This document shows positions 1 to 40,820 of a DNA stretch of 40,820 bases, piece by piece. This DNA comes from Catajapyx aquilonaris (taxonomy: Eukaryota): positions 1 to 40,820 of the forward strand of contig KZ538916.1 of the NCBI GenBank assembly GCA_000934665.2, read 5' to 3'. Positions within the stretch are counted from its first letter, which is position 1, and each line of letters opens with the position of its first letter. Both the position numbers and the translations under genes were made by a program. Under the pieces are notes generated by a model. That model was not told the DNA's origin and made no database searches. It saw nothing but the letters and a program-made list of their open reading frames with translations.

Positions 1-3000
1 TCCCTCCCCCGCCATCCCCTACTTTTCCCCCCCTCCAGCTACTGGCCCACAGGCTCTTTTCTAGAGGGCAGTTTTCCGGCTCTTTCTCCCTCGAGGGTGC
101 CAACCTCAAATGAAGACGCCAGAATTTCCCTGGACCCCAAAAAATGTGCAATAATATGAAAACAACGTACGATTTTAGGGAATAAATAACAAAAAGGCCG
201 CATGCTTTTTTATGGTAATAAATGCTTGGCAGACAAGATTTCTTTTTTTTTGTGAACTGTGGTCGGGACCTTTTCCTCTTTACGCACGTGATGCGCTTGG
301 AATAAACCATCGCAGCTTGTACCCCTTTCATCATAAGTTACACGCAGGATGACGGAGTGAATTTTAAAACCGCCGTCTCGTTTTGTGAGGCTTCTGCACT
401 GCAACACATGCACAACATTTTTCATCTCAGCACATACCTAAAAAAAATGTTAAAATTTTGTTCATTAAAAAAATATTATAGTTACCCAATCAACACGACC
501 AAGAGTGTACTTTTCCGCCGTCAATTTTTCTGGTAAGGGAGCGAAAATGAAATATTGGGCACCCTAATTCACTTGCGACATAATCTGATACTCCGCATAT
601 TCCGCCCTCGTAACCTCAAATCAGAACCAATCCCACAGGACACGGAGAAGGGCTTCAGGATGATAAGGGGGACAAGAAAAGGAGAGTTTACTGCAAATAG
701 CCTTATTTTGCTTTACTCGGGACTTTGTGCCTTGGTTCCCATCAGAATATGCATGTCGCAACCCCAAGAGTTCAAGATGTTGCGGGTCACCAACCCCTCA
801 AGGGCCGGACATGTCGCTTTACAACCGGCTCATGTTCCTTCCCGGATCAAGGTAAGACCCTCAATAATTCAAAAAAGATCTTGTCCCCGTTTTGTACAGG
901 CACACCTTGTGTTTCATAATGAGGGTTCTAGCCCTGTGTACAAAGTTGGAGGGTATAAGAAAATCGAAGTGGCTTAATGTCTTTGGCACCTGTCATGACT
1001 TCCATCCTGTAGCCCAGCAATTTTACTCCTTCCCACCCCCCCTTTTCTCCGATCCCCGGTGCTTATTTATGTATCCCCAAGGCACAACAGTTAGTGCCAG
1101 GAGGAAGCTGGACCTCCGTGGTTAGCCATCGATCACCCTGGCTATAAATAAACGAAATACGGGAAGGCCCTGTCTCCAAGTCGGAACGGCTGCGAACTAT
1201 ATAGGCCCCCGATTGCAACTGTTTTGCTTTCCAATGGATTATTCTCGGAGGAACAGCGGTCCTGGCACTGAATAATCCTCGGTGGTATAGCTATACATGT
1301 CTTTCGATTTTATTTGCAGAAATAGTTGCGGCTCGACCATTCTTCGCAATTAGCAGTCACAAATTAGCCTTCCACATACTCACTGGTGGTAGGTCACACA
1401 CACGCACACACACACAAAAAAAATCCCCCCCACCTTTCGCAACCATGCCGTCCACTTTGCAGTTTGGGGCCAACCCGCCGAAAGACCACACGCCACCTCT
1501 TTTTTTTTTGCCACCATTTCACCTCCCCCTTTCATTATTTCTACAGCCGTCCCATCTCCTGCTCGTCCCCGAACATCGGATCTGACCACAACCATTCGGA
1601 AAGGGCATGGCCGAGTGTGTGGCCCTAGCCATTGGAGTCTGGTAGGGGGGATATGTTGCTAGGAATTGGGTGTCCCAGAGCTTCCCTCCTCCCCAATATA
1701 TAGAACACGAGCCTCTACTCTTAGTCTGGAAATCGAACCTAGTCGGTCAACCTCACCCTTCCCAACGACATGTCCAGCCCTTTAATGGAAAGTGGCTCCC
1801 CGACACTACAAACTACTCTAGAAAATGGACTCGCACCTTTTTTTTTACCCTCCATCTCTAATTCCGAGGGATTTTGGATGTATGGAAAAGGTATAAAACG
1901 TTAGTGGCCCACAATAAACTTGTGGGTGGGGGTGAGATGATTACCTATTAACAAAAGGGCATTGCAAAACCCCGTTGTTTAGTAGCGACGTCTATTTGCC
2001 CCGGAGTTTCCCTGAGCCCCCTCTGGGATGAATCTCAGTTGCTGCCAAGCGCAAAATATTACCCACCAAGAAGGGGCCTTTTGTGGACAATTCCGTTCGG
2101 TGCCCGAATGTGGCCAGTCCGCTAATGAAATATCTTTTCATGTGAGTAATAACCTGCTCTAATCACCTCCGCAGTGTCCGGATGGAAATGGAAAGAGGGG
2201 GGCAGTGCTGGGAGCAAGTTAAAAAAATGAAACACTTTTGGCAAAAAAAAATCGCAAAAAAGTCGGCGAAGAGTTAAGACGGCAGGTTAGTTGATGCCAA
2301 CCTGTTGATTCGCCAACAGCAGTACAGAGATAAACAGGAAGTCAACAAGTGGCTCCAGGAACGTTCACCATGGAGAAATGTACAGATTTTTTCTTCTTCT
2401 TCAAAATAGGTATTATTTGCGCCTGGCAACTCTACTTCAACATCCCTGAGCCAACTATGGCCTCAGTTGCCTTCGCCTGCCCAGTATCGAATTCGGCCGA
2501 TCGATCCCTATTTGTCAGGTCGAATTGAAACCAGCCCCTGACACGTCCCTTGCTTATTCCTTCTGGGACACGTCTCGCGGAAACCGGAGAAGGAACAAGG
2601 TCCGACGAAACAAACCGTGATCGATTGTCTCTTAAAAGGCATGGTCAGTTACTAAGCCTCCCCCCTCCTCTTGCTTTTCGGCATTTAGAAACATCAAGCT
2701 GGAGGAAGCAGATGCCGCCATGATGGAAACTTCTCCCCCCTTTCCCCATCTAGCCCAAGTGAGGAAGTTGCCTGTTTCCTTCCTTGTAGCTCCTGCGGGG
2801 GTTGGAAGGCAAAAGGGGTTTGGACAAGTCTGGATGAAGAGGGGGAGGATGAAACTACAGTCCAACCACCTTGCTACCATCTTCGCCATATGCAAACTTC
2901 TACAAACTTTGCCATGTCCACCTAGCTCCGGCAGCTGGCGATTATTATCAGAGAACAAGCTCGGGGTCCATTCGCCATTTTTACCCCCCCGACTCGGCTC

Positions 3001-6000
3001 TTGGTGTGTGTTTGAATGGGAAAGAAATGAAAACAGTTCGTGGAATAACAGCAATCCGTCCTTTCATATTTTCACTAGGCTACTCCACCTCGTCCCGTTT
3101 TTTTTCCCCCGGACGAGCCCACAGCCCTGCCACAACTCCAGGTCTATTTCATGGGAACAATGATGCGTGCTCAAAATCAATTTGGTAAGAAGTAGAAAAA
3201 ACCTGCCGCCACCCCCCACCCCCACCCCACCCAGCCGAATCAGGAGCTAGTTCTACAACCTCAATATTATTCCAACAGTTAACCACAAAGCGATGCTTTT
3301 GTTCAGGTGGAATAATAGTAAGCAAGCCAGTAGCAAAGATAGCTCATTTACAATCACTCTCAAAGGGCAGGGATAGACCGCAGTGTATATCCATACAGTA
3401 TGCGAGAGGGGGGGGGGATTCAAAGGGGGGATCAAAATGTACTACTTGCCCGCACAATTTTTTTCTCTCTTTACATATTTAAAATCCCGAGTTAACAAAA
3501 TTTTCCCTCCAGAAAATCCTTTCTTTTTTCCATCTCTGCAAAAATGTAAACAAAAATTGGGGGGGCTACATGAAGCTGTGAATATGACTGCATATAACCT
3601 CCAGATTTCCCCTCCCCTTTTCTGCAAAGTAACTTCATTAGCCGATACTTCCACGTACAACACCTCTTAATTTACTTAAATCTCGGTGCTGGAGGAAGAT
3701 TTCATATTCCTTTAAAACGGGCGACTCTGTTCTTTAAGTGTTAATTGGCAATTCCGTCGTAAGGCCGATGCGTTCTGCACAGCAAGTAGAACCGCTTTTG
3801 TGGATCATGCCGTAATAAGGGCCTTGAGATTTTCTCCAGAACAAATTGGTAATTGATTAAACGACGACGGAACTTTGCCACGTCGAGCAATGAATAGGGC
3901 GCCAGAAACTAAATAGCTACTTTCTCTACCAGACTTTCCGTGACTCGAATGTCCCAACCCCCCAAAAATGGTAGTAGGCCTTACCTGGATAAGTTGCGTC
4001 CAAAAAATCTCTCACAGGCCAAAAATCCCGAGCACACTCTCTTCCATCACGCCCTACTCCCAAGTCCAGCATCAGGAATAAGAGAACCCCCACCATATAG
4101 GTCCCTAGGTTTCCCCCCCATCCTGCATCCACCCCTCTACTCTTTTTTTTTTTTTGATTTGCTGCTTTAAAATGTCCACCCCTCCGACTGCCACCCTACT
4201 ATACCCCGGAGGACCCATGCACACGCAATCCTGCTCAACCTGAATAAACAGGCTTCTCGCTCAAGAACAATAGGTCCCCAACCCTCCAGCCCCCCCTCTC
4301 TATAGTATACTATCCAAAATATCAGTCTCGGCGTGCATGTACACAACATACATGGCATAAGTACAATATTTACGCACCCGTTCGGTGTAAGCAGCCCAAC
4401 AATAGGTTCCTCGATTAATTTTTTAGGGTCATGATTGTAAGCGTGCATACAAGATGGTAGCCAATACGCTTTTATTGCTGTCACTGTGCACTAAAATCAC
4501 ACCTATGGAATACTTCACAAGCTATGCAACAATCGAGCTTTTATTCCAACCAATGTGTGGTAATGCACTGAACAAACTGGAGCTTACTCTAGCCACCCCT
4601 TTTTTTAGATCTTAATTGTTGGATACGGCGCCAATGTCTATGACCGTGCAAACTGTATTTTAGAAATCACATAAAAAAATTCGCTCCACACTCTAAAAAA
4701 AACGCTGCAATTACACATGTATGACTGCAAGACAAAGTCGCTAAAATAGGCCTGCAATTTAGCGAGTTGGGGTCCAAAAATGGTCTATTACCGAGCCCCA
4801 GAATTTCTCTTAAGCGGCTGATAATAGGACCAATTATACGCGGATGGAAAAATGGTTGAACTCTGTATACCCTATGCTTGCAAAAATGTAAATACGATTT
4901 TCCCCCCCAACCTTTTACCCAAACGTTTTCGCACCGGAACAAAACTATTCCTTTGACATCACATGTTCGAGGCAGAAATCCGCAACAATTTCAAATTAAC
5001 AATCCAGGTACTCGCAGGAAAAGAACTGGAACTTTACTTTAAAAAAAGACATAAACGAGCAAGGAGAAAGGGGGNNNNNNNNNNGGGGGGGGGGGTGGTT
5101 AGAACAAAGGAGAAGAGACACTTGAGGCAGGCATTAAGACACTGAGTCGACTTCAAAGAACACAAGCCGAGGCTCGAGCGGTTTAATTCCTTCCCTTCCC
5201 AACAGACGAGCCTGTTTATCGTCTTAATATCATTATCAATGTTTCCTGGCTGCCATCACCTCGGGCATACTTCAATCAAGGCAAAGCTCCAGAGAAACCT
5301 TGCCAGATGGTCCGTAACATTACAGGTCTCACTTTGCTAGCTGTTGCTGCTACACTTTTTCTTAGCCCCCTCTGGCTATGACTAGATATTGGGACAATAT
5401 AGAGATGTGCTGGAGGATATTATTAACGGGCAAAGTGTAAACAAATCTAATCAACACAAGGAAGTGAACTATACCTTGGAGCTAGTATGCAGGATATCAG
5501 TCAGCAAATTAGTTGAAAATGTTTTGAAATAAGCAAATGAATTTTTTCTCAAAACATAAATTTCCACCTTCACGTATCTTCGTCGGCAACGACGCATTCA
5601 CCGGTCGTCATCCCTCGTAAAATCAGCCCCTTTATGCTGGCTTCTTGAAAGTTTCAAAGCGGCCAGACACACCTCCTCCTTCCCCCTGTTTTTGGGGAAG
5701 GGGGGGGGGGGGAGGATCGAGCGGTCTCGGCCCATTCCCTTCTACCTCCTGAACACAGGCCAAGTAAAAGTGCGACAGTATACATCTTTCCACCCCACGA
5801 AAATGTCAGATCCTCTAACCTCCCCATCCCCTCCAACTGGCTCCTCCAGGAAAATGTGGGCAACAAACAAACATGACGTCCTTATATAAGAGTAGGGGTG
5901 GAAAAGCCGGTTGGCAGTTTTGGTGTCAAGCTGCCTTCAGGCCGGACACAAATCTATTATAATTTCATGGTTTCAAGTAAAAGGGAAACTACCTCCCCCC

Positions 6001-6579
6001 TCTCTCGTGCTTTAACCCTCGCTTCCTGGACTAAGACTCTGACATTGCTGTGTCCCTGCGACTTTCGGACCTTGCTCTTTCCACCGTACCATCCTGCTTT
6101 TTCTAGGGGGGGATGGCGTTGTCGCAGACCAAAAGGAAAAGCAGGAGCTTTTTGTACCGAGGTGAGTAGAGGGGGGGGGGGNGGGGGGGGGAGCATCCCT
6201 TCCTTTTCCAACCCCCGGAACATGGGGGTGAAACCGGATATGGAAAAGGACCCGCGGATTTTCGCATCCAGCAACCCCTCCTTGCACAGCCTTCCATTTC
6301 ATATGTATATAAAAAAGTGAAGGAACAATGCGTGGAAGGGGTGTTTGGGGATGAAGTGTGTCACGTTTAGAGCTAACGAGATGTTCGGTCCACGTGGCTC
6401 GCAGAAATTCGGCACAAACATGCTCAAAAATGGGGCCTACCTTTAGATGTCTTGAAGCCAGGAAATCCATGTGCAACATACAACTGTAATTAAAGGCACA
6501 CCCCTGATCCAATACTATTGCATACCAAATTATTAAAAATCCATTGCTTCATCTGATTGATATATTGGGTTATGAAATA

Positions 6580-6795
6580 CAGGGTGTTTCAAATTTGTGC
6601 GTCGTTTTTTATAACTGATATTGCTCGATAGCAGTTATTTTTTGTAGCTTGTTGTGCCCCTAACCTGGTGCCCCATTCTATAGCAACTGCTATATTCGAC
6701 CCCCTGGGAGTAAATGGAGCACAGCAAGCTACAAAAATAACTGCTATCGAGCAATATCAATTATCAAAAACGACGCACAAATTTGGAACACCCTG
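6580..6795. mobile_element. Non-autonomous Tc1/mariner-type MITE, 216 bp, with ~80-bp terminal inverted repeats
   Basis: The left arm 6580-6659 (CAGGGTGTTTCAAATTTGTGCGTCG...GTAGCTTGTTGTGC) is the reverse complement of the right arm 6716-6795 (GCACAGCAAGCTAC...CGACGCACAAATTTGGAACACCCTG), with about 5 substitutions and 1 indel. It is flanked by TA (6578-6579) and CA (6796-6797, probably a mutated TA). CAGGGTG termini with a TA target are typical of Tc1/mariner elements. No coding capacity. Confidence 0.9.
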
Positions 6796-8072
6796 CATTT
6801 TTTAAACAAAATTATTTAAAACCCCAAAGTGATTCACAGCCACCTTTCCTCCCTTACCCCAAAGCAACTCTGCAAAACAGACTAATACGCACTGTACTCG
6901 CACTTGATGGAATTGTGGTTTTAATTAAACCTGATTTGTCACGATGTGACGCACCTCCATAATACTACTACATAATCATCCAACTTTTTCCCCCCTCCCT
7001 CCCTCCCTCCCTCTCTCCCTCTGCCTTCCCACCTCCCAGCCACCCACCTCAAAACACCACTGGACGTTCCAGCAGCTTTGTTGGCATGCACACTGATCAT
7101 CGTTTACCCCCCTCATACCAACCCCCATGCACCAAAAGCACACACACGTGCATTCAGATATTTTTATAGATCATTATTTCCGGCATTAATTATCCCGGGA
7201 GTCGTATGCATATTTAGTACGTGGAGATTGAATGTGAGTTGGTCGGCCCCTCCCGCATTTAAAAAAAACCGGGGCGTTAAATAAAAAAAAACCGGACCCA
7301 GGACCGAGAGACACAAAGAAAGCGTGTACGATTGGCCATCAAAAAGCTCCAAACTGGGAACGGTGGCGTCATTGCCAAGCCTGCGGAGTCGTCTGCACGT
7401 TTTAACACACGCGACGGGAATCGTTATTCCGCTCTGACATAATGATACCTGTTTGTAATACTAATAGGGAAATGAGGGGATAAACAGCGTGTAGTGAGCC
7501 CATGTCGTCGGGAGGAGGGGTCAGCTACGGGAAATTAATTTCCGGACAGAGGAAGACGACTGTACATTTTCTCCCAGACGTGTCTCCTCTTTTTGTCATC
7601 GTCGGACTCCGGGTATATACATACACACACCCCAATTCCGACGCTTCCTTTTAATTAGCCCATTCGTTTCCTCCCCCGCGCCGTTTGGCCTATTTCTTCC
7701 CAGGTTAATTTATGCAACCCCCGTGTGCCGGGACAACAAAATTCGATGATAAACGCGCCATAATCACGTCGTACCGTTGTGTATACGTCTCTATAAAACG
7801 TCGATACAAAAGGGGTGGCGGGACCCAAAAGGATGCTCAACAATGCCAGTTTTCACTGCCCCCCTGATGCATGGTGCACCCAGGTGCCAGTTGATATTTA
7901 GTACATCAAGCTGGAACAAAAAATGGCATCGCCGCAAAGGTGGAAGCTGGCAACACCGCAAGTGCGCGCAGGACAATGCGCATTGCCCGCACTTAATATT
8001 TTACGACTTTAAAATTATTTATTTATTTATTTAATTGTAGAACCTGTGTAAAGCCTCCCGATGACCACCGTC

Positions 8073-8111
<39 letters not shown>
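8073..8111. repeat. (TTTA)n microsatellite, the insertion site of the Helitron-like element
   Basis: About 10 tandem TTTA units. The phase continues at 8436 (TTTATTTG) if 8112-8435 is removed. Confidence 0.95.
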
Positions 8112-8170
8112 CTAGCAGGATGCCCGTCCGGGAATGGAAAAAAATATATATTAGCGGAAAAATGGTAGAA

Positions 8171-8250
8171 GTTGCTATGGTAACCCGTTGCAATGGCAAC
8201 CCCATTGCCAATGGACACCCGTCGCCAGGCAATCCCGTTGCTATGGCAGA
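8171..8250. promoter_or_regulatory. Tandem array of five RFX X-box-like palindromes, ~16-17 bp period
   Basis: GTTGCTATGGTAAC (8171-8184), GTTGCAATGGCAAC (8187-8200), ATTGCCAATGGACAC (8204-8218), GTCGCCAGGCAAT (8221-8233) and GTTGCTATGGCAGA (8237-8250), joined by CC/CCC linkers. The RFX consensus is GTTGCCATGGCAAC. The motif match is seen directly; function is not shown. Confidence 0.6.
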
Positions 8251-8330
8251 ATAGGGTGGTGGATGGGCAGGGTCGGTAGAGGGGGAGGGAAATATGACAT
8301 ACCGACAAACCTTTCCTTATATATGACATA

Positions 8331-8422
8331 CAGGGTGTTCCAAGTATTTGGGTCACTTCTTGATAACTAATATCGCCCGATAGCAGTTATCAAGAATTGA
8401 CCCAAATACTTGGAACACCCTG
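8331..8422. mobile_element. 92-bp fold-back Tc1/mariner-type MITE with intact TA target-site duplication
   Basis: TA-CAGGGTGTTCCAAGTATTTGGGTCACTTCTTGATAACT...AGTTATCAAGAATTGACCCAAATACTTGGAACACCCTG-TA. The 38-bp arms differ by one mismatch and almost the whole element is palindromic. TA lies at 8329-8330 and 8423-8424. Confidence 0.93.
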
Positions 8423-10894
8423 TATCTAACATAGATTTATTTGTAAAACCTGTAATGTAACTCATCCTTATGATGACCTTCTGAATTACCTTAAGCTTAT
8501 TTATTTATTTGTCAAACTTGTAATGTAACGCCTTCCTATGACTACTTTCTCAATATTTATGACTTAAATAAATAAATACAGTGCATAAATAAGTGTATTT
8601 TGAGAAGGTGGCCATCGGGAGGAGTTGCATCAGGTTTTCCAAACGAGTGTATACCATATACCCCCACCCAATAGCCCTTAGTAATCGCCGCCTAATCTCG
8701 TTCCTATAGCCAAAACGTCACAGGAAGCGCACGTGCCATTACTATTCGTGGGGGCTCATAGAGAGAGAAAAAACATGAGAGAGCCTGTAGAGACGACGGG
8801 GAATGGCCGCGGGAGGGAAAGGTTGTTTCATTCCAATCCAACAGCTTATTTAAACATCAGGCGTGTATGGTATTTGTGTTTCAGCCTTTATTGCAAGTTA
8901 GTTGGGGGTATTTCCCCATCGTTTCCCCTGGCCACATATTGCGGTCCAGCTTAGTTTCCTGATGCAATAATCTCCGCACAAGAAGTTCACTTGGGTGTTT
9001 GAACGATTCTCACTCCCGGAATTTTTCACTCTCCCGGGCTATATCCTTCTAAATACCGCTTCCTACTGATTTTCCTATTGAAATAAGGGTTTGTTACAAT
9101 ATGCCCTCGAGTTTCAACTGCGCCGGGATATCTTTTTCCGCTACTGTTGCAATTTACTAGCCTTCCCCAGCTAGAAACGGATAGGGGAAAAAACATCTCC
9201 CCCCTCCTCCAAAAAAATCCGATTTTCGCAAATCTCGTTACCTTCAACCCCCAGCTCTTGCCGTTATCTATCACTGTATTAAACGGATTTTTCGCCGCCG
9301 ACGCATAAAAGTTCGGAGAGGGGGGCGTCCCCATCTTTTGATTTCTGTTGCTATTAGCCCCGCAGTTTAATTCCTGCTCATTAAGGAAAACCCAAGTATT
9401 TTTCCACAGATATTTTCTTCAGATTTGAAGAAGTCGTCCACGGGTAAGAAAATTTAACAAGAAATTCGCCGAATTGGGCCTGTTTAACTCAAAAATTATT
9501 GTAAATATCTGTGCTTGTCAGTCATGTCCGTGTTTATACCAACCACCACCATCATCTGGCGTTGGTTCTTCATAGGGCTGGGCCAGGCAAAACAGGCCGC
9601 AACTCTAAGTTTGGCTCCGGTGTTTACCTCCGGAGAAGCCCCCTGCGCCCTGTGTACAGTGCAGGTGAAGTGGGGATGAAAACAGCAGTGCACAGGACCG
9701 CCATCCGCCGAAGAATGCCGCGCTTGTTGGCGCCCGATCCGCCATGGGAACCCGGGCATCCCCTGTTATTTTGTAAGTAAACAAGTGCTTCCTGGAAAGC
9801 TCCCCGCCTGTCTGTCGGCACATGCATAAACACCCCCCCTCTACCCCACCCTACCAGCCAGCACCCCCCCTCCCACCCCCTTCAAAACCCTGCAGACTTA
9901 CCAGATAAACTAAATATTAAATGCAAATTTCACTCCCCGACCGCCTTTTCCTTCCCGCGCCTCTTTTAAATGCGCGCGCTTGGCTTTTTCGGACATTAAA
10001 ATCCAAAAGAATAAACACGGGGTGGCGCAGCTGAGCTAATGGAGTTTGAGGCATGGAAAAGGGGAAGGGAAGGGGGAGAGGGATGGGAGGGGTTTTCCAA
10101 GCCAGAAGGCCGAAAACGTCGGCGTGTAAAGCCGGACCCAGCCTAAATAAACCGACTTGAGAGAAACAGCACATGATGCCTCAAACATGTGTCGCCTACT
10201 TTTCATTTCCAACCTGCATAATAATAATAAAAACCTCTGTGGTTGGCAGCTTCCTGGCCGCCCAAATAGACATTTCCCAGTACACAAGCAAAACTATACT
10301 GCCCCCCCCCCCCTCTCTTTCTCTCTACCAGAAAAAGGAAATGGACTTCCTTGGGTCGGAGGGAAAAAGCATCGCCAATCATTTCCTGCTCATTACGTCC
10401 CATTGTCGTCTTGGTAACCAATTACGGTCGCCATCTCGCTGCATCTTATATTTGGACCGTTCTACTTACAAGATGATATGCCACTGCGAATCCAATTGGG
10501 AAAATTATCACTATTATTGGGTGTAAAATACAAAAGTGCTGTACGTAAGGGAATTGTTCCTAAATCCGATGCGTAAGTCGAATTTTACGTACCTCGGAGC
10601 CACACTGTAGCTCATTCCGAAACAACAACACTTTTTGCCTGAACCCGGCTCATGACTTCCGATGAATAACACACAGATTGACAAATACACACAATAACGT
10701 TCATTGGCACAAGAAGAGTGTTGCGGTTTCGAAATCCCTTCTCGTAGACTAATAAATGTTTTTCGCGATCTGCATAAGTTGAGATGTAAGTTCATGTACG
10801 TCTGGCAATATCTTTCTTGTAAGATAATACAGCACCCACAGCATAACTTCTCAAAAAAGTGGGTGGCGACCTCTGCCCCCTCCAGACACCCTAC

Positions 10895-10941
10895 CTGATT
10901 GGTGGAACAGAGGGCAGGGGGCCCCCTGCTCTACCAATCAG
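10895..10941. repeat. 47-bp imperfect inverted repeat with opposed CCAAT motifs
   Basis: CTGATTGGTGGAACAGAGGGC-AGGGG-GCCCCCTGCTCTACCAATCAG forms a ~21-bp stem with about 3 mismatches. Confidence 0.6.
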
Positions 10942-13171
10942 ATCGCTTAGGGAATGGTGGGTACAGTGCGGTCCATAAGAAATCTTCTTTTGAAACCCTA
11001 CCGTCAGATGTCGCAATATTTGGGACATGCCTATTTTTCCGAGCAATTAGGGTGTTAGGCTGTGAGTAGTATACATAATCTGGAAGCAACAGCATGGCAA
11101 TCCACCACGTCCCGCCAATCACCGTCCGAGAAGTGAAACCGTCACTCGTGACGTCAAACCTCGCAAACCGGGGTCCATGCCCAGTGCCCTTTATGGTGGT
11201 CCTGCCCCGGTCCTGTATATAACCCCTGCTTGCAAACCGCTTCCAGCACTCCTTTTGTTTTCTCCCACTGTTGTTACAGCATTCCGGGGCCACTATATAA
11301 TCGGAGGGGCCCAAGCAGCCGAGAGAAAACGTCGGGGGTGGTGGAGGAGGAGGAGGGGGGGGGGGTATAGGGGCCAAATCCTCTCTCAGATCCCCGGAAC
11401 TATACCGTAATAATGCAGCTCGTAAGTACACCCCTGAATAGGGTTTATTGGTTTTATTGTTGGACCAACAACAACGGCTCCAGGGGGGCGGGTAAGGCCC
11501 CCAGAAACGCTCTCCCCAAGTATATTTACGTGTGTTTGTATGCAGCAGACTGCCCCACTCATATTTCACCTCCGGAACACAAAGTCCCCGTATTTTGAAT
11601 GGTCATTACAAACTTCCCTGCACTATGTGTACATATTCCATCCTCCCCCCTCCCTCCCTCCCCCCAATTTCCTATCTGACCCACTCTATTTGTGGCCGAG
11701 CCCAGAGAGAGAGAGAGAGCGCGCAGACTATAAGCAGTTGCTCTGATCAAGGTTCATTTGGAATAAAGGAAATAACTGTAGGCAACGATTCAGTTGTGCA
11801 AACGAGCCGGCTGGGAGGACTGGAACCCTAACTGAAAATCAAGCCGGACTCTCGGCGAAAGGTCCAGCCGAGACTGCCCACCAGACAAAGCAATATGTGT
11901 ACAGTTATAGGGCACCCAGGCCGGGGTCCCGGGCTCTGTATAATTTGATATTATTAACATGCTCGGTCTCAAGAGAGTAAATGAACTTTGCTCCGGGCAA
12001 GATTTGAACCATGGGAAGTTGAAACTGTAAAACGGAATTATTAAATGAAGGGAAACATGAAACAAAGCGCCTTCGTATGGGTTGGACTGGGAGGAAGGGG
12101 TTTTTGGTCAGTTGAGAGGGGGAGGGGGGAGGGGGCTTATTAAGAACTACCCCGATCATTCGCTTCCAGCTATGGCCGCATCCTTTCTGATTTTATTCGC
12201 CAGGGTTTTTTTGTGCGTAAAAATGGGGAAAGGATTACCTCCCCCCCCCCTCTACCACCCACCAAGCCTAGAGCTCCTATTTGGGCAGAGGAAGGGCTTA
12301 ATATCCAGTTCATAAACGTGGACCCTGCACACACAGAGTACACTCTAACATTTCCCCCAAGATGCGCAATACAGCACCCGGTGCAAGAAAATCTGCTCTG
12401 GGCCCCCTAAAGTTAAGGTTTCCTATGGATTCCATTACTCCTCGCCAAATCCCTGAAAAAAAAANNNNNNNNNNNNNNNNNNNNNNNNNNNNNNNNNNNN
12501 NNNNNNNNNNNNNNNNNNNNNNNNNNNNNNNNNNNNNNNNNNNCCCCCCCCCCCTCCCTACCTCCCACCCTCCCTTCTGCCAGCCTCTCTCTTATGAACA
12601 CCCAAAGGCTCGGGCAGAGATATTGCAAGGAATTGAATTTTCATCATAGCCAACCGAACTGTTGCCATCTTTTCAAGGAAGGAAGGGAGGGGAAGGCGGG
12701 GGAGTGAAAAGACAAAAAGGGTGGGATGGAGAGAGAGAGAGAAAAAGGAGTGGTAGAGAGGGAGGGGGGATATACAGCTTCGGAGTGGACCGTGAAAACC
12801 ATTCCTATAACTTTCATGTTTTTCATAGCCGTGGGGCACACAGGAAAACACCATTTGTTTTATAGATGGTGAGGCGATATTTAAAGCTGGCTATAAAAGG
12901 TGTCACCCAGGCCACATCTATTTCAAAGTTTGGCAGGGCAGCCAGGCCTGCTTCCCGAAAACCAGAAGAATGTCCACTCTCTCAGAAAATAGGGGTGGTG
13001 GTGGTGGGAGGAAGGGAGCCCAAAACCCCGGGGGTCTATATATTGCTTGTGTGCAGTGTGCGTGTAGACCACGCATGGCCAAGCAACACCGCGCATCTAT
13101 CGGCTCTAATAAGCACATCTTCAGTTTTGATGGAGAAAACGCTATTTATTATTTTTTTGGACCATCATGTA

Positions 13172-13366
13172 CACTGTAATTCATGTACCGATTCCGGAGG
13201 TGGTACTTTGTGGTCAACAGATGCTGACTACGGTACTGTAGCCAATCGTTCATATATGTACTGACTTGAAAATGGTACATCACAATGTACCGATCCAGTC
13301 AGTACTCGTAGACGGTACTTGTTGATCACAAAATACCACCTCCAAGTCGGTACATGTTTCACAGTA
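13172..13366. mobile_element. Degenerate fold-back MITE, ~195 bp, GTAC-rich, CACTG-type terminus
   Basis: The left arm CACTGTAATTCATGTACCGATTCCGGAGGTGGTACTTTGTGGTCAACA (13172-13219) pairs with the right arm TGTTGATCACAAAATACCACCTCCAAGTCGGTACATGTTTCACAGT (13320-13365). A second internal hairpin lies at 13258-13305 (GTACTGACT...GGTACAT / ATGTACC...AGTCAGTAC). The target-site duplication is not resolvable and the superfamily is uncertain. Confidence 0.75.
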
Positions 13367-15169
13367 GTTAATGCCCGCAATATATTTTCTTACTGACAAA
13401 TTGCAGCTATTTCGGCCAATAGCTTAGCTATTAGTCATTAGCCAATCGACTGGAAAGAGCCCCATTTTCCTAATACAGTTCGCCAAACAGCGTTGGTATC
13501 AATCCTCCCCTGCTTCTCCCCTGCCCTACTGTACTGTGTATAGGGATGGGGAGAGGAGGAGGAGGGGAGGTGCTCCTGATTGACTCTAATCCCTCCTCCC
13601 TGAGGGTCAACTTTGCTCCCGGAGGCCCACAATTTATCCTTAAAATGCCTTTGGAAGCCCTACTGCTGCTGAATGCCAAGAAGTTCCCGCTGGCTTTTTG
13701 GCAAAAGGCTCCTTGCCTTGACGGATATCCAACAAATCTCGGCGTCGAACTTTCCCCTGTCCTAATATTTCATACCCCGGCTATATCAAAATGGGGGTGG
13801 GCGGCAAAACAACGAAACTTGCAACCCCTTCACTTTCCTCCAATCTCCTTCAGCACTAATAAGTCTAATCAATAGTAAAGTGTGGGCTTCTCACCATAGA
13901 CTTGGAGGCCACCAAGTTATTCATGGCTGACCCCTTGCGGTATAGGCAAACAGGCGGCGCGCGCGGTATGGGAGAAGATGTTGTATAGTAGATGGGCGTT
14001 GATGATGATGGCTGCCCAACCCTCCCAAGCTGCCAACTTCCAACTTAGTTGCTCCCCTAGATGCATACTTCAGGGGATAAGAAGCTTAATAGGATTCATC
14101 AATAGCGTTGTAAAACTTGGAGACGTCCAATTAATCATGGCTGGCTGGCCAAGCGCAAGGAGTTGGCCAACATGATGTATAGATGGAGCAGATCCTATAG
14201 AATTTTAACGTGCCAGTGAGGTCACTGGGTTATTCATGCTGATCCATTGCAAAAACTATAGTCCAGATGTACATTTTTGTATAACTTATGTAAAAATATC
14301 CCGGCCCGTACAACTAACATGTAAATAATGAGAAGTATCGCAATTAGAATTTCAATGCGGCCGTACTTGCTCCTTGCTCGAACTGCAATAAGGCAAAAGC
14401 TCATTTACAAAACATTCCCGAGGGAATAAAATCTGCTCCCCTCCCACTCTCTCCCAAGTTTTCCCGGCTACCGCCTTATTCGAAATAACACATTCCTTTC
14501 CGCTCTCTCTCCTGGTTAAATGTTTGGAAGCCTAAACCTGTGCAGAGTGTACCTGCAGTGTATGGAATGCCATAATAAAGCATAATCCAGGAATTTGGCC
14601 GGCGCAAACTATTTATGAGCCAACGACTTAAAAGTTCGGCGCATTTACTCCCTATAACTATACGCAACATGTAAAGTTTCCGCCAGCACTAGCAGCATAC
14701 ATAGTTCCTTTACCAAAATGCCCTGTAAATAGGCAATGAGGGACTATAGTTAAAGCACAGGAGGAATTGTTACACAAACACAGACCAACAACATCCAGTG
14801 TACACTCACATGTGTACACAACTACGCGAGCTGTAACCCCAACCAAATATTGCAGAGTTTTGTCACTGTTCTGTGAAACTTATCTCAAAATTCGTGCGCT
14901 TCGCCTTCTTAATGTAGTTCATGGTATTTTTTGCAGTAACAAATATTATGGCAACTGCATTGAAATTGATTTTGCATAAATTCAGCTGGCATGTGTTTGC
15001 AGTAACTTGATCTTTGGCGGATCCCACACTACTCTATAAATGTATGTTCATTGAAACGGATGATCCTGCAAGTTGCCCGCAACTACAAACCTTACATATA
15101 CTCCAAAGTTACTCGTAGCACCTGACGTAGAAATGTTTCACAATCAATGTATATTTCAATGGAAGGGCT

Positions 15170-15195
<26 letters not shown>
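15170..15195. repeat. (AG)13 microsatellite
   Basis: Read directly. Shorter GA runs occur near 11704-11719, 12729-12741, 31526-31545 and 36800-36814. Confidence 0.95.
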
Positions 15196-15200
<5 letters not shown>

Positions 15201-18200
15201 GGTCGGGCAAAAGCAACGGGAAGGGAAAGTCCAGATGACTATTTAATTCCGGCTAACTCCCTCCTGGCATTTTAACCAGCAAAACTATTTAAGAAGGCCC
15301 AATGAACAATGCATTCTGGTGGATTCAGTGTCGGGGCTTGCTGACACTGCTTTGTGTCCGCTTAACCAAGTTAAAATGGCGGCCAGCAGTAGAGGGAGAG
15401 AGATCTCAGGCGAGAGTAATGGACAACATGGCGAAGATACGTTAATTGGACTAGTTAACAATCGTGATCGTCCTTCGTTAGCAGTCGACTGATTGCTGAC
15501 AGAGGCGCCGAGCTCTCTCGTCACATCAACCCCCCCTCAATGGAAAATTCCCTACTTTTCCAAAGAGTAATGTTCAAAGTGCTGCGTGGACTTGCAACTT
15601 CCTTCAACCACTCGCAAGATTTGACAACGTGTCAATTTCTGGACTTATGGTTTCTGGACATGTTCCGCGAAACTATGATGACATCCTGAAAAACAATGGA
15701 CTGAATAAATAGGAGCTTTGTTCCAAGCTCCGGATTGTGTTTCATCATCATTGCATTGCGCTGTTACTCTCTGCAGTCAAAATGAAAAATTAATGTCAAA
15801 CTTAAATAAGCCAGCAGTCACTCATGGCGAGGACTCCTTTAATAGCTGCGAAATCACTGCTTACTCCGCACCGAAAGTAAAGGGCTTTTACTTTGTTGCC
15901 ATCAAAGCAAAAGAGCGAAGAACGAGGTCATGCTACTGGTTTATATCCTAAATATGAGCACCTACTTTGTTGACGTCTGGAATCAATTTCCTTCTGGCAG
16001 ACTCGCATCCACCGGGCCAAAAAAAATAGACAAATGCGCAATATTCTCTAGTCTGACATTTTTGACGTCGTCTCTTCTTTGTGATCAAATGTGACACTTT
16101 GGAAATGCGTAGTACAAATGCAATAACTTGTTTACGTCAGATCGTAGCTATATACAGTGTATCAAATTAAGTAGGTTCTTGGCATTTGCACAATTTGTTG
16201 ATTCGCAGAAATTTTTCCATTATATTTGTGGTATATTGCAATGTGTGTATATTCTGTCAAATTAACCGGCTGATTAATTTTGTCAATTTCCAAGAAACAC
16301 ACGCTGCAATAACAGGGGGCTGGGATAATGCCCCTGACCACCCCAGGCAATATCCCCCAGTGGCGCATCTCCCTGCCGCGGGGAAATGAACTTACTTACA
16401 ATAGGGTCATACCAAATTTATCGCCACCAACTGCCCACAGCAGTCACACGCCAAAGCACACAAGGCCTAAGCGTTGCCATGTGTCGGCTTCATCCCCCTT
16501 GGATAATTGCTACAGGCCAGCGCGCATGAATGACACATGCCAATTGCCTTCTCCGCATGTTTATGGATTGATCTGACCCGAAAACAATTTACGGTGGCTT
16601 ATTTGGTCAATCAAATCATTCATTCGAAACGGATGGCTGGGGGAAAAAAAACCCAGTTCCCAATATGAAAATCTTTCCCTATATCCAATCCGTTGTGTAC
16701 ATTTTTTTTTTTGGTGTGTGTGTCGCATAAGCCCCCCCACACACTGTACGTCACTCATCAGCCAGCAAAACTGTCCAAATCAACTCGGGTGCTACGACCG
16801 ACGACACGGTGTCACAAACCCCCGCAGATTTTCGAATCAAAAATTTTCCACGACACCGAATTAAAACCCCCAGCCCTGGATAAAACCATCGCATTTTGTG
16901 CCCAGGTCAGCACCCGTAATAAGAAAATAATCTGGGAGTGGAAAAGCCACCACCCCTTATAATTCCTCCATCCTCTGGAAAGTGAAGAAGAAACTCTCCA
17001 GACGAAGCAAATGTCCATACACTCTCTCAGAAACTTGCAAATTTATTCTAGGGCGCCCCTAGTCCGTATCTGCAGCCTTCATCCTGAAAATGTAATACCC
17101 AATTCCCCTCTTCCCCCCCCCCCTCCAAACCCCAATGTGTATAAGTATTGAGCCTCCTGTTTGTCTGTTATACGAAGGGGCTGAGGGAGAGAAGGAGCTG
17201 GAAGAAAAACCCATTAGGAGATGGTGAGTTTCTTCTTGCAAGAGTAGGGTGTAACTTGGGAAGGGTAGGGAGGGGGTTGCTGGAATTACCCACTTTCTGG
17301 CCCGCCATTATAAAAACCAGAGCCAGAATTATCAAGCCACAAATTTTTTGCAATAGCTTCTAGAAAATGGCGCAGACCTCATTCACCCCGAGCCTGCGAA
17401 GTAATCTTTGGAAGAAACACGCTCCTTTGACTCTCAGCGTCGCCTTCCTAACGTAATTTGCATTTCATGGCATCTTAACGATCTCAATTAGCGAGGAGGA
17501 GTCAGGAGTGGGTGGGGGGGGGGGTGGAGGGAAGGGGGGAAAAGTAGGGGGGGATGCTATCGAAGGGTTGGCTCCAAGAATGTTGAGGAAAAACCTTTTT
17601 CTTCCTCCTCCTCCCCCACCTAAGAACTGCATGGCACTAACAAATATTGGCTTTGGAGATAAGCCTCCCTGGTCACATACATTTTTTTGTATTCTTCTTC
17701 TTCTTCTTCTCCCCCACCTCCTTTTCTGGTCCGAGAAACAAAAGAGGGAATCACCGTTCGTTAATGGAGGGGAACGCTTCGTGGGAAATGGACACGTTGG
17801 CACTTTTTTTTTTTTTCAAAACAAAAAAAAAAACCAGACCTGACTCTCATCTTCCTATCCACCCTTGGGAGCATTTTAATTAAAGGCATTCCAGCAGCCA
17901 CCGGAGATGTTGCCTCCCAAGCCTAACCACCGGGGCTTGAAACTGACAAACATCGTTTTCGCTGATGGGCAGCAACCTCCTGTTGGGGTGGGGTGGAAAT
18001 CAGCAAACAGCCGTGTTTTTTAGCCGCCGTTTACTGTTTCAGGAAGTAGTACAGTGTATAATTATAGTCCTGAGTCTTGCTGATGGTTGGCCTAACTAAA
18101 CGTGTGGCTTTTGCTGGACTATGAATATAGGGCAGTGCAAATAATACTGAGGTTCACAAATTTTTTTATTACATCCCCCTTGGCCCTTGCTATCTTTCTA

Positions 18201-20591
18201 ACGTAAATAATGTGCTCTTCAACCGCCCCGATTGACAATGTTGTGCATCCTTATAAAGAACTTGGCACGTTTTAGCACCCCCGAGGTTCTTCCATATACC
18301 TCAAGCCCTTCAACTCCATTAACTTCCTCCCCCCCACCTTCCCCTCCTTCACTTTCTTATTTCTTCCCAAGCCTTCAATCAGTAACCAATGACCCTTTCC
18401 AAGAAGCAGGCGGTGGAAGGAGGGGGGGGGGGTGTCGGAATGGAGGAAACCTGACGCGCTTTTCCCACACGATATCACGCCTTTCGCCGCGATTCTGTTT
18501 CGGCACGTGACGCGGATGACAATGTCACTCCATCGTCGCTTCGACACACACACAAAAAAAATGAACAACTTGTAGACAAAAAAGCCGCGACTTACCTTCA
18601 TCTTGTAGAAGGCTTCTAAATACTCCATCCTGAAGTCGGCCGCATCTGTGGACAACATGAATGTTTTAACGACACAAAACAAGACAGTGGAACCACCTTT
18701 TTTTTTCTCTGTTTCTTTTGTCATGCATGGATATTGGCTGAGATTTTTCGGGGCCGAGATTTGTGGACCGTGGAAGCAAGCAGGCTAGTTTTTGAGGGGG
18801 GAGAGATCAAGACGGCGTGATTTTGGTCACGTTTGTGAGTCGTCGTACGATTCACTACCTCGGCATGGGGTTGGTGGGTGGTAGGTTGGGGGGGACTGGG
18901 GAGGAAGTCAGGTAGAGAGTTGGAATCAAACACACACAAAAAAATGAAGGGGCCTTCCAAACGAGACCACATCAGTGCCGATGACCTCTTTTGAAGTGGC
19001 GAACCTTTCATGTCGCCTGGGAATAAACTGTGAAGCATGTGACAAAAAGAATGTGAAAAAGGGTCATTATATTCTTTCACTGCACTTGCGATTTAAATGG
19101 CGACACCACGAGTCCGCAAAAAAAAATTGAGGGGTCGACAGGTGGCAGCAGCATGACTGACAGCGCATTGTACCTTGCTCATTGGCTCAAATTTTTGTGT
19201 GCAAAACGTTAGTTACGATAATGAACCTGCTATACACTGCCAAAAATTAGCTATACAATTAATAATTTAAAAATTGCGACCTTGGACGATTAGATGCAGG
19301 TAATGCATCCCCCTATATCCAAAACCGTGCAAAAGCCTCAACTTTTAGAAGCTCATTAGTTATATCCCCGAGACTTTATTGGCACAACACAAAAAGTCCT
19401 GGGAGGGAACAAGATGGATGACGCGCCTTTTGACGAATGGTGCGCCCTACTCCAGCATAAGATACAGCCATGCGACAGTAATTAACATGGAAAACTCACC
19501 TTAGAAACGAAACAAAAGTTTAATAGACAACCCCGCTTTTGGGACCGTAATAAAAATTTCTCGTTTCCCCCTTTTCATAAACTTAAATTCGGTCGGAACG
19601 GAGGGGGTTCACAACACTTTACTTTTCCCTAATAATAAATGATCAATGCGGAGGAAGGTACTACCCCCTTATGCCCTCCCCCCCCACCTCCCTGCCGCAT
19701 AACCCTCCCTACCACTCCTCTCTGGCAATGAGATAGAAACCCCCGGTTTATTAGATAGACCTCGGCGTACACCAGTTGCGGGCGGTACGGGGGATGCCGC
19801 AAATGTCAAAAGAACCAGGAAATTAACTTTTTCCCCCGCGCAGTCTGTTACCAGGAAGGAAAACATTAGCCGCAGTTCCCCATCAGAACCCAATTTCCGA
19901 ATAATTGCATCACTAATAATACATTCCACAAGAAAACCAGAGCAGGCGAAATGGCCAAGGCAAAACACAAAATAGGGAAGAGGAGGTGCCCCCCTCCTCC
20001 CCCCTTTTGGCATATATATTTTAGCCAACGTGAGTAATAACCAATGCCCCCTGGGTCCATACTGGGTGGGGGGGTTTGGAATATTCAAGCGAGAGGGTGG
20101 CTTTTCCAATGTGGTTGCTTAGTTCGACAGCTTTCTCCCATAAAGGCCAAGGATATAGGAGGGCGGATCCGGGGAGCCCCCTCAAGTTTGGCGCTTTTAT
20201 TTTGCGATTCCGGGGTGGGGGGGTTCCCGAAACACGCGGTTCCAGCTGCGGTGGCCTCACTCCCCCCTCCCCCCTTCCTCCCACTTTCAGCTCCTATATA
20301 ACGTAGATATTCCGAATCAAAACGCCATACCATTCCCATACCACAATCTTTGCCCTGCGGGCTCCTCCGGATTAAATCAGGGGCCGACTTGGGGTGTGCC
20401 ATTTGTGCCGACTCTACAAGCTGCAGACTCCCTTATACAGCCAGAAATGTTTTGAAGACAGTTGTCGCGAGAGGTGTCAAGTGCTTTGCCAAAAGGGGAG
20501 GTGTTTCATAAAATAATAATAACTATAAAGTCGTATAATATGGGGGGATGAGTCAAAAAAGCGGCTAACCCAGCAATTTTACCTACTTTAC

Positions 20592-20674
20592 TAGGCGTGA
20601 ATCCGCTTAAGGATAGGCGTGAAGCCGATTAAGGACAGGCATGTATCCGCCAGGAAGGAAGGTTAGGTTAGGTT
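20592..20674. repeat. 22-bp minisatellite (~2.7 copies) followed by a short (GGTTA)n tract
   Basis: TAGGCGTGAATCCGCTTAAGGA (20592-20613), TAGGCGTGAAGCCGATTAAGGA (20614-20635), CAGGCATGTATCCGC (20636-20650), then GGTTAGGTTAGGTT (20661-20674). Confidence 0.8.
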
Positions 20675-23600
20675 GGTGCAGCGTGCTCCTATCCCTGCCA
20701 CATTCGGTCTCCCATTATACGAAAGTCATTTTAAAAACCATTCGAGACAATACAGAGTGAGTTAACAGATAATCCTATCATGTTGGCTCATTATGAATAT
20801 GTAGGCCCAAACCAGGCGATAGAGCAAAAAATTCTACTTAGTAGTTCAATTTAGGTAATATGATTTTTTGGGGGGGTGAACATCAAACTGCAAAAATGTA
20901 TCCTTATAAGGATAATGAACACAATCCTGCCTCAGGGTAGGCCAGGAAACCACAACAATGTGTAATATTGCAAGTACATTGTATTCCCCGTCTTATTAAT
21001 AATGTTATACGTCAAAGAATGTGTTCGCCCCACTTCAGCACTACATCTAATGAAATCTACGTCACATGCCACATTTGTCAATGGTTCTAGAATAAATCGT
21101 GTTTCCTGTGATGTTGTTCGGTGCTGGGTTTAATTATCAAAATGGGTGTAAAACTAGACACACGAAATGGTCCGGGCCAAATTAAAACCACGGGTAAACA
21201 AAAATAATTTATTAATTTCAATATCTCGAACGAAGCAATATTGTTGCACCATCCTTCTGTGCTGATTCACAACAGTCCGGCCGGCACACAATAAATTCTA
21301 CAGTAGCTCCTTCTAATATTAATGCGCAATCCATTGTAAGCGTAAACCCGGCAGTTTCTAAAATACAAGTTGACACCCAGTAAAAAACTTACAAATTTGT
21401 AAAATTCTCTCAGTGTGTAACCACGGTTGGACACCTCATCCTCTATTACGTACCTGAAGAGGCCATGTTCACAAATTAGCCCTTTCACAATTTACTCAAC
21501 GCGGTTTTATCGCCCAACAAAAAACCAAACGCAAAGCTGGCACACTATACATATACTTCCCTTCCCCATCACACACACAAAAAAGAGCCGCTCTTCTTCG
21601 CCCCCACACAAAAAAAAGAATAAATCCGCTTTTCTAGGGCGACATTTTTCCCTCCCTCCCTCCCTCCAGAAAATAGTTAGCTTCTCCCCCCCACACCGAG
21701 AGTAGAATTTGATCCTCGATTGTTGATGAGCTCCACGGACAAGCTTAGGACGGACTGGAAGCTCTGGGAAAACGCAAGAGAGAGTGGGGGGGGGGGNNNN
21801 NNNNNNNNNNNNNNNNNNNNNNNNNNNNNNNNNNNNNNNNNNNNNNNNNNNNNNNNNNNNNNNNNNNNNNNNNNNNNNNNNNNNNNNNNNGAGAAAAAAA
21901 GGCAGAGTTGGGCTATATCAGGCCTTGAAGGAAAAGAATCTCGACTTTGAACTGGTAGTACACAAGTAACAGAGTGTCTTACATAAATTGGACCAAAAAA
22001 ATATAATTAAATCGTCATAACACTGCTGTACTCCCACGGCAGGGTGTAAATATGCCAATTGCAGGTCATATCATCACGATTTCTGTGTGACATTTTGTAG
22101 CATCTCAGATATTTGTTTTACTCATCAGTAGGCTCTAGTCTGATTGTTGGTTAGATTGTCCACACATACAAAGTGTTAATTAGGCTGATTTCCATATTCG
22201 GAATACAATGTACGAAATACTGTTCCTTTCTTGTTTGCAATATTAAAATGAATAATAATCAACAGTAGTTGCAACATGCCTGATTCTCAGCATCGGCACG
22301 CTTGCATGGCAGCATCATAACCGCAAGCAATCCGCAGTGGGAAGGAAATGCTTCCAGACTTTGACGGCCACCCTGTAGAAGCTCTCCTACCCAAATGGCC
22401 TCCGTTAGAGGCGTGACCACACCTAGGAAGCGTCGCCTTCCGCCACATTTGGCATCTCGGATTTGCACGCAAATTGGAGCAAACCCGCCAATTAGATGGC
22501 CTCGCCCTCCTCCTTCCTCCTCCTCCCCCCAACACAAAAACACTGCCTGGCCCTCTCCCTAAAAATGAATATATCAAGATGGTGGGTTTTGGCCCCTGGG
22601 ATATTCCTAAGAGCCTTCCTCCCACTGGACACTTTCCCAGCAGCATTTGAAGTGCTGGGGGATTCCCCCGTTTGCATTTGATTACAGCCAGGGGCCGCTT
22701 TGTGCCTTCAATTGTGCCCATCTGCGGCTTGTCGCGCCCATTTCGCGCCGGCAAGAAGCGGGCGGAGCATTTGTTGGGGTCCATCCAACACGAGGTTTCG
22801 CCAAACATTTAAACCCCCAACCGACTACAAGGAAGTTTTGCAATTGCAGGGAGTGTGAGCCAAGTCGTCCCGTGGACCTTTTCATGTGCCACCCCCCTCC
22901 AAAAACCATTTTGCACAAGAACCCCACTTTAAATCACGATTGCTCAGCTCGTCATGCCAGCCAGGCTGATAGGGTGGAACAACCTTAAAAACTTGGGGAA
23001 ATGTTAGTTTAGTACACACGCAGGGCAGGGAATGTCCACCGCAACACTATTTTTGCAAATATTATGAGAGAAAGTATTTCCATATCTTCCATATAGTACG
23101 TGGATTCAGATTCATATAAAAAAATGCAATTGCTTTCAAAACACAGGTTGATCCAAAAGTCTGGTTCGACTACTGGCAACGATACAATATGGGTCACCCT
23201 GTTTTCCCAACTCTGTAATTAAATTTTTATTCCTTCTTTACTTGTGAGAAAACATGGCAGGTAAATGTTTCGCAAGTCATCACTTCAGCTATCGCCTAGC
23301 TTTGAAGAAATTGGTTAAAACATTACCAAACACAGCTAATCCCACAATCGTTTCTGAATGTTTAACATGGACAGTCGGACACCTCCCTGTCCTAACACAG
23401 CTTCATCCGGGTCCAATCAGACGCAAAAAGTCCCCAAGTTTCTGGTGTCGGCACCGGAAACCTTTATAGCCTATACGGAGAGAGGGGGGTTATAAGTGTT
23501 ATATGTCATGTGGAATGAGCAGGTTTTCCAAGTGCTGGGTTAGGGTATAGAGGTTTGGGTGGGTGGGAGGGTTTATTACAGTAAAGGTAATTAGTTTAGA

Positions 23601-26600
23601 AAAGGGAAAGAGAGGATGGTGGGGAATGTTGCGGATTTTCTTGTCCGGTCGCTCCCTCCCCCGCCTTCCCCCCCAACGAGAGGAGCTCCGGATGCAGGCT
23701 TTTCACAAATGCTTGCAATTTTTTTTTGTACTCAACCCCTACCCGCTTGGACGCCGCTGCGACTGGCTTCAGCTTTTGCATTATTATTTTTTTTGTATGT
23801 TATCCCCTCCCCGCTCCTCCGCAACCTCCCCCAACCACACTTATTACAATTTCTAATTTGGGCTTTTTCCGGACCCCCGTAATAACGCTTGAACACAACG
23901 CAACTGGCGTATTAGTCCCCGCGCAAAAGATGTGTACACGTGTAGATACCTAAACACGACTCTGAGGGTCGTGCGGGCCAAAAAAAGCCGGCTCGTCACC
24001 ACATTACACGAAAAAATTTGAAGCAAAATTGGGCCCCCATTTTTTTTTGCAAAGTTCGCAAAAGACAGCGAACTATTACCACGATAACAGGATTGCAATC
24101 GCGTCAAAAATGATCGTACTGATAACAATCGCCGAAATTCAGTCGTAATTTCTAACAGTGTTTAAGATAAAAATTAGTTGAGTCTATCGGTAGCATGTGA
24201 CGCCAACTACTGCAAGACATGATTTGTGGCAATGAATTTCGCAACTTCATAGAAAAAAAAGTTTTCACTTTTCAATCAGATTTCTTCGCGTCCCTGTTCG
24301 CGTAACAGTCCAACTTTTTACCCCTGGATTGCAGGCCACTAGGCCGCACAAGAGAGGCACCAAAGTTGCCTAGAGGCCCAGGATGAACACTCTTTTGGGT
24401 ATGGTACCCCGCGGGGTCCATTTCCTGCACCGGGAGCTCTCCCGATTGAATAATAGCCAGCCGCTTCCAACCTTTGTGCCCGGACCCATCACTTGGATGT
24501 AAAATCTGGCCCCGGCGGCAATTTTATTTACCAACAGGGCCCTGCCTAGCTCTCTCTCTCCCTCCCCCACTGTTATTGTTTTGCAGCGTTGCAATGGCAA
24601 ACAAGGGGCTTTTCCTAACCGACTCCTGCTGGCAGTGAAGCCGCAGTCAATTGGACGCGGGATATCAAAATCGAGCCAACTTGATTTCGCACCCGGCGAT
24701 TTTACGATAATGACGTTTCCCCCGGTTTTGCAATACAAATTACACGAGCAATATCTCACAACTGATACCATAAAAGGTAATGGCTTCATGATGGTCAATG
24801 AAACACACGATCACGCATCCGATAGTCGATGTAATGCGAGGGAATGATGTAGTGTTGTAGGACTGAATGCGCTACACTTTGACAGATTGAGCCACGAGCC
24901 TGGGGTTCGCTAAAATAGGGTTTGACTCCCCCCCTCCCTCCCTATACCCAAGCTTTTGAATCTTTTGCGATTTCTCACACCATTTTCCTCTTTTTTTTCC
25001 CCGTCTCCGTTCTATATCCAACCAGTGGTGCCAGCTGTAAACCTGCTGCGTAAACGTTTATCGCCGACGGGGGGAAACAGCAAATTCCCAAATAAAATCG
25101 GCTGATACGAGGCGTGATTATTGACCTCCTGTTATTGTTCGCTCTCTGCCGGAAATTTCCTGCAATACTTGAATTGATGTCGAATATTGAAATTTCGTCG
25201 GGGCTGAGACGCTGGAGCCAACAACAAACACGACGCCTCTGAAAAAATATTTACGGGTTTCAAACAAAAACCTAGGCCCAGTTTTTTTTTTACACCTCGG
25301 TCTGCATAAAGCGGCGATGGTCACTTTAATAACTGCGGCGATAGGACCACCCCCCTGCACACAAACCCTCCCTTCAACCCTTTTCCAATTGTATTTTTCA
25401 GCCAGAGCCATTTTCTCTTTGCAGGTTCTCTCTCGCGAATTTTTTTTTTCTCGTAACCGCGTTTTGCTTTTATGCGCGAGACTTCATTTCCGGATTGTTT
25501 TGCCTATTTACCGTAAATTGCATGACAAGCTTGAAAGTAGGATTTATGAAGCGCTGTTCCCAGCCGCCTCTATCGAGATTTCGGGGCCTATCCCGGGGCA
25601 ATAATTAATTCTTACAACCGGGCAACGGAAAATAAAACATGCATCACCATCGCCATTACTTCTTCAATTTACAGTTCAAATCTGCATACAAACTGTGAAT
25701 GCATAAATAGCGGACCCCCCCCCCCTTTCCCCCCACTCTAATTTCGTTACAAAAGATTGTTACCACAACCGGAATGCCCGATATGGGTGGTGAAGAAAAG
25801 GAAAAGGGCCGAGCTTTTGCAGTGCATCATTTCGGCCGGGGATTTTAAGCGGTGGGAATTAGTTCCGTTTGTCCCCCTACCTCCGCCAGTCTATTTCATT
25901 AATTACAGCTGCCTTGTTGATTACAAGCATATGGCATAGCTATTATAACACAGGCGTTACCTGCCATATAGCGCAGAAGAAAAAGCTGGCACTAAAAATA
26001 CCGAATAAGTCCATCCCAAACTGCATAATTAAAAAAGTGTGCATCAGAGACAAGGACCGAACCTTGCAAGTACAACTTTTACCCGAATTTTTAGTCTGTG
26101 TCTATTTTTTTTCTCTCACTCTCTCCACATTTTATAGGATTCGAGCACAATGTTAGCTCCAATCTAGTCCGAGTTTCTGGTCATAAATGTCTTAGTATAT
26201 TTCTGGCTCTCCGTGCAAAATTTTCGAGCCAGTTTAAACTACGATGACTGCACCACCAACCCAGCTTTGGTCCATGCAATATTATCCGTGCACTAAAGCT
26301 ATATACGGCCAAAGATTTTCGCCCGACATTTTACATAATTAATATGTTAATGCATTAAAGAAAGGCGTCAGTTGGCAAATTTCTCATCTACAGCCATAAT
26401 ACAAGTCGACATCCCTCCCCCAAAAAAACTGTCACAGCCCCGCGACTCGCTGAGTTTTCAAATAACACGAATAGTTTGCAGCTAATACACCACTCCTCTT
26501 TTTTTTTTGAAGTCGAGATGAGGCAGTCACCCAGAAACTTCTTGCTTCAATAATGCCCTCCAGGATTTATTTGGTGTGTCTCGACAGATCCCCACTTTAT

Positions 26601-29600
26601 GGGTAGGAACCTGCAGTCGAGACAAAGAACTGCAGGATGGAGAAAAAAAAAGGACTGCACCTTACGACTGCGGATGCAAATGAAGGCGGCAAATGTTAAT
26701 AGGGTGGGGGTAAAGTGGGGGTAAATCTTAGGCTTTTTTTCTTGGAGGGAAAGAGAAGAAAAAGACGCAATGCTGCACGGTGGCTGAGGCGACGTCTTGG
26801 CGTTAAGATCGGCCTCAGCGTTATCGGATATCAGCCCTCGAATGGCATAGCGGTGGGAATCACAGCCAATCTCCCTCCTTTCCCCAGGAGTTGAGTGAGA
26901 GAGGGGGGGTGAAAACTTTGCAGCTTTCCCTCATTTGTGCCAAGAGAAAAGAGAGGAGGAGCATGGAGGAGGGGGAGGCTCATTATGGCCTAAGCCTGGT
27001 CAAAGCTAAGGCGCAAAGATGCTTTTCGTAAAGGTTCCCAAAGGTTCATGATTGTTTCCCTCCAGGAGTAATTAAAGCACTGGTAATTTCCCTGAAAGGC
27101 TAATTAAGCCATTCCTAATAAGACGGAAAGAGAAGGCTTTGTTCATTTACCAGGACGACCCCATAAAAATTATCCCCGCAACTTAAGGCTTACAGCCACT
27201 GGCCTAACCAAGGATGCCTTCGCAGTAACATGCTCCTCGGCTAAAGGATCCTATTAAACGTTTCCCTCGCCGCCCTGGAAACCGATTCGGGGCTGAGGAA
27301 ATTCGGGAATTGCTTCGGCTGCCCCCATACCTTGAACTGCTTCCCATCTTCAAGACGACTCCCAAGTTACGTGTCGTACCATATAAACCGAAATTACAAG
27401 CATACAGAGAGACACACTTCCGCTCCTTGCTGGATTATTCCTCCACTTGGCCATATACGTGCAGATACGACTTTTTTCCCCCCAAAGAACAGCTAACTGT
27501 ATTTGGCATTGTCCCACTTTTTTGTCTCCTACAATGACGCGTCCCATAATGCCACGGGGACAGCTATCCCCTCTCTGCTCCTTCCCCCTCTTCAATAATA
27601 GCTGTCAGCGCCATCACGAGACACTTCTTCCACCTACTTACAAACTGATGGCCTTTTGTAAGGAGAGGGGAGGAGGCCAAAACTTTAAGAAAACGACACC
27701 CGAAAAAACTTGGAGGCGCCTGTATTGTTAAAGGAAGACTTGTGACGTCCTTCCCTCCGCCCTGGTCTCAACTGCCGGGGTCCCCCACAAAAGGAGTAAT
27801 ATTTCCACTCCCGCTGCGATGCCAAAGGGGAGGGCAGACAACAAGCGACTAAAAAATCTAGAATGTACACCCTTCCCCCTAGAGAGAGAGAGACTATAAG
27901 GTCAGTAAGATGGCCTTTTCCGGGACCGCACATTGGTTTTGTATAATCAGCAGGAGGGAGGCGAGGAAGCAAAGAAAATTGTGCGACTGGGCTATGGATG
28001 GAAAAACGTAAAAATGTGTGTTAAAAAAAACCTGCGAGGGGGAAGGGGGAGGTGTGGGAGAGGGTCTATAGTTCTATAGCACCATGGCCGCTAACCAGCC
28101 CCAGTGCCACAGACCGGCGGGTCGTCAAGTGTTCACTTACACTTCACTTGCACTGAATACCCTCTCTAACTGCCAAATTCTGTGGCTCCAATGGGGAATG
28201 AACGATGGAAATCATCGCACTATAATGACATTAAACTCATTAAATCAAAATGCAGAGAAGCGTTTTAGCAGCTTTTTCGGCTCGACTGCTCCCCCGAATA
28301 CTTTGGGAGCACATCGAAAGAGAAAAGTAGGGAGGTTGGATGGTGGTGGTAGGGGAGGTGGGGGGGTTAGAAAAGAGGAAAATGAGAACACTTTATGTGT
28401 AAGTTTTTTTTTCCTTTTTCAAAAAGTGGGTGGGAGGCTGCTCCTCCTTTTAGGACACCAGCAAGGGGATAATAGATAGTGCCTTGTTAAGACGTAAGGC
28501 GCAAACTTTATACATTCCCACAGGATTTTATACGCGCCCGCCCTGAATGGGTTATGGCTCTGGTTGTGGCTTCGAGAGAGATATCCCCTACACAAAATCC
28601 GTAATGAATTTTCCAGATTAATTCGACGGGGGTTGGTGCTGGGGTAGGGGGAAAAGGAACATCTAGACGACGGCGTCACACACGCCTGGGCCTCCCAAAA
28701 AAAAACTCTCATCTGCCCGCCGCTTCAACAACACATTTTAATTAACGGGGAGCTATTATTCAATTAAAACTCGGCAATACAATAACTGAGACACCAGTTT
28801 GTTGTCGCTTGTTGCTTTGTATGACTGCGCAACATGAAGTAATCGATAAATATGTTTCATTACTGTAATTAATTCAGTTCTTTTATGAGTAGGGGGGTAA
28901 AGCCCAGAGAGGATGCGAGGAGAGGGGGGGGGACAACAAAAAAGTGGGTGGTAGGGGTGGGCTTGTTTCATCGGGGGGGCCATATGTTCAGTCACGGACA
29001 GTTCTTGCAGAGTCATTCATTTTATCAACACTTCAGCCTTTTCCAAGCATTTTCAGCTGTCATTCCCCCTCTCCGCACTAAATAGGGTCGATCTATATAA
29101 AAAAATGGCAAATTGACAAACACGGACAGTGCAATTACACAAATTGAAAACACAGTATGGTATTTAAAGTTTCAAAATAATGGATATCGCCATTTGCAAT
29201 TTTTTTGTGCAATTCTTGAATCCATTTTTCCTTGTTTTCATCCCCAGTTCCTAACGAAGCACGCACCTTAAGCAATTAACACTTCTTTGAAGAATCGACT
29301 GACACAAAAAGAAGTCGACAGTTTGCTCGAAAAAAAAACCGGAGCATCGCTCTTCATTCGTTCCAAGTATTTATCGGATGGGAGCCTAAGACAGTCAACG
29401 CCTTCTCTTTGTTTCGCCCTTTACATCCCTAATTGGACAGCACGATAATGAGGAGGAAGGGGGCGGAAAAATGGTTCTTTCGCCTCTCCTCCCACTTATA
29501 TAAAAAGCAAAGAGATTTCCTCAAGGAAGCAAATCTATAGGCATTGTTTGAAATTTTACATCAGTTTTCTTGAGGTCCCAATCGTCGTGCAATGTCTGGT

Positions 29601-32600
29601 TTTGCTGTGTATATCTCAGGTTGTGAAATCTCAACAGTGATTTTGGTCCATCCCTTCCGTTCCGATGCAACCCAACTGAATTTGTCCCCATTTTCCTCCT
29701 CCTCCTCCTCCTCCCTTCCATCACATCCTCCCCCCTAACCCATCCCATGTCATGGCAGCTTGTGAGCCAAAAGGGGCAGATCCCTATAACTAAAACCACT
29801 TTCCCACTGGGCAAATGGGAACTGGACCCCGCCACCGGACGCCATTTGGCCTTTCCATCCTCCCCCCCATCCACCCCCACCGTCCCTCTTCCCAGAACAA
29901 GACATTGAGGGTAGCCATCCATGAAAGATGGGATGCTCAAGAAAACCAAAATAACGGCAAAGCCTTCCCCTTTTTCCACCCACTATATCCAACCATCCAG
30001 AAGAGGGCCCTTTAAAAAAGAAAAATCCTTCAACGTGTTGCTCAAACTGCTGAGGCGGCATCATACCCTTCCACCCAACCACCCACCAAAAACCTCCGGA
30101 TTATCGTCCAGCCTCCCTCTGGACGCCCCCAAGCCCATTCCGGCCTAGGGCGGCCGATCCGGGCGGGCGACCCCCGATGCTTCCGGCGCGTTATGGCCCC
30201 TACCCCCACCTCTTTCAACCCCCCCGCAGACTCTCTTCCGACCTACAGCGTCAGCAGGCCAAAAGTGGGAGGAGCCTCAGGACACAGCTTGACCACTGTC
30301 CACTGACCCATCATGCTGCATTACGCTGTCTCGATGCAAATCTTCATGGAAATTCCACCCAAGAATACCGATACATCGCCCAAATGCAATATCGATATAC
30401 ACCCCCTATCACTATCGATACACAGCTTGGGGGGGAAAAAAATGCAACAATTAATTCGATGATCCAGATCGATTGGCATTGGAAACCAGCCATATCCTAT
30501 AGCATATGCAACCAACCTTAGTAGAATCCGGGGGCCATATATTACCATCAAATTGGCACCGAATTCTCCCCCATAAAATTGAACCTGTATAACGAAATAG
30601 CCTCCTTTTTTTCCACCCCCGTTGCCATTACGACGGGTGGGGGGGGGGGGGGGGGGGGNCCCATAGACGATAGATGGCGCTCTCAAGCCCACTGAAACTT
30701 CCTTTTCTGGAAAATGTATTAAGGAGCACCCCCACCTCCCACCATCTATGTCTCAGTCCCCTCGATTTCTTTCTGTTTCCTGCACCCGCAACCGATCATT
30801 TCTTCCACCTGTACAATTTCCTTCCCGTTTGGTTTCTATCATGACAATCCCTTCAAATAAAGAGGACTTTGGGCCAACACCGCCTGAGGGAGGGAGGGGG
30901 GGAGGGGGAACTGATCCCTCCAATTCCCTTTTCTACCCCCTTTACTTTTTTTTTATACCCAGAGATAATCGATACCCAGTTAGGTGTATAGGCAACCTGA
31001 CATGTGCAATTAAGGACGCTTTGCATACGAGGTGAATCCGTCAAGACGCCCCCATAGAAATCCCGCAGTTCAATCACTGCCAATTGTTGCAGACTCCCCA
31101 AGACTTTTTCTCTCAGAGGAAGGGGGCAGTGATGTCCGGTCGGGTTCTACAAAAAAAAACCTGGGTCCTCTACCCTCCCAAAATATTGATCCTTCCACAT
31201 ATGAATCGCAGCGATTCGTTATAGAGGGGACTGTGTCGGTAAATCAGCAGCAAAAAGAGAGAGCTGGATAGTGGTGGGTGGAAGGGGGGAGGAAAAGAGG
31301 GTGTGGTGGATGGTGGGGGGAAGTTCGGGGGTTCCAGATCGGATGTGGGAATAGGAAAGGAGGAAAAAAAAATACATATATTCCTCCGCCTGGTTAGGAA
31401 ATACGTTTTCATGTAGAGAAGTAGCGAAACATTGATCAGTCCGCACTTCATCATTGCATCAACGCCCGGAGGTTACGGGGCCTTTAACAAAAGCAAAACT
31501 GACGTTGGAGGAAACCAGGGGGGAGGAGAGAGAGAGAGAGAGAGAAATTTTGAGAACAGAACATTGCTGTATCTCCAAGTGATTTCCTGGGACCCCCCCT
31601 CAATTGCGAAAATGAAAAGATCATACCGCTGGGTGTGTTTCCTGCAAAGTTGGACCAGTGAAGAGTGGTTGGGGAGGGAACATACATAGACATACATACA
31701 CAAAAAAGGAAATGGGGGGGGGGGGGGGGGGGACATGCNNNNNNNNNNNNNNNNNNNNNNNNNNNNNNNNNGGGGGCGTGGACAAGTTGTTTCTCTTTCC
31801 CGAGCAAATGGGGTAGTTTGGTCCAGGGGTTTGCTATTTCACTGCCCTGCAGTACTGAAGGCATTCTGAAAAAGGAGCACCTGCTCATTACTGGGGAGCC
31901 CAGCAGAAGCCGGGAGCACAACTACCCTCTCTACCTTTTGCCAGAATCGGGTTCCGCCATTTGCGCCATTCAAGCTAGATGATGACCCGCCATACACTGC
32001 ACCCCTCCCCCTCGCATTTATCCTGCCATCTATCGGATGAGCCACTAGGTCATCCGATACAAGGACGGCCTTAAGGGGCAAAAGTCCACTGAAGCATCTA
32101 GCAGCCAATAGATCGGGGCCACAGTCTTTTTTTTTAAAAAAAATCAGCTTGTTTTGGTCCAGCCAACATGAAGTTTTGACTCACCCTATGTATGGAATTT
32201 TCGATATTGGGCTAACAGGCCTTACCATCAATTTTGATCCAGCATAAATCTGGCCTAACTGGGTCACACCCCCAAACGAAGTCGCTGGTGAGTCATTTAA
32301 GCGCAGGATAAAGTCAATTTGGTCGTAAATTTCTCCCTAACTAATAACCAGCCTATAATGTGCGCCATGTTTTTAGCTTATTTTAATTAACGCCTTCATT
32401 GCTAACTACCCCCTTCCATAGTGTTGTTCCTTCTGCATTTTCCTTACAAGAGCTGATTTTTACATTTTTTATTTATACAATTGTCTGTATATATCCTAAA
32501 AGCACCATATTATTATAATTTGCTCAAAATTGATTTGAATTTATACTCCAGAGCGTAAACTATTGTGTAGATCATAATTTTGATCAAGGTCTACAGCTGG

Positions 32601-34129
32601 AGCAAAAGCAATCATACCCCAAAAGAAAGTTTGACCCAGTTTTATTTACTATAGGGAGACTAGACAGCGCATTTGTTGCCAAACCTCTATCGAAGACAAC
32701 ATTGCTTATTGTCTCAATTGGTCAGCAAGACATTTCGTATCCCTCAGTTTTTTTTTTCTTTAGATATTTTGAGACTTCTCCAGCCTGTACTTTGTTTGGC
32801 ATTTCCTCCCACAATATCTCCAGTACAAATCAACTCTCCTAACTCCATGACACCGCCATCTACACCCGAACCTCCTAACCTCCCCCCCAGATTTAATAAA
32901 GGCGCTGAAAAAGCCCTCCAGATTCCAACAACCTAATGAAAAAACCTCCCCAATAATAATGCCTAAAACACATGACAAAAAAACGCTTTGCCAATAGCGA
33001 TGTAGTACAACAATAAGCCTTTTTCCGTTACCTCGCCAAGAGGCGGCTCTTTTCGGCTCCTGTTTCTTACGGCAGATGACGAGCCTTCATCATAAAAGAC
33101 GGAGGGGAAAGGCTGTATCGTTTAGAGAGGAGAGCCCAGGGAGTGAGTGGCGAAGGAAAGAAAAAAAAAAGTTTCATCCCTTCATCGCAACAAGTGTTGG
33201 GTAAGAAAACGCAGGCTCCTGAGAGAAGAAGCGAAAAAAAAGAGAGACGCTTCCCTCTTCTTGGAAGCTAAACTCTTTAAGAGCAAAGGGGGAGAAAAAA
33301 TGTATACGGAAAGAAGAAAACTTGAAAGTTGAGGCGTAATGAATGCAATGCTGGTTTGAAAATGACTTTGAGTGAGGATTAATTCCTTTGAAAATGGAGT
33401 CAGAAAATGTTCCTTGGGCCTTATTTTTTTCTCCTCTCTCTCTCTCCCTCCCTCCTTTCTTGTTGGAAGGGAATCCCCGACTGCACGATTTGGGTGATGG
33501 GCGTTTTAGTGAACAAGTCATTAAATGAAAAAGTAAGGGGTGTTAAGGCGACAGAGATTAAGTGCTAAGCCTACTTTGGGCGGAACTGATTAACTGAATA
33601 AGTGCAGACTTTTTTTTAACTCTTTTTTTTCCCCGAGCGAGTTTCCTAGATTTTTTTCTCGTTGCCAACAGCACCTGATATTTGGTCACTTACTATTTAA
33701 TAAGGCCAAATATTTGCGGATCAGCATGTGTGCCGAGATCGCTTTAATTCCACCTGAGAAACGTACCAAAAAGGTGTATAGGCCAGGGCTCCCCGTTCTC
33801 TTCTGGGCGCGCCTTTGGGGATTAATACCACTCCAACTTGGCCACTTGTAATGAAATTTTGCATATTTATTGCCGCGGTCAAAATTTCAACGCTAATTCC
33901 TACAAGCATTCCAAGACGACGGACTTCGTCTTACTAATCCTATATGTGCTGTAAGAGTCGAGACAAGTGGGTACAGCATGAAGAAAGAATGAGTTATACC
34001 ACCCGTGACATAAAATGCATCGAGCCCTTTTATTTATTTAAGAAATTCAAACACAAAAAGCCAATTTCTCATTATTAGACGGTCAGCATATTGAAGTAAA
34101 GTTTCATCCATGTTATTGGTTAAAGTCGT

Positions 34130-34143
34130 ATTGCCATGGCAAC
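34130..34143. promoter_or_regulatory. Isolated near-consensus RFX X-box
   Basis: ATTGCCATGGCAAC is a 13/14 match to GTTGCCATGGCAAC. No associated gene start was identified. Confidence 0.3.
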
Positions 34144-37100
34144 TCGCAATGCAATTTTGCTGAAACAGAAGCCATATCTTCAGGCCAGCATTAAAACATG
34201 CATGGCTGATGTCCTATGCAAAAGGGCTGATATAATAATTAAACATTTACTTCTAAAAGTTCTTCGTCATATTAACTATTTGACCACTGGATTCGTTCAG
34301 GCAACTACCAAGTTCAAGTGTGGACCCCAGGGAATAATAAGAGCTGGAAGCGACACATTCGCTGATTAACTGGTGATCCAATTGTATTGTCCCGTTTCAG
34401 CTAAATTTTTAAACTACCTAATCTGCTTATTTTAACTACTCACTTTATTAGTACCTAACAATATTAGCGCGAATTGAAAAATAAGAGCTGTGAATTGCAA
34501 TCAATCCGATTGGAAACAATTAGCACCGAACCTCAATGACTGACCCCATATTTTAAGGCTTAAACCAAATATTATCACCTAATAGTTTCCATACCCACTA
34601 AAACAAGCATGCTTGGTGCGATAAATGAAACGAACGATTTAATATCAATCTGCTATTCATTATTTATCAGGTGTATGTTCTGTTAAAACTATAGGTGTAA
34701 AAAAAAATTATCTCCTCCCATCTCCACTGAGGTATACTGCACACCCTGTACCCAGTCTTCACCCTATTTTCTTTAATTTATGCACCGGTAATCTACACCT
34801 TCCCCTACTACACACACTACGATGTCACAAGTGGGCCACCCCCCATATCGCAGGTCCCCCGAATTAGCATTTAATGGCGCATAGACCATTTTTCCACGTG
34901 ATTCCGTGGATGGTCCGAGCTGGAAATGAATTTTTCCCCACCCTCTCCCCTCTCCTCCCCTCCTCCCTGCAACCGGACATGACAAATGCCGTTTAACTGA
35001 CCAGCTAACTATACGAAATGGCTGGGAAAAGCGAGGCTTGTGCTAGTTGGTGGGGGGGAACACTCCCTCCCTCTTTTTCGCCGAAGAGATGGAAGGTACT
35101 TGGTTGAATAGCTGCCAAGAGCCTCCCGTGGAGTCCATGCGTGGTTAGAAATCAGCAAACAGCCGCAGGAAAGAGTCGTGGGGGCAGCAGGGGCCACCCA
35201 CTCCCCCCCTTTTAAAAAAGTATAGGGTTTTTTTGGGGGGGTGGGGTGGGGGGTGGGTTCCACTCTTCCCTTATGCCAATAGCCTACCCCAGGTACTGGT
35301 GTCAGCGAAATTCACATTTTCAAGTTTTATACCGCTTCGGCGGTAATCAAATTAGAGTCCAGACTCTGGGTGATCTCTCTGATCCTTTCCATGGGTTTGA
35401 ACTGGCCAGTGGCCAGCCGGGCCCCGCCCCCACATACACGGAAGGTTCTTGTTCCTCCCCCACCCCCTACCAAAAACCCCATGGTAAAAAGGGCTACGAG
35501 CTCTTTTTTTAGGGGGGAGGTAAAGGGGGGGGGGGGTTAGAGGCAGTCAGGGGAGGTAATAATGTTCCCTGATGTAGCTCCTGTCATTTGGGTCAGAACC
35601 TAAAGAGTTTGGCCCCCCTCCTCTATCCCTAAATGTCCTTCACTTTTGCTACTGGCACCGAGTCCAGAAAAGGCAGGAAAAATAGTTAGAACGATAAGCC
35701 ACTCTCTCTTTTTTTTTCTTTAAACAACTGAAGCTCCGCCCATCTCCCAAACTTATGAATAATCGATTTTTATTAGTTTTTAACTATTACTTTGACCTTG
35801 CCCGACAGATATGGATCGAACCACCATCAATGGAAATCTTTGTTGGCGCTGTGACAAAGCCCATGGTGGGGGGAGAACCGGGTTTGGAATTGGTCGACAA
35901 CTTCGGTGATGGATTCTGCATTAGGCAATGCCGTGAATGAAATTTACAACTCGTTAAGTTTTGTAGAGATATGATGCTCATTAGTGCTTGATTCGAATGC
36001 AATATCAGAGTCAATGAGAGAGAATATTTGATTTCAAAAAATTTGCACAAAAATTGGGCAAAACACAGCGATTTTTCGTTACTTTAAAGGCTACGTAATA
36101 TATTAACTGCTTCTGATCGCACAAAAGAGCCAACTGCATCCCACATCTCGACCACCTTCTGTGAATCACGACAAAACCCCTCGAGCCAAAATCCCCCCGC
36201 GAAAGTCCCCAGTTACCTATCATTTACACCGGACGACTGCTGAGACTTCCAGAAAAAAAAAAACTAAAAGGAAAAGGACTGCTGGAAGGTGCAAAGGCAA
36301 GCTCCCTTCAAGAAACGAAGAAGAAGAAGAAGAAGGAAAAAAAATGTTCTTTCCACCCGAAAAAAAGGTCGGTTCCTCCATGCTGCCAGTTTGAGCACCT
36401 TAATGATAATCACTGTCCGCTTGTAAGAACTGGAAGGCCAGGAAACGAACTTTTTATGGGGGCGAAACACCCGTGAGAGTAAGGAAAACAAGTCCCGATC
36501 ATTAAATAAATGACTTCACTGATGGCCCTTCATTCGCTTCGATAGAAGATTGGAAAGTCCTTTCTCTCTTCTAGCCAGTCGCGTCTCCCCTTGTTTACCT
36601 CCAGATTTTTTTTTTCCTTCAGAATCTTCCTCCCCCCTAGTAAAGTCTCCCCATCTCCATTTCCACCCCCCCCCCCTTTAGCCTCCCAACCCACCAATAA
36701 AACCAGCGAAAAATATTGATGACTAGGATGCAGGTTGCTTTCCTCGTCACGCGTCTTCAAGCTTCCCAATTGCCCAAGATGGTAAACATAAGAGATAGTG
36801 AGAGAGAGAGAGAGAAGGAAACGTTTCCTTTTCTCCAAAATGCTACTTGCGGCCCCCAAGCAGCTTTTGACTGCGATTTTCAGATGCTACTAATGAATAT
36901 CAGGCCGCCGGATCATGTCACTTGCCGAGGATTTCCCCTCACCAACGTTTTAACACTCAGAGATGAAACTGATTTCACGCCCTCTCCCGGGCTCAGATTG
37001 CGGCTTCTTTGGTTTCCAACTACAATGCCGGAGCTGCCAGGAGAAGAAAGGTCGACCTCTCCACCGAGTTAATACGAGATACTCTTAATTAACCCGGAAT

Positions 37101-38599
37101 TGGTAAGTAATTTGCAGTGGGATGTCAGTCAGGTAGCTTAATGTGGGGCTGAATGTCAGATCGAGCGTTAAATGATCGAGGGTTTAAATTATGCAGGCAG
37201 GTAGTAGCGTATTTCCAACCCCTTCACCCGATAGTCCAATAAGAACAACACCCGATGTGATAACCGCGTCGAAAAATTCGTCGGCATATTTCCATAAAAT
37301 TATTTCAAAAAAAAATGAGCAAGAAACTCAGTAATCGGTTAAATATTCAGCACACTTTTGTACCTTTATGTATGTTCACAATTAATTTGTCGTTAATTTT
37401 AAAAATAATTTTCACACCACAAATCCGGACCACTACATGACGCATGGACAATACTTGTTCCTGAAATGTCACTTCTGAACTCCGAGAAGCATGGCCAAAA
37501 AAGACAACCACGTTGCCCACATCCTGAACAATTTTTGTGGGCAGGAAGGTGCAAAACTAAGGATGGAAAAAAAAAATTGGAAGAAAAAGACTGGCACAAA
37601 AACTTGGTGTCAACTGTTGCGTGCCATCCACAATCCCCCAGCGTGTGAACTTCCATGGTTGGTGAACCGTACGAGAAACATCCTTTGCAAAACTCTNNNN
37701 NNNNNNNNNNNNNNNNNNNNNNNCCCCCCCCCCCCCCCCGCCTCTCCTACGAAAAAAATAAATAAAAATGGAGCAATTTGTTATTCCAAATATGCGCAGA
37801 TTTTTTAGAAGGCGTAGACATGCAATGTTGCAAACCCCCGCCAGTTACCAATTGGGCTGATTTCGCACTCGAATGACCCAACACCGATACCGAATTGTGA
37901 GCGTGTTAATACCCCCATTGTTACGGCCAGACATGCGGAAAATGCAACTTTTATTTTTACGCCCGGAGGACACCATTCGCCCCCCCTGAAAAAAAAATTC
38001 GGGCCGATTTTTCACATCATTTGCCGTCGGTGAGCTTTTTCTTAATTTTTGGGGACCACTGTAGTCCCCCCCCCCCTCAGAACCCCAAGGCCTGCGGATC
38101 CGTGACAGGGATGCAAAATATGCTCACAAGGTCATGAATATGAATGCAGGGAAACGTTGAAGTTTCCGAATATACCTGGGCATATGCAACAGAAGAACGC
38201 GGCTCATGTTTTGTTAATGAGATTTGCCCCCCACCCCCTCCTCCTCCTCCTCCCCCCCACCTCCCTAATAAAGGCCAAAATCATTTTGCACATTGCAATG
38301 AGTTGGCGTTCTCTAGTATTTCAGCAAGGGAGGCAGAATATCGTCTCGCGGAAAAGACTGAATTTATATTGTACACTGACAGTCGGTTTTGCAGGTTTTG
38401 GGAAAGAGAAAATTCAACATCAGGGGGAGGAGGAATGTAAAAGAGATTGGGTTGCTAGGGAGAGTTTTAAGTCCAACTTGCGACGTAACGTGATGGACCA
38501 CTCCGTATATACGGACCGTGCCATATTGGACATGTATGGACGAAAAGTCTGAATTAAACAAACGTTTAGATTGTTTTAAAAATTCAATTCAATTCAATC

Positions 38600-38685
38600 A
38601 ATATCGATATCATTCGATATGTTCAATAAATATCGATAACATTCGATATGCTCCATTAATATCGATAACATTCGATATATCGAAA
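38600..38685. repeat. 29-bp tandem repeat (3 copies), each containing TATCGATA
   Basis: The unit is about AATATCGATAACATTCGATATGYTCMATW, with TATCGATA at 38602-38609, 38631-38638 and 38660-38667. It is preceded by (AATTC)3 at 38581-38595. Confidence 0.85.
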
Positions 38686-40820
38686 TGCATCATCTGAATG
38701 TTTCCTTACTAATATTTCATTTTTTTTTTGGCAACAACATTGACAATATAAGCTCTTCAGACATTTTCGCAGAGCTGGGAGGGAAATCGGCGCAACTTTT
38801 GAACACTATAACCCCCCATCACCCCTCCCAGAACTTTGATATTCTGTCCTATGTCCCCTGTCTGCTTGGGGCTCCCGGAGCGTGCGAAGCGATTCTCCCT
38901 GCCTATCCCTCTTAATTTGACATGTGATGCAGATTAAAGATCTCGCCGGTTCTCACGCCAGATATTCGTTTTATACGCTGGGCTTCATCTATTGATTTTG
39001 CAATGCTGCATTGTCTACGGGAAAGAAGACTGCGTGGGGGGTGGAGTAGGTGGAGAGGCTGGAGGGCAGCACAGGACATTGTCGCGTCTGATCACAACCC
39101 AGCGCAGACTGACACCTCTGCAGTGTTGAAACAGTTCATGATAACATATCCCCCGAAAAAAAAACGGGAGATTGGGGGAAAATACAGTCAGCACATTCCA
39201 AAAAAAAAAACACTATCATAAAAATGTTGTGTACAAATGCGATATATGACTGAATTATTTTGTTTAATTTTTCACATACATGTTTATAAAAATTAATAAC
39301 TAGCACAGTTGTGTCCTACATGTACTATAGGAATAGGTTTTAATACGCTCCAACTGCTCAACACAACACCTTAAAACACCATTTCCAAAAACGCTTTAGA
39401 AAGAATCCTCCAAGGTATATCTGGAGAAAACACAGCTATTTCGCAAAAAAGGCGCCTCAAAATGCAGGTCCACAAGAGACTAGGGGATGTAAATAAAAGC
39501 CGGCTAGTCCTTCTGCATGATCAAGTAGGCAACTAGCTTTTCCCCAGTCTCCCTCATTCCCACAGAAAGGGCCTTTTACACTCCCAGAGCTCTGTATCAG
39601 GAGGGAGAGACACAGAGGTCGGGGAAGTCCCCCCAGAAATTTCTGTATACGGTAAGCAACTACGCGTAATAATAGATGATATTGCTTAAGCATGTGTTAA
39701 TTTTACAGCTGTTATGCTAATTTTGGGGGGCTCCGGCAACTTGCCCTCGGGAGTAGTTGGCATTTCCCCCCCTTCAACCCTTGGTCTCTCCCACATATAA
39801 CCCATCAAAGCAACAACACCCAGCATGTCCTCCCCCCCCTCTTTTTATCCGACCCACCGAAAAGCTCTATCTCACCACACTAAACTCGTTGTGCTGGGGA
39901 GGGACCAACTTTCCTACCCTTGTCCATTTACACCCACCAGGCTTTTCATTGCTTTATTTTCTGTTATTGCCCGCCCAGGTCCACTTTGCTTGTTGGGAGC
40001 CGCCAAATTCTGATATGGCTTGGCTTTGCACAAGAAGAAGTCTCGTTACTAAACTGTGGATGCGAGTCAATTTGAGGGGTTTTTGGGGTGAACTGGGCCT
40101 GAAAATCAAGCCTGGGGACCTCTGGGTGGCAAAATTGTTGGAACACCCACACACACACACATCCACACACACGCCGCATTACTGTACTGATGCCAAACTC
40201 TGCTAATAGGATTACTTATACCGCCATTTCATTCCTGAAATTGTTATTTGCTGCGCGGTATTGGAATGCAAGTGTTATGGACCATATTTTTGCGGGGGAG
40301 GGTTAATACGCATCTGCAACATTTGCCACGTTCTGGTTTTAAGTGCGCGGCATAATCAAGTGAAGGCTTGGATGGCGTTTTGGCGTTTCATGTCGTATAT
40401 GGAGGGGGGGGGGGGGACTAGGAAAATCCTCAAATATTAATGGCAGTAAAAATTAGCCAATGGCGATAAATAATTCTCCGAGTGTTATCAGTTATTGGCA
40501 CATTATCAAATCGCCTGATGATAAATCACATACATGTTCAGTTCACCACCTGTAATTGTTGGCAGCTTGGATGTATAAATAAATAAATAATAGTCTGAAA
40601 TTATTGCTAGCTAATATTTGAATTTTTCTGCCCCAATAGCATTGAGTGTTTATAAATCAATAATTCATAATATACAACAATGCACCAAAAATTTAGCGGC
40701 TGGAACAATGCGAAACCCGATGTCTGTGCCCTGTTCACAAAAATAGCCGGCCACAAAAATAGCAGCCCCCCCGATAGACAATGGCAGTCATTTACAACCC
40801 AAAGTTGTTCCGACTGCAGA

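What the first reader, a model, noticed from the sequence alone, without database searches (positions are those of the whole stretch)
8112..8435. Helitron-like element carrying a five-fold RFX X-box array: a candidate mobile RFX-responsive cassette
Seen in the sequence: a minus-strand element with TC...hairpin-CTAG termini inserted at A|T, whose internal minisatellite (8171-8250) consists of five X-box-like palindromes. Two of them (GTTGCTATGGTAAC, GTTGCAATGGCAAC) are close to the RFX consensus. Established knowledge: RFX/DAF-19 factors drive ciliary gene programmes through X-boxes, and Helitrons have spread transcription-factor sites in other animals (heat-shock elements in Caenorhabditis, MSL recognition elements in Drosophila miranda). 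Inference: this family could disperse clustered RFX sites and bring nearby genes under ciliated-cell or germline RFX control, or exploit RFX itself. I cannot tell from this window whether the family is already catalogued.
Basis: partly seen in the sequence, partly recalled or inferred. Interest (0 to 1): 0.75.

Follow-up and report, generated by a model that had tools for sequence, protein, structure and literature searches.

The report
Helitron minisatellite made of RFX X-boxes
An old, broken copy of a small rolling-circle transposon carries a row of repeats whose family form matches the binding site of RFX, the animal cilia and sperm regulator, but nothing shows that this copy or its relatives control host genes.

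Summary
The element is real: a non-autonomous canonical Helitron on the minus strand (TC at 8435, CTAG at 8112, inserted at A|T without duplication), later hit by a 92-bp MITE. Its subfamily has at least 56 copies, and RepHel-coding elements share its 3' end. The 16-17-nt repeat unit is a true X-box at family level: 20 strict sites inside 55 copies, 0 in equal flanks. Such elements hold 12 of 19 sampled perfect X-box loci. The host RFX DNA-binding domain is 65/74 identical to human RFX1.

This copy is decayed, however. One of five units fits the strict consensus, the 3' hairpin loop is deleted, and the 40.8-kb contig shows no recognisable gene. 41 of 55 copies have no strict site, most elements with these ends lack the array, and no ciliary neighbour was found (a weak test).

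Best reading: a selfish RFX landing pad kept by the transposon lineage (0.45). A neutral minisatellite is close behind (0.3); ciliary rewiring is unlikely (0.08). X-box arrays with other linkers occur in 7 unrelated metagenome contexts, and this scan noted X-box arms on a foldback transposon in another genome. In passing: the host RFX gene has 12 fast-evolving duplicates.

The parts
8112..8435 (-). Non-autonomous canonical Helitron copy, old and decayed; 230 bp without the MITE and one TA
8434..8435 (-). 5' TC terminus, preceded by A
   Evidence: flank continuity fixes the boundary
8331..8422 (.). 92-bp hairpin MITE with TA duplication (8329-8330 and 8423-8424), a younger separate family inserted near the Helitron 5' end; the Tc1/mariner label is from recall
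   Evidence: z -14.8; 82 matches counting both strands, best other copies 93-96% identical
8296..8322 (-). Conserved 5' block of the subfamily (AT-rich stretch, then GTTTGTCGGTATGTC)
8251..8290 (-). C-rich short internal repeats (CCCTCTAC-like) shared by the copies
   Evidence: alignment
8171..8250 (-). Minisatellite of five 16-17-nt units derived from an X-box unit
8171..8184 (-). Unit 1, GTTACCATAGCAAC: the only strict X-box (RTNRCC-N2-RGYAAC)
8187..8200 (.). Unit 2: 1 mismatch, keeps one perfect half site, fits none of four published classes
8204..8234 (-). Units 3 and 4: degenerate; 8221-8233 fits only the loosest class
8237..8250 (-). Unit 5: leading half-site unit TCTGCCATAGCAAC, typical first unit of the copies
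8123..8132 (-). Remnant of the 3' hairpin, 11 nt before the end; 7 nt deleted relative to other copies
8112..8115 (-). 3' CTAG terminus, followed by T
8073..8111 (+). (TTAT)n run of the local repeat into which the element inserted; it continues at 8436-8486

Best explanation
Shown: a short non-coding Helitron with the same 3' hairpin-CTAG end as a young RepHel-coding family of this genome; its subfamily carries a variable number (0 to over 20) of 16-17-nt units whose majority sequence is a strict RFX X-box; the window copy is a decayed relic. Inferred: it is copied by that RepHel; intact units bind the host RFX1/2/3 protein; the array was kept and amplified because it helped the element, not the host, most likely as a landing pad that opens chromatin over the element's ends in cells where RFX is active (such as the male germ line), giving the transposase access. 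After insertion most copies decay neutrally, and any effect on host genes is incidental. Identity as a Helitron with an X-box-type array: about 0.95. The selfish-landing-pad mechanism: about 0.45.
For: Family and ends: (56 exact marker hits, control 0). Partner: two RepHel loci end in the same hairpin and CTAGT; they are about 97.5% identical to three more Rep loci, and one of those carries Helitron_like_N at 1e-57. Unit: 20 strict sites in 11,042 bp inside 55 copies against 0 in 11,042 bp of flank; spacing 16-17 in 36 of 55 intervals; with the left half as anchor the right-half positions match at 0.66-0.88 against 0.34-0.68 for the linkers. Genome: 386 strand hits for the 14-mer against 12 for the reversed control, 12 of 19 sampled loci in these elements. 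Recurrence: 16 metagenome loci in 7 unrelated contexts keep the 14-mer with different linkers and share nothing else with this subfamily. Host RFX domain 65/74 identical to human RFX1, recognition stretch RRLGTRGNSKYHY unchanged. Precedents: HSE clusters in Caenorhabditis Helitrons, proposed to have first served the element (PMC6927752, passages); rfx2, foxj1, foxn4 and myb ChIP signal at the 5' end of an autonomous Xenopus Helitron (PMC12001565, passages).
Against: No binding, chromatin or expression data. The array is not needed in cis: 0 strict sites in 30 loci picked by the 3' end alone and 5 sites in 30 picked by the 5' end alone, and the region upstream of the partner's ORF has only one loose site and no array (one copy, 5' end not fixed). 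A non-coding element gains nothing from a promoter, so the benefit must be chromatin access, which is a guess. Linkers vary in length and hold a CpG, so their lower ungapped identity is partly an artefact. The metagenome scan had no reversed-pattern control and was aimed at this very motif; tandem duplication alone could give a few hits. There is no sign that X-box-rich copies spread more than X-box-poor ones (41 of 55 have no strict site).
Confidence: 0.45

Rival explanations
1. Neutral passenger. An ancestor picked up one X-box-like palindrome (by chance or from a host promoter), slippage and rolling-circle copying expanded it into a minisatellite, and it has no function for element or host.
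For: Unit number varies from 0 to over 20. X-box positions (0.66-0.88) are no better kept than the 3' block (0.57-1.00). Copies are old, median pairwise identity 0.71 over 20 sequences. Chimeric copies link the X-box-bearing subfamilies, so within this genome they need only one origin. Internal minisatellites are common in rolling-circle elements (PMC12001565, PMC4067079, passages).
Against: The unit hits the strictest published class exactly. The same 14-mer is arrayed with different linkers in 7 unrelated contexts elsewhere (uncontrolled). Longer arrays alternate unit variants yet keep the half site (22 half-units in L005).
Confidence: 0.3
2. The units are a cis signal for the transposase itself (iteron-like binding sites) or form single-strand hairpins that help rolling-circle copying; the likeness to the X-box is a coincidence of palindromes.
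For: The window array folds better than shuffles (z -2.49). The half site CCATRGHAAC lies inside the ends in 5 of 30 and 7 of 30 terminus-picked loci, against 1 and 0 outside.
Against: An array of intact units does not fold (L012, z +0.66). Most elements with these ends and the RepHel-coding partner lack the array.
Confidence: 0.1
3. Host co-option, the first reader's main inference: the family spread clustered RFX sites and brought nearby genes into ciliary or germline programmes, as Helitrons did for HSF-1 and MSL.
For: These elements hold 12 of 19 sampled perfect X-box loci. Some sit in or near genes, such as one about 110 bp from the first coding exon of a ribosomal L27e gene. Multiple X-boxes can tune expression (PMC3245922, abstract).
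Against: No recognisable gene in this contig. No extra conservation of sites after insertion. Pfam hits within 1.5 kb of the 12 element-borne sites were dynamitin, L27e, PALP, NUDIX and WSC/fn3, at 4 loci, none ciliary; the 7 control loci also gave none, so power is low. An X-box alone does not predict RFX control (PMC2375033, passages).
Confidence: 0.08
4. Host defence or titration. RFX binding silences the elements, or the arrays soak up RFX, and the host's extra RFX copies with altered DNA-binding domains evolved in response.
For: One conserved RFX1/2/3 gene plus 12 duplicates, dS 0.13-0.17 from the parent for the 7 copies with 364 or more codons, 1 stop in 34 exon alignments, many changes in the DNA-binding domain. 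RFX1 can repress as well as activate (10.1101/493429, start of abstract only).
Against: Only co-occurrence. An element would lose, not amplify, sites that silence it. The duplicates carry no X-box within 1 mismatch and no ends of this family. DBD ratios rest on 80 codons, and some duplicates may be alleles.
Confidence: 0.07

Closest known systems
HSE-bearing Helitrons of Caenorhabditis (Garrigues et al. 2019, PMC6927752; passages read)
   Same: Helitrons with dense tandem clusters of one transcription-factor site, supplying most genomic sites (almost two-thirds of HSEs there; 12 of 19 sampled X-box loci here); only a minority of copies carry sites (about 19% there; 14 of 55 here).
   Different: Different factor (RFX, not HSF-1). 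There binding and control of neighbouring genes were shown; here neither is.
ISX Helitron of Drosophila miranda carrying the MSL recognition element (PMC6417741; passages read)
   Same: A non-autonomous Helitron that spreads a regulator's binding site.
   Different: ISX gained one site by a 10-bp deletion and was domesticated on a young neo-X. Here the site is a minisatellite unit in old, decaying copies with no sign of domestication.
Minisatellite-bearing non-autonomous rolling-circle elements (Heli2Xen, DINE-1/HINE; PMC12001565, PMC4067079; passages read)
   Same: Short non-coding elements with variable internal repeats.
   Different: This one has canonical TC/CTAG ends and A|T insertion, unlike DINE-1/HINE (TT insertion, subterminal inverted repeats), and its unit is a 14-bp X-box with a 2-4-nt linker.
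Heli1Xen1 of Xenopus laevis (PMC12001565; passages read)
   Same: A Helitron with rfx2 ChIP enrichment at its 5' end, the only Helitron-RFX link found in print.
   Different: An autonomous locus with a presumed promoter; the word 'motif' does not occur in the paper's main text, and no X-box array is described in the passages read.

Membership tests
Canonical Helitron, non-autonomous | 5' TC | tested here: met
   8435-8434. A|TC(T/C)(T/A) within 40 nt upstream of the marker in 25 of 55 copies, against 47 of 585 background windows.
Canonical Helitron, non-autonomous | 3' CTRR | tested here: met
   CTAG at 8115-8112. Of 23 copies with a 3' block, 10 end CTAG|T at the expected offset; the others differ by substitution or shift.
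Canonical Helitron, non-autonomous | 16-20-nt palindrome about 11 nt from the 3' end (PMC4067079) | tested here: met
   Family: 17-nt hairpin, 5-bp stem, 11 nt before the end (z -1.81 in L012, -0.71 in L046, so weak in energy). Window copy: 7 nt deleted, z +0.75.
Canonical Helitron, non-autonomous | Insertion between A and T without target duplication | tested here: met
   Empty-site alignment to the neighbouring uninterrupted repeat.
Canonical Helitron, non-autonomous | Interspersed copies with the same ends | tested here: met
   40 matches, 56 marker hits, 543 hits for the 3' 14-mer with control 1.
Canonical Helitron, non-autonomous | RepHel-coding partner sharing both ends | tested here: inconclusive
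   3' end shared by 2 of 19 helicase-downstream stretches fetched; the partner's 5' end was not identified and showed no similarity to the subfamily.
DINE-1/HINE (Helentron-type) | Insertion into TT with T-rich ends | tested here: not met
   Ends are TC and CTAG at A|T.
DINE-1/HINE (Helentron-type) | 12-15-bp subterminal inverted repeats | tested here: inconclusive
   None among the 25 longest of 64 inverted pairs shown, apart from the MITE; the rest were not displayed.
RFX X-box | Fits RTNRCC N1-3 RGYAAC (PMC2375033) | tested here: met
   Family majority unit and 20 sites in 14 of 55 copies; in the window only 1 of 5 units.
RFX X-box | Lies within 1-3 kb upstream of an RFX-dependent gene | tested here: not met
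   No Pfam exon over cut-off in the contig; short or orphan exons would be missed.
RFX X-box | Conserved in place in a second species | not testable with these tools
   No related genome is held.
RFX X-box | Bound by RFX, with RFX-dependent activity | not testable with these tools
   Needs EMSA, ChIP or reporter; the host domain is 65/74 identical to human RFX1.
Helitrons that rewire a regulon (HSE/MSL type) | Supply a large share of the factor's genomic sites | tested here: met
   12 of 19 loci, judged by eye; 8 of the 12 also flagged by end patterns; the sample is the first loci listed (lowest contig numbers), not random.
Helitrons that rewire a regulon (HSE/MSL type) | Neighbouring genes respond to the factor, or sites are kept by host selection | tested here: inconclusive
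   No excess conservation; no ciliary neighbour at 12 element sites or 7 control sites.

The most novel reading that the evidence does not exclude
Unrelated non-autonomous transposons in several animals have converged on arrays of perfect X-boxes because recruiting RFX gives them open chromatin in the sperm lineage. In this genome they now hold more perfect X-boxes than host DNA does, and the host has answered with about a dozen fast-evolving RFX duplicates: a transposon-versus-RFX conflict like that known for zinc-finger genes, but on a deeply conserved ciliary regulator.
Probability: 0.1. Interest if true: 0.82.

Novelty: new variant of a known kind. Interest (0 to 1): 0.46.

Why it matters
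Helitrons that spread binding sites are known for HSF-1 and MSL; an RFX version was not found in the searches listed. If RFX binds these arrays, it gives a direct test of whether non-coding transposons carry host factor sites for their own copying, because array-rich and array-free sisters share the same ends and partner. There is also a practical point: X-box scans used to predict ciliary genes in this and similar genomes will be contaminated, since over half of the sampled perfect sites lie in transposons. For this one locus there is no sign of function.

Tried and rejected
No RNA holder was listed for window 4000-13500, so no reads were laid; this is no evidence either way. Rfam: 0 matches in the window. 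Pfam on 155 window ORFs: one sub-cut-off hit (MRP-L20, 20.5 bits against 30.4), treated as chance. Viral contigs: 0 tandem X-box hits. RFX duplicates as Helitron cargo: rejected. No clan end or X-box lies in 13 loci; one 5' end of another Helitron family in L053 points away from the gene. Autonomous Helitrons with the longest ORFs (L105-L107, L111, L113, L115-L117) have other ends or none recognised. First impression that all elements with these ends carry X-boxes: refuted. Neighbour-gene test: uninformative, since the control gave no ciliary gene either. The flanking repeat matched only itself, which does not show rarity. No RFX weight matrix was available, so published consensus classes were used. 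Dfam and Repbase could not be searched. Paper searches with no report of X-box arrays in Helitrons; none on an arthropod RFX expansion: (listings only). PMC8896005 has no mention of DAF-19 or RFX in its main text; its supplements, not read, may list such motifs.

Full report
OBSERVATION. The window is a whole 40,820-bp contig of a 286-Mb genome; earlier notes of this scan call it an arthropod, which I did not test. On the minus strand the element starts with TC at 8435 and ends with CTAG at 8112, between A and T. It interrupts the (TTAT)n run of a local repeat. With the element cut out, the flanks align gap-free across the junction to the uninterrupted neighbour at 8497-8554, so the boundaries are right and nothing was duplicated. 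A 92-bp hairpin MITE with a TA duplication sits at 8331-8422; it belongs to a younger family whose best other copies are 93-96% identical. The array at 8171-8250 has period 16 and three sites within 2 mismatches of GTTRCCATRGYAAC, against at most one in 2000 shuffles. But only unit 1 fits the strict Drosophila classes of PMC2375033 (passages read). Unit 2 fits none of four classes, unit 4 only the loosest, and unit 5 is a half site. The 3' hairpin has lost 7 nt and does not fold. This copy is a relic.

FAMILY. A DNA search gave 40 matches. A 16-nt 5' marker that does not touch the array has 56 exact hits, control 0; they reduce to 55 distinct sequences, because two identical copies collapse. 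The window copy differs from the marker and is not among them. Of the 55, 23 have a 3' block within 900 bp. Twenty aligned sequences (19 short full copies plus the window) have a median pairwise identity of 0.71, so the subfamily is old. Intact copies show a 17-nt hairpin 11 nt before CTAG, the canonical geometry in PMC4067079 (passages), though weak in energy. The same ends are shared by a larger clan: 543 exact 3' 14-mers (control 1) and 149 exact 5' 18-mers (control 0). Two of 19 stretches fetched downstream of helicase matches end in this hairpin and CTAGT. They belong to a RepHel family about 97.5% identical across five contigs, the likely partner. Its 5' end was not identified; the region upstream of its ORF holds one loose X-box and no array.

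THE UNIT. Inside the 55 copies there are 20 strict sites in 11,042 bp, against 0 in equal flank; loose sites 46 against 13. Fourteen copies have at least one strict site and 41 have none. The majority unit is GTTACCATRGCAAC with G-rich linkers, and spacing is 16-17 nt in 36 of 55 intervals. Anchored on the left half (n=41), the right-half positions match at 0.66-0.88 and the linkers at 0.34-0.68; the 3' block, partly selected by its own match, scores 0.57-1.00. So the sites are somewhat better kept than linkers, which vary in length and hold a CpG, but no better than the rest of the element: no sign of host selection after insertion. Arrays run to 22 half-units (L005). Against my first impression, the clan as a whole lacks them: 0 strict sites in 30 loci picked by the 3' end and 5 in 30 picked by the 5' end, although the half site is enriched inside both ends (5 of 30 against 1, 7 of 30 against 0).

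GENOME SHARE AND NEIGHBOURS. The 14-mer has 386 strand hits (palindromic sites count twice) against 12 for the reversed control; in tandem, 13 against 0. The first 21 loci returned are 19 places; by eye 12 lie in clan elements or their pieces, 8 of them also flagged by end patterns, and one further flagged locus (L077) I judged not to belong. ORFs of 62 aa or more within 1.5 kb were scanned: 197 around the 12, 94 around the other 7. Hits were dynamitin, L27e, PALP, NUDIX and WSC/fn3 near the first group, HhH and SH2 near the second; none is a ciliary family, so the test has little power. In the window itself no ORF of 75 aa or more passed a Pfam cut-off (155 of 155 without N).

OTHER GENOMES. 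One metagenome scan for two perfect X-boxes in tandem gave 16 loci. With the arrays masked they form 7 unrelated groups, none similar to this subfamily, with linkers such as TTC/GAA, CA/TG, ACG/CGT, CGTG, TTTC, TCT and GCAC. One group of six ends in a hairpin followed by TTTATT (pattern-confirmed in three), which resembles a HINE-type 3' end; 5' ends were not seen. All look non-coding (32-50% GC); that they are animal DNA is my inference. No reversed control could be run, and tandem duplication of any 14-mer could give a few hits, so this is suggestive only.

THE HOST FACTOR. The genome has 16 RFX-domain matches. One gene (L051) is 65/74 identical to the human RFX1 domain of PDB 1DP7, with the RRLGTRGNSKYHY stretch unchanged, so binding to intact units is likely (inference). 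Twelve further loci are intron-containing duplicates of it. For the 7 with 364 or more codons, dS to the parent is 0.13-0.17 and dN/dS 0.39-0.47; there is 1 stop in 34 exon alignments; DBD ratios among duplicates scatter around 1 (0.15-2.55, 80 codons or fewer). Some pairs (dS under 0.02) may be alleles. They carry neither clan ends nor X-boxes, so no link to the element is shown.

MECHANISM. Shown: Helitron anatomy, a partner sharing the 3' end, an X-box-type unit, decay after insertion. Inferred: RFX binding; a benefit to the element. Since the array is not required in cis and a non-coding element needs no promoter, the simplest selfish role is chromatin access in RFX-active cells. RFX2 regulates spermiogenesis (PMC4498915, title and start of abstract) and RFX1 is ubiquitous with dual activity (10.1101/493429, start of abstract). 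In Nematostella, normally methylated regions that open on demethylation are enriched for promoter-factor motifs such as NFY and YY1 (PMC13345969, passages, in a section on intragenic transposons). I give this reading 0.45, a neutral minisatellite 0.3, a transposase or hairpin signal 0.1, host co-option 0.08, host defence or titration 0.07.

COMPARISON AND NOVELTY. It works like the HSE Helitrons of Caenorhabditis (PMC6927752, passages) and recalls ISX (PMC6417741, passages), but binding and gene control, which define those cases, are untested here. It is a member of the canonical non-autonomous Helitrons, not of DINE-1/HINE. The only Helitron-RFX link found in print is rfx2 ChIP signal at the 5' end of Xenopus Heli1Xen1 (PMC12001565, passages). 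Searches showed no report of X-box arrays in Helitrons; the library lacks most subscription papers, supplements were not read, and Dfam and Repbase could not be searched, so the family may be catalogued. Verdict: a new variant of a known kind. The locus is ordinary and the family-level pattern is worth a binding test. Interest 0.46.

Noticed in passing
L051-L062, L065 (G000:C1285, C8293, C8483, C20575, C6928, C7040, C3745, C933, C7182, C9086, C10694, C4550, C8627): One conserved RFX1/2/3 gene plus 12 intron-containing duplicates, where the left boundary is assembled starting near the exon before the DNA-binding exon; mostly open frames, fast-changing DNA-binding domain. No report found. Possibly more interesting than the finding itself.
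   Followed up: partly
   Followed up: no
L253, L257, L258, L261, L263, L264: A metagenome repeat family with X-box arrays and a hairpin-plus-TTTATT end, like a HINE/Helentron element.
   Followed up: partly
L105 and L107, about 135 nt inside the 5' end: A second, young autonomous Helitron family (copies about 95% identical, ORFs over 1100 aa) has one site fitting GYTRYY-N2-RRHRAC near its 5' end; it is altered in L106 and L111.
   Followed up: partly
L066:1130-1440: A row of CCACTAGATGGCAGC-like repeats directly beside an X-box Helitron; it resembles the CTCF motif (recalled, not tested).
   Followed up: no
L074:1450-1560: A perfect X-box between two inverted Helitron-like 5' pieces, about 110 bp from the first coding exon of a ribosomal L27e gene; a candidate for co-option.
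   Followed up: no
window 8015-8072, 8436-8486, 8497-8554, 8565-8642: Four local copies (one inverted) of a 50-60-bp unit with a (TTAT)n run, like retroelement tails; no other match in the genome search. Nature unexplained.
   Followed up: partly
window 6575-6800: A longer relative of the TA-flanked MITE, about 81% identical in its arms.
   Followed up: no
L109:271-414 (protein residues 91-138): The partner RepHel has a weak Ulp1/C48 protease-like hit at its N-terminus, below cut-off.
   Followed up: no
L014:1640-2140: A non-autonomous derivative of the second Helitron family is nested inside a copy of the X-box subfamily.
   Followed up: no
window 20592-20650 and 38593-38678: Two other short tandem arrays, periods 22 and 29.
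   Followed up: no
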